DNA from: Nitrospirota bacterium | GTDB lineage: Bacteria; Nitrospirota; UBA9217 | Assembly (NCBI GenBank): GCA_963754875.1 | Contig: CAVWHO010000013.1 | Span: 64,001-128,000 of the forward strand | Reading direction: 5' to 3' | DNA: 64,000 bases | Shown here: piece by piece, positions 1 through 64,000 of the stretch | How positions within the stretch are numbered: the first letter of the stretch is position 1 | Layout: each line of letters starts with the position of its first letter | Notes under the pieces: model-generated | Seen by the model: only the letters and a program-made list of their open reading frames with translations | Database searches by the model: none | Told to the model about the DNA's origin: nothing | Made by a program: the position numbers and the translations under genes

Positions 1-119
1 CACGCCGCCTTTCGTGTTTGAAATAGTGATTGCGGTCTGCATCGGCGCGGCATTCGTATCAGCAGGAAGAGAAGCTCCGCGTAAGACCTGAATCACCACA
101 ACGAAAACTTACAGGGAGG

Positions 120-518
120 ATGAAAATGGAAGCTCAGGACCGTTACGAGCGAGGCTGGAAGAAACTGAAAGAAATCGACGGCGAGGCCGGTGAGCGCGTC
201 ATTGAGAGCCTCAAAGATATTGCGCCGGACTTCGCACAATATGTCATCGAATTTCCCTTTGGGGACATCTACTCCCGTCCCGACCTTGACCTCAAGTCCC
301 GGGAGATCGCCGTCGTCGCAGCGCTGACCGCGCTCGGCAATGCCGCGCCCCAGTTGAAGGTGCACATCCATGGCGCACTCAACGTGGGATGCACACGGAA
401 GGAAGTTGTCGAAGTGATCATGCAAATGGCGGTCTATGCCGGATTCCCGGCTGCCCTGAACGGTTTGTTTGCGGCAAAAGAGATTTTTGCCGAGCGCGAC
501 CAAAAGGGAATGAGCTGA
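120..518 (+). CDS. Carboxymuconolactone decarboxylase (CMD/AhpD-like) family protein
   Basis: [32 protein letters not shown] and [10 protein letters not shown] motifs; GGGAGG upstream. Confidence 0.9.
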
Positions 519-678
519 TGCTCGGCATCTCGTGCTTACCATCTACCCGACAGCTGATTCAACGCTCCGGGATTCCGCAGCAACGTAATAACTGCTTTTA
601 TTGAAACTGCAAAAAGGCCTGACTATGAAGGATCGCGGCGTGCCGGTGAAAGTGTAAGCGGGCAATCAGGAAACCTCG

Positions 679-1251
679 TTGAAAAAAATCAAGCATACAT
701 TCTATAAGCGGGATGCAGCCAGGCTTGCACGCGGCGTGATCGGTGCGGTCCTCGTCCATCGGGTACGCGGCAAAGAGTATTGGGCGCGCATCGTGGAGGC
801 GGAAGCCTACGTGGGGCCGCATGACCTGGCGTCGCACTCGTCCAAGGGCCGGACGAAGCGGACCGAAGTCATGTTCGGCCCCGCGGGCCGTGCCTACGTC
901 TATTTGATCTACGGGATGTACGAGATGTTCAATATCGTGGCAGGCGCGGAGGGCAGCGGTCAGGCCGTCCTCATCAGGGCAGCGGAACCGCTCGGTGACT
1001 GGAAGGCCGATCTCTCCGGTCCGGGAAAGCTCACCCGCGCACTCAAAATTACACGCTCGCAGAACGGTCTGGACCTGACGAAGGACAGGTTGTTCCTCCT
1101 GCATGACCCTGATTACCGGCCACGGATCAAAAAGACCGGCCGCATCGGCGTTGACTACGCGAAGGAATGGAAAGACGCGTTGCTTCGTTTTTTCGATGCA
1201 AAAAGCAGCGCGGTGTCCGGACGACGCACTGTCCGACAATCTGACCGCTGA
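679..1251 (+). CDS. mpg: DNA-3-methyladenine glycosylase (MPG/AAG family)
   Basis: IVEAEAY, AYVYLIYGMY, AVLIRA, GPGKL and RIGV motifs. Confidence 0.92.
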   Translation: MKKIKHTFYKRDAARLARGVIGAVLVHRVRGKEYWARIVEAEAYVGPHDLASHSSKGRTKRTEVMFGPAGRAYVYLIYGMYEMFNIVAGAEGSGQAVLIRAAEPLGDWKADLSGPGKLTRALKITRSQNGLDLTKDRLFLLHDPDYRPRIKKTGRIGVDYAKEWKDALLRFFDAKSSAVSGRRTVRQSDR

Positions 1252-1329
1252 TCACTTCTCTGTTTGCGTTCGGTGATTAATCCTCTTTCCGCTGAATCCC
1301 GTCTTCGTTTTCGACGAAGCTGTTCCCCA

Positions 1330-3165
1330 CTACTCCACCTTGACCATGAAATCAAAAAGTAGAGTTTTGCCCTCGTGGTTCACTTCACTGAAAATCTTGT
1401 ATACTCCCTTTACGGGGAAGACGATCGATGCATCCACCTCCGGTCCGAAGCGGTCCGGTGGACTTCCGTGCGTATCCCCGTCATGGCTGTGCAAGGCGCC
1501 GGGCACGGTCCCGTGGGTGTGGATGAACTCGGTGAGGTCATTCCGTACGACTGCAAGGTGCATGGGAGCGCCGAGATAGGGCCCGAGGTCGGTCACGGGT
1601 TTGTTGTTTTTTTTGATCAGGAACCGGAGCAGTGTTTCCGTGTTCGGCTTGATACTGTGCGGGGATGTTCTCAGGATGACACGATAGGGTCCGAAGTCTT
1701 TCTTCGTCGAAATGTCTGCCTTCGGCTCCGCCATGCGCGGCCGGCCTGATACGAGGAGGGAAACCCGCTTGCTGTAATGGCCGTCTTTTGTCGCAAAGTC
1801 CAGCCCCATCATGTATTCTCCCGCCATCGGGAAGGTGTATTGCAGCGGAAAGAGGGCCTTCTTCAGCATTTCATCGGTTATCGGGCCCATGTCCTCGGGG
1901 TGGATGTGCGCAAACACGTTCAGGTCCTTTCCGATGATAATAACGTGTACGATGCGGTCATGATGAACTACCAATCCCCGGAGCGGTCTCCGGTCCGCGT
2001 CTTCAAGATGGACCTGCATCGAAACCGGGACCTTGGCAATGATTTCTCTTGGGTCCGTTTCGAGGCGCACGAAAGTCTCCGGACCAATGCCGGTTTGATG
2101 TTCATGTCCTTCCTGTTCGTGTGTCGCATGACCGACTGCGGTTTGAACGTGTCCAACGTGCGCATTATGGCGCGCTGGAACTTCATGCCGAAGTAGTGCC
2201 ACGCAAAGCAGCAGCCCGAGCATGAGGAAGGCTTCGCTCCTTACGCTCTTCAAAAACCTCGAAGAGACCACTTCCCTCGTTGCTTCGCGGACCATGGGAG
2301 TTGCGAGCGAAACTGCGATGCGATTGACGATGCTTTTGTTTGTTGCCGCATGTCCGGTCGCCTGGTGCAATTGCGGGACGGTGACATAGCGATTGTACGC
2401 AGCAAGGACCAGAATCAGGATGAAGAGAACGATCTTTGCAGTGATCGCTTGCCCGTAAGGAGATTTGAATAAGGCGTCAAAGTTGCCGACATAAGCCCAG
2501 GCGTTATACAGCGAGGTGATGACGATGGACCCGACCGCGATGCCGGCAAGCCGGGAAAATCGGGCAGCAGCAACGGCAAGGGGCCTGGCTGCAAGGTCAC
2601 CGGCGGTTATCATGGCAGGAAGGACGATCAGGGAAAGTACAAAGAGACCGCCGGCCCAGACCAGAGAACCTGCGAGATGAAGCAGGTCCGCGAGCTCTGC
2701 GACGCTGAAATCGCCGGAATCCGCTGCATGCCCGGTGGCGCTGTGGGTAAACGCGATGACTGTCGCGACAATAAACAGGAGGGAAAGATACATCTGCGCG
2801 TCGCGATATTTCTTCCCCCACAGCACCAGGACGGCGAGGAGGGCAAGAGCGGTCATGCGAATGGTCCAGATCTTGCCGAAGTGGGTTTTCATGATGACCG
2901 CGGGGAGCAGGGGCAGGACGGTTCGCACCGGGTAAGCGCTCATCTCTGCGGCGCGTCCCACGAGGTCGGCAATACTGCATACTGCGATTACGGCAATACT
3001 GAGTTGGAGCACTGACCACATGCGCGCAACAAGTCCGGCATGATCGGCCCCCTCGTCCTGTGTCCCGGGAGCGAGTATCCAGAGACGGCAAACGAGCGTC
3101 CCGACGCAGAAGGAAAGGGAAACAAGAAAACACCACGTAGGGAGACTGTGCAGGAACAAATTCAT
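1330..3165 (-). CDS. copD: CopD-family copper resistance membrane protein with His-rich linker and C-terminal soluble metal-binding domains
   Basis: Multi-TM N-terminus with SATGHAA and LHLAGSLVWAGGL; His-rich linker; FAHIHP and FIHTHG motifs; directly downstream of copC. Confidence 0.8.
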   Translation of the reverse strand: MNLFLHSLPTWCFLVSLSFCVGTLVCRLWILAPGTQDEGADHAGLVARMWSVLQLSIAVIAVCSIADLVGRAAEMSAYPVRTVLPLLPAVIMKTHFGKIWTIRMTALALLAVLVLWGKKYRDAQMYLSLLFIVATVIAFTHSATGHAADSGDFSVAELADLLHLAGSLVWAGGLFVLSLIVLPAMITAGDLAARPLAVAAARFSRLAGIAVGSIVITSLYNAWAYVGNFDALFKSPYGQAITAKIVLFILILVLAAYNRYVTVPQLHQATGHAATNKSIVNRIAVSLATPMVREATREVVSSRFLKSVRSEAFLMLGLLLCVALLRHEVPARHNAHVGHVQTAVGHATHEQEGHEHQTGIGPETFVRLETDPREIIAKVPVSMQVHLEDADRRPLRGLVVHHDRIVHVIIIGKDLNVFAHIHPEDMGPITDEMLKKALFPLQYTFPMAGEYMMGLDFATKDGHYSKRVSLLVSGRPRMAEPKADISTKKDFGPYRVILRTSPHSIKPNTETLLRFLIKKNNKPVTDLGPYLGAPMHLAVVRNDLTEFIHTHGTVPGALHSHDGDTHGSPPDRFGPEVDASIVFPVKGVYKIFSEVNHEGKTLLFDFMVKVE

Positions 3166-3184
3166 GAACGTTTCTTTTGTGCTT

Positions 3185-3571
3185 TCATCTGACCGTGAAC
3201 GTATAGTCCCCCGAGGTCCTGTGCCCGTCCCGCGATACGACGCTCCAGATCACGCGATACGTGCCTGCAGCCAGAGGGGACAAGCCCACTTCCAGCAAGG
3301 TGTCATCGGCCGGGCTGACACGCCCATCACCGCTGTCAATTTTGTTGCCCTTCGCGTCCTGGACGGAAATACTCGAAAAGAGCGGTTCCAGATCGCTGTC
3401 GAACCAGATCCGCACACGGACAGGCGCACTTGAGACCGTTGCGCCGACTTTCGGGTCGGCATGGTCTGGGTACGCGTGGCCGAGCGACACGCGAGGCACC
3501 CCGCAGAGGAACACCAGAAAAAGGACCGCTGCGGCCTTCCCGAGGCCGGGATATCGCGCGGCCGTTTCCAT
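3185..3571 (-). CDS. copC: Copper resistance protein CopC
   Basis: Signal peptide then mature N-terminal HAYPDHADP; WSVVSRDGH motif; start codon approximate. Confidence 0.9.
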   Translation of the reverse strand: METAARYPGLGKAAAVLFLVFLCGVPRVSLGHAYPDHADPKVGATVSSAPVRVRIWFDSDLEPLFSSISVQDAKGNKIDSGDGRVSPADDTLLEVGLSPLAAGTYRVIWSVVSRDGHRTSGDYTFTVR

Positions 3572-3763
3572 GGAATGATGGGCCTCCTCAGAGTAATTAT
3601 GCCGGTGCGCAGCCGAGTATCGGTACGGCATTACAACGAATATATCATATATTCTCATGAAGCGCATTACTCTTCGCTAAAATTCTGTTCAAACTTTTTC
3701 CGCTGATATTGGGCGTGAGGAGAAGGCTGGAAAGCCCGGGCGCGGGTAAGATGATTGGCCGGA

Positions 3764-4411
3764 TTAATTCTGCAATTCTCTTTGCCGCTGCAGGGCCTCC
3801 TGGTACCTGGCTTCGTCTCCTCCTGCTTTATAGGCTTCGGCAAGATGCCCCTGCGCTTCCGCAAGCAGGTCCCTCCTGTCTTTCGGGAGCGTGGCCAGGG
3901 ATTCGTTCAACGCCGATATCGCTTCTCCTGTGTTACCGAGTTTCAGCAGGAGGACGCCGAGCGTGTCGAGATAGTACGGCCGGTGATCGGGGGTGAGTGT
4001 CATGGCACGGGCGATCAGTCCCCGTGCTTTCTCAAGTTTTGTCCCCGTCTGCAGATATACCCACGCCAGGTTGTTGCAGGCATCGCCGTTCTTCGGATCG
4101 AGCTTCACGGCTTTTGCAAACGCCGCTTCAGCGCCGGCGTAATCTTTTGTCCGGTAGGACAGGTCCCCCAGCAGAAGGAGGGAGGGAACGTGCTTTTTGT
4201 CCTGTTTGAGCGCTTCCCGATACTCTTCAAGGGCAAGATCGGGTTTCCCCTGTGATTCGTAAATGCGGCCGAGATTATCGTGTTCCACGGCAGAGAGCGG
4301 GTCATGAAGTACGATGATCCGCGGGAGGGAACATCCGGACAGAAAAAAGACCGCCGCAGTGATGAGCGCCCACGGACCGGCAGCGATATACAGTTGTTGA
4401 AGACGTTTCAT
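3764..4411 (-). CDS. TPR-repeat lipoprotein
   Basis: Lipobox LSGC; several TPR repeats (NNLAW, YLDTLG); start overlaps the peptidase stop. Confidence 0.85.
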   Translation of the reverse strand: MKRLQQLYIAAGPWALITAAVFFLSGCSLPRIIVLHDPLSAVEHDNLGRIYESQGKPDLALEEYREALKQDKKHVPSLLLLGDLSYRTKDYAGAEAAFAKAVKLDPKNGDACNNLAWVYLQTGTKLEKARGLIARAMTLTPDHRPYYLDTLGVLLLKLGNTGEAISALNESLATLPKDRRDLLAEAQGHLAEAYKAGGDEARYQEALQRQRELQN

Positions 4412-5049
4412 TGCCTGCCTTGGTCCAGCGGTGTTCCTGGTCTGGCAACCAGCATCCAGTTTCCCGCACGGTCCCACTCCTTCAGAAATTTGTCATACTC
4501 AATCACCCTGTTAGCCTGTTGGCCGTCATGAGCGATGATGACCGCATCGACATCATCAAAACCGACCACGGTAACATAGTGGGGACGTCGGTAGACGCTG
4601 AAACCCAGATCGATAAGACAGATGACCGGTACGTTTTTACGCACCTGTTCTTTCAGCTTGTCGAGGTTGCCGGAAGAGGACGACGTCTGGAACCCTTCTT
4701 CACGAAAAAAATTTTCCATATCCATGGGAAGCGTGCCGCGGAGTTGCGGAAGGTAGACTTTGGCGATAATGTGTTCCAGACTGACGTTTCTGCCCCAGTA
4801 GGAAGCAACAGAGGCAAGCGCGGCCGGCCCGCAGGAACTCTCCTCCTGCTTAAAAAAAGGGACGCCGGAGATATAATGTCCGCCTTTCTCCAGGCCGGGC
4901 TGGAGAAAGGCAAACTTTTTTTCCGCGCATCCCGCGGCGACCATCATCAGCAAGACGGCAAATACGAGAAGAAAGAGACGGTTCCTCTCCTCCCTCCTCC
5001 TGGTGGAGCTTTTGACGATCTGAACCAATGATGCAAACGCTCCGGTCAT
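4408..5049 (-). CDS. C39-like cysteine peptidase lipoprotein (PA2778-like)
   Basis: QEESSCGPAAL, PHYVTVVG and IAHD catalytic motifs; lipobox AAGC; true start may be downstream of 5049. Confidence 0.85.
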   Translation of the reverse strand: MTGAFASLVQIVKSSTRRREERNRLFLLVFAVLLMMVAAGCAEKKFAFLQPGLEKGGHYISGVPFFKQEESSCGPAALASVASYWGRNVSLEHIIAKVYLPQLRGTLPMDMENFFREEGFQTSSSSGNLDKLKEQVRKNVPVICLIDLGFSVYRRPHYVTVVGFDDVDAVIIAHDGQQANRVIEYDKFLKEWDRAGNWMLVARPGTPLDQGRQ

Positions 5050-5475
5050 TTACTTGCGGATCTCTATGCGGTCCTGCAGCAGGAACACGAGGACCACGAC
5101 GAGCAAGGCGACGATCACCAGACCGAAGAACAGATCTGCCCCGTCGCTGCCGGCTTGAAGCGAGTCCGTATGGGTCGCGAGCACATGGAGCTGTTCATCG
5201 GAAAGCTTGTTCACGCGCGCCAGCGCCTCAGCAGGCGAGAGCCCGTAATCCTGGAGTTTCTGCCGGACGATCTTCGATTCGAAAGCCGCCTGGATCCTGG
5301 CAAGGTCCGCTGACCGGCCGAGAGAACCTCCCGTCGGGTCGGCTGTTGCCTGAGCGGGAGCGGCAGAAACGAACATGGCCTCCGCAGGTCCTGCAAACGT
5401 CGTGATCGTGATCAGTGCGATGATTAAATATAAAGCGAGCGGCTTGGCGTAGCACGCTTTTACCATGGTTTTCAT
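5050..5475 (-). CDS. PA2779-family protein (paralogue 2)
   Basis: Signal peptide; RQKLQDYGLSPAEALARVNKLSDEQL; LQAG followed by a C-terminal TM helix. Confidence 0.85.
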   Translation of the reverse strand: MKTMVKACYAKPLALYLIIALITITTFAGPAEAMFVSAAPAQATADPTGGSLGRSADLARIQAAFESKIVRQKLQDYGLSPAEALARVNKLSDEQLHVLATHTDSLQAGSDGADLFFGLVIVALLVVVLVFLLQDRIEIRK

Positions 5476-5513
5476 GTTGACATCACCTCCGGTATTTAAA
5501 TCAGCCGTCACGT

Positions 5514-5903
5514 TTATTTGACTATCACCCGGTGACCCGTGGCCTCGAGAACGACGACCGTGACGATCGCTGCGACGAGGAGAAAGATCAGAAGCCCGAG
5601 GCCGTCATCTGCCCCTGCCTGGAGCGAATCGAGTTGCGAAGCGAACTGATGGATCTGTTCATCGGAAAGCGTATTGATCCTCGCCATGGCCTCTTGCGGG
5701 GAAAGTCCGAAGTCCATGAGGCGCTGCTTGATCATCGTCGATTCGAGGGATTTTTGAATTGACGTCATTTCGGCTTGCCGCGCTGTAGAGCTTTGACCGG
5801 CAGGGATGAACATTGCCCATCCCTGGGCCGGTAAAGAAATGAGTATCATCGCGAAAACCAGGTAGAGAGACAACAGTTTCAGAAACGAATTGTGGAATAT
5901 CAT
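5514..5903 (-). CDS. PA2779-family protein (paralogue 1)
   Basis: KQRLMDFGLSPQEAMARINTLSDEQI; LQAG followed by a TM helix. Confidence 0.85.
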   Translation of the reverse strand: MIFHNSFLKLLSLYLVFAMILISLPAQGWAMFIPAGQSSTARQAEMTSIQKSLESTMIKQRLMDFGLSPQEAMARINTLSDEQIHQFASQLDSLQAGADDGLGLLIFLLVAAIVTVVVLEATGHRVIVK

Positions 5904-6314
5904 GGTCTGCTCCTTTTCTGATGCTGCCTGTTTTTATCATTTAACGGATTCAACAGACTACTAAAAAAGAAGACTTAAGTCCCACTCTTTTAGAAACCTT
6001 GCTTTTCATTATCCGTTTGCACTTATATTTTAGCACATTGCAACAGCTCAATTCCGATGGCGTGATTTGTATACATCCTGAGTATCGCTGTTCGTGCTGC
6101 AAGAAGGTAAAAAAACAGGGGTTGTCCTGGCGGTGCCGATTCATGTTTTTTAATACGAATGTACTCGCGTCCATGCCGGTTTGTTTTTATTCAGCCGGTA
6201 ATCAGCAGCACAACCCACGCTCGGCCAAATTGTTTGGTATCATTTTCTTAAGGGCAGTTATCATGAAGGCATCAGAGTTACAGCAATTGTCAGTTTGATA
6301 GAAAGGAGAACAGT

Positions 6315-7370
6315 ATGCGTTATCGCTTATTAGGAAAAACCGGTGTCTATGTCTCCGAACTGACCATGGGGACCATGACATTCGGCGGGAAGGGTTTCTG
6401 GGAAGTCATCGGCAAATTGGGCGCGTCGCAGGCAGAATCGTTTATCGGCACCGCACTCGATGCCGGAGTGAATATGATCGATACGGCGGATGTTTATTCC
6501 GAAGGAGAGTCGGAAAAACATGTTGGCGCGGCGCTCGCTTCGCTGGGGAGGCCCCGTGACCAGATCATCGTCGCGACCAAGGTCCGGGGAAGGACGGGTC
6601 CGGGGCCGAATGAAATGGGCCTGTCGCGTAAACACATCCTGGATTCCGTTGACGTCAGTCTGAAGCGCCTCAAACTGGACTATATCGACCTCTACCAGAT
6701 CCACGGCGCAGATCTCATCACGCCCATCGAAGAGACCATGCGGGCGCTCGACGACCTTGTGCGCAGCGGCAAAGTACGCTATATCGGTTACTGTAATTTA
6801 CCGGCGTGGCAGGCGATGAAGGCGATCGCGTATTCCGACGCACACAACTTGGCACGTTTCGTGAGCGCCCAGATGTACTACACGATCGCGGGCCGCGACA
6901 TCGAGCGGGAGGTGGTGCCTCTGGCAAAGGACCAGGGTCTTGCCATTCTCCCCTGGAGCCCGCTTGCCGGCGGGTTGCTTTCGGGCAAGTTCGACCTGGA
7001 GAGTCCCGGTCCTGAGGGCGCGCGGCGCACATCATTCGACTTCCCGCCGGTTGAACGCGACCGCGCGAAGAACGTGCTCAGGGCCATGCATTCCGTCAAA
7101 CTGGCTACAGGCATTCCCATTTCCCGGATCGCCCTGGCCTGGCTTCTGGGCCGCCCCTTCGTCACAAGCGTTATCATCGGGGCGAAGACGCGAGAACAGC
7201 TTATCGACAATCTTGCTGCTGTCGATGTGAAGCTCACGCCTGAGCAGGTCTCCCAGCTGGATGCGGCGAGCGCCCTGCCGTCGGAGTATCCGGGCTGGAT
7301 GATCGAACGGCAGGACCGGGACCGCCGTCCGGAACCGGCAATGAAGGCCGAAGCCAGAAAAGCAGCGTAG
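6315..7370 (+). CDS. Aldo/keto reductase
   Basis: GTMTFG, DTADVY, DYIDLYQIH and WSPLAGG motifs; AAGGAG RBS. Confidence 0.95.
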   Translation: MRYRLLGKTGVYVSELTMGTMTFGGKGFWEVIGKLGASQAESFIGTALDAGVNMIDTADVYSEGESEKHVGAALASLGRPRDQIIVATKVRGRTGPGPNEMGLSRKHILDSVDVSLKRLKLDYIDLYQIHGADLITPIEETMRALDDLVRSGKVRYIGYCNLPAWQAMKAIAYSDAHNLARFVSAQMYYTIAGRDIEREVVPLAKDQGLAILPWSPLAGGLLSGKFDLESPGPEGARRTSFDFPPVERDRAKNVLRAMHSVKLATGIPISRIALAWLLGRPFVTSVIIGAKTREQLIDNLAAVDVKLTPEQVSQLDAASALPSEYPGWMIERQDRDRRPEPAMKAEARKAA

Positions 7371-7376
7371 ACCCAA

Positions 7377-7415
7377 CCCTCCTCTCCCCTCCGGGGAGAG
7401 GACAAAGGTGAGGGG
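7377..7415. repeat. REP-like palindrome (CCCTC...GAGGG family)
   Basis: CCTCTCCCCTCCGGGGAGAGG hairpin; related to 20485-20583. Confidence 0.6.
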
Positions 7416-7444
7416 CAGCAACGAATGAGAGGTGTTTGTATTAA

Positions 7445-7514
7445 TTTAGCAACGGAGGACGGAGAAGGCCGAAATCGTAATGTTGTTTTCACGCCTTCTC
7501 CGTGTCTTTGTTGT
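7445..7514. repeat. Empty inverted-repeat element related to the GxxExxY flanks
   Basis: ACGGAGGACGGAGAAGGC ... GCCTTCTCCGTGTCTTTG resembles the arms at 26852 and 27289. Confidence 0.55.
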
Positions 7515-7551
7515 ACAGAACCTTGCGTTCAACATCAGAGGAAGGACTACC

Positions 7552-8526
7552 ATGAAAGCAATAAAGATTTCGAATTATGGCGACCCGAGCGTGCTTAAGC
7601 GTTCGGACGCGGAGCCGAAACCTGCTCCGAGGACAGGCCAAGCGCTCGTGAAGATCCACGCAGCAGGCGTAAACTTCGTCGATATTTACCAGCGACGGGG
7701 GACCTATCCGGTGACGCTGCCCTTTATCCCCGGTTTGGAAGCATCGGGCGTTGTAGAGGCAGTCGGCGATAAGCTCTCAGGTCTTCGAGTCGGAGAGCGG
7801 GTCGCATATACCGGTCATCTCGGGAGTTACAGCGAGTATACGGTGATCGATGCGAACCGGTTAATCCGTCTGCCGGACGGGCTTTCTTTTGAGCAGGGCG
7901 CTGCTTTCCCGCTGCAGGGGATGACCGCGCACTATCTTATTCATGAGTTCCGCAAGCCGAAGCCCGGAGACACGGTCCTGGTCCATGCGGCCGCAGGGGG
8001 CGTGGGACTTCATCTGGTCCAATGGGCGAAGCATCTCGGAGCAACGGTCATCGGGACAGTGTCCACGGAAGAGAAGGCGCGTATTGCCAAAGAAGCAGGC
8101 GCCGATCATGTGGTCCTGTATACGAAGCAGGACTTTGTGAGCGAAACGAAACGCCTGACAGGCGGCCGCGGCGCAGAGCTCATCATCGACGGCGTGGCAA
8201 AGACCACGTTTGCCGGAGATCTGGAAGCAGTGGCCCTCCGCGGTCACATTGTCGTCTTCGGGTCCGCAAGCGGCCCGGCTGACCCCCTTATGCCGAATTC
8301 GCTGGGAGCAAAATCTATCTCCGTTTCCGGCGGAAGCCTGGGCAACTTTATTGCTACTCGCGAGGACCTGGTCCTGCGGTCAACTGATGTTCTGAACGCC
8401 ATCAAAGAAGGGTGGCTCAAACTGCGTATCGATTACGTGCTCCCGCTGGCTGAGGCAGAAAAAGCGCACCGAATGCTTGAAGGACGGCAGACCGTGGGCA
8501 AGATCGTCCTGAAAGTAGTTGATTGA
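7552..8526 (+). CDS. qor: NADPH:quinone oxidoreductase (zeta-crystallin/MDR family)
   Basis: GVNFVDIYQRRG, HAAAGGVG and GKIVL motifs. Confidence 0.93.
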   Translation: MKAIKISNYGDPSVLKRSDAEPKPAPRTGQALVKIHAAGVNFVDIYQRRGTYPVTLPFIPGLEASGVVEAVGDKLSGLRVGERVAYTGHLGSYSEYTVIDANRLIRLPDGLSFEQGAAFPLQGMTAHYLIHEFRKPKPGDTVLVHAAAGGVGLHLVQWAKHLGATVIGTVSTEEKARIAKEAGADHVVLYTKQDFVSETKRLTGGRGAELIIDGVAKTTFAGDLEAVALRGHIVVFGSASGPADPLMPNSLGAKSISVSGGSLGNFIATREDLVLRSTDVLNAIKEGWLKLRIDYVLPLAEAEKAHRMLEGRQTVGKIVLKVVD

Positions 8527-8873
8527 ATAAAAAAGAATCGAAATCGTCATGCATCATTCCACTGAAGGGCCTTAAAACCTCACGTGAGAAAATAAGAAAA
8601 TCTTTATTAGGGGAAAGTGGGAAGAAAGACGAAAGGGAGTAACAAAGATCCTACGTGTTTTTTCCCCATTTCTCCCCTTTGCATCTTCGAGGTATTTGAA
8701 GACACTTTCCTACTTCCACGGCATTGCATCAAAACATAACACTCTGTTGCTGCTTGCCTGCTGGTATACGTACCTCTTTTGCTATACTTCTGATAAGTGC
8801 TGATTACCCCTACCGAACAATAAAGAAATTTTTTCAGCTAAATGGTCCAATGTCATTGGAAAAGGAGCCTGCC

Positions 8874-9359
8874 ATGGAAGAAGTCATTCAATTTCAACTG
8901 AACGGCAAACCAGTCAAACTGAACGTAGACAGCGAGCGAAAGCTTTTGTGGGTCCTGCGAACCGATCTCGGGCTCACCGGGACAAAATACGGATGCGGGG
9001 AAAGTTATTGCAACGCCTGCATTGTGCTGGTGAATGATGAAGCAGTCAGGTCCTGTCAGACATCGGTAAAAGATGTCCAGGGTAAAACGGTCCTTACCAT
9101 CGAGGGGTTGTCCCACAATGACAAGCTCCATCCTTTGCAAAAAGCATTTATGGAACACGATGCGCTCCAATGCGGGTATTGTACGGCGGGAATGATCTTG
9201 CAAGCCTATTCGTTATTGCGAAAGAATTCCCGGCCTTCTCCAGCGCAAATCGTAGAAAGCATGGAGGGGAACCTGTGCCGGTGCGGGGCCCACAACCGCA
9301 TCATTGAAGCAATCCAGACGGCTGCGAAGGAAATGCAGGGAGGACTCTACCATGAATAG
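8874..9359 (+). CDS. Mo-hydroxylase small subunit, 2x[2Fe-2S] (CoxS/IorA-like)
   Basis: GTKYGCGESYCNAC, QCGYC and NLCRCG motifs. Confidence 0.93.
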   Translation: MEEVIQFQLNGKPVKLNVDSERKLLWVLRTDLGLTGTKYGCGESYCNACIVLVNDEAVRSCQTSVKDVQGKTVLTIEGLSHNDKLHPLQKAFMEHDALQCGYCTAGMILQAYSLLRKNSRPSPAQIVESMEGNLCRCGAHNRIIEAIQTAAKEMQGGLYHE

Positions 9360-11511
9360 GGACCAAAACCCGGAATTAAGCAGTGAACATCAGGCCAATG
9401 ATCTCTCCATGAGCAGGCGGGAATTCCTCGGCTTGACCGGAACTGGGATCTTTCTGTATTTTGTCATTGGTGAGCTGCCGGCATATGCGCAGGAGCGTCC
9501 CGCTTTCAGACCGCAGATGAACCTGCCGACCGATTTTAATGCCTATCTGCGCATCAGCGAGGACGGCCGCGTGGCCTGCTACACCGGGAAGATAGAGATG
9601 GGCCAGGGGGTGGTGACTTCACTCGCCCAGATGCTTGCGGATGAGCTGGATGTTCCTCTCGATGCCGTTGATATGGTGATGGGCGACACTGACCTATGCC
9701 CCTGGGACATGGGGACGTTCGGGTCAATGTCCACCCGCTTTTTCGGACCGGCCCTCAGAGCGGCCGGTGCCGAAGCACGCCTGGTGCTCTTGGAGCTTGC
9801 CTTGGAACGGCTCAAGATACGCGTTGATACTCTTATGACCAATCAGGGTGTCATAATCGATAAAAAAGATAAAGCCCACAGGATATCGTACGGCGAGCTT
9901 GCCAAGGGCCAAAGGATCGAGCGCCATCTGACGGGAAAGGTCGCAATAAAAAAACCCGGAGAGTTTACGGTCATGGGCAAGTCAATCGTCCGGAGAGACG
10001 CCGGAGAGAAGGTGACCGGCAAGGCGAAATATGCAGGAGACGTTCAAATCCCCGGCATGGTCTCCGCAAAAATTCTGCGGTCGCCTGCGCACGGATCCAA
10101 ATTGGTCAACGTTGACCTGTCAGAGGCGGAGCGCGTTGACGGCGTTCAGGTCATCCGGGACAATGACTTCATCGCCGTTCTGCACAAGTATCCTGATGTT
10201 GCGGAGCTCGCTCTATCGAAGATCAAAGCGAAATTCGACAAACCTGCGGCAACCGTGGATGACAAAACCATCTTCAGCCATCTGCTCAAGGTCGCACCGG
10301 AAGGCACGGTCCTGGCAAAGGACGGCGACCTCGAACGGGGTGCGAAGGAGTCGAGCTCGGTCTTTACTCAGACCTATCTGAATGACTACGTGGCACACGC
10401 ACCGGTCGAGCCGCACGCCGCCGTTGTGAACATAGAGAAGGGCAAGGCCACTGTCTGGGCATCGACACAGAACCCCTTCGGCCTCAAAGAAGAGGTTGCC
10501 AGGGAAATCAGTATACCTCCGAAGAACGTGAGGGTCATGCCGGTCTTTGTGGGCGGAGGCTTCGGCGGGAAGACAAACAACCGGCAGGCTGTGGAAGCCG
10601 CACGCTGCGCAAAATTATGCGGCAAGCCGGTCCAGGTTGCGTGGACCAGAAAAGAAGAATTTTTTTACGACACTTTCCGGCCGGCCGCAATGGTCACCAT
10701 AAAATCCGGCATAACTGACAAAGGCAAAATAAGCCTCTGGGACTATCACGTCTTTTATGCAGGCGAGCGGGGCGCTCCGCACTTCTATACCATCCCGAAC
10801 CACAGCACGATCGCACACGGCTTGAACTGGCTCGGCACTCCGGGCTCCCATCCCTTTGCCACGGGACCCTGGCGTGCGCCGGGGAACAATACGAACACCT
10901 TTGCCCGGGAATCCCAGATCGACATCATGGCAGCAAAGGCGGGTGTGGACCCCCTGGAATTCCATTTGCGAAACCTGGCTGACCCGAAAATGCAGCGCGT
11001 GTTGCGCGCGGCTGCGAAGAAATTCGGGTGGAGACCGGGGAAGGCGCCGAGCGGAAGGGGCCAGGGTGTTGCCTGCGGACTGGACGCGGGCACTTACGTG
11101 GCCGTTATGGCTGAACTCGCAGTTGATAAAACGGGGGCAGTCAAGGTGAAGCGCGTGGTGTGCGTGCAGGACATGGGGCTGGCAGTAAACCCGGAAGGCG
11201 CAGCGATCCAGATGGAAGGAGCAGTTACCATGGGCCTGGGCTACGCTCTCAAGGAGCGCGTTCGGTTCATTGACGGTGATATCAGGGAGCGCAATTTCGA
11301 TACCTATGACCTGCCCCGGTTCTCCTGGGTGCCGAAGATCGAGACCGTGATCATTGACGATAAAAACAGCGCACCGCAAGGCGGGGGCGAGCCGGGGATC
11401 ATCACGACCGGCGCTGTACTCGCAAACGCCATCTATGATGCCATCGGGGCAAGGCTTTTCCAGTTGCCTATGACGCCGGAAAGGATTAAGGAAGCCCTAA
11501 GGAAGGGGTAA
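9352..11511 (+). CDS. Mo-hydroxylase molybdopterin-binding subunit (isoquinoline 1-oxidoreductase beta-like), Tat-exported
   Basis: SRREFL Tat motif; EMGQG, GGGFGGK, WRAPG and GGGEP motifs. Confidence 0.92.
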   Translation: MNRDQNPELSSEHQANDLSMSRREFLGLTGTGIFLYFVIGELPAYAQERPAFRPQMNLPTDFNAYLRISEDGRVACYTGKIEMGQGVVTSLAQMLADELDVPLDAVDMVMGDTDLCPWDMGTFGSMSTRFFGPALRAAGAEARLVLLELALERLKIRVDTLMTNQGVIIDKKDKAHRISYGELAKGQRIERHLTGKVAIKKPGEFTVMGKSIVRRDAGEKVTGKAKYAGDVQIPGMVSAKILRSPAHGSKLVNVDLSEAERVDGVQVIRDNDFIAVLHKYPDVAELALSKIKAKFDKPAATVDDKTIFSHLLKVAPEGTVLAKDGDLERGAKESSSVFTQTYLNDYVAHAPVEPHAAVVNIEKGKATVWASTQNPFGLKEEVAREISIPPKNVRVMPVFVGGGFGGKTNNRQAVEAARCAKLCGKPVQVAWTRKEEFFYDTFRPAAMVTIKSGITDKGKISLWDYHVFYAGERGAPHFYTIPNHSTIAHGLNWLGTPGSHPFATGPWRAPGNNTNTFARESQIDIMAAKAGVDPLEFHLRNLADPKMQRVLRAAAKKFGWRPGKAPSGRGQGVACGLDAGTYVAVMAELAVDKTGAVKVKRVVCVQDMGLAVNPEGAAIQMEGAVTMGLGYALKERVRFIDGDIRERNFDTYDLPRFSWVPKIETVIIDDKNSAPQGGGEPGIITTGAVLANAIYDAIGARLFQLPMTPERIKEALRKG

Positions 11512-11549
11512 GCGTAGAGAAGAGAGAAGCTGCGATGAGGAAGGGCCGT

Positions 11550-12857
11550 TCACTCTTCGTGATCATCCTTGCCAACGAGCTTCCTGTTGATGCCGGAGAG
11601 CCGTGCAAGCAGCGTGTTCAAAAATTCTTTCGTAAACTTCAGCTGGCAGTAGACCGAGGTGCTTTCAAGACTCTCGTTGCTGATCTTCAGGGCAGTCACA
11701 TCGCCCCCTGCCTCGATGCTTGCGGTGCGCGGTCGCTTTGAGATATATGCCATTTCCCCGAAGCAATCGCCTGCCCGCAACGCGGCTATGTGTTCCCCTC
11801 CAACCATCACCGAGACGTCACCATAGACGAGCACATAGAACGAATCATCGAGGTCGCCTTCGGATATGATCACCTGGCCTGCCGAATAGTCGAGCCACTC
11901 GCCCGCGTTAATGACCTCGGACAGCTCGATTTCGAAAAAGTCCCTGAAGAACCGCAGCTTCTTGAGCCGCTCAAGCTTCTCCCGCATGTTCACGTCCGTG
12001 GTCACGACGACATGAACGAGTTTTTTATGGATAGCGTTCAGGTCCGAGGCCAAGTCCGCCGCGCTCTGGTACCGGTCTTTCACCTTTTTGGCCAATGCCT
12101 TTTTAACGATCGGCTCAAGGATGTCCGGCACGTCGGGGCGGAACTGCCGGAGCAACGGGGCCTCGTTTGTCAGGATCTGCTCGATCAGGTCGTGCTGGTC
12201 CTTGCTCGAGAACGGTCGATGCCCCGTCAGCAGGCCGAACAAGACCACGCCGAGCGAGTAGATGTCGGCCTGATGGTTGACCGGTCCTCGCCGAAGCCGT
12301 TCCGGGGATATGTGCGTCGGCGTACCGAGAATATGTTCCAGGTAGAGGTGCTCGGTGTCCGGATGCAGTATCTTTGAGAGCCCGAAGTCGGCCAACCTCA
12401 CTGTGTCGTCGGGAGTCAGCAGGATGTTGCCGGGCTTGATGTCCAGATGGATGACATTGCGCGAGTGGGCGTACTGAAGTCCTTTGCAGCATTGGTACAA
12501 GAGCTCCACCACTTTCGGGATCGGCAGGAGATTGTCGGGCAGGCAGTAGGGGTACAGCGTCCTGCTGTTTTCAATGTATTCCATGACGAGATAGTACAGG
12601 TCCCCGTCCTGGCCGGCGTCGTATACGGGGAGGATGTTTCGGTGGTCGAGCATCCCGTAGATCTGGGCCTCAGTAAAGAAGAGTTCTACGAGGCGCTGCC
12701 TGATATTTTTGTCGGTCAGCGATTTTGGGTCCGTGACCTTGATGGCCACGTTCCTTTGCATGTAGGGGTCATAGGCCCGGTAGACCGTGCCCATGCTTCC
12801 TTTGCCGATCTCTTCGACGATGCGGAACTTTCCTATTTTTGATGGTGCTTCGCTCAT
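11550..12857 (-). CDS. Hanks-type Ser/Thr protein kinase with C-terminal cyclic-nucleotide-binding domain
   Basis: GKGSMG, VAIK, HLDIKPGN, DFG and SPE motifs; cNMP motif FGEMA...PRTA. Confidence 0.93.
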   Translation of the reverse strand: MSEAPSKIGKFRIVEEIGKGSMGTVYRAYDPYMQRNVAIKVTDPKSLTDKNIRQRLVELFFTEAQIYGMLDHRNILPVYDAGQDGDLYYLVMEYIENSRTLYPYCLPDNLLPIPKVVELLYQCCKGLQYAHSRNVIHLDIKPGNILLTPDDTVRLADFGLSKILHPDTEHLYLEHILGTPTHISPERLRRGPVNHQADIYSLGVVLFGLLTGHRPFSSKDQHDLIEQILTNEAPLLRQFRPDVPDILEPIVKKALAKKVKDRYQSAADLASDLNAIHKKLVHVVVTTDVNMREKLERLKKLRFFRDFFEIELSEVINAGEWLDYSAGQVIISEGDLDDSFYVLVYGDVSVMVGGEHIAALRAGDCFGEMAYISKRPRTASIEAGGDVTALKISNESLESTSVYCQLKFTKEFLNTLLARLSGINRKLVGKDDHEE

Positions 12858-13115
12858 GATTTATGAACCTGAAAAAAATGTCGTCAATTGGCACGGATGA
12901 AAAGGGACATCAGAAGAAAGAGAGCGGATGTCTTCGCTTCTACATCATTTCTCTCCAGGCTTTCCTTGTATAATTCGTTTTATAATACAACTCGGCGCTT
13001 ATGTGGTCAAGAAGGGTTTGCAGGGACTGAGGAAGGGAACAAGAAAAAACGTTGTTCCTGGAAATCGTTGGGCAAGGTGAAGCTTTTTGTCAAACCTATT
13101 GGCGAACACATCCCT

Positions 13116-13965
13116 TTACCGCGTGAACAGGTCCGAGATCTTTGTGATATCCGGCGCTACGTAATGTATGACCCAGGCTGCTGCGAAGGAGATTAGGAGT
13201 ACAACGAGAAAGGGTTTATAAGTGTCTTTGAACACACTGCCTATCCAGTCAGGGTGGTTTATTTTCCTGTAGCTCCGGATAAGGCTGGAACCGAGCAGAA
13301 AGTCGAAGGCCGCCTCGGACAGGATATGAGGCGCTATATAAATGAGGTAGATTGCCGATCCGAAGACCGCTGCCAGGAGCACGATGATGGCGACGAGGAT
13401 CATCCAGCCGTCATCGAGATCGAAGATGCCTGACGCTGCATTGCCGACCGCATCACCTACGCCGGATGCCGAGTCCGCAGCACTGGAAGAGGGGGGCACG
13501 AAAGCCGCCTGCACATTCGTCACCGGGCCGTCGAACGCGCCCGTTGCTCCGCCACCGCCGCCCGTCCCGCCGCCTCCCTTGCCGAAACTCTGGAATTTCC
13601 ACATCGGGCCCGGAGCCACCGCCGGACAAGTTCGGCAGATCGGAAAGCACATCTCCGGCAACATCGGGACCCTTAAACGCCTGGGAAGCCGACATATAAG
13701 CCAGCCACAGCTTTACGAACAGAAAGAATGCGAGATAGGCACAGAGCACGGTCAACGGATAGCGGACGACGATGTTGTCCACCTGCAGGAGGAGAAGCAG
13801 CTTTGAAGCCAGGAGTCCGGACAGACCTGTTGCCAGCAGGATCAGCGACATATGGAAACGGAGAAAGAACCGTTCCTTGAGTTGGCGCATGAACGACCGC
13901 ACCTTCTTGCCGCTTTGCTTACCTTGTTGAGCGGCGGGAATGCTTTTATTATCATGAATAGTCAT
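13116..13965 (-). CDS. Hypothetical membrane protein with Gly-rich loop (one frameshift near 13650)
   Basis: ORFs 13453..14211 and 13116..13664 join into one multi-TM protein. Confidence 0.65.
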
Positions 13966-13982
13966 AGAGTGATAGCTGGGGA

Positions 13983-14042
13983 ACAGAACACGCCGGTCAC
14001 GCGCCGCCTTTTGGCGCGTCGCTGTGGACCGGCAGGTTATCC
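13983..14042 (-). other. attC: attC site 6 (last in the array)
   Basis: Top strand GGATAAC ctgcc ggtCcac ... gtgacc ggcgt GTTCTGT; R'' is the exact complement of the cassette start GTTATCC. Confidence 0.9.
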
Positions 14043-14471
14043 TTTTGCTATTATGTATGCCTTTACGTCGTGCCGCATGAAGTAGACGAATATTAGAACA
14101 TTTACAAGGCAAAGAGAAATTACCAGTAAAGAGGGCAAGCTCAAAAACGGAATCGTTGAGGCAACTGGCAGGTAATAGTAAATTGTCGTGATCAAGCTGT
14201 ATAACACACAAATCAAAATTGATATTCGTCCAATCTCTTTTAGTTTAAAGATCCAAATGCCCGCAACGATTAACGCGAGGCTTTGTATGAGCCAGATCGT
14301 ATCAGAAATAGACGTATCGCCTTGGGCCTCGAACGCTGTCTTCAGCTGAGGTATGGCTGACATCAGAAATAGTATCGCACTGCCGATTATTCCAATGCAG
14401 CCTAGAAAAATGCAAACACCTCTAAACAAAGTAAAGAATTTCGGCCGAGTATTTGAAGTTGAAGGTTTCAT
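14037..14471 (-). CDS. Cassette 6: 4-TM hypothetical membrane protein
   Basis: Four hydrophobic segments; AGGAGG RBS; stop codon lies inside attC R''. Confidence 0.8.
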   Translation of the reverse strand: MKPSTSNTRPKFFTLFRGVCIFLGCIGIIGSAILFLMSAIPQLKTAFEAQGDTSISDTIWLIQSLALIVAGIWIFKLKEIGRISILICVLYSLITTIYYYLPVASTIPFLSLPSLLVISLCLVNVLIFVYFMRHDVKAYIIAKG

Positions 14472-14488
14472 GTGCCTCCTAAACGAGC

Positions 14489-14546
14489 GGATAACGCGCG
14501 GGTGAGCCGCGTGTTTTTCGCGGCGGTCTCGACCCGCTCGTTGGTT
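14489..14546 (-). other. attC: attC site 5
   Basis: AACCAAC gagcg ggtCgag ... ctcacc cgcgc GTTATCC. Confidence 0.9.
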
Positions 14547-14906
14547 CTAATCTCGGGATAAGCGTGCTGCTTTTTCTTTGCCTAACTCAGAAAGAACCCA
14601 CGTTCCGTAAGGTGAATGCGACGGATCAAGCAGTAGACCCTGTTTGACAAGCTTCCTCTTTGCCCAGTCTATATTATGTATCCAACGCTCCTTCGGTGGT
14701 CGCTGGCTCGTCAAAAGGGCATAGTCCGGCTCAGTAAATTGATTTGAATACGTACCATGAATTGTTTTGATTATTTCCTGTCTTTCCGCTTGAGCTCCTG
14801 CAAAGTGAATAAACGCAATAATTATTTCAAGAAATTCATCCTGCTCTATGCTCCCCAAAGACCCGCGACGAAGTCGTCTGCTTTTGAAATAATCAGGAAT
14901 TTGCAT
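14547..14906 (-). CDS. Cassette 5 gene B: stand-alone Mrr_N-like winged-helix protein
   Basis: ERWIHNIDWAKRKLVKQGLL...SPYGTWVLSELG resembles the Mrr N-terminal domain consensus (WAR.YL.KAGL...RG.W.LT..G). Confidence 0.7.
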   Translation of the reverse strand: MQIPDYFKSRRLRRGSLGSIEQDEFLEIIIAFIHFAGAQAERQEIIKTIHGTYSNQFTEPDYALLTSQRPPKERWIHNIDWAKRKLVKQGLLLDPSHSPYGTWVLSELGKEKAARLSRD

Positions 14907-14933
14907 TTATAACCTCCTGCCGGTCCTAGGATT

Positions 14934-15461
14934 TTAAAATTCATGGTTCGGGGCAAAGTCTTTCACCGATTCGAGAACGGGGTCGTAAAGCAATATCCAT
15001 AGATTCAGGTGCATTCTTAAGGAAGGACGAACGCGCTGCTTTAATTCACGGAGGTAGTGTGGTGAAGCGGGGAGTGCAAGACCAAGAAATAATTTCGCAT
15101 TTTTGACTTCTTCAGAATTGGAAAGTAATGTATAAGGGGGCAACTCGAAATATGTGACCACACTCGCTAGAGCACGATCAAAATTGTTTCTTTGAGTTTG
15201 ACTTGTTCCAGAACCGCTCCCTTTGCATTCGATACGCCACCATTCTTTTTCAGAAATACCCTCTATATCGGCACCTGAGGCGGAAAAGACAGGATTAATA
15301 CCGGCAGATGCAAATTTTTGTGAAATGGATGATAAAACTTCTGATGAATTTATACCTCTGCCGCGAGCTACTGAAAATCTGTATGGTATTACACCACGAT
15401 TAATCAGGAAATCGGTCGTCTTTTTCAGCACCGTCGATTCTTCAACGATAGGGAATGACAT
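14934..15461 (-). CDS. Cassette 5 gene A: PD-(D/E)XK restriction-like nuclease
   Basis: N-terminal helix with E, then GADIEG...WWRIECKG nuclease core. Confidence 0.65.
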   Translation of the reverse strand: MSFPIVEESTVLKKTTDFLINRGVIPYRFSVARGRGINSSEVLSSISQKFASAGINPVFSASGADIEGISEKEWWRIECKGSGSGTSQTQRNNFDRALASVVTYFELPPYTLLSNSEEVKNAKLFLGLALPASPHYLRELKQRVRPSLRMHLNLWILLYDPVLESVKDFAPNHEF

Positions 15462-15479
15462 ACGACCTCCGATTTTTCA

Positions 15480-15538
15480 AACTGACGCCGCCGTGAGGGG
15501 CGCGCCCTTTAGCGACCCTCTCGACGGCGTGGTTGGAA
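15480..15538 (-). other. attC: attC site 4 (non-canonical R' GTC)
   Basis: TTCCAAC cacgc cgtCgag ... ctcacg gcggc GTCAGTT. Confidence 0.85.
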
Positions 15539-15540
15539 TA

Positions 15541-15900
15541 TTATTTATTTTCTTTCGCTTGTAGTTTGACTATATGTTTATCAATAGCGGAGATATCTGA
15601 AAGCCAGTCACTTGGATTCTTTAACGCATTGTTGATTCTGTACTTGATAAATTCGTCCTTTGCTCGCAAATAGGATTTGAGCGCATTCGCATTTTCACCC
15701 ATCTTGGTATATGAACTTGCCATTTCTTTGTAAAATAACGGGATCACAATTCCAATAAATTTTGCGTCCAAATCCAATTGGATTATGTGATTGCAGCTTT
15801 TGATTACACCAGCCCAGTTCTTGTTCTTTTTACTTTTTCGTAAATCAGTTCTCAATTGTAGCCATTTTTTAAACAATTCATCATTCCAATCGGCTGACAA
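15541..15900 (-). CDS. Cassette 4 gene B: small helical TPR-like protein
   Basis: TTG start with GGAG RBS; YKEMASSYTKMGENANALKSYLRA is TPR-like. Confidence 0.6.
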   Translation of the reverse strand: MSADWNDELFKKWLQLRTDLRKSKKNKNWAGVIKSCNHIIQLDLDAKFIGIVIPLFYKEMASSYTKMGENANALKSYLRAKDEFIKYRINNALKNPSDWLSDISAIDKHIVKLQAKENK

Positions 15901-15911
15901 GGCATTCTCCC

Positions 15912-16865
15912 CTAAAGTTGAGTCTCTGTAATGGAATTAAAATGAATGAATATATGGTCAGATTCATTACGCACGTAGTCGTTTAATGCAAAATTGACCG
16001 CAGAATATCGCACCATTCCCGCGGCTGTACCATCGTGATAAATATTGGGGAAAGCTGGCAAAGTTAGCTGTTTGCCAATCAAATGACAATCTTTATTCGA
16101 AAAGGGAAGGGCAATTTGAAATGTAAAATTAGAAAAAGCTATAAAGAAGATCGTATATGGCAAGTCGGCTGTATCTACTTTTCTTTTTAAGAGTGTGGCC
16201 ATAATGAATGGGAATGGTTTGGGTCCGGGAGTAAAAGAGCATATCGTGCTAAATGGACCGGCCGCAGCAACAGGATCGTTTTGCGGATTTTCTATCAGAA
16301 GCCATTTTATCGTATCGGTGAAATATGGTAATTCACTATCGGGTAAAATAGATATGCCCATCTTGACGAGGCATTTAAAAACAGATCGTGGTATATATGG
16401 CTGGCGGTAGCCTCGTATTTTAACCCTTTTATTGTCCAGATCGAGTTCAATAAAGTTGTCATCAGGGTGATAAATTATTTCTATCCGATTATTGAGACTA
16501 TCTATCCGGGATTGTTGTGACTGAGATTTATAAGATGGCCTTTTCTTACCTTTAATTTGTGTGATTGCGCGTGCGAGAAGCGTGTACTTTCCCAAATGAT
16601 CTTCGATTGTTCTACTGAAACGTTCATTACAAATATCGCACTCGGAATTAGATATCAGTTCTCTATTACCTATCAATTCAGGGAACGCGTGTGCTTCCAG
16701 TCTAAATTTGCTCGGATCATTTTCACCACAAAAACGACATTGTCTTTTTGTTTTATCTCCTATATACAATTTGCGACCGGAATTCAAAGGCAGAGGTGCC
16801 AAATAATAATTCTCGTCATAGAACTTGATCATCTCCTGCATTTCCTTGGAAAATACATGGTCCAT
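15912..16865 (-). CDS. Cassette 4 gene A: HNH endonuclease (HNH_5-like)
   Basis: CRFC...AHAFPELIG...ECDICNERF; start set to the first ATG downstream of attC 3. Confidence 0.8.
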   Translation of the reverse strand: MDHVFSKEMQEMIKFYDENYYLAPLPLNSGRKLYIGDKTKRQCRFCGENDPSKFRLEAHAFPELIGNRELISNSECDICNERFSRTIEDHLGKYTLLARAITQIKGKKRPSYKSQSQQSRIDSLNNRIEIIYHPDDNFIELDLDNKRVKIRGYRQPYIPRSVFKCLVKMGISILPDSELPYFTDTIKWLLIENPQNDPVAAAGPFSTICSFTPGPKPFPFIMATLLKRKVDTADLPYTIFFIAFSNFTFQIALPFSNKDCHLIGKQLTLPAFPNIYHDGTAAGMVRYSAVNFALNDYVRNESDHIFIHFNSITETQL

Positions 16866-16898
16866 TTTGGTTCCTTGTTTGTTGCCTGAATTTGATCG

Positions 16899-16956
16899 GT
16901 ACAACACGCGGGTGAGGAGCGTGCCTTCCGCGACTCACTCGACCCGCAGGTTGATT
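16899..16956 (-). other. attC: attC site 3
   Basis: AATCAAC ctgcg ggtCgag ... ctcacc cgcgt GTTGTAC. Confidence 0.88.
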
Positions 16957-17693
16957 TACGTTCCTTTTTTTGGTGTGCGTTCCTTAAAATATTCTTTCAC
17001 TGCATCGGCAAGTAAAGCGGCAACTTTATCAAGCGAAGCGTCATCTATTGCGAATTGTTGTTTGGAAGTAGATGAGATGCGAAAATCTATCAGAATAGTA
17101 GGCAACTGTGCGTTTTTGAGAAGATAATCCTTCCCCCTGCGCAATTCGACACAGTCGTGTGATGATTCTTTAAATTTCCGTGAAACAATATCGGCTAGAA
17201 ATATACTTTCTTCTATGATGTCATCAACTTTAAGATCATTATATATTTTGTCCAGGAGAGGGTCTAGTTCTTCTGCTTTGGCAGTCTTGCTGCTAGTTTG
17301 TGGTTTTCTGATTGGGATAGATGGAAACAATATTTGCACGCAATCCTTACTTGCTCTGCTTACCTTGAGCGCAAGGTGAATGTCGGCTCTCTTTGACTTT
17401 CCCTGAAATAGTCTGTCATCAAGAGTAACAAACTTATCTTCGGAACGAGTAAGATAAATTTTGAATTCAGCTACATTTAGCAAACCTTGAAGTTTTTGAG
17501 CTATCTCGAGGGTTATATTCTTGCCATATTTTTTCTGTGCGATAAAGGGACCGCTTTCCTTCCCTCCATACCACGGGTCAATAATGATTGTCTTTTGACT
17601 ATTCGAAGATGTGTCAGCGCTGCTGGCGGCTAGTGGCCCGAGGAGTTGAATACAAAAGATAAATATTATAAAGGCAGCCAATTTATGTTTCAT
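16956..17693 (-). CDS. Cassette 3: secreted Amidase_3-fold protein with degenerate active site
   Basis: Signal peptide; IIIDPWYGG, YLTRSEDKFVTLDDR and YLLKNAQLPTILID follow the AmiA/CwlC scaffold but lack the Zn ligands. Confidence 0.75.
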   Translation of the reverse strand: MKHKLAAFIIFIFCIQLLGPLAASSADTSSNSQKTIIIDPWYGGKESGPFIAQKKYGKNITLEIAQKLQGLLNVAEFKIYLTRSEDKFVTLDDRLFQGKSKRADIHLALKVSRASKDCVQILFPSIPIRKPQTSSKTAKAEELDPLLDKIYNDLKVDDIIEESIFLADIVSRKFKESSHDCVELRRGKDYLLKNAQLPTILIDFRISSTSKQQFAIDDASLDKVAALLADAVKEYFKERTPKKGT

Positions 17694-17705
17694 ATTGATC
17701 CTCAA

Positions 17706-17759
17706 AACTAACGCCGACGTGAACGGCGCGAAGCGACCGTTTCGACGGCGTGGTTAAAA
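17706..17759 (-). other. attC: attC site 2
   Basis: TTTTAAC cacgc cgtCgaa ... ttcacg tcggc GTTAGTT. Confidence 0.9.
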
Positions 17760-17780
17760 ATTCAGGGAGGATATATTCAA

Positions 17781-18047
17781 ATGGAAACATGGTACAAATA
17801 TTCATCATCAGCGTGGAGAAACGAACCGCACATTGTTCCGGTGCAGGTAGAAAAATCGTCTGCATCCTCTGTTTGGATCAATGGTAGGCCGGTGCGATTG
17901 CAGTCTACCTATGACAATTACTTCCGCACGTTCGATGAGGCGAAACAGTATGCAGTAAACAAATTCACAAAGCGAGTTGAACAACTCAAAGAACAGCTTT
18001 TGAGAGCAGAAGGTACGCTGAAAGAAGTACGGGATCAAACTATTTAA
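17781..18047 (+). CDS. Cassette 2: antisense-oriented 88-aa hypothetical protein (phage-like)
   Basis: GGGAGG RBS; ORF fills the interval between attC 2 and attC 1; C-terminal coiled coil. Confidence 0.7.
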   Translation: METWYKYSSSAWRNEPHIVPVQVEKSSASSVWINGRPVRLQSTYDNYFRTFDEAKQYAVNKFTKRVEQLKEQLLRAEGTLKEVRDQTI

Positions 18048-18096
18048 CGCGGCGGTCACAAGCCGCAGGCGGTCTTTGTGGACCGCCTTGTTATCT
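18042..18096 (-). other. attC: attC site 1
   Basis: AGATAAC aaggc ggtCcac ... gtgacc gccgc GTTAAAT. Confidence 0.88.
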
Positions 18097-18119
18097 TTGT
18101 TGTAGAAAGGAGAAGCACA

Positions 18120-18299
18120 ATGTCGGAATCAAAATATGAATCATTTGCATCCATCAGCGAACTAAAGCCGGGCATGATAGTTCGCGGAAAATCAACCGGA
18201 CAGGCGTTTATGGTCATTGTAAACTTTGGGGACCGAGTTACCGCCGTAAGTACGGCAGACGTAACGAATCCCGATGAGTGGGAAGTTTTAAAAAAATAA
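18120..18299 (+). CDS. Cassette 1: antisense-oriented 59-aa hypothetical protein (small beta-barrel-like)
   Basis: AAGGAG RBS; ELKPGMIVRGK resembles KOW/SH3-like starts; stop codon lies inside the attI core. Confidence 0.65.
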   Translation: MSESKYESFASISELKPGMIVRGKSTGQAFMVIVNFGDRVTAVSTADVTNPDEWEVLKK

Positions 18300-18312
18300 C
18301 AAGTAATTAGTC
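18294..18312 (-). other. attI: attI core site
   Basis: Top strand GACTAAT-TACTT-GTTATTT (7-5-7 geometry as in attI1 CCCTAAA-ACAAA-GTTAGGC); GTTATTT nearly complements R'' AGATAAC of attC 1. Confidence 0.75.
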
Positions 18313-18321
18313 TTTCGGGAT

Positions 18322-18352
18322 ACAGTAGCATAGAACGGGCAAGCCAGTCAAT
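18322..18352 (-). promoter_or_regulatory. Candidate cassette promoter Pc
   Basis: TTGACT-18 nt-TACTGT with extended TG, pointing into attI. Confidence 0.45.
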
Positions 18353-18368
18353 GAGTTTAAGAAAGAAC

Positions 18369-18397
18369 TTGACGTAACTTCCTGAAATCGTTATGCT
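18369..18397 (+). promoter_or_regulatory. Candidate integrase promoter Pint
   Basis: TTGACG-17 nt-TATGCT. Confidence 0.55.
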
Positions 18398-18488
18398 TGC
18401 ACAAAAAGACTAATATGCAAAATGACGGCAAGTTATATTATTGAAACTAATATGCAAAAACGGTATTCGCTATTTTGAGGAGAACTGC

Positions 18489-19916
18489 ATGCAGCCCATT
18501 CCAGAAGATATTCTGACGCCATTTAATGCAGTTTTGGCACAGAAGGCAGTCTCATCTTCGTTGCAAGACGAGTATCGGAAATGGCTTAAGTATTACCTTG
18601 ATTTCCGGGTAAAGTATCCGCCGCCGGACAGTAAATCCGAACAGGTCCGCTTGTTTATCGAAAAGATGCGCTCAAAGGGAAAGTCCGGAAAGGATTTGCA
18701 TCATGCCGCACATGCGTTGTCGCTCTTTTTCTCGCTGCAATCCCATAAAAAACAAGCTGCGTCGCATGCCGAACGCGTAAGAGAGGAACTCTCCGCTGGT
18801 ACCTTGACCGGCCCGATAACACGGCGCGATGGGGAAAAGCGCTCCCTTGAACGGACTGCTGGGAGGGATATCACCTCGGCAATCAGAGTTCCGACGGCCA
18901 ACCGCCCGGGCAGAAAGTACGACGAGTGGTGGTGTTTGGAGAAGACGAAATCCCCGGCCTGGGACGCGATCATCGATAAACTGGCAGGGGAGATCAAGAC
19001 GCGGCATTATTCACGGAAGACGCTCAAGGCCTATGCGGACTGGTCCCGTAAATTTCAGATCTATCTGAAGGACAAGCCGCCGGACGGCCTGTCTGCCGAA
19101 GACGTGAAGGCGTATCTCACGTACCTCGCGGTTCGATCCAAAGTGTCGGCATCGACCCAGAACCAGGCGTTCAATGCATTATTATTCCTGTTTCGGCATA
19201 TTCTGAAGAAGGATTTCGGAGATCACAAGGACACGCCGCGCGCGAAAAAATCGAGTTATATCCCCGTTGTTCTGACGAGAAAAGAGGTCGATGCAGTGAT
19301 CGGCCGGCTTCCGCCGCCCTATGATCTGGTGGTGAAGCTTCTGTACGGGTGCGGGCTCCGGCTGTTCGAATGCCTGAAACTCCGTGTGCAGAACTTCAAT
19401 TTCGACGAAGGGGTGCTTCTGATCATGGACGGCAAGGGGAAGAAGGCGCGCACGGTCCCAATTCCGCAGGTGATCGTGCAGGAACTGCTGGCGCAGCTTG
19501 AAGCGGTCAAGCAACTTCACGACCAGGACCTGAGGGCCGGATATTCGGGGGTGTTTCTCGACGACGCGCTGGATAAAAAATACAGGAATGCTTCGAAAGA
19601 TTTCATCTGGCAATGGTTCTTCCCGCAACAGTCCCTGACCTTCCTGCAGGAAACGAATGAGCTGCGGCGGTATCATTTAACCGACAAGGACGTGCAGGGG
19701 CCGCTATACACCGCGGTCCGGAAGGCGAAGCTCACGAAGCGCGTCACTTCCCATACCTTCCGCCATTCCTTTGCCACGCATCTCCTGCAGGCCAACTATG
19801 ATATCCGCACGATCCAGGAAATGCTTGGCCATGCCGATGTGAGAACGACGATGATCTATACGCACTGCGTGCCGAGCAGGACCGCAAAAGAGCGGAAAAG
19901 CCCGCTGGATTTTTGA
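18489..19916 (+). CDS. intI: Integron integrase with N-terminal extension
   Basis: Tyrosine recombinase residues (GLR, GKG.K.R, HTFRH, LGH, TMIYTH); SASTQNQAFNALLFL; integron-specific insert WQWFFP...RRYHL. Confidence 0.95.
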   Translation: MQPIPEDILTPFNAVLAQKAVSSSLQDEYRKWLKYYLDFRVKYPPPDSKSEQVRLFIEKMRSKGKSGKDLHHAAHALSLFFSLQSHKKQAASHAERVREELSAGTLTGPITRRDGEKRSLERTAGRDITSAIRVPTANRPGRKYDEWWCLEKTKSPAWDAIIDKLAGEIKTRHYSRKTLKAYADWSRKFQIYLKDKPPDGLSAEDVKAYLTYLAVRSKVSASTQNQAFNALLFLFRHILKKDFGDHKDTPRAKKSSYIPVVLTRKEVDAVIGRLPPPYDLVVKLLYGCGLRLFECLKLRVQNFNFDEGVLLIMDGKGKKARTVPIPQVIVQELLAQLEAVKQLHDQDLRAGYSGVFLDDALDKKYRNASKDFIWQWFFPQQSLTFLQETNELRRYHLTDKDVQGPLYTAVRKAKLTKRVTSHTFRHSFATHLLQANYDIRTIQEMLGHADVRTTMIYTHCVPSRTAKERKSPLDF

Positions 19917-19917
19917 A

Positions 19918-20435
19918 TTACACCTTCAAATACCTCTCCACCTCGTTCGCCCATGCTTTGTAACCTTTGTTCGCCAGATGTACGCCGTCGTCTGACAGAT
20001 ACCCGCTTAGGGGAAATCCTTTTTCATCCACGAAGAGGCGGTAAACGTCGAGATAATCCGCGTTATACTCGCGTGCAATCTCCCTGAGATGGACGTTCGT
20101 GTCTATGATGACGTTGTTGCTGATCCACGTGAACCCGACAGGCAGGATGCTCTGGATGACGATTTTTGACTTTTTGTACCACGTGGTCAGGTTGCGGACG
20201 ATTTCTCGGTAGGGGACCAGGATGTCATTACGCCCGTTGGCGATGTTGTTGATGCCGGTCATGAGGAAGATGAAGTCGGGGGTATCTACTGTCGCGCGGA
20301 TGCGCTCCCTGCGGGCCAGGAGGCCTTCCACGGTTTCTCCTGAGATCCCGAGGTTCATGACGCGGTGTCCGGGAAAGCGGCCTTCCCAGTCGAACCATTG
20401 GGTCAGGGAGTCGCCGATGAAATGAGGTTTGACAT
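19918..20435 (-). CDS. SGNH/GDSL hydrolase (frameshift near 20420)
   Basis: IGDSLT block in the upstream frame; NLGISGET, GINN and DGVH motifs. Confidence 0.85.
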
Positions 20436-20484
20436 AAAAAAGACACCTACGGATTTTTTAATTTGCCATTCCCTGTAGCTTGGA

Positions 20485-20583
20485 TCCCTCCACCTTGACA
20501 GGGGAGGTGAGGTGGGGTGTTGAGCATGAGCGCCGGATATTTCACCCTCCCCTTAGTCTCCTCCCATCGTAGGGAGGGGAGAG
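20485..20583. repeat. REP-like paired palindromes (CCCTC/GAGGG family)
   Basis: TCCCTCCACCTTGACAGGGGAGGTGAGG ... CACCCTCCCC...CCTCCCATCGTAGGGAGGGGA. Confidence 0.6.
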
Positions 20584-20633
20584 TTAAAAGCCCAGATAAC
20601 CCGTCAGGTTGCTGCGGGGCGCTTCAATGACTG

Positions 20634-20942
20634 TTAACGCTCTCGCTGGATCGCCTGCTTCAACATTTCCACTGACGGCACGTTGCTGAGCCTCCCGGAC
20701 TCATCCAGATACATCCTTCAGGTGATCCCCGGCGAATTGCCCCCTTCGAATGCGTCCGCTCCATTGATCCAGATGGAAGGGGAGCCCTTGATATTGCGGC
20801 TGACGGCGTCGTCGTAATAGATGGTCTGGTAATTGACGTCAATATTGACGGCCAATTCTGCCAGTGCTCGGTCCACGTTTTCGCGGATCTTGTAGTAGGA
20901 GCCGCAAATCTCAGACATATAAACATCGATCCTGATTGCCAT
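20634..20942 (-). CDS. Probable thioredoxin-like selenoprotein (UGA at 20718-20720)
   Basis: ICGS...GSPSIWING...PGIT-U-RMY continues in frame to TAA at 20634; GAGUCC-GGGA-GGCUC hairpin follows the UGA. Confidence 0.75.
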
Positions 20943-20953
20943 GACGATGGAAC

Positions 20954-21184
20954 CTATCCTACATGGATGATCTGGACCGGGCATGAGTCTGCTGCTTCCT
21001 TTACCTTGTCCAGGAGATCAGCCGGCGCTTCCCCCTGGGCCGGGTCATTGCTCACCCGGTATTTCGGTGTGACCTCGCTCCAGCTGTCGACGGTGTTCTG
21101 CTGAAAGAATTCCGGGCACGTGGCCCAGCAGGATTCGCAGCTGATGCATTCTTCCCGGTCGATCGTGACTTTTGTGTTTGCCAT
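20954..21184 (-). CDS. Single-cluster ferredoxin
   Basis: CISCESCWATCP ... CPVQII. Confidence 0.92.
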   Translation of the reverse strand: MANTKVTIDREECISCESCWATCPEFFQQNTVDSWSEVTPKYRVSNDPAQGEAPADLLDKVKEAADSCPVQIIHVG

Positions 21185-21245
21185 GACGCACCTCTCCTCT
21201 GTTGAAGTATCAAGATGACGCGGTCAAGAGACCGCGGTTCTGTTG

Positions 21246-21560
21246 TTATTTCTTTTCCAGCACGTCTTCGGCCCACGAGAGCGCGGCCGAGACGTTCGGG
21301 AAGCCGATGGTGCTGGTGAGCAGGATGATCGCGTGTCTGATCTCGTCCGGTTTCGCGCCGGCTGCAAGGGCCCGTCGTACGTGGGAGTGGACCGAACCTT
21401 CGGACCTCACGGATGCTGCTGCGGCCAGCTGGATGAGCCTCGCCGTCTTCTCATTCAGCGGTCCCGCGGCTTTTGTGGCCTTGCCGAGGTTTTCGACGGC
21501 CTTTATAACGCCTTTATATTTTTTCTGGATCCCCACATATTGCGCAGGCAATTTCGGCAT
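21246..21560 (-). CDS. CMD/AhpD-like family protein
   Basis: GPLNEKTARLIQL, SHVRRA and TIGFP motifs. Confidence 0.88.
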   Translation of the reverse strand: MPKLPAQYVGIQKKYKGVIKAVENLGKATKAAGPLNEKTARLIQLAAAASVRSEGSVHSHVRRALAAGAKPDEIRHAIILLTSTIGFPNVSAALSWAEDVLEKK

Positions 21561-21791
21561 ATGGTGTCTCCTCTCGTGCGGCGGCTTGTCTGGAGTGGTG
21601 CGATTGCGGAGTATGAATAGTATTAAGTGTAGGCAAGAAAAGAGCAGTAGTCAAGGACAGGGGCGCTTTTTCCGGATATGCGGGGGAAAATGCATTTTTG
21701 AAAGACATTGGTCCCTCGTCTTCCAAGTCCTCGGCTTTGCAAGCGTCTCTTGTCGTTTGACTGTGAAACACCCCTGTGCTACGCTCCTACT

Positions 21792-22676
21792 ATGGACTCT
21801 GCAGCTTACCTTTGCAAGGTTGTGACCGCACTTGCCCAAGACATCGGTGTCCGGAGCTACCGTGATCGTGATCAGCTCAGGAAGGCGGTTGATTTCATCG
21901 CCGGACAGTTTGAGTCGTTCGGCTATTCTACTTCCCGACAGCCCTTCCCGTATAACGGGACTACCTATTACAACCTCATTGCAGAACTGACCGGAGCAGA
22001 ATCGCCGGAGGACATCCTCGTCGTCGGCGCGCATTACGATACCGTCAGTACGACGCCGGGCGCCGACGACAATGCGAGCGGAGTTGCCGGTATGCTTGAA
22101 CTGGCGCGGACGCTTGCCGGGAGCCGGCCTGCGAAGACGGTGCGATTCGCGGCCTTCGCGCTTGAGGAACCGCCTGCATACCGTACGAGAAATATGGGCA
22201 GCTATCATTACGCCAGAACATTGCGCGAAAACAAAGAGCAAATTGCGGGGATGATCTGTCTTGAAATGATCGGCTATTTCTGCGACCGGCCGGGCTGCCA
22301 GAGTTACCCTTTCCCGTTCATGTCCCTGATGTTTCCTAAAAGGGGAGACTTTATCTCCTTGGTCGGGAACATGAGGTCAAAGAGCTTTACCCAGATGATC
22401 TCGAAAGAATTTCGCAAGGCCGTCGACCTCCCGGCAGTAACCTTGAACGCGCCAGCGATCGTCATGGGCATCGACTTTTCGGACCACTGGTCCTTCAATA
22501 AGTTTAAATATCCGGCGCTTATGGTAACCGACACGGCCTTTTACCGGAACCCGCACTACCACGCTCTTTCGGACCTGCCGGATTCTCTGGATTATGAGCG
22601 AATGGCGAAGGTCACGTCAGGATTGGCTTCAGCAATTGCGGCCTGGGGCAGCGCCAGCTTGCACAAAGAAGTTTGA
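21792..22676 (+). CDS. M28 family metallopeptidase
   Basis: GAHYD, GADDNASG, EE, LEMIG, SDHWSF and YH motifs. Confidence 0.92.
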   Translation: MDSAAYLCKVVTALAQDIGVRSYRDRDQLRKAVDFIAGQFESFGYSTSRQPFPYNGTTYYNLIAELTGAESPEDILVVGAHYDTVSTTPGADDNASGVAGMLELARTLAGSRPAKTVRFAAFALEEPPAYRTRNMGSYHYARTLRENKEQIAGMICLEMIGYFCDRPGCQSYPFPFMSLMFPKRGDFISLVGNMRSKSFTQMISKEFRKAVDLPAVTLNAPAIVMGIDFSDHWSFNKFKYPALMVTDTAFYRNPHYHALSDLPDSLDYERMAKVTSGLASAIAAWGSASLHKEV

Positions 22677-22789
22677 GTTGGAAATGATGGCATGAGCGGC
22701 CTGGCGCATCGTACCTTGTATTGACAATCGATTCTCCTCCGTGTATGTTATCATTGTCTTGGAAATCATTTTGATATGAGGAGGTCACG

Positions 22790-23056
22790 ATGCGCATCCT
22801 CGGCATAGCGCTGGTCCTGCTGTTTCTATTTTCTCCGGCGATGACCCGCGCTGACGATGAAAAATCGGCAAAGGAAGGCTTCAAGGAAGTCCACGAAGGC
22901 ATGAAGAAAGTGGTCAAGGCCGTGGACAAGAACGCCAAAAAAGGGTGGAAGGCTGTTGACCGGCAGGCGAAGAAGGACTGGAAGACGGTTGACAAAGAGG
23001 CGAAGAAGACCTGGAAGAAGGCTGGAACGGACATAAAAAAAGCAACTAAGGATTGA
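22790..23056 (+). CDS. Small secreted Lys-rich protein with 11-aa amphipathic repeats
   Basis: GAGGAGG RBS; signal peptide; KKGWKAVDRQA/KKDWKTVDKEA/KKTWKKAGTDI. Confidence 0.8.
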   Translation: MRILGIALVLLFLFSPAMTRADDEKSAKEGFKEVHEGMKKVVKAVDKNAKKGWKAVDRQAKKDWKTVDKEAKKTWKKAGTDIKKATKD

Positions 23057-23179
23057 TGGGCTTGATTGGCGCCTTGCGACGATCTTCTCGAAAATCCCGA
23101 TTGACTTTCCCGCCCCGCCATTATATGCTGTCGCCGCTCGCTGCCGTTTTCCGAGGACCCTTCCCGCACGAGGCTTGAC

Positions 23180-25795
23180 ATGATCCTGAACAAAATCCAG
23201 GAAGCCGCAGAACGATACCCGGGCACCATTGCCGTCCAGATGAAGATCGGCGACCAGTATCAGCAATACGCTTACCGACAGGTGTTGCGCCGGATCGCCT
23301 CCGCAACGCAGTCCCTGTCCAGCCGCGGTATCGAAAAGGGGGACCGGATCGCGCTCCTTTCCGAGAACCGGCCCGAGTGGATGTTTGCTTACCTTGCCAC
23401 GGTATCGCTGGGCGCGGTCATTGTGCCGCTCGACGCGCAGCTTACGGAAAAAGAGGTAGCTCTGCTCCTGGCAAGCTCGGGGGCAAAGGCCGTTTTCGTA
23501 TCATCAGCGACAATTCAGAAACTTCCCCGCAGCGGTCCTCTCACGGTCATCTCTTTTGACCCGGGCAGCGGCGTTCCGTTCCCCGATATGCTCACTGCCC
23601 GTCCCGATGCTCAGCTTCCGCCTGCTCCCGCATCGGGAGACCTGGCCGCTCTCCTGTACACCTCCGGCACGACCGGAGACCCGAAGGGCGTTATGCTGTC
23701 TCACGGAAACCTGGCGTCAAACTGCGTGAGCTGCACGAAGCTTGACCTCGTTCACCCCGACGATAACATGCTCTGCCTGCTCCCGCTGCACCATACCTAT
23801 CCCGCCATGGCGGCCATGCTGCTGTGCTTTTCGACCGGGGCCACGGTCACGCTTCTGAACAGCCTCAAAGGCCCGGACATCCTGGCATGCATGCAGGAGA
23901 CGAAGGTCAGCATCCTGCTCGGCGTGCCGCAGCTGTTTACGGGACTCCGCCGCGCCATCTTCGATGCGATCCAGAAGAAGCCGGCGCCCGTGCGGCTGCT
24001 GGTCGGGCTTCTCCTGAGGTTGAACGGGCTGCTCAGGAGGACCGTGGATGTGAACATCGGCAGGGCCGCGTTCGGTAAAGTGCACGCGATGTTCGGCCCG
24101 GCGTTCAGGCTCTTTGCGAGCGGCGGGGCCCGGCTCGATCCCGGACGTGTACACCGACATGACCAACCTCGGGTTCACGGTCATTGAAGGGTACGGCCTG
24201 ACGGAGACCTCGCCGGTGTCCACCTTTAACCCGCTTTCGAAACAGAAAGCCGGTTCCATCGGCATCCCGGTACCGGGTGTGGAGGTCAGGATCGCGGACC
24301 CCGATGAGAACGGCCAGGGCGAGATCGCGATCCGCGGCGCCAACGTGATGCTGGGATACTACAAGAAGCCGCAGGACACGGCGGAGGTGCTCCGGGACGG
24401 CTGGTTCTACAGCGGGGACCTCGGCTACCAGCGACAAGGACGGCTATTTTTTCATCACCGGCAGGTCCAAGGAAATGATCGTGCTCGCGACGGGGAAAAA
24501 GATCTTTCCTGATGAGCTCGAGAAGTTTTACAAACAGATCCCGTCCATCAAGGAAATCTGCCTGCTCCAGGGCGACCGCGGACTCGAGGCTGCGGTGGTG
24601 CCGGACTTCGAATATCTCCGGAAGATGAACCTGTCCAACTCCCGGGAGACGATCGCCTTCGAGATCGAGGACCTTGCCAAGGACCTTCCGCCGTACAAGC
24701 GGATCACGGGGCTGAAAATTTTTAAAGACCCGCTCCCGGTCACGAGGCTCGGCAAGCTGAGAAGGAGCAAGGTAAGGGAACTTTATGCAACGGGCGGCGA
24801 GCGCGCCGAGAAGGCAGTGCAGGAAATCGACGCAGGCCTTTTGCAGGACCCCGTGACCCGGAAGCTGCTGGCATGCCTCGAACCTTTTTCCTCGAAGAAG
24901 AACAACATCGTGCCCGACGACAATCTTGAACTGGACCTCGGTCTTGACTCGCTCGCACGTGTGGAACTGGTCGTGAGCATCGAGAAATCGTTCGGCATCG
25001 CGGTCCCCGAATCCTTCGGTTCCGAGGTCTTCACTGTCAGGGACGTGGTCCAGAAGATCAAGGACCTGCTTGCTGCGGGACCGATTGCGGCGGGGGAAAA
25101 TGTGAAAATGTCCTGGTCGGAAATTCTGGCGCTGGAGCCGTCGACAGATCTGACATCATCGCTGAGGTTCGATCCCGGAGCCGCTGCTCAACGTTGCGCG
25201 CTCTATTCTTAAAATCGCACTTAACCTTATATTCACCGTCTATGGCCGGCTTTCAGTCCGGGGCACGGAACATCTGCCTTCGAAGGGGCCCTATATCCTC
25301 GCGCCGAACCACCTGAGCCTTGCTGATGCTCCTGCGGTCGTTGCCGCACTATCCCGGCATGTTGCTTTCCAAACGTTTTTCCTCGGGACGACCGATTACT
25401 TCGGCGGTCCGCTCTCTTCCAAAATCGCCGGCGACTTCAACGTGATCCCCGTGGACATGGATACGCGACTTTACGGCGCAATGCAGTTGTCGGCCTACGT
25501 ACTTCGGCACAACAAGGTCCTGTGCGTCTTCCCGGAGGGGGGGCGCTCGCGCGATGGTCACATCAAGGAATTCAAAAAGGGCGTCGGCATTATCGCAAAA
25601 GAATTGAACATCCCGATCATACCGGTCGCAATCAGGGGGACCTATGAAATGCTGCCGGCCGGCAGGAGGTTCCCGAAGCCCGTCCGGATCAGCGTAACGT
25701 TCGACAAGCCGGTTTACCCCGAAGAGAAAGATTACGACGAGATCGTGAAAACGTTGTACAACCGGGTGGTTGAGTTGCTGGAACGGGAGCATTAG
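23180..25795 (+). CDS. Long-chain acyl-CoA/ACP synthetase + ACP + PlsC acyltransferase multidomain protein (about 3 frameshifts)
   Basis: YTSGTTG, GYGLTE and SGDLG; ACP LGLDSL; acyltransferase NHLS..D and FPEG in successive frames. Confidence 0.85.
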
Positions 25796-25849
25796 ACACG
25801 AATTCTTCTCATTACGATCGCTCTGTTGTTTTCAAAATAGCATCCAAAA

Positions 25850-25923
25850 CGTCATTCCGGGCTTGACCCGGAATCCAGAAACTTTTTGCAGAATCCTGGA
25901 TTCCTGCCTTCGCAGGAATGACG
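25850..25923. repeat. REP-like element (GTCATTCC...GGAATGAC family)
   Basis: Two nested hairpins CGTCATTCCGGGCTTGACCCGGAATCCAG ... CTGGATTCCTGCCTTCGCAGGAATGACG. Confidence 0.8.
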
Positions 25924-25955
25924 AACTAGAGGTTCGGGTCATGGACGAGGAAAAA

Positions 25956-26849
25956 ATGAAACACATTAAGATGTCGCTCATATTTTGTTTGCTCGTTCTG
26001 CTGACGTCCTGTGCTTCCACCCAGGGGCCGCCAATCGCCGGGGCGCCAAGGCCGAAAATAGCGCTCGTGCTCGGCGGCGGCGCAGCCAGGGGCTTTGCAC
26101 ATGTCGGTGTGATACGGGCGCTCGAACAGGAGAAAGTGCCCATCGACATGATCGTGGGCACCAGCGTCGGGAGCCTCATCGGCGCGATCTATGCCTACGA
26201 CGCCAACAGCTTTGACCTGGAGTGGACGGCGTTTTCCCTAGAGAAAGACGACCTGTTCGACTACGGGATCCTGACGGCAATTACCGGAATGGGCGTGGCG
26301 AAGGGAGAAAAACTGGAGGCGTTCGTGAAAAACAAGGTGCCGGTCCAGAACATCGAGAACCTCAAGATTCCCTTTGCAGCGATTGCCACGGATCTGAACC
26401 GCGGAACGCGGGTCGTACTCGACCGGGGGCCCGTGGCAAAGGCGGTCCGCGCAAGCAGCGCCATCCCGGGGGTGTTCAATCCCGTGGATTACCAGGGAAA
26501 GCTCCTCGTGGACGGGGGCGTGATCGACAATCTCCCCATCTCCGTTGCGCGGGAGCGGGGCGCGGACATCGTCATTGCCGTGGACATCAGCGAAAACGTG
26601 ATCAACTATAATATTACGAACCTCGTCGACGTGATGCTCCAGGCCGTCACCATCATGGCCGCAGAGAACGTGAAGTATAAACGGAAGGAGGCCGACGTGC
26701 TCATTGCACCGGCCGTAGGCAACGTTGGCATGCTGGACTTCACTCAGAAAAAAAGGTGCATGCAGGCCGGCATCGAGGCCGCACAGAAAGCAATGCCGGA
26801 GATCAAAAAGAAGATCGAGGAGTGGGGGAGGAAGAACGCTGCGAAGTAA
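25956..26849 (+). CDS. Patatin-like phospholipase lipoprotein (RssA-like)
   Basis: GGGAARG, GTSVG and DGG motifs; lipobox LTSC. Confidence 0.92.
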   Translation: MKHIKMSLIFCLLVLLTSCASTQGPPIAGAPRPKIALVLGGGAARGFAHVGVIRALEQEKVPIDMIVGTSVGSLIGAIYAYDANSFDLEWTAFSLEKDDLFDYGILTAITGMGVAKGEKLEAFVKNKVPVQNIENLKIPFAAIATDLNRGTRVVLDRGPVAKAVRASSAIPGVFNPVDYQGKLLVDGGVIDNLPISVARERGADIVIAVDISENVINYNITNLVDVMLQAVTIMAAENVKYKRKEADVLIAPAVGNVGMLDFTQKKRCMQAGIEAAQKAMPEIKKKIEEWGRKNAAK

Positions 26850-26851
26850 TT

Positions 26852-27308
26852 TTAACCACGGAGACACGGAGAAATGCTCTATCATGAGGACTTGACGGAA
26901 AAGTTTATTGCCGGTGCAATTGAGGTTCATCGGCATGTCGGTCCGGGATTGCTTGAGTCAGCTTATGAAGAATGTTATTGCAGGGAACTGACCCTGAAGA
27001 ATATAGCATATGAGAGACAGAAGTCATTACCTTTGGAATATAAAGGAGTCAGACTCGATTGCGGTTACCGCTTGGACGTTGTTGTCGATGACAGGGCGAA
27101 TATTGCCTGTGCATGAAGCTCAGCTTTTAACCTACCTGAAGCTATCGGGTCTCAAGGTTGGGCTCATTATCAATTTTCATACGAGATTTATCAATGATGG
27201 TATCAAACGACTGGTTCTTTAACCTCCGTGTCGCTGTGGTTGGGAATTGGTTTAAGAAGGGCATTAAGAAACTCGCTCAATAGTTTCTCTCCGTGTCTCC
27301 GTGGTAAA
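26852..27308. mobile_element. GxxExxY-gene element bounded by inverted repeats
   Basis: ACCACGGAGACACGGAGA at left, its reverse complement at 27289-27308, and a partial copy at 27224-27241. Confidence 0.6.
26874..27222 (+). pseudogene. GxxExxY protein with internal deletion
   Basis: GPGLLESAYE and YRLDVVV then a frame change to HEAQLLTYLKL; the ExK segment is missing. Confidence 0.8.
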
Positions 27309-27328
27309 ATATTTTCTCTGAGGTTCTC

Positions 27329-28180
27329 ATGATCAAAAAAATAAAAATCATCCTCGAGATGATCAAGTTCGAACACACGATCTTTGCGCTGCCCTTTGCC
27401 TTCACCGGCGCGCTGCTCGCGGCCCATGGCATGCCGTCCGGGAAGACGGTTCTCTGGATAACCGTGGCCATGGTCGGTGCGCGCTCGGCGGCCATGGGGT
27501 TCAACCGTTGGGCAGACCGGAAGTTCGACGCGGAAAATCCCCGCACTAGGGAGCGGGCCCTGCCGAAAGGCCTTGTTACGCCCGGGCAGGTGGTCGTCTT
27601 CACCGCGGTTTCCTCGGCCGTGCTTGTCTTCGCGGCATACATGTTGAACCCGCTTGCCTTCGCGCTCTCTCCCCTGGCGCTGGCCGTCGTGTTCTTCTAT
27701 TCCTATACCAAGCGGTTTACCTTCCTTGCCCATGCCTTTCTCGGGCTCGGCATCGCCGGCGCTCCCCTGGGCGCCTGGATAGCGGTCACGGGAAGGTTTG
27801 AGGCCCCGGCCCTCGTGCTCGGGGCCGCGGTGCTGTTCTGGCTCGTTGGTTTCGATGTGCTCTATGCGCTCCAGGACATCGATTACGACAGGAAGGCGGG
27901 GCTGCATTCCATACCGCAGCGGTTCGGCATCAACCGTTCGCTCTGGATCGCCCGGATTTCCCACGGATTCACGATGGCGGCGCTTTTCTGGCTGTCCTCG
28001 CTGCTTTCGCTCGGGTGGTATTATCTCGCCGGGGTGTTCCTGTCTCTGGCACTGATCGTGTATGAGCATGCACTGGTCAGGAAGGATGACCTCTCGAAGC
28101 TCAATTTTGCGTTTTTTAATATGAACGGATACATCAGCGTGACGATCTTCCTGTTCACCCTGCTCGATGTATTAATATGA
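27329..28180 (+). CDS. ubiA: UbiA-family prenyltransferase (MqnP-like)
   Basis: IKFEHTIFALPF, NRWADRKFDAENPRT and YALQDIDYD motifs. Confidence 0.9.
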   Translation: MIKKIKIILEMIKFEHTIFALPFAFTGALLAAHGMPSGKTVLWITVAMVGARSAAMGFNRWADRKFDAENPRTRERALPKGLVTPGQVVVFTAVSSAVLVFAAYMLNPLAFALSPLALAVVFFYSYTKRFTFLAHAFLGLGIAGAPLGAWIAVTGRFEAPALVLGAAVLFWLVGFDVLYALQDIDYDRKAGLHSIPQRFGINRSLWIARISHGFTMAALFWLSSLLSLGWYYLAGVFLSLALIVYEHALVRKDDLSKLNFAFFNMNGYISVTIFLFTLLDVLI

Positions 28181-28342
28181 AGCAAAACGGCAAAAATTCC
28201 CGCTGCTGATTGACAAAGCCCGTAAATGCTGGTAATTTAATAGCACTCTGTTTTCGCAGCAGCAGGGGCAGCATTGCGAAAAATGATATCGGCATTCCCA
28301 AAAGACACGGAGCATTTCATTCAAAAAAGGAGAAGAAACGAC

Positions 28343-29047
28343 ATGAAGAAAAGTTTGGTAATCATTTTTTGCATCGTGCTTGCCGCAGGTACGGCTTTTG
28401 CCGAGAAAAAGCAGGCATTGACGACACAGAAGGAAAAGTTGAGCTATGCCATCGGTATCGACATGGGCACCAGCCTGAAAAAGAATGACATCGACGTAGA
28501 TCCCGACATCCTGTTCAGGGGAATCAAAGATGCCCTCTCGGGCGGCAAACCGCTCATGACCGAGCAGGAACTCAAGGAGACCATCCAGGCGGCGCAAAAA
28601 GAGCTCATGGCGAAACAACAGGAGAAGAGAAACACGCTCGCAGAGAAGAACAAGAAAGAAGGCGTAGAGTTCCTGGCCGCGAACAAAAAGAAGAAGGGGG
28701 TCAAAACCCTGCCGGACGGTCTGCAGTACAAGGTCATTACCGAAGGGAAGGGCCAGATGCCCAAGGCAACGGACACGGTGACGGTGAATTACAAAGGTAC
28801 GCTCATTGACGGCACCGAATTCGACAGCTCGTATAAACGCAAAGAACCGGCGACCTTCCCGGTGAGCGGCGTGATCAAAGGCTGGACAGAGGCGTTACAG
28901 CTGATGCCGGTGGGCTCCACGTGGGAGCTCTTCGTCCCCGCTGATCTTGCCTACGGAGAGCGCGGCACGATGGGCGGCCCCATCGGCCCGAACGCGGTCC
29001 TGATCTTCGAGGTCGAGCTGCTTTCGATCAAGCCCGCTGCAAAGTAG
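28343..29047 (+). CDS. FKBP-type peptidyl-prolyl isomerase (Mip/FkpA-like)
   Basis: Signal peptide; SYAIG, FDSS, VIKGW and LAYG motifs. Confidence 0.95.
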   Translation: MKKSLVIIFCIVLAAGTAFAEKKQALTTQKEKLSYAIGIDMGTSLKKNDIDVDPDILFRGIKDALSGGKPLMTEQELKETIQAAQKELMAKQQEKRNTLAEKNKKEGVEFLAANKKKKGVKTLPDGLQYKVITEGKGQMPKATDTVTVNYKGTLIDGTEFDSSYKRKEPATFPVSGVIKGWTEALQLMPVGSTWELFVPADLAYGERGTMGGPIGPNAVLIFEVELLSIKPAAK

Positions 29048-29212
29048 TTCGCTGACAGGGAAAAGGTAAACGAACCAGGAAATCAGGGCGGGGAAAGGGA
29101 GAACTTTTTTATCCTCCTTTTCCCCGCTTTTTTCCTGCTGAGAACAGCCGGTTTCATCGGGTTTGCTTTTTGGATTTGACCTGAGTAAAGAACTTCGCTT
29201 CAGTATATGGGA

Positions 29213-30010
29213 TCACTTCTGCCGCGCCACTTCTCCGCCCCATTCCTTCAGTTTTCCCGTGATAAAATCGATGATTTGTTGATGTTCGTCGCTACCGCGG
29301 TCCTTGATACGAAGCGGGCCCCCGAAGGCGAAGTGCACCGTCTTTGCAGGCACGATCCTGCCGAAGTCTTTAAGGAACTTCCCGTTGCCCCAGGCATCGG
29401 TTTTGAGGGCAATGGGCACGACCGGCACGCCCGCGCGTTTCGCGAGTTTGATCCCTATCGAGTTGAATTGTTCCGGATCGAAGACAGGCGTGCGCGTGGT
29501 CTGCGGGAAAATGATAATGGACGTTCCGGCTCTCAGGCGTTCGGCGCCTCCTTCCAGCACCGCCTTCAGGTCGTCCCGCGGGTTTGCTCTGCCCACGGTA
29601 ACGGGGTTTCTTGCACGCATGACATATTTGAAGACCGGGTACTCAACGAGACTTTGTTTGACGACAAAGGTCGCTTCCTTGAACGAAGAAATGAGGACCG
29701 GCAGGACGAAGGTCTCGAGGGTGCTCATGTGGTTGCCGATGAATATACAGGGGCCTTCGAGCGACCGAAAGTTGTCGAGGCCGGTGACCTCGATTCTGCT
29801 TCCGACGTACTCGAGCGCATGGAGGGTGTCCAGGCTGCTGCCGCACCACGCCGCCGTATCGTAAGCGCCCCGTTTTGCTTTTTTGCTGGCCTGCCTAACG
29901 ATCCGGATGATATGGAGGTAAAACGAGAACGAGGGAAAGAGCCTGGCAAGGATTGCTACCCGTCCCGGCTTCGTAATATAGGAACCACTTTGCAAGTCTA
30001 TCGGCTTCAC
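29213..30010 (-). CDS. Lysophospholipid acyltransferase (PlsC family)
   Basis: NHMSTLE and IIFPQTTR motifs; GTG start inferred. Confidence 0.85.
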   Translation of the reverse strand: MKPIDLQSGSYITKPGRVAILARLFPSFSFYLHIIRIVRQASKKAKRGAYDTAAWCGSSLDTLHALEYVGSRIEVTGLDNFRSLEGPCIFIGNHMSTLETFVLPVLISSFKEATFVVKQSLVEYPVFKYVMRARNPVTVGRANPRDDLKAVLEGGAERLRAGTSIIIFPQTTRTPVFDPEQFNSIGIKLAKRAGVPVVPIALKTDAWGNGKFLKDFGRIVPAKTVHFAFGGPLRIKDRGSDEHQQIIDFITGKLKEWGGEVARQK

Positions 30011-30250
30011 GCGGCGCTCCCAGATAATGGATCCCGCGACTTGCAATCCCGGCTCCTGCCGGGGGATTGCGACGTAAACCGCGGGGGGTCGTGTTGTTGG
30101 AGCCTCCGGCCCCTTGCCGGAAGGGGCTCCACTTGTTTCCTTTGTGGCGGCCCAGTATACCACGGCCGGGAAAAAGAGTGAAGGGGGAACTGTGATAAAT
30201 GCAGTAAAAAATGCTTGCAAAGGCCCGGCGAAAAAGAGAAAATAAGCGCC

Positions 30251-31807
30251 ATGCATGATCGCTCGCTCAAACACGACGTAGCGCAGATGGTGATGCCGCG
30301 GATCGACGGCGGCATGCTCGAAGATCCCCGGTATGCTCTTCAGGCGCAGTCGCTTGTTCAGGAAGGGATCGGCGGGTTTATCCTGTTCGGCGGATCGATC
30401 GCGCTGACGCCAAAGCGGCTTCAGGAGCTTCAGAAGGCATCCGAGATACCGCTCTTGATTTCCTCCGACGTCGAACGCGGTCTCGGCCAGCAGCTTGCTG
30501 GCGGGACGAGGTTCCCGAACCAGCGGGCCGTTGCTTCAGCCGTCAACCGGCGGTCGAAAAAGGACATCGGCCTTCTCGACCGGATGCTGGACGCCGTACG
30601 CATCGAAACGCGCGCCGCAGGCATTCATGCGGTTTTTTCTCCCGTCGTCGACGTGAACAATAATCCGGACAACCCCATCATCTGCACGCGTGCGTTCGGC
30701 GATGAACCCGGCGTGGTCGAATGGTTCGGCTCGCGCTACATCAAAGGGCTGCAGAAACCGACAGCCAGGGGCAGGGTCGATCTCCTGGCCTGCGCCAAGC
30801 ATTTCCCGGGGCACGGGGACACGGACCAGGACTCTCACTCCGTCCTTCCGGTTATCCGTGCGGACCGGCAGCGTTTGAACCGGGTCGAACTCCCTCCCTT
30901 TCGCGAAGCGGTAAAGGACGGCGTCGGTATGATCATGGTGGCGCACCTGCTCGTTCCTGCTCTGGAACCGGAAAAACCGACCACGTTTTCGAAAAAAACC
31001 GTTACCGCGTTGCTGCGAGAAGGCATGGGATTCGGGGGCTTGATCGTATCCGATGCCCTGGACATGGGCGCACTTGCCCGGGATTATTCTCCGGAAGAAA
31101 TTGCGGTGAGGGCCGTAGAGGCGGGCATCGATATCCTTCTCCACCCGGGCGATGCGCGCCGGACGATCGAAGCCGTCGTCAGAGCCGTGGAGGAGGGGCG
31201 CCTTACCCGGCAGCACATTGCCGAATCTGTTGAGCGGATCATGGCGGCAAAGACGAGGTTGGGACTGTTCGATAAGACCGCGCCCACGGCCACGGCCGAT
31301 TACCGGAAACATGCACACATCGCCCGCGAACTCGGCGGCAAGGCGCTCCGCGTCGTGTCGGGCAATAAGAAAATATTCCCCCTTTCCCGAAAAGCGGGGG
31401 TGGCCTGCTTTATCCTTGATGACGACAATAACACGGAGGCCGGGAATGCATTCATCCATGCAATGCGTGAGCGGTATCGCAATTTGTCGGTGCTCGTCCT
31501 GACGCCGGGCTCCGATATGCCCGAATCCCTGGTGCTGGACAGCATCCTCGCGGCGGAGTTCACCGTGCTGGCCGTCTTCTCCAACATATCGGCGTCGAAA
31601 GGGCACTCGGGGCTCACCGACAAGCTCCACGACATGGTGCTCAAACTTTTGCGCAATACACAAAAAGTGAACGGGAAATCCGTTTTGGTTTCCTTTGACA
31701 GCCCCTATTTGCTGGACCGGTTTGTCGATGCCGACCTGCGTATAGCGGCATACGATCGTATGAACGAGATCCAGCATGCCGCAGTAGTGCTGTTGGCGGG
31801 GGAATGA
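30251..31807 (+). CDS. nagZ: GH3 beta-N-acetylhexosaminidase (NagZ-like)
   Basis: KHFPGHGDTDQDSH and SDALDM motifs. Confidence 0.88.
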   Translation: MHDRSLKHDVAQMVMPRIDGGMLEDPRYALQAQSLVQEGIGGFILFGGSIALTPKRLQELQKASEIPLLISSDVERGLGQQLAGGTRFPNQRAVASAVNRRSKKDIGLLDRMLDAVRIETRAAGIHAVFSPVVDVNNNPDNPIICTRAFGDEPGVVEWFGSRYIKGLQKPTARGRVDLLACAKHFPGHGDTDQDSHSVLPVIRADRQRLNRVELPPFREAVKDGVGMIMVAHLLVPALEPEKPTTFSKKTVTALLREGMGFGGLIVSDALDMGALARDYSPEEIAVRAVEAGIDILLHPGDARRTIEAVVRAVEEGRLTRQHIAESVERIMAAKTRLGLFDKTAPTATADYRKHAHIARELGGKALRVVSGNKKIFPLSRKAGVACFILDDDNNTEAGNAFIHAMRERYRNLSVLVLTPGSDMPESLVLDSILAAEFTVLAVFSNISASKGHSGLTDKLHDMVLKLLRNTQKVNGKSVLVSFDSPYLLDRFVDADLRIAAYDRMNEIQHAAVVLLAGE

Positions 31808-31892
31808 AAAAGTTCAGAGCTCACCGTACCCTGCACCGACATATTCCCGGCCCGCGGTCAATCCGGCCAGGGGCACTGGGCGCTTTGTCGCT

Positions 31893-32513
31893 ATGATCAG
31901 AGTCGTCATCATCTTTTTTCTCTTCGTTTTCATCCACAGCATTACTGTCTCGAAAATATTCAAGCATGCCTGCAGTGCCTTTTTCGGCGAGACTTTTATG
32001 CGCGTGTATTACCGGGCGCTGTACAATTCCCTCAGTTTTCTCACCGCGGGTTTAACGTTTTATCTCATACACGAAGTCCCCGACCGGCAACTGTGGACAG
32101 CACCGGGATGGCTGCAGTGGGTCATGCATGCGATCCAGCTGGCGGGAGTCGTCTTCGGATCGCTCGCATTCAAACACCTCGATACCGGCGAGTTCCTCGG
32201 CCTCAAGCAAATAGCAAGGTACTGGAAGCGCCGCGAAGTGGCGGGGAATGTCGAAGGGTTGACCCGGAACGAGCTGGTTACGACCGGCGTGTACGGCATT
32301 GTCCGTCATCCTATGTATCTCGCAGGGATCGTTATCTTTACGTTCAATCCATACCTTACACGCAACAGCCTCACGATTTCGGGCTTCGCGGACCTCTATT
32401 TTCTGTTCGGCGCGTTCATTGAAGAACGAAGATTTGTCGTTATTTTCGGGGACCAATACCGGGAGTATGTGAAACGCGTACCGCGGCTGATACCAAAGAT
32501 TTTGTACCGTTGA
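31893..32513 (+). CDS. Isoprenylcysteine carboxylmethyltransferase/NnrU-like membrane protein
   Basis: GVYGIVRHPMY, EERR and YREYVKRVPRLIP motifs. Confidence 0.85.
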   Translation: MIRVVIIFFLFVFIHSITVSKIFKHACSAFFGETFMRVYYRALYNSLSFLTAGLTFYLIHEVPDRQLWTAPGWLQWVMHAIQLAGVVFGSLAFKHLDTGEFLGLKQIARYWKRREVAGNVEGLTRNELVTTGVYGIVRHPMYLAGIVIFTFNPYLTRNSLTISGFADLYFLFGAFIEERRFVVIFGDQYREYVKRVPRLIPKILYR

Positions 32514-32591
32514 GGGCGCTGAACAAGAAGAGCGGTCTCCCCGCAACAAGGGCCTGCTTATCGGGGCGGGAGGGCGCGAAGGAAAAAGTGG

Positions 32592-33119
32592 TCAGCTGTC
32601 CTCCTTGAGCACGGCAATATAAGGAAGGTTCCTATACAGCTCGTTGTAGTCCAATCCGTATCCCACGACGAACGAGTCCGGGATTTCGAAGCCCCGATAG
32701 GCGATCGGAACATCGACGAGACGGCGGCACGATTTGTCGAACAAGACAGCCGCTTTCAGGCTGGCAGGTTTTCTTTCCGCGAGCATCTTCATGAGGCAGT
32801 CAAACGTCTCGCCGGTATCAATGATCGTGTCGACCAGCAGCACATGCCTGCCTGCGATGTCCGATTCCAGATCTTTTTTAATGACAACATTCCTCGATGA
32901 ATTCGTGGACCTGCCGTAACTTGAAGCCTGGATGAATTCGACGGTGAGCGGGCAGGAGATGCTGCGCACCAGGTCCGTCGTGAATATGGCGGCGCCTTTC
33001 AGAATACTGACGACGATCAGCTCCTTCCCGTCATAATCCCGTGAGATCAGCCCGCCAAGTTCCTGGACCTTGTCTGCGATAGCCTCTTCGTTGAATAGAA
33101 TTTCTCCGATTTCGCTCAT
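32592..33119 (-). CDS. hpt: Hypoxanthine phosphoribosyltransferase
   Basis: ILKGA, VLLVDTIIDTG and FVVGYGLDYNELYRNLP motifs. Confidence 0.93.
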   Translation of the reverse strand: MSEIGEILFNEEAIADKVQELGGLISRDYDGKELIVVSILKGAAIFTTDLVRSISCPLTVEFIQASSYGRSTNSSRNVVIKKDLESDIAGRHVLLVDTIIDTGETFDCLMKMLAERKPASLKAAVLFDKSCRRLVDVPIAYRGFEIPDSFVVGYGLDYNELYRNLPYIAVLKEDS

Positions 33120-33241
33120 ACTATTGATCTCTCTCCCTTATACTGCATTGTTCGACTCTCCCCGTGAACTTCCTTAATCTGCAAAAGATACAGCATATTG
33201 ATATAATTGTAAAGAGAGGCCTGCCAAGGGGGGGATGATTT

Positions 33242-33799
33242 ATGAAAAAGGAGGCCCTGCTTATAATTGACATGGTGAACGACTTCGTGCTTCCCGGGTC
33301 TCCGCTTGAAGTGCCTGAGACAAGAAAAATAATTCCGGTCATTATACAGGAGATCGAACGGGCGCACGCCGTGGGCAACCCGGTCATTTATGTTTGCGAT
33401 GCCCATGCAGTTGACGACAAGGAATTTTCGAAGTTTCGTTGGCCGGCCCATGCAGTAAGAGGTACGAACGGGGCGGCGATCGTCGCCGAATTGAAACCTG
33501 CAAAAGGCGATATCGTCATTCACAAGACGACCTATTCGGGATTCTTCCGTACCAACCTGGATAAAACCCTGAAAAGGCTGGGAGTCGATGCGCTCAGGCT
33601 CACGGGAGACGTGACGCATATCTGCATCTTGTTCACGGCATCGGACGCAGTTCTTCGCGACTACGCCGTTACCGTGGTCAAAGACGGCGTTGCCGGCATC
33701 TCCCGGGAAGACCATGAGGCGGCGCTTCGCATCATGAAGAATGTCATGGCCGTTGCAGTCGTACCATCAGGAGCAGCTTCGGGCAGAAAAGCAGCGTGA
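33242..33799 (+). CDS. pncA: Nicotinamidase/isochorismatase family cysteine hydrolase
   Basis: IIDMVNDF, KTTYSGF and THICI motifs; adjacent to pncB. Confidence 0.85.
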   Translation: MKKEALLIIDMVNDFVLPGSPLEVPETRKIIPVIIQEIERAHAVGNPVIYVCDAHAVDDKEFSKFRWPAHAVRGTNGAAIVAELKPAKGDIVIHKTTYSGFFRTNLDKTLKRLGVDALRLTGDVTHICILFTASDAVLRDYAVTVVKDGVAGISREDHEAALRIMKNVMAVAVVPSGAASGRKAA

Positions 33800-33855
33800 G
33801 TGCGGAACAACCGACTCACTGCATGCCGTTGAGAAAAGGCTTTCGCTCTCTTTTC

Positions 33856-33926
33856 CGTCATTCCCGCGCAGGCGGGAATCCAGGCTTTCAGGTTGCTACT
33901 GGATCCCCGTTTTCACGGGGATGACG
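33856..33926. repeat. REP-like element (GTCATTCC family)
   Basis: CGTCATTCCCGCGCAGGCGGGAATCCAG ... CTGGATCCCCGTTTTCACGGGGATGACG. Confidence 0.8.
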
Positions 33927-34021
33927 AAAGAGGACGCAGGAGATGGCTTTTTCCACAAGCCGCTCAAGGCTTTATTTTCGCAAGGGTTCGCCACGAGCCG
34001 CTGTAAAAAGAGGGAGGCTTC

Positions 34022-35182
34022 ATGTTTCTCACCGCTGATCCCCAGGAAATACTCGAAGGCAAGATCACTGATGTCTATTTCGAGCGGGCGCTCAAGATAC
34101 TGAAGGCCAGGAACGTCAACCCCGCGGTAAAAGCAGAATTTATCGCCAAGAGCCTGCCGAAGAACCGGCTCTGGGCCCTGTTCACGGGACTGGGAGAGGC
34201 CATGGAACTGATGGAGCACCTGAAAATCAAGGTACGGGCCATGCGCGAAGGCACGGTCTTCCATCCCTATGAGCCGGTAATGGAGATTGAGGGCAGGTAC
34301 CAGGACTTCATTGTATTCGAGACGGCGCTTCTCGGGCTCATCTGCCAGGCTTCGGGCATCTCCACGCAGGCTGCGCGCATGAAGAAGCTTGCAGGCGACC
34401 GGCTCGTCATGAGTTTCGGCGCCCGCAGAATGCACCCGGTCCTTGCGCCGATGATCGAGCGGAACGCCTATGTGGGCGGGTGCGACGGCGTGGCGGTGGT
34501 CAAGTCCGGACAGGTGATCGGCGAGGACCCCATGGGCACCATGCCGCACTCTTTGATCCTGTGTATGGGCTCGACCGTCGAGGCGCTCAAGGCCTATGAC
34601 GAGGTGCTCGATCCTAAGCTCAAACGGGTCGCCCTTATCGACACATTCCAGGACGAAAAATTCGAGGTGTTGAACGTGGCCCAGGCGCTGGGAGAGCGGC
34701 TCTCTGCCGTGCGGTTCGATACGCCGACGTCGCGTCGCGGTGATTTTTACCGGATTCTTGAAGAAGCGCGGTGGGAGCTGGAATTGCGCGGCCTCGGCCA
34801 TGTCAGGTTTTACGTGAGCGGCGGCATCTCCGAGGAAGATATCCCTGTTCTCAATCCCCTGGTCCACGGCTACGGCATCGGGACGTCGATCAGCAATGCT
34901 CCGGTCATCGATTTTGCCATGGACCTCGTGGAGATCGACGGCAAGCCGCTGGCAAAGCGGGGCAAGTGGTCGGGAAGTAAGCGTGTGCTCGCTTGTACGG
35001 CATGCGGCGCTCGGAAGATCATCCCGAACACGGATGCAGAAGCGCAGACATGCCCGTGCGGGGGAGCTTTTACCGATATCGTGGTCCCTGTGCTCGATCA
35101 CGGGACACGGCTTGTGGGGCCGGAGCCGCCTGCCCGGATCCGGGAAACAGTGATGGCAGCCGTGAGACAGCTGGCGCTCTGA
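34022..35182 (+). CDS. pncB: Nicotinate phosphoribosyltransferase
   Basis: TDVYF, FGARR, GTMPH, VRFDTP and SGGI motifs. Confidence 0.92.
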   Translation: MFLTADPQEILEGKITDVYFERALKILKARNVNPAVKAEFIAKSLPKNRLWALFTGLGEAMELMEHLKIKVRAMREGTVFHPYEPVMEIEGRYQDFIVFETALLGLICQASGISTQAARMKKLAGDRLVMSFGARRMHPVLAPMIERNAYVGGCDGVAVVKSGQVIGEDPMGTMPHSLILCMGSTVEALKAYDEVLDPKLKRVALIDTFQDEKFEVLNVAQALGERLSAVRFDTPTSRRGDFYRILEEARWELELRGLGHVRFYVSGGISEEDIPVLNPLVHGYGIGTSISNAPVIDFAMDLVEIDGKPLAKRGKWSGSKRVLACTACGARKIIPNTDAEAQTCPCGGAFTDIVVPVLDHGTRLVGPEPPARIRETVMAAVRQLAL

Positions 35183-35310
35183 CCCGTCCGGTTGAGAATG
35201 CCTCGCCGGTCTGCAAAAAATTTCGTTAAATATCATTGACAGGCAAGGCGGAGTGGACTATTGTATGGGTTGAAAAGCTGGCACGCCGGATCAGGAAATC
35301 GGATGTCCCT

Positions 35311-35628
35311 ATGATAAACAAGAGCACTGAGAAAAGAATATGTCCGCGCTTCGACTTTCCCCTGCCTGTCGAGTTCAAGGCAGATGCAGAAAATAACGAA
35401 AAAGTCTATAAGGGCGTTGTCGTCAATATCAGTCTCACTGGAGTAGGCGCCTATTTTTTCCAACCCCTCGAACAAGGCCAGAATATCACGTTCAAGAACA
35501 CCCTCCCGGTTGAATGCAGCACTGCCGCCGTACTCTGGACTAAAAAGATAGACTCCCGTTTATATATAACCGGCCTGAAGTTCCTGGACCGGGCTGCTCA
35601 TTCCCTGACCCCACTGCGGTTTTTCTGA
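35311..35628 (+). CDS. PilZ domain protein
   Basis: EKRICPRF (RxxxR) and NISLTG motifs. Confidence 0.8.
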   Translation: MINKSTEKRICPRFDFPLPVEFKADAENNEKVYKGVVVNISLTGVGAYFFQPLEQGQNITFKNTLPVECSTAAVLWTKKIDSRLYITGLKFLDRAAHSLTPLRFF

Positions 35629-35721
35629 AGCAAGACATCACTCCATTACCTTCAAGCATTCCCGAGCCTCATTCCCGCAGCGTTTCGCAAAGAACGCCCT
35701 CGACTAGATAAGTCTGCTTTC

Positions 35722-35750
35722 TTGACACATGCCTCTTCCTGGGATATAAT
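35722..35750 (+). promoter_or_regulatory. Consensus sigma70 promoter of the marR-doxX operon
   Basis: TTGACA-17 nt-TATAAT. Confidence 0.8.
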
Positions 35751-35798
35751 TAGTTCAACGTTAAATAGTTTAGTATTAATGTGCATAGCGACGGGCCT

Positions 35799-36248
35799 AT
35801 GAAAAGCACTCATTACAAGGGAGCGAAGGACGAAACGAGGGCGTTGAATGCCTACGTTAAACTGACGCGGGCATCGGACGCAATATCAACGCGTATTCAC
35901 CGGCATTTGGGAGACGTCGGGCTGACAATCAGCCAGTTCGGCGTGCTGGAAGCGATTTATCACGTCGGTCCCTTGAGCCAGGCAGAACTGGCAAAGAAAA
36001 TACTGAAGAGCACCGGAAATATCACGATGGTCATCGACAACCTGGAAAAGAGGGGCCTCGTAAGACGCGAGCGGAAACAGGCTGACCGGCGTTACTATGC
36101 GATCCAACTGACGCCGGAAGGAGAAAAACTGATCAGCAGTATCTTCCCCCGCCACGCGGGAAAGATCGTGGAAACGATGAATGTCCTCACCAAAGCAGAG
36201 CAGGAAAAGCTGGGGCAGTTGTGCAGAAAATTGGGGCTCGCGGAATAG
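35799..36248 (+). CDS. MarR family regulator (MhqR-like)
   Basis: LTISQFGVLE, NITMVIDNLEKRGLV and DRR motifs. Confidence 0.92.
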   Translation: MKSTHYKGAKDETRALNAYVKLTRASDAISTRIHRHLGDVGLTISQFGVLEAIYHVGPLSQAELAKKILKSTGNITMVIDNLEKRGLVRRERKQADRRYYAIQLTPEGEKLISSIFPRHAGKIVETMNVLTKAEQEKLGQLCRKLGLAE

Positions 36249-36353
36249 GTTTGGGTTCTTTGAAACGAAAGTACTTCATACGGGGAAAAGCATCTATCGC
36301 TGAAAAGCGGCAGTTATTAAGGAAGTCATTTGAACTTCAAGAAGGAGGCAGAC

Positions 36354-36803
36354 ATGTTAAAAAAGTTATTTCAAACAAACGATGATGTTGCGCTGCTGGT
36401 GCTGAGGGTGGCCCTTGGGTACGTGTTTTTCTTTCACGGCATGCAGAAGCTTACGACCATGTACGGAGGGTACGGTTTCACAGGGACGCTCGGATTCTTT
36501 ACCGCGAAACTTGGTATACCGACGGTGTTCGCGTTTCTGTCGATTATGGCCGAAGGCATCGGCTGGGCCGGCTTGATTGCCGGGTTGTTGACCCGGATCG
36601 CAGCTTTGGGCATTGCCGTGAACATGGCGGTAGCCGTGTATATGATGCATTTCCAGAATGGGATCTTTATGAACTGGTTTGGTAACCAGAAGGGCGAAGG
36701 CTATGAATATCATCTTCTCGTGATTGCCATCGGGATTGCGCTTATTATCAGGGGCGGCGGCAAATGGTCGATTGATAAGGTAATTGCCGACGGGATGAAG
36801 TAA
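36354..36803 (+). CDS. DoxX family membrane protein
   Basis: HGMQKL, GLLTRIAA and GYEYHLL motifs. Confidence 0.92.
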   Translation: MLKKLFQTNDDVALLVLRVALGYVFFFHGMQKLTTMYGGYGFTGTLGFFTAKLGIPTVFAFLSIMAEGIGWAGLIAGLLTRIAALGIAVNMAVAVYMMHFQNGIFMNWFGNQKGEGYEYHLLVIAIGIALIIRGGGKWSIDKVIADGMK

Positions 36804-37158
36804 CTAATACCAGGTGGGTGTCATCAATAAGGGGTCGCTGAAAAGCGACTCTGTTTTTTTTTTGCCGTCATTCCGGCGTTGCCGGGTATTTTGTATTATA
36901 CGGCAAGTGCCCATAAGAATATCAATGGTTATCCTGCATTTGATTTTACAACCTTTCCTCTTTCTGCTACACTGGGCTGGATTCCAGGTACAGAATCAAG
37001 GACGACTTCCCGTCTCGCATTACTGACGCAGCTTTTCCACGGGTATCTCGGACTCTCGTGGCATCCCTTTTACTAAACTCGCTAATACCGGAAATCCGAT
37101 ATTAGTTTTGCACAAAATGTTACGTCCGTTTCGATAACTGGTTGAATTTGGAGAGGAG

Positions 37159-37452
37159 ATGCCAATGGATCGACTTACGACAACTATCAAACGCCCCTGG
37201 CTTGCGGAAATCATTGCTGGCATCAAAAAAATAGAATATCGAGAGATCAAACCGTACTGGCGTGATCGCTTAGCTCAGGTGAAAATACCCTTTGAATTAA
37301 GATTAATCAATGGCATGCAGCGCCGCGCCCCCGAAGTCACTGTTCTCATCAACAAAGTGAAGAAAGATATACGCAATGGCGTCTATGAATTGCATATCCG
37401 TAAAGTTATCTCGTTCATGAACTGGGATCGTTCTCGTAGCGTGCGAAGGTAA
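37159..37452 (+). CDS. ASCH/PUA-domain protein
   Basis: IKRPWLAEIIAGIKKIEYR (GxKxxExR ASCH motif). Confidence 0.8.
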   Translation: MPMDRLTTTIKRPWLAEIIAGIKKIEYREIKPYWRDRLAQVKIPFELRLINGMQRRAPEVTVLINKVKKDIRNGVYELHIRKVISFMNWDRSRSVRR

Positions 37453-37507
37453 CGCTGGCTACAGCCCCAGCCATCAAATCACCTGGCCCGCCAGCGAAAA
37501 GCACCAC

Positions 37508-37536
37508 TTGACATTAATAAACAATTTGTTTATAAT
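37508..37536 (+). promoter_or_regulatory. higBA promoter with palindromic operator
   Basis: TTGACA-17-TATAAT containing ATAAACAA-T-TTGTTTAT. Confidence 0.8.
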
Positions 37537-37542
37537 CTTCCC

Positions 37543-37824
37543 ATGATTCAGTCATTTGCCTCCTCCGAAACGGAACGTTTTTTTGCCACTGGAAAATCTC
37601 GCCGCTTGCCGCAGGACATGCTGAAGCGAGCAGCAATGCGCTTGACGCAATTGGACGGAGCCGTGAGTCTCGACGATTTGCGCATCCCGACTTCCAACAA
37701 ACTGGAGGCGTTGGCTCATGACCGCGCCGGTCAATGGAGCATTCGCATTAACGATCAGTGGCGAGTATGTTTCCGATTTAAAAATGGTGACGCTTATGAC
37801 GTTGAAATCGTTGATTATCACTAA
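37543..37824 (+). CDS. higB: HigB toxin (RelE/ParE family)
   Basis: MIQSF...NKLEAL..DRAGQWSIRINDQWRVCF...VEIVDYH. Confidence 0.93.
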   Translation: MIQSFASSETERFFATGKSRRLPQDMLKRAAMRLTQLDGAVSLDDLRIPTSNKLEALAHDRAGQWSIRINDQWRVCFRFKNGDAYDVEIVDYH

Positions 37825-37837
37825 AGGAGACACAAAC

Positions 37838-38135
37838 ATGGTTAAGAATGGTTTGCCTGCAATTCATCCGGGAGAATTCCTGGCAGAAATCTTGGGAGAA
37901 ATGGGTATATCTCAGGCTGAGTTCGCGCGCACTATCGGGGTATCGCCGATGCGGATTTCGCATGTTATCAAAGGGCGATCGTCCGGTAACAGCGGAACTG
38001 GCATTGTTGTTCGGTCGTGCGTTTAACCAGACGCCGCAATACTGGCTCAATCTTCAGGCGTCTTACGATTTAAAAATCGCGAAGGCGAGTATCGGTAAGC
38101 GCCTTGCTGGTATACATGCCCTCGCACATGCCTAA
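37838..38135 (+). CDS. higA: HigA antitoxin (frameshift near 37975)
   Basis: IHPGEFL and HTH, then PVTAELALLF...YWLNLQASYDL in the next frame. Confidence 0.9.
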
Positions 38136-38162
38136 TCTTCTTCTAGCAATACTCGAAAATAA

Positions 38163-38221
38163 TTCCAACATGCGGGTCGTGTGGGTCGCTGAGAAGCGCG
38201 CCCTACACCCGCGCGTTGACT
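38163..38221 (+). other. attC: Solitary attC site
   Basis: TTCCAAC atgcg ggtCgtg ... tacacc cgcgc GTTGACT; shares GGGTCGCT...GCGCGCCC with attC 4. Confidence 0.8.
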
Positions 38222-38250
38222 CTAAGATATCGACCTAAGCGAGGGACACA

Positions 38251-38903
38251 ATGAAACATATTTTAGCCGATCAAGAACGTAGCGAGTTGGACCGGCGCGT
38301 AGCTGATGCGGAGAAACGGACCGGAGCACAGATCGTGCTCGCGGTCGTCAAACGAAGCGATACGTACGCCGAACTGCCCTGGAAAGCGTTTGCCCTGGGA
38401 GCTGCTGTCGCCGGCTCGGGAACAGTTCTGCTCGATCTGCTGCGGCCGGAATGGCATTCCGGTGTTGCGGTACTGTTCGCCGTGGTGGCGACGCTCGCAA
38501 CGGGCGCTGCCTGCGCCTTGCTGTGCGTCGCTGTGCCGAGGTTTTGCCCGGTTCTTTCTCGAAGCCCACCGCGCAGAGGTGGAAGTGCGTCAGTACGCGC
38601 AGTCTCTTTTTCTCTCCCGTGAAGTGTTCGCCACCCGCGGCCGCACTGGTGTGTTGCTGCTCGTCAGCATGTTCGAGCGCCAGGTCGTCCTGCTACCCGA
38701 TACCGGACTGGCCAAACGACTCAGCCGGGAAGCAATGCATCACATTGTTGCCCGCATGACAGCGGCCCTTGCCGGGGGACAGGTCCGCCTCGCCCTGGAA
38801 AACGGGGCTTCAGGGATTGGAGGAGCACCTCGCTGCCACGGCAGCAGGAGCAGCCCGGGAGAATGAACTTCCGAACGTAATCATCGAGGAGAAAGGCGCA
38901 TGA
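38251..38903 (+). CDS. TPM-domain membrane protein (frameshifted)
   Basis: AEKRTGAQIV, TRGRTGVLLLVS and ENELPN motifs across frames. Confidence 0.8.
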
Positions 38904-39855
38904 AAACAGTCTTGCGATACGCACTTGTTGCAGCAATAATTCTTGCGGCGCTCATCGCCACTGCATCGGACGTCCCGTATCTTACCGGTCGCGTGACCGA
39001 CAACGCGGAAATTCTGTCCGCATCCATGCGCAAGTCGCTCACGGAACGGCTCAAGGCGCACGAAGACCGCACCGGCAACCAGATCGCGGTGCTCACCGTA
39101 CCCTCGCTCGAAGGGGAAAGCATCGAAGGATATGCGGAAGCGGTTTTTAAGGAATGGAAGCTCGGTCAAAAAGGCAAAGACAACGGCATCCTGTTCGTCG
39201 TGGCCCCGCAGGACCGCCGCATGCGCATAGAGGTGGGGTACGGCCTCGAAGGCGTGCTCCCCGATTCCGCGGCAGGAAGCATCATTCGCAATGTCATTAC
39301 TCCCAAGTTCAAGACCGGGGACTATAACGGCGGCATCGAGGCAGGCGTAAACGCCATCATTACTGTCCTGGAAACCGGCAAAGCGCCCGATTCCGACAGC
39401 TCCGGCGCAAATGAAACGAAAACGTCGTTTTTCTCCGGCATTGAAGCGCCCGACATGCCGCTCACCGAGAAAATCCTGTTCGGTGCATTCATCTTCGGCA
39501 TCATCGGCCTGTTCACCGTGATCGGCATCCTGACACCCGGTGTCGGATGGTTTCTCTACTTCTTCCTCATCCCTTTTTGGGCCATGTTTCCTATCATCAT
39601 TGTCGGAACCTCGGGAGCGCTCACGCTGCTCATAACCTATTTGATCGTTTATCCCGTTGCCAAGCTGCTGCTCAAGAACACACCGTGGTATCAAGAAAGC
39701 CGCGACGGATCTTCGCACCAAAGGCCATGCCTCCATCGGCGGTTTCTCCATCTCGCGGGGGTTCGGGAGGCTGGAGCTCGGGCAGTTCCGGCAGTTCGGG
39801 CTTTTCCGGAGGGGGCGGGTCGTCGGGCGGCGGCGGGGCTTCAGGGAGCTGGTAA
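38900..39855 (+). CDS. TPM-domain protein (YgcG-like) with Gly-rich tail (frameshifted)
   Basis: WKLGQKGKDNG, RIEVGYGLEG and terminal GGGGSSGGGGASGSW. Confidence 0.88.
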
Positions 39856-40063
39856 TGGCAATAGAGAAGCAAGGAAAACAATAAACTTCGGATCATGAAT
39901 GGTCATACGAAAAATATTTACTAAAAGTCCGGAGACGTGACAACACCACGGCATCAGAAATACTGCCGTGCAAAATTATTGAAACCGGCAGCAACTGATT
40001 TGTCTAGCAAAGCTTTTAGAGACGGTCGCAAAAAACGCGCTCCTCAAGCGAAGCGCTGCTAAT

Positions 40064-40099
40064 AAAAAAACCGCCGAATTTACATTCAGCGGCTTTTTT
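40064..40099. terminator. Probable bidirectional intrinsic terminator
   Basis: A-tract, CCGCCGAA/TTCAGCGG stem, T-tract; lies between convergent genes. Confidence 0.6.
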
Positions 40100-40148
40100 G
40101 TATTCTATAGAAAGACCCTTCACTTAGTTCATGATAACGAGTGAAAAT

Positions 40149-41969
40149 TTAGTCCATCTTATCCCTGTTCTTCGGCCGCTTGTTCTGGTCGAGTATTTTT
40201 TTACGAAGCCTGATGGACGTCGGTGTCACTTCCACCAGCTCGTCTTCCTTGATGAACTCAAGCGACTGTTCAAGCGACAACTGCCGATGGGGCACAAGGC
40301 GAAGCGCTTCATCAGCGCCCGACGCCCGCATGTTCGTGAGCTTTTTTTCCTTGATCACGTTTACGTCCATGTCGTTCTCGCGCGAGTTCTCGCCTACAAT
40401 CATGCCCTCGTAGACCGCGGTGCTCTCAGGGATGAAGAGCTCGCCGCGGGGCTGGATGTGGTAGAGGGCATAGGTCGTGGTCTTGCCCCCCCGGTCGGCC
40501 ACGAGGGCGCCGGTGGCCCGCTTCGCGATCGGGCCCTGCCAGGGTTCGTACCCGTCAAAGAGATGGTTCAGGAGGCCGGTCCCGCGCGTGTCGGTCAAAA
40601 ACTCAGAGCGGAAGCCGATCAGTCCGCGCGCAGGAATGCGGAATTCCAGGCGGACACGGCCGTGGCCGTTGTTTGCCATCTTGGTCATACGGCCCTTGCG
40701 GGTCCCCAGTTTTTGCGTGACCACGCCGATGAACTCCTCGGGGCAGTCGATGACCAGGTTTTCCATGGGCTCAAAGGTCTTTCCGTCCCGCTGTTTCGTG
40801 ATGGTTTCGGGCTGGGATACCGAAAGTTCATAGCCTTCCCGTCTCATCATTTCGATCAGGATCGCAAGTTGAAGTTCGCCGCGTCCCAGGACCCTGAAGC
40901 TGTCGGTCGCATCACCCGGTTCGACTTTGATCGCCACGTTGTAGAGGAGCTCTTTTTCGAGCCGTTCTTTCAAGTGGCGAGAGGTGACGAACTTGCCTTC
41001 TTTGCCTGCGAAGGGAGAGTTATTGATGGCGAAGATCATCGAGATCGTGGGCTCATCCACGGCAATGCGCGGCAGCGGCTTCGGATTTTCGGGGTCAGTG
41101 ATCGTATCGCCGATGTTCACGCCTTCGATGCCGGCCAGCGCCACAATGTCGCCTATGGTCGCGCTTGGGGTGTCCACGCGTTTCAGGCCCTCAAATGCGA
41201 AAAGCGATGTGATTTTGGTCTTCACAAGAGCGCCGCTCTGGGTGACCACGCCGATGGGCTCGCCCACCTTTGCAGTACCGGCGAATATCTTGCCGATGGC
41301 CAGGCGTCCAACATAATCGTTGTAAATGATGTTCATAACCAGGAGCTGGAGCGGCGCGACCTCGTCACCTTCAGCCGACGGGACGGTGTTCACGATCAGG
41401 TCAAAGAGCGGCTTGAGGCTTGTGGCTTCGTCTTCCATCTTTAGCTTGGCGATGCCGTCCCGGGCGTTGGTGTACACGATGGGGAAATCGAGCTGGGCGT
41501 CATTTGCATCAAGATCAATGAACAGGTCGTAGACCTCGTTCACCACTTCGCTGATGCGCGCATCGGGCCGGTCGATCTTGTTGATCACGAGGATCGGCGG
41601 CAGGCCCAGTTCAAGCGCTTTCTTGAGCACGAACCGGGTTTGCGGCAGCGGGCCTTCCGAGGCATCTACGAGAAGCAGCACGCCATCCACCATCTTAAGC
41701 GTACGCTCCACCTCACCGCCGAAGTCCGCGTGACCGGGCGTGTCTACGATATTGATTTTAACGCCGTTGTAGTGGAGAGACGTGTTCTTGGCCATGATGG
41801 TAATCCCGCGCTCGCGCTCGAGGTCGATGTTGTCCATGACCCGTTCCTGGACGCGCTCGTTGTCGCGGAAGGTGCCGCTCTGTCTGAGTAGCGTGTCCAC
41901 GAGCGTGGTTTTGCCGTGGTCGACGTGGGCAATGATGGCGATGTTGCGTAAGTCAGTTCTTTTTAACAT
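40149..41969 (-). CDS. typA: Translational GTPase TypA/BipA
   Basis: [20 protein letters not shown] and GRGELQL motifs. Confidence 0.97.
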
Positions 41970-42234
41970 GAAACTCCCTTTTTACCATGAAGACACTAAG
42001 CAGGTCATGTGCATTACTCGGCTTCGCGGCGGTTTTTTTGGTTATGCAGAGCTGTGCATAATACCGTGTATAGGCATGTTTTGTCAATTGAATAATACGA
42101 GAAACCGCTAGAGACCGCCGATTTTTGACGTGATATTCCGGGATGGAGCATGTTCTATCGTTCGGCAAGCTCGCGACCCACCACGAACGGGGGCTTCTGG
42201 GATGTAACAATATTTGTGATAAAGTTGTAAAAGT

Positions 42235-42362
42235 CGTCATTCCCGCTTGCCTGCGGCCAGCGTTTACGAGTGTATGGCGGCGAGTGCAGGCTGTCGGGAA
42301 TCGTAATGCATTACAGCGTACTGCGTACTGAAGGAAACGATTCCGGACAAGCCGGAATGACG
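42235..42362. repeat. REP-like element (GTCATTCC family) with nested insertion
   Basis: CGTCATTCCCGCTTG[CCTGC...GCAGG]CTGTCGGGAATCG ... CGATTCCGGACAAGCCGGAATGACG. Confidence 0.7.
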
Positions 42363-42459
42363 TCATAAGGATTTACTTCGTCTGTATTGACCGATTGGTG
42401 ATTCCGTGAGGCGCCTCGCTATAGGCGCAGTTGGCCTGAGCGGCTGAAAAGGCGCGGCC

Positions 42460-42488
42460 TTGACAGCAGACAAGTCCGGTGATACTGT
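42460..42488 (+). promoter_or_regulatory. Sigma70 promoter upstream of the riboswitch
   Basis: TTGACA-17-TACTGT. Confidence 0.6.
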
Positions 42489-42506
42489 TGAATTAAGATA
42501 TTAATT

Positions 42507-42589
42507 GTCCCGATAAAGCCAAACCTTTCGCGAGGAGGGGGCGGAAAGCAACGGGCCTTTCAAGAAAAGACGGCCGCTGCCGAAGGGGA
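42507..42589 (+). ncRNA. GEMM-I / c-di-GMP-I riboswitch
   Basis: CGATAAAGCCAAACC-TTCGCGAGG-GGGGCGGAAAGC...GGCC...CTGCCGAA matches the GEMM-I consensus. Confidence 0.85.
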
Positions 42590-42670
42590 ATAGTATTCGG
42601 TAACTGGGCTTTTTAATTGGCAATCGTTGAACCAGCGAGGCTCACTTTCTCGTGCGAAAGGAGAAACAAA

Positions 42671-43105
42671 ATGCCGAAGACAATTCAACAGTCAGTAACG
42701 CTTGCTGCGCCTCCGGAAAAGCTATATGAAATGTACCTCAGCCCGAAGAAACATGCCGAGATTACCGGCGGCCCTGTTTCCATCAGCTCGAAGGAAGGGT
42801 CGAGGTTCCGGGCTTTCGATGGAATGCTCACGGGAAAAACCCTCATGGTCATCCCAAAGTATATGATCGTCCAGTCCTGGCGCGGCAGTCACTGGAAAAA
42901 GGAAGAGATCGACTCAATCCTGGTCCTCACGTTTTTACCCGAGGGTGAAAGCCAGGGAAGGATCGAGCTTGTCCACGCCAACGTGGCCGACAGCGATTAT
43001 GAGGGAGTTAAAGAAGGCTGGGAAAAGTATTATTGGAAACCCTGGCGAGAGTACCTTGCGAAAATCGAGAAGGAGTTTAAAAAACCCAGGGCAAAAGCTG
43101 CATAA
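42671..43105 (+). CDS. SRPBCC/AHSA1-like protein
   Basis: APPEKLYEMY, IVQSWR and GWEKYYW motifs; AAGGAG RBS. Confidence 0.88.
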   Translation: MPKTIQQSVTLAAPPEKLYEMYLSPKKHAEITGGPVSISSKEGSRFRAFDGMLTGKTLMVIPKYMIVQSWRGSHWKKEEIDSILVLTFLPEGESQGRIELVHANVADSDYEGVKEGWEKYYWKPWREYLAKIEKEFKKPRAKAA

Positions 43106-43276
43106 GACGCCTGAAGAACACATGTACCACCGGAAAGCTGCGAGGTGAAATAAAGGATTGAACGGTTCCTCCCTAGCTGAACGAGCCTTTATTCTCATCT
43201 GCGCACCTTTCCGGATATTTTTTATGCTCAGGTAATAACGACTTGAGGTGCTGAGAAAATGGTAAGAGGCAACGCC

Positions 43277-43480
43277 ATGATCGTGAAGGAATATTGCGAA
43301 AGTATGGATAAACAACTCGCTGCGTGGCGGGCAAATGTAGAGAAGCTGCTGCTGATAGCGGAAAATCTGTCGGGAAAGGACCGGCAGACCGATGAACGAC
43401 AGCGGAAGGAGCTTCAATCCCTCATAGCCGATATCGGGAAAGTATCTGACCTCTTGAAATACGAGTGTTTGCCAGCTTGA
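43277..43480 (+). CDS. Small helical hypothetical protein
   Basis: 67-aa ORF with RBS; helical hairpin ending in ECLPA. Confidence 0.6.
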   Translation: MIVKEYCESMDKQLAAWRANVEKLLLIAENLSGKDRQTDERQRKELQSLIADIGKVSDLLKYECLPA

Positions 43481-43637
43481 CGTAATGTACTTTTTTATGT
43501 TTTCCCGATTTTCCAAATTGAAACTTACCGACCTGCCGGATCATAGCAGTGCCCTTGACTTGCCTGCAGCAGCGTGATAATTATACACCATGATGTCAGG
43601 ACAAATGCCATCATCTATCATCAATAAGGGCTCTCTT

Positions 43638-44075
43638 ATGTCATTAAGCGGCATTATTGTCAGCCTTTTCCTCATCGGCTGTTCAGGAGTACGTCCGGCG
43701 AATCTCGGCGTCAAGGACGGACGCCTGGCGCCCTGTCCTCCGACGCCGAACTGCGTGTCCAGCCAGAGTACGGACAGGGATCATGAAATTGCACCGCTCT
43801 CTTATTCATCGTCCATGCCCGAAGCCATGGTTGACCTTAAAAAAATAATCCAACGGATGAAACGAACAAGAATTGTTTCGGAGACGGACAGCTATCTCTA
43901 CGTTGAGTTCACGAGCGCTCTGTGGAGGTTTGTCGATGACGTGGAGTTTTCTTTTGACGACGCTTCGAAAACCATCCAGGTGCGCTCCGCGTCCCGCTTG
44001 GGCAAGTCCGACTTTGGCGTGAACCGGAAACGGATCGAGATGATCAGGGCCGCATGGAACGCGCGCGGAAAATGA
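43638..44075 (+). CDS. DUF1499 family lipoprotein
   Basis: PCPPTPNCVSSQ, FVDDVEF and RSASRLGKSDFGVNRKR motifs. Confidence 0.92.
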   Translation: MSLSGIIVSLFLIGCSGVRPANLGVKDGRLAPCPPTPNCVSSQSTDRDHEIAPLSYSSSMPEAMVDLKKIIQRMKRTRIVSETDSYLYVEFTSALWRFVDDVEFSFDDASKTIQVRSASRLGKSDFGVNRKRIEMIRAAWNARGK

Positions 44076-44078
44076 ACT

Positions 44079-44789
44079 ATGACGGAAAGTGATCTGGTGG
44101 AAAAGAAGCCGGCGTTATCTATCATCCTGCCTGTCTTGAACGAAGCCGAAGGGATCAACAACGCGATTGCCCATCTTCGTGCTCAGGTCGACGATGATGA
44201 GTTGGAAATCATCATCGTGGACGGCGATGCGGCAGGGAGCACGATAAAAGCCGTTCTTGACGAGAAGGTACTGAAGCTGACGACCTTACGAGGCCGTGCC
44301 CGCCAGATGAACGTCGGCGCAGCTAGAGCAAAGGGCGATATCCTCCTGTTTCTGCATGCCGACACCAGGCCCCCGTCAAACGCTCTTGCGTTAATCCGTT
44401 CAGCCCTGCACGGGAATCGCGCAGTCGCCGGTGCATTTGATCTCGGTTTCGACACAAAACGCAGGATCTTTATGATCACCGAGCTGTACGTTGCCCTCCG
44501 TACCCGCCTGACAAGGGTCCCCTTCGGGGACCAGGCCATTTTTATCCAACGCTCTTATTTCGAGAAGATCGGCGGATACCGGGATATCCCGCTCATGGAA
44601 GACGTGGAGCTGATGAAACGCATTCGGAAACGCGGCGATGCCGTTGTGACCATCCCGCAAAAGGTCCGGACCTCACCGCGCCGGTACGAACGGGACGGGG
44701 TCCTGTACTGCACGTTCAGGAATGTGGCAATGCAAATCCTCTATGCCTGGGGCGTGCCGCCCGAACGGCTTATAAAGTGGTATCGTTAG
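44079..44789 (+). CDS. GT2 glycosyltransferase (TIGR04283-like)
   Basis: GRARQMNVGA, FLHADT, FGDQAIF, PLMED and TSPRR motifs. Confidence 0.9.
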   Translation: MTESDLVEKKPALSIILPVLNEAEGINNAIAHLRAQVDDDELEIIIVDGDAAGSTIKAVLDEKVLKLTTLRGRARQMNVGAARAKGDILLFLHADTRPPSNALALIRSALHGNRAVAGAFDLGFDTKRRIFMITELYVALRTRLTRVPFGDQAIFIQRSYFEKIGGYRDIPLMEDVELMKRIRKRGDAVVTIPQKVRTSPRRYERDGVLYCTFRNVAMQILYAWGVPPERLIKWYR

Positions 44790-45047
44790 AGGCGAACGAT
44801 CTCGGCGGCTGCGAATTACGGCATCCTGCGGCACGTCCTCTTTCCCTTCTAACAAGGAATGTCTCCGGCATCTCAGCGTTCCTTCCCTCAAAAAGTACTA
44901 CAGAAAATCTTGATAATATGTTATATATATTTGTCCGGCCGTAAACCACCAAGACCGATGTGTAGCGATATTTAATTGTACTCAGAATTTTACGCGCAGA
45001 GATTTGCCGGGAAACCTGAGAACTGCAAGGGATAATAACCTTTCAAG

Positions 45048-45978
45048 ATGACGGCGTCCTCACCTACGGAAAATCAGAGACCGACAGATACCGTGTTGGA
45101 TCTGATCGGCAACACACCATTGCTTCCCTTGACAAAACTGGCAGCCGGTCTGAAACCGCGCGTGCGGGTCTTTGCCAAGGTGGAGCGGCATAATCCCGGC
45201 GGGTCGGTGAAAGACCGCGCGGCCTTCAGCATGATACGGGATGCCGAAAATGCGGGGCTTCTGTCTCACGACAAGATCATCCTTGATTCCTCCTCGGGCA
45301 ACACCGGCATCGCCTATTCGATGATCGGGGCGGTCAAAGGATATAGGGTAAAGATCGTGCTCCCCGAGAACGCCAGCGTCGAGCGGAAGAAGATCATGGC
45401 CGCATTCGGCGCCGAACTCGTTTTCTCCAGCCCTTTCGAGGGCGCGGACGGCGCCATCCGTCTGGCCAAAAAAATATTGAGCGAAGACCCGGAACGCTAT
45501 TACCAGCCGGACCAGTACAACAACCCCTCCAACTGGAAGGCCCACTATCAAACAACCGGGCCTGAGATCATCGCCCAGACGCAAGGAAGGGTCACGCACT
45601 TCGTGGCCTGCGTCGGCACCGGCGGGACCGTCATGGGCACGGGGCGGGCGCTCAAGGAGCAGGACCCCTCCATCCGCGTCATTTCCGTACATCCCGACGA
45701 TGAGATGCACGGCATCGAAGGCATGAAGTATCTCGGGGAAGGCGCGATCGTACCGGGGATCTTCGACATGAGCTTTCCCGATGAGCGGCTGTTCGTGAGC
45801 ACCGAGTCCGCCTATGACCTGGCCAAAAGGATCGCCCGGGAAGAAGGCATGTTCGTGGGCCACTCAAGCGGGGCCGCACTTGCAGCAGCGTTCGCGATAG
45901 CCGAAAACCTCGAAGAAAGGGACCATTGTGGCAATGTTCCCAGATAGCGGGGACCGCTATTTGAGCAGGGAGATCTGA
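45048..45978 (+). CDS. cysM: PLP-dependent cysteine synthase (CysM-like; frameshift near the 3' end)
   Basis: NPGGSVKDR, SSGNTG and GTGGT motifs; FPDSGDRYLS in the shifted frame. Confidence 0.88.
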
Positions 45979-45981
45979 TCC

Positions 45982-46431
45982 ATGCGTTTTTTCCCACAAA
46001 GCGTCGTTGCCGTGTATAAGCAGGCTATAGCCGAATACCCGGCTGAATGCTGCGGTCTCGTGACCGGCAGGGCAGAGGTCCAGCACGTCCATCCTCTCGT
46101 GAATATCCAGGAGCGCCTGCACGCCGAAGACCCTGAAACGCACCCCCGGGACAGCAGGAACGCCTATGCAGTAGACAGGAACGAGGTGGAACGGATCATC
46201 AGCGAGTCTGCGCGTGCCGACGAGGCCGTCCTCGCCTTTTACCACTCCCACATTGATTGTGATGCGTATTTTTCCCAGATGGACAAGGAGGTCCAGACGG
46301 TCTTCGGCGAACCGGAGTTCCCGGATGCGGTGCATGTCGTTGTTTCGGTACGGGAAGGGAAAATCCACGAGATCAAAGGGTATCTTTGGGACGGCACTAA
46401 ACAGGATTTTATCGACGTAGAAGTGGTGTAA
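45982..46431 (+). CDS. JAMM/Mov34 metallopeptidase (Mec-like)
   Basis: YPAECCG and YHSHIDCDAYFSQMD JAMM motif. Confidence 0.9.
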   Translation: MRFFPQSVVAVYKQAIAEYPAECCGLVTGRAEVQHVHPLVNIQERLHAEDPETHPRDSRNAYAVDRNEVERIISESARADEAVLAFYHSHIDCDAYFSQMDKEVQTVFGEPEFPDAVHVVVSVREGKIHEIKGYLWDGTKQDFIDVEVV

Positions 46432-46510
46432 TAGGAAAAAGGCCCAAAATATCTGCATTTGTGAAATCAAGGAACTCGTTGCTCCATCAGGCACTGACAA
46501 GGACAGGAAC

Positions 46511-46972
46511 ATGGACTTATCCCGTGTTACCGCATATCTTCACGAACACATTCCTATAACGGCCCATATAGGGGCAAAGGTAGACGCCTATGACGGCAAC
46601 TCAATTTCTCTTTCCGCCCCCCTCCGTCCGAACTTAAACCACAGAAATACGGTGTTTGGCGGCAGCATGTCCGTGCTTGCCATCCTGTCCGGGTGGACCC
46701 TGCTGCATATCAAACTGCACGAAGAGAAAACCAAATGCCGGCTGGTGATCCAGAAAACATCCTGCAATTTTCTCGAACCGATCGATGACGATTTTACCTC
46801 GACCAGTTCCATGCCCGAGGGAGACGTCTGGGAAAAATTCGTCCGGACATTAAAAAAACACGGCAAGGCGCGCATCGCCGTTTCGTCCCGCATTGCAAGC
46901 TCTTCCGGCACGGGTGGAACCCACGAAGGGCTCTATGTGGCAATCATCTTAAAAGAGCACGAGTCCGCCTGA
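46511..46972 (+). CDS. YiiD C-terminal thioesterase-like protein
   Basis: APLRPNLNHRNTVFGGS motif. Confidence 0.88.
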   Translation: MDLSRVTAYLHEHIPITAHIGAKVDAYDGNSISLSAPLRPNLNHRNTVFGGSMSVLAILSGWTLLHIKLHEEKTKCRLVIQKTSCNFLEPIDDDFTSTSSMPEGDVWEKFVRTLKKHGKARIAVSSRIASSSGTGGTHEGLYVAIILKEHESA

Positions 46973-47149
46973 CGACCTCTTCTTCCGGAGGGGGGATCGC
47001 CGATGTCAGAATTCAGGACCTGCGCTATACTGAGACGACCCATTTATGGTATCCTTTATATATTCGATGTAGTCGATCGAGCTCTTTCGAAGGGTACATG
47101 ATCTCTGTACGTGGCAGCAGGGACGCATTCTCCTGTGGGTGTCTTTACC

Positions 47150-48109
47150 GTGGATGAAGTTATACCGTTTCTGATACAGCACGGCTACCCCGTGCTTTTT
47201 CTGTGGGTCCTGACCGAAACAATGGGGCTTCCGATACCTAGTGTTCCCCTCCTCATAACTATGGGTGCCTTGGCCGGTGTCGGACAGCGGAACGTGTTCC
47301 TCTGCATCGGCTTGGGGGGCTGCGCCGCATTGCTGGGCGATATCTTTTGGTACACCGTCGGCCGCCGCCGCGGAAGGAAGGTGTTGTCACTCATATGCCG
47401 TATTTCGTTCGAACCGGAGTCCTGTGTCCGCCGCACCGAAAATATCTTTGCACGGTATGGCTCCCGGTCCTTCCTTGTCACGAAATTTGTTCCCGGGCTG
47501 AATGCTATCGCTACGTCGATGGCGGGCATCATCCGCCTGCCCCTGTCGAGATTCTTTATCTTCGACATTCCGGGAACGCTTTTTTGGGTCAGCGTATATA
47601 CTCTCATCGGCTATCTTATCAGCGAAGAACTTGATCGCGCCTTGTCTTATGGCGCGGGCATTGGCAAAACATTACTCCTGCTCGTGTCCGGCGGGTTGTC
47701 CGTCTATGTCCTTGGAAAATTCTTTTCACGGCAACGCCTGTTAAAACAGCTCGCCATCGAGCACATTACCCCGGAAGAGCTGAAACAGAAAATAGATGCC
47801 GGTGAACATATCGTGATTGTCGATGTGCGCCACCCTTCGGACATTGAAGGTGACCCCTATGGCATCCCCGGCGCCATCCGCATCCCCACTGACGCGGCTG
47901 AGCATCATCCTGCTTTCTCAGAAAACGGCGAAATAGTGGCCTATTGCACCTGTCCAAATGAGGCCTCCAGCGCCCGTGCGGCGCTGAACTTACGACAGCG
48001 AGGTGTGAAGCGCGTACGGCCGTTGTCGGGCGGCTTTGACGCCTGGCGCGACCGGGGCTATCCCGTAGAACTCGTGATCAATCCAAAATCGCCGAAAGAA
48101 CCGGGTTGA
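47150..48109 (+). CDS. DedA (VTT) + rhodanese fusion
   Basis: ETMGLPIPS and KFVPG; rhodanese IVDVR, YCTCPNE and LSGGFDAW. Confidence 0.9.
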   Translation: MDEVIPFLIQHGYPVLFLWVLTETMGLPIPSVPLLITMGALAGVGQRNVFLCIGLGGCAALLGDIFWYTVGRRRGRKVLSLICRISFEPESCVRRTENIFARYGSRSFLVTKFVPGLNAIATSMAGIIRLPLSRFFIFDIPGTLFWVSVYTLIGYLISEELDRALSYGAGIGKTLLLLVSGGLSVYVLGKFFSRQRLLKQLAIEHITPEELKQKIDAGEHIVIVDVRHPSDIEGDPYGIPGAIRIPTDAAEHHPAFSENGEIVAYCTCPNEASSARAALNLRQRGVKRVRPLSGGFDAWRDRGYPVELVINPKSPKEPG

Positions 48110-48243
48110 AATCTTCCCAACAAAATGAAAAAGCGATTAGCGGCGCACAGTCAGATACCTCCTGTACGTAGGGATGTTCGCTGATGGACGAAATGCCCGC
48201 TTTAACGGGACAGGCCGTGTTCCTACTACAGAGGCAGTAACAA

Positions 48244-48516
48244 ATGCCGGATTACGGTACCCATAGCTATGGTAATATCAGCAAAACAAGAGTCGATACA
48301 ATACTCGATGCCCTGATCGCTCGTGGGTCTCTTATTACCGGTAAGAACCCGTGGCTCGTCGACACAAAAAAGCACGGCGTACTGTTAAAAGGCGAGTGGA
48401 GCGAGGCAACGCTGACCCTCGCCATAACGGTGACGGACGCTGACTGGTACGTTACGCGCAGTGCCGTCTGGGAATATATTGATTCATTGATGAGCGGGAT
48501 CCAGGATGCGGGATGA
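48244..48516 (+). CDS. Hypothetical protein
   Basis: 90-aa ORF with GAGG RBS; no family recognised. Confidence 0.6.
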   Translation: MPDYGTHSYGNISKTRVDTILDALIARGSLITGKNPWLVDTKKHGVLLKGEWSEATLTLAITVTDADWYVTRSAVWEYIDSLMSGIQDAG

Positions 48517-48609
48517 ACTAACGTCTCCTCTGCAACGGACAGTCGGGAAGAACAATCGAATGCCAATCTCACCGTTCAGAGGCGACTTCGAAGACATTAG
48601 GCAGCGGGA

Positions 48610-49338
48610 ATGACAAGAAGCTTGCTCCGTCCGATACCGAAATTGACCGTTGTTCTCCTTTTCCTGCTGATTGTTCCCATAGTCCAGGGGCAAGAAAAGA
48701 CAGTTTTCTTCCATGAAGACTTTGCTTCCCTCGACAAATGGAGGCCCTATTATTTCAGCAGGATAGCTCAGCACTCGCTCTATACCATCGAGCGCGATGG
48801 AGGTCACCATTATCTCCGGGCCGAAAGCAATGCGTCAGCCTCGGCCATCGTGTATCAAGATGCTTTCAGCGTTTACGATTATCCCAGAATCAGATGGCGT
48901 TGGAAAGTCAGTAACGTTTATCAAAAAGGCGACGTGCTTACCAAGGCCGGTGACGATTACCCTATCCGCGTATATATCCTGTTCGAGTACGACCCGGACA
49001 AGGCCGGGACTTTTGAAAAAATGAAATACGGGCTCATGAAAAAGATCTACGGAGAATATCCGCCGCACAGCAGTCTTAATTATGTCTGGGCGAACAAGGC
49101 CTATGACCGGACCATTGTTACGAGTCCCTACACCGAACGGTCGAAGATGGTCCTCTTGCAAAAGGGAAACAGGGATGTCGGTACCTGGCAGGATGAGCAG
49201 GTGAATATCGTCGAGGATTATCAGAAGGCATTCGGCAGGAAACCGCCTCCCAGGGCGAAGATCGCGATTATGAACGATTCAGACAATACCGGCGAACATT
49301 CGGTTTCTTACGTGGCATATATCGAGGTGTTTCGATAG
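48610..49338 (+). CDS. DUF3047 family protein
   Basis: WRWKV, GDDYPIRVY, LNYVWA and IMNDSDNTG motifs. Confidence 0.9.
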   Translation: MTRSLLRPIPKLTVVLLFLLIVPIVQGQEKTVFFHEDFASLDKWRPYYFSRIAQHSLYTIERDGGHHYLRAESNASASAIVYQDAFSVYDYPRIRWRWKVSNVYQKGDVLTKAGDDYPIRVYILFEYDPDKAGTFEKMKYGLMKKIYGEYPPHSSLNYVWANKAYDRTIVTSPYTERSKMVLLQKGNRDVGTWQDEQVNIVEDYQKAFGRKPPPRAKIAIMNDSDNTGEHSVSYVAYIEVFR

Positions 49339-49343
49339 CAGAT

Positions 49344-50025
49344 ATGGCTGATAATCGGTGTGTTATCCTTTTTGTGAAGTTTCCGGAGCCAGGCAAAGTG
49401 AAGTCCCGTCTCGCTCGGGAGATGGACGGCGATATCGTCAAGCGCCTCTATGAGTGTATGGTCCTGGATGCGATCGATACGCTCAAACAGGCGGCGACTC
49501 CGTTCCGCATCTGTTTTGACCCGCCTGAAGCTCAAGAACGTATGCAGCAGTGGCTCGGGCAGGCTTATTCGTATATGCCGCAGATTGGCGAGGACCTTGG
49601 AGAGCGGATGGAACAGGCATTCATCCGCGTATTTTCGGAAGGAGTGGACGAGGCCCTCCTCATCGGGAGCGATATTCCTGAATTGACGGCTGCCATGATC
49701 GACGATGCCTTTCGAGACCTTGCGACCCATGATGCCGTCATCGGGCCTGCAAACGACGGCGGTTATTACTTGGTCGGGTTTAAGAAGGGCACCTTGCGCC
49801 GCCGAGATTTTTAAAAGCATGGCGTGGAGTACGAAGACGGTATTTCGAGAAACCCTCGGGAGATTGCGGAAGTCATCGCTCACCGTGTGCCTACTGCCGG
49901 TACTCACGGATATCGATACGCCAGGGGATGTGGAAGCCTTTCTGGCCCATGCGAAGAATTCAGAATCGAGGTCATCGAGGACCCATGCGTTTCTCAGAGA
50001 GCTTTGGCACGGCATCGCTAAATAG
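49344..50025 (+). CDS. TIGR04282-like glycosyltransferase (DUF2064; frameshift near 49800)
   Basis: PGKVKSRL, DLGERM, IGSDIP, GPANDGGYYL and DIDT motifs. Confidence 0.88.
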
Positions 50026-50106
50026 CTCATACAGCCCACTGTGCAGGGAGACCGTTCTGTTTCAACCCGGCTTGCAAACCGTCAGCAACTGTGGCACACT
50101 TTAATC

Positions 50107-50787
50107 ATGAGTAAACAGAAACAACGGATCATCCTGCTCGTGCTTTTTATCACCGCGATCATCCTCATCCGGTACTCGCCGTTCGGCGCGCTGTTTACCT
50201 TTGAGAATCTGAAGCAACACCGTGACTCCTTTTCACTCGACGTCCAGGGCCATTATTGGCTGTCTGTCGGCTGTTTTATCTCCCTCTACGTTCTCGTCAC
50301 CTCTCTGTCCCTGCCGGGCGCTGCAGTCCTGACCCTTGCGGGCGGATTTCTCTTCGGTACGCTTGCAGGCACAGTGTACGTGAACGTCGGCGCAACGACC
50401 GGAGCGTCCTTTGCATTTCTTTCTGCCCGTTATCTTTTGGGGAAGGGGCTGCAGGAAAGGTATCAGAGCCAGCTCAGTAAATTCAACGGCGAGATCGAGC
50501 GAAGCGGGACGAGCTATTTGCTGACGCTTCGCTTTATTCCGGTGTTTCCTTTTTTTCTCATTAATTTTCTTTCGGGTCTCACGACGATACCGCTCCGGAC
50601 GTTTATCTGGACCACGTCCCTCGGCATTATCCCGGGTACGGTCGTGTATGCCTTTGCAGGACAACAGATCGGTTCGCTCAATTCGCTATCGGAGATCCTG
50701 TCCAAAAAGGTGATCATTGCCTTTGTTGTGCTCGCGCTTTTTGCTCTGGTCCCGGCCATAGTGAATCGCACTAAAGAGACAGAATAA
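50107..50787 (+). CDS. TVP38/TMEM64 (DedA superfamily) membrane protein
   Basis: LSLPGAAVLTLAGGFLFG and LRFIPVFPF motifs. Confidence 0.92.
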   Translation: MSKQKQRIILLVLFITAIILIRYSPFGALFTFENLKQHRDSFSLDVQGHYWLSVGCFISLYVLVTSLSLPGAAVLTLAGGFLFGTLAGTVYVNVGATTGASFAFLSARYLLGKGLQERYQSQLSKFNGEIERSGTSYLLTLRFIPVFPFFLINFLSGLTTIPLRTFIWTTSLGIIPGTVVYAFAGQQIGSLNSLSEILSKKVIIAFVVLALFALVPAIVNRTKETE

Positions 50788-50823
50788 AGAGTAATTTTAT
50801 TGAGGGAGGGGGAGGCAGGGCCT

Positions 50824-51459
50824 ATGGACACCAAAAAGCAGGTTACGGAAATTTTGAAACGGCTCGAAAAGGAGTACGCCGGTACGCCGCAGACAGCGCT
50901 GAATTTTTCGACGCCCTTCGAGCTCCTCGCAGCAACCATTCTTTCAGCGCAGACCACGGACGCGCAGGTAAATAAGGTGACCGCGAACCTGTTCAAGAAA
51001 TACCGCACCATCGCCGATTTCGCGAACACGACGCCGGAAAAACTGGCACAGGACGTATCTTCGGTCAACTTCTACAAAAATAAGGCAAAGAACATCAATA
51101 ATGCAGCGAAGATGGTCCTCGCGGAATTCGGCGGCACGGTCCCCCGGACCATGGAGGAACTGGTAAACCTGCCCGGCGTTGCGCGGAAAACTGCGAATAT
51201 CGTATTGTCCATCGCCTACGGCATCAATCAGGGCATCGCCGTTGACACCCACGTGAAGCGGCTTTCCCAGCGTCTCGGCTTGACGAAGTACGATGACCCG
51301 GTAAAGATCGAGAACGACCTCATAGCCGCAACTCCGCAGAAAGACTGGGGGAACCTCTCTCATGCGCTGATCTTCCACGGTAGAAAGATCTGCCAGGCCA
51401 AGAAGCCAAACCATGGCGAATGCGTTCTGTATGACATCTGCCCCTCCAAGAACATCTGA
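50824..51459 (+). CDS. nth: Endonuclease III
   Basis: LSAQTTD, LPGVARKTAN, AVDTH and a C-terminal Fe-S Cys cluster. Confidence 0.95.
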   Translation: MDTKKQVTEILKRLEKEYAGTPQTALNFSTPFELLAATILSAQTTDAQVNKVTANLFKKYRTIADFANTTPEKLAQDVSSVNFYKNKAKNINNAAKMVLAEFGGTVPRTMEELVNLPGVARKTANIVLSIAYGINQGIAVDTHVKRLSQRLGLTKYDDPVKIENDLIAATPQKDWGNLSHALIFHGRKICQAKKPNHGECVLYDICPSKNI

Positions 51460-51569
51460 ACCCGTCCGAATAAAATCCGTTGTTTTCCGGTTTCACTCCA
51501 TGTTACAATAAATTGCTGTTGATCCGATATCCCGCCTAAGCCGTTCTTCCGCGGAGAGGAATTGACTGC

Positions 51570-52523
51570 ATGAAGAAGATATTTACCCAAACCCTGTTTT
51601 TGACTGCCTTGGCCGCGTTCGTGCTTCTGCTTGGGAACAGGCTGCGAGATGAAAAACGTGGTTGCCTCCGGCATGACCAACAGCTTGGCAAGCGGCATGA
51701 CGAGCAGCACTGCCTCCAACGCTGTCAGCAAGACAACCACCAGCACTGCAAACGAAGCGACAGGCAGCCGTTTGAAAAGCCGCCTCAGCAGCAGCACAAC
51801 GAACAGCCTTTCCTCCTCCGTGACGGGCAGCCGTTTAAAAAGCCGCCTCACCAGCAGCATGACGAACAGCCTTTCCTCCTCCGCGACGGGCAGCTGCTTA
51901 AAAAGACGCCTCACCAGCTGCGCAACAGGCACGCAGGTCGTTCTCTCCCCTTATGCCGAGGAAATCTGCAGGACCATAAAATTCGACCGACAAGTCCTCG
52001 TTATCGTGAAAGAGATGACCCATGACCGCATCGGGCGGCTTGTCGGCTTCGATGAAAATGGATACCAGATCATTGCCCCCGGGATCGTTGTTTCCGTGCC
52101 GGAGGACAAGACGAGACAGCATTCTTGAAAGCGCTCCGCCACAGGTTGCAGCCTCTTCACTATATGGCATTTGTCGTGGAGATGAACGACGCAATCAAGG
52201 TCGACAAGATCGGCGTTATGAAAGGTACCGACCAGTACGAGATCCTTCGCATCATGCACACGGACGGAGATGATTACGACATATCCAACCAGGACGTGAT
52301 TGACTGGCTGAAGGAGTTGGAGAGAAAGGCGCCTTTCGAGATTATCGGTGCGGACAGCGACTGGGTCGAGATCGAGTTTAAAACACTGCCGAAGGACCTG
52401 AAAGCATTTGCCGAGGAAGTGTATGATTTTTGTCCTGATGCTGTTGACCAGGGCCCGGGTTCAGTCGAGGATCTCGTCAAGGAGATCAGAAAAACGAATC
52501 GTCTCTTCCTGTGGTGGGATTAG
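51570..52523 (+). CDS. DUF4253-domain lipoprotein with Ser/Thr-rich repeat linker (2 frameshifts)
   Basis: Signal peptide and lipobox GTGC; C-terminal FCPDAVDQG...LFLWWD. Confidence 0.8.
51759..51921 (+). repeat. Intragenic 63-bp tandem repeat (about 2.6 copies)
   Basis: Units start at 51759, 51822 and 51885 and encode TGSRLKSRLxSSxTNSLSSSx. Confidence 0.85.
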
Positions 52524-52564
52524 CGTCCGTTGAGTGATCGAGCGGGATTTCACGGAATTGTGCA

Positions 52565-52596
52565 TAAAAAAAGCAGGCGGGATTCCGCCTGCTTTA
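52565..52596. terminator. Intrinsic terminator
   Basis: AAAGCAGGCGG-GATT-CCGCCTGCTTT between convergent genes. Confidence 0.75.
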
Positions 52597-52660
52597 AAAC
52601 AGTTGCATCCAAGATAACATGTTTTCCCGCTGAGAATAATAAAATAGCGGTATAGTGAAA

Positions 52661-52908
52661 CTACTTGCCTGCCGGTGCTGCCGGAGCTGCTGCCGCCGGA
52701 GCTGCCTCTTCCTTCTTTGCAGCTTTGCCTTCTTGGCGACCTTCTTCTTTGCCTTCTTGTGCGCTCTTTGCCTTCTTTGCCGGGGCGCCTTCTCTGCCAT
52801 CGTCTCCGCAGGAGCTGCCGCCGGTGCCGCTGCCTTCTCCTCTGCGAACGCTACGCCGAGGGTAAGAGCAAACGCCATTGCCGTGAAAAGAGCAATAATC
52901 TTCTTCAT
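52661..52908 (-). CDS. Small secreted Ala/Lys/Pro-rich protein (Asr-like; frameshifted)
   Basis: GGGAGG RBS; signal peptide ending AFA; AAPAAAP and KKAKKK low-complexity segments. Confidence 0.7.
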
Positions 52909-53513
52909 TCAGTTTCACCTCCCTTCCGTTTTTAGAGATGCGTAAATGTAGCAGATTGTATAATTCTTGTCAAGCGTAAAGAAGGGGCCGAATTGACTCA
53001 CAATAAATGTTACCCAACAGCATTTTGAGAAGTATCGTTGACTCAGAATGCATGTTACCGGAACTATACCCCCAAAAGGAGGGTTGCGCCTAGTACTTAA
53101 ATAAGACTCTTCGTTAATGACTTGAAAAACCTCGTAACCATGCGCCGCGAAATAAAAGATTATTTTACGGTTTTGCCCGGGCATTGTACGATTGTTCAAG
53201 AGGGGAAGTCCATCCGGCGCGCTCCTTGTTTTGCCGACATCCTAGTTCGTCATTCATGAACGCAGGAAAACCAGTCATTTCTTGACAAACTACAGTGATT
53301 ACGTTAGATTTGCTTTACGTTGTCCGCAGTCGTAATATGGTATTGTGGCCATTGTGTCGCAGGATAGTCTGCCTTCGGCCCGCGGTTCTATTATGCTTAC
53401 GAGCGACCAATCTTTCATACCCGCACTATCTCCGGGAAGGAACAGAGCAGGGAAGACCGGGGGCCGGAAACAGAGGCCGCGGATCGACGGATTCTGCATT
53501 TTGATTTTCCCGT

Positions 53514-54618
53514 ATGATCACATCGGCATTCAAACGAATCAGACATGTCAGGGTGTATGTGCTCGCGGGCCTGCTGGCGATCATCTCGCTCCTGCATTAC
53601 ATCGCAGGCGGTGCGGCCGCGGGCATGCTCCACGGTCTTCTCGGCCATCTCTACATCGTGCCCATCATCCTCGGCGCTTACTGGTACGGGATGAAAGGCG
53701 GCGTGATCGTATCCATAACGTCCGCCGTGCTGTTTTCTCCTCATCTTTTTCTGCACTGGCATGACCCGTTCCTCGATGTATATAATTACGTCGAACTGTT
53801 TCTCTTTCTCCTGATCGGAGGGGTCACCGGCGTGCTGAGCCAGATGGAGCGAAACCAGCGCATGCGGTACGAGGAGGCGCTGCAGCGGCTCGACGAATCC
53901 CACCGGAAACTCAAGGAGCAGACCGACGTGTTGTTCCAGACCGAAGAACAGCTGCGACGGGCCGACCGTCTGTCCGCGCTGGGCGAGCTTGTCCGCGGGC
54001 ATGGCACATGAGATCCGCAATCCGCTCGGTTCGATCAAGGGCGCCGTCGAGATCCTGAAGGACGACTATTCGCCCGACGAGGCCAAGTACGAGTTCATCC
54101 AGATCCTCCTGAAGGAAACGGACCGGCTGAACGCGATCGTGCAGGAGTTCCTCGGCTTTGCCCGGCCCAAGCAGCCGGAGTTCCAGCTTGCGGACGTAAA
54201 CGAGACGATCGAGTCCGTGCTGATGTTGACGGCGCAGGAGGCCAGGAGATCGAGGGTCGGCGTCGAAAAAAAATTCGATCCTTCCATCGGGAAGAGGAAG
54301 CTTGATGCCGGGCTGCTCAAACAGGCGTTTCTGAACATGGTCCTGAACGCCATCCAGGCAATGCCGAACGGCGGGAGGCTGACCGTGGAAACCGGTCTCC
54401 GAAACGAAATGCTGGAAGTGAAAATCATCGACACGGGGAACGGCATCCCGGAGGAAAACCGGAAAAAGCTCTTCAGCCCTTTTTTCACGACGAAGAAGAA
54501 CGGCACCGGCCTCGGTCTCGCGATCACCTACCGGATCATCGAGAACCATCGCGGCACGATCGATGTCGCGAGCGAGCCGGGCAGGGGAACGACGTTTACG
54601 GTGAAGATTCCGGTTTGA
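53514..54618 (+). CDS. Membrane sensor histidine kinase (frameshift near 53995)
   Basis: His-containing TM region; AHEIRNPL H-box; N, G1, F and G2 boxes. Confidence 0.9.
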
Positions 54619-54691
54619 GTAAACTTATGGAGCGAGCCGACCATGTCGGCGTTACAGGTGTTTACGGCAACGTGGTTGCCCTGGTCCAAAT

Positions 54692-56044
54692 ATGATAAAA
54701 TCTTCCATCCTCCTTATAGACGATGACGACAGCCTGCGCCGGGTCATGGAGTTCAGTCTGACGGAAGCGGGGTATCGCGTCCAGACCGCGTCGAGCGGCG
54801 AGGAGGGGCTGCGGCTCTTTGAGAAGAACACCTTTGACGCCGTCATTTCCGACATTACCATGCCCGGCATGGGCGGCATGGAGGTCCTGGGAAAGATCCA
54901 CGAGCAGGACGCCCACATTCCGGTGATCATGATAACCGCCTACGGCACGATCGAGAGCGCCGTGGATGCGATGAAACAGGGGGCCTTCGATTATATCACC
55001 AAGCCGTTCAACCGCGACGAACTCCGGCTGACACTCGACAAGGCGCTCAGGATGCGCAGGCTCGAGAAGGAAAACATCGAGCTCAGGTCCGAAGTCACGG
55101 ACCGCTATCGTTTTGACAGCATCATCGGCGGCAGCGAGAAAATCCGTGAAGTGCTCGACTTGGCCGGCCGCGTGGCCGCAAGCGATGCAACGGTCCTGAT
55201 CACGGGCGAGCGGGGGACCGGGAAGGAGCTTCTCGCGAAGGGCATCCATTTCAACAGTTCCCGCGCAAGGGGCCCCTTCGTAGCGGTCAACTGCGCGGCC
55301 ATTCCGGAAACGCTGATCGAGAGCGAGTTGTTCGGCCACGTGAAGGGGGCCTTTACCGGCGCAGGCAAGGACAAGGAAGGCAAGTTTGAACTTGCCGACG
55401 GGGGAACGATATTACTGGACGAGATCGGAGAGCTTCGCATCGATCTCCAGGCAAAAATACTCCGGGTCCTGCAGGAGCGGACCGTCGACCGGCTCGGCGA
55501 CAGGGCATCCATTCCCGTGGATGTCCGGGTCATTGCGTCGACGAACCTGGACATCGAACAGGCGATCAGGGAAGGCAAGTTCCGTGAGGACCTGTATGAT
55601 CGCATAAACGTTGTGGGCCTGAGAATGCCGCCTCTCCGCGAGCGCAGGGACGACATCCCGCTGCTCATACAGTATTTTCTCAAAAAATTCAACAAGGATG
55701 CATCGGCCGGCATCGAACAAGAAGCGATGGCCGTGCTCCTGTCATACGGCTGGCCCGGCAACGTGCGCGAACTGGAGAGCGTGATCGAGCGGGCATCGGT
55801 GCTGAAGCGCGGGAGCATGGTTACGTCCGACGACCTGCCGGAAAAACTCAGGAAAGAAAAGAACAGCGTCGAGAATATCCTGTTGAACCTGCCGGAGGAA
55901 GGCATCGCGCTCGAGGAACTGGAAAAGAGCCTCATCGTCAAGGCGCTCGAAAAGAACAAAGGCAACCAGACCCGTGCCGCCGAATATCTCGGCATCACGA
56001 GGCCGACACTCATTTACCGAATGGAAAAATTCGGGCTCAAATAG
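54692..56044 (+). CDS. Sigma54-dependent response regulator (NtrC/ZraR family)
   Basis: Receiver domain; GERGTGKE, GAFTGA and WPGNVREL; Fis-type HTH. Confidence 0.95.
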   Translation: MIKSSILLIDDDDSLRRVMEFSLTEAGYRVQTASSGEEGLRLFEKNTFDAVISDITMPGMGGMEVLGKIHEQDAHIPVIMITAYGTIESAVDAMKQGAFDYITKPFNRDELRLTLDKALRMRRLEKENIELRSEVTDRYRFDSIIGGSEKIREVLDLAGRVAASDATVLITGERGTGKELLAKGIHFNSSRARGPFVAVNCAAIPETLIESELFGHVKGAFTGAGKDKEGKFELADGGTILLDEIGELRIDLQAKILRVLQERTVDRLGDRASIPVDVRVIASTNLDIEQAIREGKFREDLYDRINVVGLRMPPLRERRDDIPLLIQYFLKKFNKDASAGIEQEAMAVLLSYGWPGNVRELESVIERASVLKRGSMVTSDDLPEKLRKEKNSVENILLNLPEEGIALEELEKSLIVKALEKNKGNQTRAAEYLGITRPTLIYRMEKFGLK

Positions 56045-56140
56045 CATGATGCAGGATGCAGGACACATGATAGAGACCCGGCAAAAAGCTCTTTTGCGGG
56101 AATCTGTAATCGTGTATCATGAATCATGCATCGTGAATCT
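56045..56140. repeat. Inverted array of short (about 7-nt) repeats
   Basis: GATGCAGGATGCAGGACACATGA ... TCGTGTATCATGAATCATGCATCGTGAATC. Confidence 0.5.
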
Positions 56141-56160
56141 CATTTCACGAGGAGGAAGGT

Positions 56161-56367
56161 ATGGCTACAAAAACACTGAAGATCCAGGGAATGACGTGCA
56201 ATCACTGCGTGATGCGGGTGGCAAAGGCGCTGAAGGCGGTGCCCGGTGTCCAGGATGCGAACGTCGATTTGCAGAAAGCGGAGGCCTCGGTCACCTTTGA
56301 CGAATCGAAAGTCGCCCTGGAAAAATTGTCCGCCGCCGTTGTTGACGCGGGATATAAGGTCGTATAA
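56161..56367 (+). CDS. copZ: Copper chaperone CopZ (HMA domain)
   Basis: GMTCNHC motif; C-terminal DAGYKV. Confidence 0.92.
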   Translation: MATKTLKIQGMTCNHCVMRVAKALKAVPGVQDANVDLQKAEASVTFDESKVALEKLSAAVVDAGYKVV

Positions 56368-56595
56368 AGGCCAGGACGCCACCGTAGCATACAGCAAAGA
56401 CCCTTCGGTTTTGCCGCTCTGTGGAAGGCATCGGGGGGTCTTTCTTTTTTTGCAGGATCGCTGATCGTGTTCAACCGCGTACGGGCGCGCCTGCTTGATT
56501 GCTTGACAACGCGTAAACCCGTCAGTATAATTCCATTCGCTACCTGCTCAACGCGGGACACAGAACTGGATGGACAGGTGAGGGAAAGGCAGCAG

Positions 56596-57354
56596 ATGGA
56601 CCAGCCTGGCATATGGAAGGTCATATTCGCAAGACGATTCAAGCGCCAGCTTCCGTTCGACGTCGAACACTGCTCGCCGATCGCGCTCCGGGCCATTGTC
56701 CTCGATGTCCATACTCCTTCGCATGTTCTCGACCGGATCGCCCAGACCTACAGTGATGACGAGGAGCTTTTGCGCGACCTCGTGCTCTGCCCCAACCTGG
56801 ACGAGACGACGTTGGCGTTCATTGCACTGACCGCATCGGAAGAAATCAGACACTACATTGCCCAAACGCGGGTCATTGATGTCGTGATGGGGGAATCGTC
56901 AGGCGATGCTGCGACAGAATCAAAAGGTGCGAAAAAACTCAACTTACAGCAGGTCATCCAGAGAATGAGTCCGGCCCAGAAAATCAAGCTGGCCTTAGTC
57001 GGCGCCAAGGACGCGCGCGGCATGCTGATCCGGGAATCGAGCAAAATCATTGCGGTGTCGGTGCTCGGGAACCCCCGGATCACGCTCGGGGAAATCGAGT
57101 TTTTTGCCAAGTCGCCGAACCTGAGTGAAGATGTCATCCGCAAAATCGCGATAAACTCTGAATGGACGAGGAAAAATACTGTCGTCAGCGCGCTGGTAAA
57201 CAATCCCAAAACACCGGTGGGCGTTTCGCTGCCTTTTGTGAACAGACTGGCTGACCGGGAACTCGCTGTCCTGGAAAAGAGCCGCGGCATACCCGTAGCA
57301 GTACGGACAGCGGCAAGAAATCTGCTCGCCAAGAGAAAGCTGGGCAAAGGATAA
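56596..57354 (+). CDS. Conserved hypothetical helical-repeat protein
   Basis: QKIKLALVG, VLGNPRIT and LVNNPKTP LRV-like repeats; start uncertain. Confidence 0.7.
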   Translation: MDQPGIWKVIFARRFKRQLPFDVEHCSPIALRAIVLDVHTPSHVLDRIAQTYSDDEELLRDLVLCPNLDETTLAFIALTASEEIRHYIAQTRVIDVVMGESSGDAATESKGAKKLNLQQVIQRMSPAQKIKLALVGAKDARGMLIRESSKIIAVSVLGNPRITLGEIEFFAKSPNLSEDVIRKIAINSEWTRKNTVVSALVNNPKTPVGVSLPFVNRLADRELAVLEKSRGIPVAVRTAARNLLAKRKLGKG

Positions 57355-57428
57355 GTCCCCTGTTACTTCCGCCCGCACACGGAGTTCCTTATTTTTCAAG
57401 ACCCCTTGCAAGGAGACTGCTCATCAAT

Positions 57429-58421
57429 ATGAAGCGCTTGTTGTTATTTGTCTTGACCGGGCTCGTGCTCACCACCGCGTGCGCGAGGCAACGGACCGTG
57501 CAGAAGTCCGAAACGATCATGGGCACGGAGATCACCATCACGGTCGTTGCACGGTCGGCCGCGGAAGGCGATGCGGCCATCGAAGCCGGCATGGCTGAAC
57601 TACGGCGGCTTGATGCGATGATGTCCCTGTACAAGGACACCAGCGAAATCACGGCAGTGAATCTGGCAGCAGGGAAGCATCCCGTTAAAGTCTCGCCGGA
57701 GATGATCGAGGTTGTGGAGGATGCCGCAGTGATTTCGAAGCTTTCGAAGGGCGTCTTTGATCTGACCATCGGCCCCCTTGTCGTCCTGTGGCAGATGCGG
57801 CTGAAAGAAGGCAAGATACCGACGGATGCTGAAATAGCCAGGATCAAGCCGCTGGTGAACTACCGGAACATCGTGGTCGACAAAAAGTCGTCTACGATCT
57901 ATCTCAAGAAAGCCGGCATGATCATGGACTTCGGAGGCATGAAGGGATATGCCGCGGACCGGGTGGCCGCGATATTCAGGAAGCGCGGCATCGCCAATGC
58001 CGTGATCGCCGTTGCAGGCGATATCTGGGTTTTGGGGCACCGGGATGACGGCAAACCGTGGAGGATCGGCGTGCAGCATCCGCGGGAGCACGATAAAGTC
58101 CTTGCCGTTCTGGACCTGAGCGACAAGTATGTTTCCACCTCCGGAGATTATGAACGGTTTGTCATCAGGGAAAAAAAGCGCTACCATCATATTATCGACC
58201 CGCGGACCGGTAAACCGTCGAAAGGGGTCATTTCCGCGACCCTCGTTGGAGACAAGGGCGCGTTCATCGATCCACTGACCAAGGTGCCCTTTATTCTGGG
58301 ACCTGAAGAAGGACTAAAAATCGTTAGAAAACTCGGCGCCCAGGCAATTATCGTGGACGACCAGGGCAAGGTTTACACGACTGACGGGATCAAAAGTCTT
58401 CTGGATCGGCAGGCCAAATGA
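57429..58421 (+). CDS. apbE: FAD:protein FMN transferase lipoprotein
   Basis: Lipobox; IMGT, FDLTIGP, KGYA, STSGDYER and HHIIDPRTG motifs. Confidence 0.93.
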   Translation: MKRLLLFVLTGLVLTTACARQRTVQKSETIMGTEITITVVARSAAEGDAAIEAGMAELRRLDAMMSLYKDTSEITAVNLAAGKHPVKVSPEMIEVVEDAAVISKLSKGVFDLTIGPLVVLWQMRLKEGKIPTDAEIARIKPLVNYRNIVVDKKSSTIYLKKAGMIMDFGGMKGYAADRVAAIFRKRGIANAVIAVAGDIWVLGHRDDGKPWRIGVQHPREHDKVLAVLDLSDKYVSTSGDYERFVIREKKRYHHIIDPRTGKPSKGVISATLVGDKGAFIDPLTKVPFILGPEEGLKIVRKLGAQAIIVDDQGKVYTTDGIKSLLDRQAK

Positions 58422-58499
58422 TGCGGGCCTTGTATGTTCACTCCAACGAGTCAGCATCAGCGGTTTTATCCTGATTGTATTCCCGAGAGGAGTGGCAAC

Positions 58500-58940
58500 A
58501 TGCAAAAATTTCCCCCAAGAAAAGTGATGTTCCTCTGTACAGGAAACTCCTGCAGGAGCCAGATGGCCGAAGGCCTCGCTCGTATACTGGGAAGGGCCGT
58601 CCTGGTGCCCTACAGCGCGGGGCTTTTGGCAGCAGGCGTCCATCCGCGCGCCATTGCCGTGATGAGGGAAATCGGCATCGATATCTCGAAGCAGAGGTCC
58701 AAGGAGATCGACGAGGCGCTGCTCATGACCATGGACATGGTGATCACGCTTTGTTCCAGGGCCGAGGAGGCATGCCCCATCACTCCTCCCGGGATTCAGC
58801 GGTTACACTGGCCGATCAAAGATCCCGTTGCGACCATCGGGTCCGGGGAAGAGGTAATGAAGGATTTCAGGCGCGCACGGGACGAGATCAAGGAGAAAAT
58901 CATAGAATTCGTGGATAAAGTGAAGAATGAACGGGCCTGA
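58500..58940 (+). CDS. arsC: Thioredoxin-coupled arsenate reductase (LMW-PTP fold)
   Basis: CTGNSCRSQMAE; ITLC...ACP; HW..KDP. Confidence 0.9.
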   Translation: MQKFPPRKVMFLCTGNSCRSQMAEGLARILGRAVLVPYSAGLLAAGVHPRAIAVMREIGIDISKQRSKEIDEALLMTMDMVITLCSRAEEACPITPPGIQRLHWPIKDPVATIGSGEEVMKDFRRARDEIKEKIIEFVDKVKNERA

Positions 58941-59097
58941 AACGGTCAGCTGCGGAAAATGCATTTGCATAATATAAAACGCTGTTATATCCCAAAAAAA
59001 AGGTTGCGAACGCCCAACAAGGCTGGTAATATAAGAAACTTACTTTATTCGATACCCTGAGACAAGGTTGTCTCAGTACAACAGCAAGGAGGAAGTA

Positions 59098-59403
59098 ATG
59101 GTCAGTTTGACGGACAGCGCAGTAGTTAAGTTCAAGGAAGTCGTTGCAAAACAGGGATCTGCCGAAGACGGAGTACGGATCTTCGTCGTTCCAGGCGGTT
59201 GAAGCCCTTCGTTGGCTATGGACATAGCCAAAGCGGCCCAGGCGGGCGACACGACCATTGAATTGAATGGTCTGAAGATTTTCCTGGAGGAGCGGGCAAA
59301 CGGCATGCTCATGAATACCAGCATCGATTTCCAGGAGAATCAGGGCTTCGTGCTTTCGGGCATGCAGCCGAGTTCATGCGGTTCTTCCTGCAGCACCTGC
59401 TGA
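59098..59403 (+). CDS. HesB/IscA-like probable selenoprotein (UGA at 59200-59202)
   Basis: AGGAGG RBS; MVSLTDSA...VRIFVVPGG-U-SPSLAM in frame; TTGGCTAT-GGAC-ATAGCCAA hairpin 9 nt after the UGA. Confidence 0.85.
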
Positions 59404-59429
59404 TACGGTTTCATCTCAAGCAATCTAAC

Positions 59430-59466
59430 GACCGCTGTTTTCTCCTGAAAACAGCGGTTTTCTTTT
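59430..59466 (+). terminator. Intrinsic terminator
   Basis: ACCGCTGTTTTC-TCCT-GAAAACAGCGGT followed by a T-tract. Confidence 0.75.
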
Positions 59467-59727
59467 GTACGCCCAGCCGGGCGCTTCTCCTGATCGATCC
59501 CGCAACAGCATCTTTTCTCCTGTAAGAATAATGAGTATTCGGCATTTCCCGACTATATCCATAAAATCCAGCACACATATTTTTGCTACAATATAATAAG
59601 ATAATAAGCAGATTTTCTTTTTTTAACGCACAATCTGTTACACACTGCACCATGCTCCTTCAGAGGCAGTGAACGAGAAGGAGAGGAAAAAATGAACAAC
59701 AATCAGGACACGTACGGGACTCATAAC

Positions 59728-60468
59728 ATGATCGAGATAAAAGGATTATCAGTGAGTGTCGAAGATAAAAAGATACTCAATAACGTTAACCTTTACATTC
59801 AGCGGGGAGAGACCGTTGTTCTTTTCGGTCCCAACGGTTCCGGCAAGACCTCGTTCCTGAAGACGGTCATGGGGATTCCGCAGTACCGCGTAGAATCGGG
59901 GAGTATCCTCTACAAGGGAGAAGAGATCACCACCCGCAGTATTGACGAACGCGCGCGGTCCGGGATCGGCATGGTATTTCAGCATCCTCCTGCCGTGCGG
60001 GGCGTGAAACTCAAGGACATGCTGCGTATGAGCATGGAGAAAAGCGGCACCTTCACGGAAGAGAGGATTGCTACGGCTGCGGAAAAATTGAACTGCGTCG
60101 AATTCCTGGACAGGGACATCAATCTGGGCTTTTCGGGCGGGGAGATCAAGAGGTCCGAACTTCTTCAACTCCTGGCCCAGGACCCCGAGTTCGTCATGCT
60201 CGATGAGCCCGATTCCGGCGTGGACCTGGTCAACATCAATCTGGTCGGTACGGTAATAAACGAACTGCTGGAAAAAGATAAAAGAGCGGACAAAAGGACA
60301 AAGGCGGGGCTTATCATAACCCATGCCGGTCACATCCTGGACTACGTCAACGCAGACAGGGCATACGTCATGCTGAACGGCACCGTAAGATGCTTCGGGA
60401 ACCCGCGGGACCTTCTGGAGGACATCCGGACAAAAGGGTATGAGGAGTGTGTGCGATGTCGAATGTAA
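59728..60468 (+). CDS. sufC: SufC/SmsC-type ABC ATPase
   Basis: GPNGSGKT, FSGGE and LDEPDSG motifs; C-terminal CVRC; alternative start at 59692. Confidence 0.9.
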   Translation: MIEIKGLSVSVEDKKILNNVNLYIQRGETVVLFGPNGSGKTSFLKTVMGIPQYRVESGSILYKGEEITTRSIDERARSGIGMVFQHPPAVRGVKLKDMLRMSMEKSGTFTEERIATAAEKLNCVEFLDRDINLGFSGGEIKRSELLQLLAQDPEFVMLDEPDSGVDLVNINLVGTVINELLEKDKRADKRTKAGLIITHAGHILDYVNADRAYVMLNGTVRCFGNPRDLLEDIRTKGYEECVRCRM

Positions 60469-61687
60469 CAATCAAGGAAAAGGCAAAACAGGCAGAAAAA
60501 AAGCCCGCTGCCATCGGCCCGGACATCGATCTCAACGAATATTCCCAGCAGGCGGAGGATCATGGCGAGATCGGAAAACTAGCCGGACTGTCACCGATGA
60601 CGTGAAGGATCGAGCTATCACCGTGGGCATTGACGCGGAGGAGGCGTGCAGGTCCGGGTCGTTCTTCCAGATGGACCATTCGGTCATTCTCGCTGCAGCG
60701 CATCAAAGCGGGCTGGAAGTGATGAGCACCACGGAAGCGCTCGAAAAATACGATTGGCTCAAGGACTACTGGTGGAAGGCCGTGGAGGTGGACGCGGACA
60801 AATATACGGCCCAGGCGGAGTTGCAGCAGCACCAGGGATATTTTTTGAGGGCCTTGCCCGGTGCAACACGGCGGAGTTTCCCCTGCAGGCTTGCCTCTAT
60901 ATGGGCCAGGAAGGAATGGCGCAGAATGTCCATAACATCATAATTGCCGAGGAAGGTTCCGAACTCCATATCATCACCGGGTGCACGACGGCACAGGGTG
61001 TAAGATCCGGTCTCCATGTCGGTGTTTCCGAGTTTTATATTAAAGAAGAACGCAAAGGTCACCTTTACCATGATCCACAACTGGGCAGAGGATGTGGCAG
61101 TGCGGCCGCGTACCGGCACGATTGTGGAAGAAAACGGCGTTTTCATGAGTAACTACATCTGCATGAGGCCGGTAAAAACGCTTCAAATGTATCCTACTAC
61201 CTACTGTATCGGCGAGAATGCCACGGTCCGCTACAATACCATTCTATCCGCTTCGCAGGGATCGAACATGGATGTGGGCTCCAAAGTTTTTTTGCGGGCA
61301 AAGGGGAGCAGGGCAGAGGTCGTGGCACGGGCGATCTCGAAAGGGGGCGCCATTGTCACGAGAGGTAATTTGATCGGCGAGGTCCCGGGAATCAAAGCAC
61401 ATCTGGAATGCAGGGGACTCATACTCTCCGAGCAGGGATCGATCCTCGCCATTCCCGAACTCGACGGCAGAGTGAGCGGCGTTGAAATGTCCCACGAGGC
61501 CGCGGTCGGCAAGATCGCGGAGGAGGAGATCCAGTATCTGATGGCCCGGGGGCTGACCGACGAAGAATCGACGGCCGCGATCGTCAGAGGGTTTTTGGAC
61601 GTCGAGATTAAGGGGTTGCCCGAGCATCTCCAGGCGGAGATCAAGAAGGCGGTCAGCTTGGGGGAAAAAGAGGAGCGCCTTTTGTAG
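60456..61687 (+). CDS. sufB: SufB/SufD-family (SmsB-like) Fe-S scaffold (several frameshifts)
   Basis: PLQACL, HIITGC, HLECRGL and SHEAAVGKI motifs across frames. Confidence 0.85.
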
Positions 61688-61705
61688 GCTTCTCACGTGA
61701 CCGGG

Positions 61706-62890
61706 TCAGGACGTGATGAAATTCCAGAGAAAGAGCGAGGCCACCGTGCGATAGGGCCGCCACGATTCACCCAATGCGCTTACCTGTTTCGGCGTGGGAA
61801 CATCCTTCATCTTGAAAACAACAGCAACGCTTTTTCTGAGCGCGTAATCGTCGACAGGCAGGACATCCATGCGCCCCAGATTGAAGATCAGCAGCATCTC
61901 CACTGTCCATTGCCCTACACCGTAGATCGAAGTAAGCCGTTTTGTGATCTCCCCGTTGCTCAGGGAGATGATGTCTTTTGACGAAGGGACAACATTGTCC
62001 AGGGTTTTTTGGGCAATATCTTTAAGGGCCGCGGTTTTTGCTTTTGACAGGCCGGCGCCTCGTAACAGCCGGTCCGGAGTTTTCAACAGATCGCCGGGTT
62101 CAGGAAATGTCGACCCCGGATATAAATCTTTTACCCTGCCCAGGATGGTTGTCGCCGCTTTCGGCGATAACTGCTGATGCACTACAGCCTCAATCAGCGT
62201 GGCATAGGGGGATTGTCCGTTCCTCAGCCTGAAATCAATAGATTTATCCAAACAACGGGCAAGCCGTGGATCGCGGATTCTGAGAAGCGCTGCTGTACGC
62301 AGAAGGTCCCTCCTGGATTTGATGACAGCAGGCAACCCGATGGTGGCGCCTTCGATTGCCAGCAATCGTGCCTTTGTCGCCAATCCTCCGGGTGCAGAGA
62401 ATCCCCCAGGCTTGTTGCCCGCTGCAAGAACACGATGGCAAGGAATTATGATTGGAACCGGATTTCTCCCCAAAGCCTGTCCTACGGCCCGGGAAGCAGC
62501 AGGCCTGTTCATGATATTTGCTAGTTCGCCGTATGACAGAGTCCCGCCTGACGGGATTGTGCGACAGGATTCGTAAACTTGCAGCCCAAAAGGACTGACA
62601 CCTTTCAGGTCAACAGCGACATCCTGAAAATCCTGCAATTCCCCGCGCAAATGTTTCTGAACTTTTCTGATTATTTCGGCGATTCTCGGCGGAGCACTCG
62701 CCTTGCGTCCTTGGGACAAACGCGCGATCCTCTCTTCCGTCAACTGCTTCGTTGCTTCAGGAAGTTGGAAGAATGTCACCAGAGATTGTCCGGTGGACGA
62801 ATCAGATATTTCCCATGCGATCCCGCAGAATCCCAATGCAGTCTCAAAGAGTCTGTAAAAACATGAGGGACCAGTTTTTGAAATTGGCAT
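61706..62890 (-). CDS. Ogt (O6-methylguanine methyltransferase) - AlkA glycosylase fusion
   Basis: RAVGQALGRNPVPIIIPCHRV then QQLS, GVGQWT, LPVDD and WRPYRT. Confidence 0.88.
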   Translation of the reverse strand: MPISKTGPSCFYRLFETALGFCGIAWEISDSSTGQSLVTFFQLPEATKQLTEERIARLSQGRKASAPPRIAEIIRKVQKHLRGELQDFQDVAVDLKGVSPFGLQVYESCRTIPSGGTLSYGELANIMNRPAASRAVGQALGRNPVPIIIPCHRVLAAGNKPGGFSAPGGLATKARLLAIEGATIGLPAVIKSRRDLLRTAALLRIRDPRLARCLDKSIDFRLRNGQSPYATLIEAVVHQQLSPKAATTILGRVKDLYPGSTFPEPGDLLKTPDRLLRGAGLSKAKTAALKDIAQKTLDNVVPSSKDIISLSNGEITKRLTSIYGVGQWTVEMLLIFNLGRMDVLPVDDYALRKSVAVVFKMKDVPTPKQVSALGESWRPYRTVASLFLWNFITS

Positions 62891-62957
62891 TTCTCTTCGC
62901 TCACTCCCAATCCTTTGGTTGCTTACGAGATCGCGCTTTTTGCGGCCTGTGCTGGAT

Positions 62958-63431
62958 TTATCGTTGATCATAGGCTTGTCGCAGCGTTTTTATGTCGAGC
63001 TTAGTCATCTGAAGCATGGCTTTCATGACTCTTCGTGATCTCTCTGCATCCTTGTCCTGCAGCATCTCGATGAGAACTGTGGGAACGACCTGCCATGACA
63101 GACCATATTTGTCTTTAAGCCAGCCGCACACGTTTTTTTCTCCGCCGTCTGAAAGCTTCTCCCACAGTTCGTCTACTTCCTGCTGCGACTCGCAGTGTGT
63201 GACGAACGATATTGCCGGCGTGAAGGTGAATTGCGGGCCGCCGTTCAAAGCGGCAAATTCCTGTCCGTTGAGGAGGAATGACGCGGTCATTACCGTGCCC
63301 TTCGGTCCCGGCCCTTCTTCGCCATAGCGAGTAACGCCCAAAACCTTTGAATTTTTAAAAATTGAGACATAAAAATTCATCGCCTCTTCGGCTTTGTCGT
63401 CGAACCACAAGAATGGGGTGATTTTTTTCAT
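62958..63431 (-). CDS. VOC family protein (PhnB/3-dmu-9 3-MT-like)
   Basis: KITPFLWF, ALNGGP and CGWLKDKYGLSWQV motifs. Confidence 0.93.
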   Translation of the reverse strand: MKKITPFLWFDDKAEEAMNFYVSIFKNSKVLGVTRYGEEGPGPKGTVMTASFLLNGQEFAALNGGPQFTFTPAISFVTHCESQQEVDELWEKLSDGGEKNVCGWLKDKYGLSWQVVPTVLIEMLQDKDAERSRRVMKAMLQMTKLDIKTLRQAYDQR

Positions 63432-63480
63432 ATTGCCTCCCTCCACTGACTCTGTGCCGTTGAAAATTCGAGTGTTGCGC

Positions 63481-63765
63481 TTACTTTTCAGCTATAGCCT
63501 TCAGGTCGGCAAGACCGGTCTCGAAATCCTTGCCGATCATCTTGTCCATGCTGAAAAATATACCGATAACCTTTGCCAGATACGGCCAGTAACTTGCAAT
63601 CATCTCATAAGTCACGCGTCCAAAAAGAAGCGTGCTCCCGGATTTGAGACCCTCGGCAGCATATGCATTTTCTTCTGCGCCATGCCTGTGCCAGCTGATA
63701 TCTTCTTTTGGCCCTTTATAGTAGCCATCAAGTGTTATGAAATTGAATGCGAATAATTTTCTCAT
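63481..63765 (-). pseudogene. Chimeric remnant: DHFR/RibD-C family N-terminus fused to an SRPBCC C-terminus
   Basis: ITLDGYY...LLFGRVTYEMIASYWP joined to YLAKVIGIFFSMDKMIGKDFETGLADLK. Confidence 0.7.
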
Positions 63766-63819
63766 GTCGACCTCCTGAAATTAATTACCGTCAACCCGGC
63801 GGCGCTGCTCTCTGATCAA

Positions 63820-63919
63820 AGTATACATACCATATGGTATTCTTGTCAAGGTATTAAATATATATTATTCCAGTGTAATATTAGTATCGCTTGATTTTAA
63901 ATACCATTTGGTATATAAT
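63820..63919. promoter_or_regulatory. Divergent promoters, each with a palindromic TetR-type operator
   Basis: ATACCATATGGTAT (63827-63840) and ATACCATTTGGTAT (63901-63914) lie in the -35/-10 spacers. Confidence 0.75.
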
Positions 63920-63925
63920 ATGATC

Positions 63926-64000
63926 ATGAAAAAAGAAACGCGAAAGAGATCGAGAGATCCCGAGAGAACACGCTCTCAAATACTGGAAACAGCAGCCCGT
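63926..64000 (+). CDS. TetR/AcrR family regulator (5' part, runs off the window)
   Basis: MKKETRKRSRDPERTRSQILETAAR is a typical TetR N-terminus. Confidence 0.75.
   Translation, partial: MKKETRKRSRDPERTRSQILETAAR

Follow-up and report, generated by a model that had tools for sequence, protein, structure and literature searches.

The stretch of DNA analysed here (64,000 nucleotides, the window) carries at positions 13983..19916 a genuine, complete chromosomal integron of canonical layout, with an array of attC sites and cassettes, an attI site at the array head and a divergent integrase gene. The features of this locus, together with an isolated attC site found elsewhere in the window, are:

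13983..14042, minus strand: attC6, the final site of the array (grammar scan, pairing test, covariance model)
14037..14471, minus strand: ORF of cassette 6 (13989-14494), 144 aa, hydrophobic, forward, no family match
14489..14546, minus strand: attC5 (grammar scan, pairing test, covariance model)
14547..14906, minus strand: second ORF of cassette 5, 119 aa, Mrr N-terminal domain (PF14338, 32.3 bits, cut-off 29.5)
14934..15461, minus strand: first ORF of cassette 5 (14495-15485), 175 aa, without HMM match
15480..15538, minus strand: attC4, with GTC as R' (grammar scan, pairing test, covariance model)
15541..15900, minus strand: second ORF of cassette 4, 119 aa, weak TPR-like match (PF00515, E 0.014, below cut-off)
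15912..16907, minus strand: first ORF of cassette 4 (15486-16904), HNH endonuclease (PF14279 above cut-off; phrog_26663, E 1.5e-52)
16899..16956, minus strand: attC3 (grammar scan, pairing test, covariance model)
16956..17705, minus strand: ORF of cassette 3 (16905-17711), Amidase_3 homologue (PF01520; alignment to AmiC and AmiA)
17706..17759, minus strand: attC2 (grammar scan, covariance model)
17781..18047, plus strand: ORF of cassette 2 (17712-18047), 88 aa, inverted, stop inside the TAAC of the attC1 junction
18042..18096, minus strand: attC1 (grammar scan, pairing test, covariance model)
18120..18299, plus strand: ORF of cassette 1 (18048-18299), 59 aa, inverted, stop inside the TAAC of the attI junction
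18294..18351, minus strand: attI, core GTTATTT at 18294-18300, crossover between 18300 and 18299 (conservation in relatives; second copy in the genome)
18351-18346 and 18327-18322, minus strand: -35 and extended -10 of the putative cassette promoter Pc
18369-18397, plus strand: candidate integrase promoter, 9/12 consensus matches
18369..18459, plus strand: region holding the candidate promoter and, beyond it, a 14-bp box present twice (18409 and 18446)
18489..19916, plus strand: intI, 475 aa, long form, divergent from the array (TIGR02249, Pfam, structure match)
38163..38221, plus strand: seventh attC, isolated, downstream of a HigB-type toxin-antitoxin pair (54 bits with model R1; PF05015)

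A strict scan for the attC grammar returned six sites of 54-60 bp. In every one the top strand is the minus strand and L'' has an additional C; only the site at 15480 has GTC as R'. Over positions 13901-18400 these six compare with a mean of 0.013 and a maximum of 1 in 300 dinucleotide shuffles, and the same scan found none on the opposite strand of that region; its one extra match, of 95 bp at 60573-60667, was absent from the covariance-model output. In the alignment of the six sites 97.2% of the cells are paired, against 32-51% in slid controls, the former figure being biased upwards by deriving the pairing structure from the same six sites, and both sides have changed in 10 of the 18 pairs. 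Detection relied on grammar and covariance models built in this analysis, not on IntegronFinder's own model; as judged from these, the R and L boxes and the extrahelical bases lie on one strand of the sites. The Rfam search of the window gave no match to an attC family, its sole match being a c-di-GMP-I riboswitch. The cassette cores match their own R'' at 7, 5, 5, 5, 6 and 6 of 7 positions, and the GC content of the cassettes is 0.39-0.47, against a comparison figure of about 0.55.

Upstream of the intI genes of others, the attI core with its flanking motif was found in 5 of 16 regions and the core part in 2 more, the likeness among relatives ending at AAC. The candidate Pc is conserved among relatives; it falls below the threshold of the consensus scan and so does not appear in the scan list. 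The 14-bp box occurs just twice in the genome, and variants of it are kept in close relatives; it is possibly an operator. An SOS box stands before one lexA gene and in the intI promoters of other relatives, and is absent from the leader of this intI.

The integrase scores 379 bits against TIGR02249 (cut-off 265), aligns to VchIntIA through the IntI-specific insertion with a single one-residue gap, and is far closer to that protein (E 7e-74) than to the best Xer protein (E 4.5e-27); its best solved-structure match is PDB 2a3v, again VchIntIA. As judged from these profile and structure matches, it can be assigned to the IntI family. Residues R291, H422, R425, H448 and Y457, presumably the catalytic set, are intact. 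The protein begins with an extension of about 155-160 aa, common to 146 homologues; a four-helix SAM-like domain (residues ~1-85) is followed by a variable linker and the IntI core. The SAM-like domain is kept in 52 aligned sequences, and in the predicted model four helices at residues 6-85 form a block with pLDDT 73-89 that precedes a low-confidence linker. Two PF13495 stretches, and a weak self-match (E 0.002), make the extra part look like a second SAM-like domain, a duplicated core-binding domain.

The locus resembles the sedentary chromosomal integrons (IntI, attI, Pc and attC array; VchIntIA, 2a3v) in that intI is divergent, attI stands at the head of the array, the attC sites are short and show L and R boxes together with extrahelical bases, and the cassettes are low in GC. 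It differs from them in an IntI longer by about 155 aa and in that its two newest cassettes are inverted and phage-like. A long IntI has been described before: Nemergut et al. 2008 (PMC2426708) report a 'clade 15' with a gene fusion and an IntI about 120 aa longer, which the present protein resembles in its length and extension; the extra part is unnamed in the portion of that account available, whereas here it has the look of a second SAM-like domain. The integron itself and its long IntI are ordinary.

Four of the six cassettes carry their genes along the attC top-strand direction, the exceptions being the two next to attI. This direction is usual in integrons, though not strict. Among the forward cassettes, the protein of cassette 6 is likely a membrane protein, judged by eye. 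The first ORF of cassette 5 is likely a PD-(D/E)XK nuclease, its nearest named Atlas clusters (Mrr_cat, XisH and PDDEXK, at 0.87-0.90) being a lead only; with its Mrr_N partner it forms a candidate restriction-type defence pair. The HNH endonuclease of cassette 4 is likewise a candidate defence gene. A defence-system search of the eight cargo proteins gave one weak PADLOC match, of the second ORF of cassette 5 to a type IV REase (E 0.022), the rest being without a match. In the Amidase_3 homologue of cassette 3, three positions aligned with those of AmiC and AmiA that we take to be zinc ligands are occupied by Y, G and K, and the protein is likely inactive.

An initial annotation of this DNA had proposed a complete chromosomal integron of canonical layout in a poorly studied lineage, and its six attC sites, with their lengths, strand, extra C and single GTC, its attI core (which relatives share as far as the crossover) and its divergent IntI were all recovered as described. 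Homologues bear Nitrospirota names. Profile searches of the cargo ORFs found no resistance family, as had been claimed. Other statements need qualifying. The complementarity of cassette starts and ends is right for the three pairs quoted and looser for the other three; the architecture is canonical in layout, but its most informative feature is that the genes of the two attI-adjacent cassettes are of phage type and run against the attC polarity; and 'uncharacterised' describes five of the eight cargo ORFs, the other three passing a Pfam cut-off (Mrr_N, HNH_5, Amidase_3). The two inverted cassette genes, the N-terminal extension of IntI and the seventh attC site had gone unmentioned.

The genes of both attI-proximal cassettes end with their stop codons within the junction TAAC, and on the plus strand the 88-aa gene has its ribosome-binding site and start immediately after attC2. 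Wrong-way insertion through the top strand was rejected as the origin of the inverted genes because attC1 and attC2 point the same way as the remaining four sites. The 59-aa gene, not found in 63 other genomes of the family, shares 89% DNA identity over the ORF with its counterpart in phage record G080, the differences amounting to 12 synonymous and 5 non-synonymous codon changes, and its protein, whose single-sequence fold is weak (pLDDT 64), has 92% identity in two viral contigs that are identical to each other across the aligned stretch. The local DNA alignment stops at TAAC; beyond it the window continues into attI and the phage into the first arm of an attC. Since the phage copy lacks an upstream attC and has only a half site downstream, G080 was not the direct donor. 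The family of the 88-aa gene was found neither in the genome collection nor by a single-sequence viral scan; homologues other than its closest ones (58-94%) adjoin terminase genes (L098) or belong to a phage-type operon that has no attC (L099). Homologues of both genes at greater distance occur in viral or phage-type operons that gave no attC match (L077, L078, L081, L082, L099).

G080 is an 83-kb phage record, 93% complete by CheckV, with 13 attC-like sites, 12 from model R2 and one from another scan. The minus arm has four of them and the plus arm nine, always on the strand that carries that arm's genes, and all 13 are reversed relative to the operons, the bottom strand being the coding strand. 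An automatic flank test of seven phage sites called four bottom-coding and two top-coding, the latter because of longer overlapping antisense frames, and gave no call for one. A pattern scan of 15 viral loci gave seven bottom, six top and two without assignment, so that not all viral records show the reversal. The idea that G080 encodes an IntI of its own was rejected, as the phage has no TIGR02249 match and its one tyrosine recombinase carries an Arm-DNA-bind_3 domain; with at least two attC sites and no IntI match it qualifies as a phage CALIN. Its DnaB has 67-79% identity to all five genomes of this Nitrospirota family, compared with 51-64% for other families in the sample, and its 23-base attachment core matches 25 records, 23 of them labelled Nitrospirota-type, and equals 22 of 23 bases of tRNA-Arg(CCT) of G000. 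Together, DnaB and attachment core indirectly indicate this family as the likely host. Contrary to this, NCBI files a phage protein under an Anaerolineaceae bin; none of 41 CRISPR spacers matches the phage loci examined.

Four further reversed cassettes are found on two related chromosomes. One, in G006, carries a DUF551 gene, a family matching three PHROG families; the other three stand at the array head of G056, which was located by searching with the phage leader and not by an unbiased census, and of their genes two have no relative in the viral collection and the third has a PHROG match. One attC-plus-leader module is common to G080, G006 and G056 up to the start codon (88% identity between G080 and G006), where it is joined to three unrelated genes. 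Host arrays are mostly forward: 85 of 109 sites are top, 5 bottom and 19 unassigned, and of 74 intervals between adjacent host attC sites, in a census that leaves out cassette 1 and the G056 array, 34 are forward, 37 unclassified and 3 inverted, one of the last (L058, 49 aa) being doubtful because of longer forward frames there.

The reading preferred here, with moderate confidence, is that this intact chromosomal integron bears at attI two antisense cassettes that the host IntI likely excised from early operons of temperate phages and inserted there. The 89%-identical phage gene and the same reversed sites in the phage lead to it: host IntI therefore likely moves genes from phage to chromosome. 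As to the direction of transfer and the function of the cassettes, we infer the following. A phage without IntI would use the host enzyme to shuffle small genes, and an excised phage circle, as with any cassette, would use its attC bottom strand for recombination, which would place the phage gene antisense to Pc. Captured at attI, it would be untranslated from Pc and likely silent, for the most part a by-product that would be lost in time; the retained, partly anti-phage cargo would be the forward cassettes, with nuclease pairs and membrane and secreted proteins. The platform had also been called recently active; the intact catalytic residues, near-perfect junctions and close phage counterpart would support this indirectly, and one soil read run, covering 7% of the stretch's words in contigs only, showed no excision joints; nor did any circular cassette, vacant attI or recombination event come to light.

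Flow in the opposite direction, with inverted cassettes arising as occasional products of chromosomal cassette formation and taken up by phages since only that polarity suits their operons, is unlikely. It would explain the decay of the phage copy next to an intact cassette in the chromosome, and why, under a host-trained model, the G080 sites (19-48 bits) score lower than most host sites (27-73 bits). It fits poorly with the distant homologues of both genes in viral operons free of attC matches, with the PHROG affinities of DUF551, and with inverted cassettes being rare in hosts and the rule in G080. That the two genes arrived as mirror-oriented cassettes by chance in an ordinary integron, the phage match reflecting a shared gene pool without IntI-mediated exchange, is the least probable account. 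Opposite-oriented cassette genes are known, such as symE in Xanthomonas in the available text of bioRxiv 10.1101/2025.06.18.660453, and a close phage copy exists for only one of the two genes, the 59-aa one; but identity ends at the crossover and the phage runs on into an attC arm, the attC-plus-leader module is conserved between phage and G006, and all 13 phage sites share one polarity.

Capture might instead be adaptive, Pc yielding antisense RNA against phage early transcripts, or the cassettes expressing superinfection exclusion proteins from a promoter of their own; this is judged quite unlikely. Five of the six inverted cassettes seen lie at the array head, where Pc would read strongest, yet recent insertion explains this equally well. 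The 89% identity provides long perfect runs against the phage gene, and the ORFs and ribosome-binding sites are intact, but selection in phages may account for intact frames, the consensus scan found no plus-strand promoter between 17248 and 18368, and the genes are small, accessory and probably not essential.

Capture from phages by the host IntI could be part of something wider. Temperate phages of the family may keep their own mirror-image cassette pool, made by joining a reusable attC-plus-ribosome-binding leader to the start codon of new genes, with host IntI doing the shuffling; from this pool the host integron would take samples at attI, its array head recording recent phage encounters and perhaps turning them into antisense RNA. 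This extension is speculative and rather doubtful. If true, it would offer a snapshot from nature of how cassettes are born and of how they travel from phage to chromosome by way of integrons. The origin of integron cassettes is a long-standing open question. The matched set available here (intact IntI and attI, two inverted cassettes, a reversed-site phage of likely the same host family with a near-identical gene, and one leader on three genes) makes IntI-driven phage-to-host transfer directly testable in E. coli assays, as it does leader-to-gene fusion, a possible route to new cassettes.

Phages that carry attC clusters without IntI (CALINs), as G080 does, were described by Qi et al. 2023 (PMC9892861), who showed in the laboratory that IntI1 recombines the bottom strand of phage attC sites with attI1 and who proposed phages as cassette carriers; the accessible part of that paper contains neither a systematic gene reversal relative to attC nor a phage-type cassette in a host attI, both of which are seen here. 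A search of open-access full text found no natural phage-type cassette in a host attI and no host-held inverted phage cassettes; on the latter the available text of the Archaea integron preprint (10.1101/2022.02.06.479319) and of the review PMC8876359 is likewise silent.

Unlike the sedentary chromosomal integrons, this genome holds many more attC sites and two apparently decayed platforms outside the integron. At least 17 further attC sites were found, and the genome-wide grammar scan gave 12 matches against 3 in a reversed-genome control. The scatter of isolated sites and small clusters recalls the CALIN and SALIN elements that Loot et al. (bioRxiv 10.1101/2022.09.11.507474) describe, in the text available, with insertion at attG sites; for the phylum Nitrospira, the accessible part of the IntegronFinder 2.0 paper (PMC9024848) mentions only 2 CALINs. 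In contrast to attG insertions, at least two satellite loci here look like decayed integrons, one retaining an IntI remnant (contig C20) and another a copy of attI and Pc (contig C21).

The integron is one more example of an already known type. The six attC sites put forward in the initial annotation, whose top strand is the minus strand in every case, were confirmed at their implied coordinates with lengths of 54–60 bp, and a strict grammar scan of 13901–18400 gave six sites against a mean of 0.013 in 300 shuffles. Their alignment shows 97% pairing, with compensatory changes at 10 of the 18 pairs; in the bottom strand an extrahelical G is invariant and two more unpaired bases lie closer to the loop. 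Cassette ends are identical to their own R'' at five to seven of seven bases, and the cassettes have 39–47% GC versus about 55% in the flanks. Directly past the last attC lies a membrane-protein-like gene (13116–13959) that a frameshift seems to have broken into two frames; it may represent a terminal, attC-less cassette.

Features of the integron and of one isolated attC site (cassettes counted from attI)
16956–17705, forward cassette: Amidase_3 homologue with the zinc-ligand positions replaced
17712–18047, cassette 2: single small gene (88 aa) on the + strand, inverted
18048–18299, cassette 1: single small gene (59 aa) on the + strand, inverted
18294–18300: attI core
18369–18397: divergent integrase promoter, listed by a consensus scan
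One forward cassette: HNH nuclease and small TPR-like partner
One forward cassette: likely PD-(D/E)XK nuclease and Mrr N-terminal partner
Forward cassette: hydrophobic 144-aa protein
38163–38221, top strand +: isolated attC, preceded by a 97-aa ORF and a HigB-type toxin-antitoxin pair (37159–38221)

The attI core, also anticipated by that annotation, is accompanied by a flanking motif; of 16 regions upstream of other intI genes in related genomes, 5 have both and two more have the core part alone, and the similarity among these regions ends at the AAC crossover. The conserved flank, which falls below the consensus-scan threshold, is a candidate Pc promoter. The intI leader contains two 14-bp boxes (18409–18459), which form an imperfect palindrome conserved in close relatives and in a platform on contig C21 (206.6–206.8 kb) and are possibly an operator for some regulator; leaders of other relatives have instead a box resembling that before lexA at C13:26861 of the source genome.

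The 475-aa integrase was rightly assigned to the IntI family, scoring 379 bits on TIGR02249 (cut-off 265); its best match by sequence and by fold is VchIntIA, its catalytic residues are retained, and two stretches match SAM_4 in Pfam. The N terminus is extended by about 160 residues, predicted to form four helices and then a low-confidence linker; this extension recurs in 146 homologues, and the few taxa named for them include Nitrospirae/Nitrospirota. Long-form IntI is already known, a 2008 paper having described a clade about 120 aa longer than usual (PMC2426708). Of 24 other genomes of the family, 13 have a long-IntI match (E 1e-40) and 23 have attC matches.

Four cassettes carry their genes in the usual direction, and those of cassettes 1 and 2, the two newest, are antisense to attC polarity. 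In both, the ribosome-binding site follows attC and the stop codon is the TAAC of the next junction. Wrong-way insertion was ruled out, since the attC polarity of both cassettes is normal; they were therefore built inverted. A flank test of 109 attC sites in host arrays of the family called 85 top and 5 bottom, leaving 19 unassigned; in a stricter census of 74 host intervals, 34 were forward and 3 inverted, one of the latter doubtful, with 37 left unclassified.

A relative of the 59-aa gene, at 92% identity, occurs in two viral contigs, identical to each other over the aligned stretch. Over the ORF, cassette and phage copy are 89% identical in DNA, with mostly synonymous changes, and their alignment stops at a common TAAC. 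Past it the window runs on into attI; the phage sequence has there an attC's first arm, of a type seen in host sites. Model R2, a covariance model built here, gave 12 attC hits in the larger of the two viral records, the 83-kb phage G080, and one more turned up with filters off; 4 sites lie on the minus arm and 9 on the plus arm, the bottom strand always being that arm's gene strand. An automatic longest-frame test on seven sites was less clean (4 bottom, 2 top, 1 none). At 65407–65510 of G080, a long attC-like site holds a ribosome-binding site and start codon in its loop, so that the gene starts within the hairpin. Homologues of the 88-aa gene adjoin terminase genes in a viral contig and also occur in a phage-type operon without attC. 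In viral contig L098 (280–880) such a homologue lies between TAAC-led repeats of another type, outside the models' scoring, and its stop codon likewise forms TAAC. Phage CALINs are already published; for a host integron with reversed phage-type cassettes together with a matching phage, no report was found in the open-access literature searched.

No IntI match was found in G080; the one tyrosine recombinase that it encodes is a prophage integrase of the arm-binding kind, adjoining a tRNA-derived core. The 23-base core is present in 25 genome records, 23 of them labelled Nitrospirota-type, and agrees with tRNA-Arg(CCT) of the source genome at 22 of 23 bases; the phage DnaB is 67–79% identical to those of five family genomes sampled versus 51–64% for other families. 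From these sequences we infer a temperate phage of this Nitrospirota family, although the NCBI bin for a phage protein carries the conflicting label Anaerolineaceae. None of the 41 spacers read from a CRISPR array of the source genome (C8:21.5–25 kb) matched the phage loci examined.

The substrate of IntI is the bottom strand of attC in folded form, and recombination takes place regardless of the gene between the sites. The attC sites of the phage operons have this strand on the coding strand, and therefore host IntI could excise phage genes. The host enzyme would release a phage gene as a circle, which would enter attI with the gene antisense to Pc, and this predicted outcome is the geometry seen in the window. 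PMC9892861 likewise states the bottom-strand preference. Capture of phage-type cassettes at attI by host IntI, a recombination that we infer, is thus the probable explanation. G080 itself was not the direct donor of cassette 1, because its 59-aa copy is without an upstream site; flow in the reverse direction, from host to phage, is unlikely.

Inverted cassettes also occur in two related hosts. In G006, an inverted DUF551 cassette lies deep within the array, and its attC and leader correspond to a G080 site from junction to start codon, the genes diverging beyond. A search of 64 genomes with this attC-plus-leader module found it in G006 and G056, the G056 case having come from this search; the genes differ in G080, G006 and G056, and thus the same module heads three unrelated genes. 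Mere coincidence is the least probable reading. In G056 an array opens with three small inverted cassettes, and forward ones follow; it adjoins a sulfate permease and an ABC-type gene (flanks 57–63% GC), with no intI within the stretch examined. No viral relatives were found for two of its inverted genes; the third matches a PHROG. Of the six inverted cassettes observed, five stand at array heads; an adaptive role of the captured cassettes, by antisense or exclusion, is rather improbable, marginally ahead of coincidence.

Among the forward cassettes, the Amidase_3 protein may, judged by its lost zinc ligands, have a cell-wall-binding or decoy role. Both nuclease pairs are candidate defence genes, and neither matched a described defence system. 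The cargo had been described as free of antibiotic resistance, and indeed no resistance family was matched.

Elsewhere, scoring 150 of 2554 candidates with model R2 gave at least 23 attC sites in the source genome, at least 17 of them outside the array. The unit at 37159–38221, which holds one of these, is likely a SALIN; its antitoxin frame is apparently shifted, and a GTT core stands just ahead of the first gene. On contig C20 (162–180 kb) a truncated C-terminal intI remnant lies beside an IS91-type transposase, four attC sites and more insertion sequences, and appears to mark a decayed second integron. Small attC clusters occur on C1, C8, C15 and C16. At C21:205.4–206.8 kb, a copy of attI/Pc and leader without intI precedes cassette-like genes, with a weak attC hit only; one of these genes has the same opening residues as a G006 cassette gene. 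Y1 (IS200-like) transposase genes, by motif presumably RAYT-type, lie beside or inside four satellite attC clusters (L049, L050, L051 and L055; L050 and L051, with L007, cover the C20 locus, and L133 the C21 one). A c-di-GMP-I riboswitch at 42508–42584 of the window exceeds the Rfam gathering score.

Follow-up and report, generated by a model that had tools for sequence, protein, structure and literature searches.

Backwards phage-type cassettes at the attI site of a Nitrospirota chromosomal integron

The origin of integron cassettes is a long-standing open question. Sedentary chromosomal integrons, as portrayed in the available part of Cury et al. (2016; PMC4889954), share with the locus described here an IntI gene divergent from the array, a G|TT crossover in attI, a predicted Pc-like promoter and attC sites of one polarity, and the sense cassettes of our locus likewise carry defence-like cargo (HNH, Mrr_N). 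They differ from it in the first two cassettes: here, the genes have no evident promoter, follow their attC on its bottom strand and end with the stop codon in the crossover core. On the phage side, Qi et al. (2023; PMC9892861) reported CALINs, attC sites without intI, in temperate and virulent phages, observed that IntI1 recombined five of six phage attC sites into attI1 in E. coli, and proposed that cassettes transfer from phage to bacterium. The available text of that article reports no gene polarity opposite to attC and calls two arrays typical in direction; it also gives no natural capture, whereas here the units lie in bacterial arrays and show homology bounded by crossovers.

Two further systems place a gene against Pc, the second of them also known from toxin-antitoxin cassettes, which carry their own promoter. 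A top-strand inverted insertion, which the available part of Nivina et al. (2016; PMC5027507) states was never observed in nature, likewise yields a gene that faces Pc and is not expressed from it; there, however, the attC is inverted too, whereas in our array only the gene points backwards inside its cassette and the attC keeps the correct orientation. The reversed, self-promoted symE/sRNA-Xcc1 cassettes of Xanthomonas (available part of 10.1101/2025.06.18.660453) also carry a gene opposite to Pc in a normal array, but they are outside Pc control, whereas our cassettes have room only for a ribosome-binding site (RBS) and hold phage accessory families. In a literature search that covered few subscription journals, Qi et al. 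was the only report found of phage attC arrays, and backwards phage-type cassettes in bacterial chromosomal integrons were not described; nor were they in the available parts of PMC8876359, PMC4889954, PMC5027507, 10.1101/2023.11.21.568050, 10.1101/2025.06.18.660453, 10.1101/2024.07.02.601686 and 10.64898/2026.03.17.712381. What we regard as new is the mark that phage-type cassettes leave on the host side, at attI.

The integron platform and its array

We analyzed a 64-kb stretch of DNA from a Nitrospirota bacterium (the window) and found that it contains a complete chromosomal integron. The intI gene (18489-19916, plus strand) encodes an N-terminally extended integron integrase of 475 aa with matches to TIGR02249, PF13495 and PF00589; its score against TIGR02249 (379 bits, cut-off 265) assigns it to the IntI-specific family. 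The attI site (18297-18315, minus strand) adjoins intI, with the G|TT crossover at 18300/18299. We placed the crossover at 18298-18300 because the AAC core there is invariant in all seven aligned platforms and because alternative first cassettes join close by: in three contigs from other samples, the platform is common from 18292-18297 rightwards and is followed by different first cassettes, whose RBS and ATG are on minus, the ordinary sense layout.

A predicted Pc-like promoter (18322-18351, minus strand; TTGACT, 18-nt spacer, extended -10 TGnTACTGT) points into the array. The same pattern, run on four of the seven aligned platform regions, recovered Pc-like hexamers with a variable spacer of 17-18 nt in the window and at three other loci (L055, L029 and L045); the element was not picked up by a consensus promoter scan. 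On the opposite strand, a sigma70-like match (18369-18397, 9/12 positions) is a candidate PintI. It lies downstream of the cassette ORFs and therefore cannot transcribe them.

The array runs leftwards on the minus strand. Its six attC hairpins have R and L boxes and extrahelical bases in a single polarity, as expected of an integron, with the minus strand as top strand and the plus strand as bottom strand. Both attC1 (18042-18096) and attC2 (17706-17759) have normal polarity on the minus strand: read from the sequence, each carries an extrahelical G on the plus strand in the R''-side arm (G18081 in attC1; G17744, together with T17740, in attC2), at a position that matches the other four sites. 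These bases and the uniform polarity of all six sites bear out the original prediction that the minus strand is the attC top strand. With a structure supplied by us, 83.7% of cells were paired, compared to 63.9% for shuffled sequences. The minimum-energy fold of attC1 was two side hairpins and not the recombinogenic stem, and with such a fold, cassette 1 may be fixed where it is; of the two hairpins, the right one resembles a terminator on the plus strand and sits between ORF2 and ORF1.

From cassette 3 onwards, all cassettes are normal. Cassette 3 (16899-17693, minus strand) consists of a sense N-acetylmuramoyl-L-alanine amidase gene (PF01520) and attC3 (16899-16956). It is followed, all on the minus strand, by a sense HNH_5 gene and a TPR-like gene with attC4 (15480-16865; attC4 at 15480-15538), a sense 175-aa ORF and an Mrr_N gene with attC5 (14489-15461; attC5 at 14489-14546), and a sense 144-aa membrane-protein ORF with attC6 (13983-14471; attC6 at 13983-14042), which ends the array.

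Further integron-like features were seen elsewhere in the window and in other genomes. A second platform without integrase (window 37125-38221) comprises a core resembling attI near 37140, one sense ORF, a toxin-antitoxin pair that we take to be HigBA-like, and a single attC (38163-38221). At 50481-50550, an attC-like hairpin was detected by a heuristic scan and not by the covariance model. A near-identical attI-like core precedes arrays in several genomes (L039, L069, L070, L099 and L113), and at L099 no intI was seen within the fetched region. At L048 (780-840), an attC-like hairpin without an ORF lies directly at attI, before the first gene cassette.

Two cassettes with genes on the attC bottom strand

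Cassettes 1 and 2 do not follow the canonical layout, in which the ORF is on the attC top strand and upstream of its own attC. ORF1 (59 aa; 18120-18299, plus strand; unit 18048-18299) has an AAGGAG RBS and ORF2 (88 aa; 17781-18047, plus strand; unit 17712-18047) has a GGAGG RBS. Both are antisense to the array and to Pc: each follows its attC and is encoded on the bottom strand of that site. Their TAA stops overlap AAC cores, that of attI for ORF1 (18298-18300) and that of attC1 for ORF2 (18046-18048). Read on the plus strand, each cassette is an attC, 21-23 nt with the RBS, an ATG, a short ORF, and a TAA belonging to the next AAC core. As a unit, cassette 2 is also present in a second sample, where its neighbors differ, and in three contigs from other samples, RBS-like sequence comes after attC1/attC2 arms on the bottom strand.

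We then asked which strand is coding. A copy of ORF2 in another sample is 90% identical, and 20 of the 25 substitutions fall at codon position 3, which argues that ORF2 is coding on the plus strand. ORF1 differs from its phage copy at 19 of 177 nt, 14 of these being third positions, and 12 of the affected codons are synonymous and 5 non-synonymous; since an overlapping minus frame has its third positions at the same nucleotides, the coding case for ORF1 rests on its protein homologues and on the start of that frame, which falls inside the Pc-like element and lacks an RBS. None of the overlapping minus-strand ORFs (91, 83 and 60 aa) has a properly spaced RBS. Judged by these comparisons, ORF1 and ORF2 are real genes on the plus strand. 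The original prediction had described 59- and 88-aa RBS-supported plus-strand ORFs with TAA stops embedded in the attI and attC R' cores, and RBS, homologues, the codon-position substitutions in ORF2 and the positions of the stops all agree with it.

The same prediction had noted no obvious internal promoter. A plus-strand promoter scan of 17600-18300 gave no match, in line with that claim, though this is weak evidence; over 17600-18600, the scan returned two sites against 1.8 expected by chance. Given the conservation of the Pc-like promoter in relatives, antisense transcription of ORF1 and ORF2 from Pc is likely.

Phage relatives and reverse cassettes in other arrays

By sequence comparison, both cassette proteins belong to phage families. 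ORF1 shares 92% amino acid identity with a protein of phages G001/G002 and has relatives at 20 viral and 57 metagenome loci; its INPHARED search gave a single weak match, and its Atlas matches scored below 0.9 and serve as leads only. ORF2 has 316 relatives among cluster representatives, and its top Atlas clusters are 94%, 60% and 100% viral. The predicted ORF2 structure (pLDDT 90) is a small beta-barrel with a long helix; its best structural matches are uncharacterized viral proteins (BFVD, TM 0.87), and no PDB entry matched at E≤0.001. A Pfam search returned no family for ORF1 or ORF2, and PHROGs gave nothing for ORF1 and only phrog_5415 for ORF2 (E=0.011). With ORF2, a single-query search of viral and metagenome contigs and INPHARED phages, and a search of genome contigs with alignment A6, gave no match.

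G001 is an 83-kb tailed phage of temperate type (its record is 93% complete; the shorter record G002 belongs to the same phage). Among the 67 of its 131 predicted ORFs that were scanned are genes for a terminase, a major head protein, a portal/adaptor, an endolysin and a phage integrase; the integrase is prophage-type. No gene matched PF13495, and the sole PF00589 gene does not match TIGR02249, hence no integron integrase was found in a record that, at 93% completeness, could miss one. A covariance model built from 36 attC sites, 12 of them from G001, found 19 distinct attC sites in this phage (21 rows, two of them duplicates from overlapping loci). With at least two attC sites and no intI found, G001 fits the definition of a phage CALIN, like those of Qi et al. 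in the text of PMC9892861.

In G001, the attC bottom strand is the local coding strand at all 19 sites, including the seven outside the training set, and the core contains a TAA at 10 of the 19. The polarity flips together with gene direction at the divergent repressor region, and does not flip at the replication-initiation gene. A model-free scan likewise gave backwards polarity at 10/10 attC sites, while three shuffles yielded 0, 2 and 0 sites; our first heuristic attC scan was set aside as too strict. We also noticed that some G001 genes start inside the attC loop and translate the right arm (G001:C1:65407-65510, 51252-51311 and 55230-55690); among these regions, one has an attC-like left arm whose partner is seemingly two genes away.

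The G001 homologue of ORF1 is 89% identical at the nucleotide level, and this identity ends at the attI AAC core, past which an attC-like arm follows in the phage and attI in the window. In the phage, it is the first gene of a plus-strand run leading to SbcC-like and RecT-like genes. Going by these sequences, G001 is not the direct donor: its copy of ORF1 has no attC upstream, the identity is 89%, and no ORF2 match was found in the phage. Its tRNA-Pro is 94-96% identical to that of three of four genomes from the host's own family, versus 85-91% in other families of the phylum, and one source names the G001 protein from an Anaerolineaceae MAG; a link between G001 and this host family is therefore suggested by the tRNA but not certain.

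The original prediction that cassettes 1 and 2 may be captured phage genes is supported by these results, with the closest phage homologue in G001, accessory genes bounded by attC sites in backwards polarity, and homology that ends at the crossover. It had also proposed asking whether viral homologues are flanked by attC-like sites. Viral homologues were indeed found, but attC-like flanks, present in the G001 array, were rare elsewhere: none at 18 other viral ORF1 loci and 6 viral ORF2 loci, and matches at 3 of 65 further loci (E≤0.5; L156, L174 and L138, the last weak). Most homologues are plain phage genes. The exact attC2 motif was not found in viral contigs. At L174, a backwards attC lies ~220 nt downstream. 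At L156 (1359-1962), on a metagenome contig, an ORF1-family gene flanked by two long attC sites forms a normal sense cassette; given this member, the ORF1 family is packaged in both polarities.

Next, we scored attC sites in 60 regions fetched from relatives in the family and phylum. The sample comprised 212 sites, window included, drawn from three model scans (67 of 71 rows after dropping the four weakest, all 58, and all 87). Of these, a script classed 167 as sense, 32 as unclear and 13 as possibly reverse. Nine of the 13 passed review by eye, which also added L113:7312, for a final 10/212 reverse, a fraction biased upward by L096 and L098, which were fetched for matching phage. The four dropped (L064:12231, L069:709, L069:2438 and L070:15644) were antisense shadows or had weak starts, and reversed genes at L044:2674-2979 and L039:6816-7034 were left uncounted since their start is not beside an attC. 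One further unit, at L098, was missed by the model and found by BLAST. The resulting 11 reverse units occur in five genomes (G000, G007, G010, G056 and G074), have a median ORF of 74 aa and include DUF551 and Lar.

Some of these units match the phage attC included. The L098 unit (genome G074) is 85% identical, crossover to crossover and with its attC, to a Lar-like cassette of G001, and in the arrays of G007 and G010, reverse cassettes have attC sites with matches of 82% and 88% to sites of G001. Of 10 reverse-cassette attC sites, only 2 resemble those of G001 more than they do host sense sites, and neither of the two is attC1 or attC2. PHROG matches (E≤0.01) were obtained for 4 of 12 candidate reverse ORFs, and a sense HNH cassette also matched strongly; we rejected this measure, as it does not separate reverse from sense cassettes. 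Within the host's own genome (G000), contigs C1, C8, C15, C16, C20 and C21 hold 13 further attC matches (E≤0.01), 11 behind a sense ORF, two ambiguous and none reverse. No cassette-bearing prophage was seen in that genome, where 0/14 other classified attC sites are reverse, and a BLAST comparison of G001 with it gave only seven local matches.

Reverse cassettes tend to sit near attI. G074 has three in tandem directly at an attI-like site, and across 29 arrays with an attI-like motif, reverse units account for 8/73 sites at ranks 1-3 and 0/52 beyond. The statistics are weak: Fisher p=0.02 for all arrays, rising to p=0.04 when this array is left out and to p=0.08 when L096 is treated as distal, and the tandem units are not independent.

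Origin and meaning of the backwards cassettes

Starting from what was directly seen, namely anatomy, polarity, phage homology and crossover-bounded identity, we consider it probable that cassettes 1 and 2 came from a phage-side pool of reverse-polarity cassettes, were picked up by the host IntI, and are mostly silent passengers. A unit of this pool would read, entirely on the bottom strand of its attC, attC, RBS and then a small gene that contributes the next AAC core through its stop codon. A phage without an integron integrase would rely on the host IntI to excise and shuffle its units. Upon infection or induction (the SOS response co-induces intI and prophages), excised units, being good attC substrates, could also be inserted at attI of the host through the usual reaction between attI and the attC bottom strand. 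With its direction reversed relative to the attC, the gene would land facing Pc and stay untranslated, and Pc read-through to the sense cassettes would make antisense RNA as a by-product. Captured units would then be mostly recent, silent passengers, and cassettes 1 and 2 may have arrived in one event.

A different route would start from plain phage genes. Some cassette-making process in the cell could give such genes, from RBS to stop, an attC in either orientation, with host and phage both drawing on the by-products, in which case the flow need not run from phage array to host. That the G001 homologue has no upstream attC and homology begins near the RBS, that most homologues are plain phage genes, that attC1 and attC2 are more host-like than G001-like, and that the ORF1 family occurs as a sense cassette at L156 would all fit this route. 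It leaves unexplained, however, the strict 19/19 polarity in the phage and the whole-unit match in G074 with its attC, and it sits poorly with the three contigs of other samples in which attC1/attC2 arms precede bottom-strand RBS-like sequence. We consider it unlikely.

Capture from the phage pool leaves the antisense RNA as a by-product; alternatively, that RNA might be why the units are kept. The Pc transcript would pair with phage early mRNA over the RBS, the start and the whole ORF, and would block translation or invite RNase III, lowering phage yield. The Pc-like promoter is conserved on four platforms, the units occupy the strongest-expressed positions, and the G001 homologue opens the plus-strand run towards the SbcC-like and RecT-like genes. 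The predicted duplex is strong (-292 kcal/mol; self -397; longest perfect run 35 nt), but any antisense copy predicts a strong duplex, and identity to the known phage is only 89%. Neutral recent captures equally predict a proximal position. The genes are small, dispensable-looking accessory genes, distal retention is nil in attI-anchored arrays (0/52), and a member of the ORF1 family is also a normal sense cassette at L156. The idea of the original prediction that the cassettes could silence phage homologues thus found no support. We therefore regard selection for antisense memory as quite improbable, and we give equally little credence to its extension, in which the integrons of this host family would be a crude adaptive immune memory, with phage early genes left at attI and Pc antisense RNA directed against the early operon, newest infection first.

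It is very unlikely, in our estimate, that the cassettes are instead expressed from a plus-strand promoter, their own or one in cassette 3, to make proteins useful to the host, as with symE/sRNA-Xcc1 in Xanthomonas. The ORFs and RBSs are intact, but recent captures are expected to be intact anyway; L156 suggests that the ORF1 family can persist as an expressed cassette, and in-silico prediction misses cassette promoters (available part of 10.1101/2023.11.21.568050). Against this, the gap between attC and ATG is only 21-23 nt, the scan of 17600-18300 gave no plus-strand promoter match, and a terminator-like hairpin on the plus strand separates ORF2 from ORF1. Lastly, ordinary cassettes inserted upside down by top-strand recombination would show the same mirror position of RBS and stop, and low-frequency events are possible (available part of PMC5027507), but such an insertion would flip the attC too, and attC1 and attC2 have the polarity of the four other sites, which leaves this explanation with next to no probability.

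Flow of cassettes from phage to chromosome has been proposed from laboratory assays, and we found no natural example in the literature. If the cassettes came from a phage pool, backwards polarity would be a tag for phage-derived cassettes in bacterial arrays, making this flow countable across all genomes, and phage relics may be among the cassettes now scored as empty or reversed. It would also imply that phages lacking an integrase use the host IntI for shuffling their accessory genes, Lar-like anti-restriction genes among them. Antisense immunity is directly testable from this setup; were the memory reading true, the opposite cassette polarities of host and phage would have arisen from this conflict, with the cassettes of one side silent or antisense in an array of the other. 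Overall, our analyses point to cassette traffic from viruses into bacterial chromosomes.
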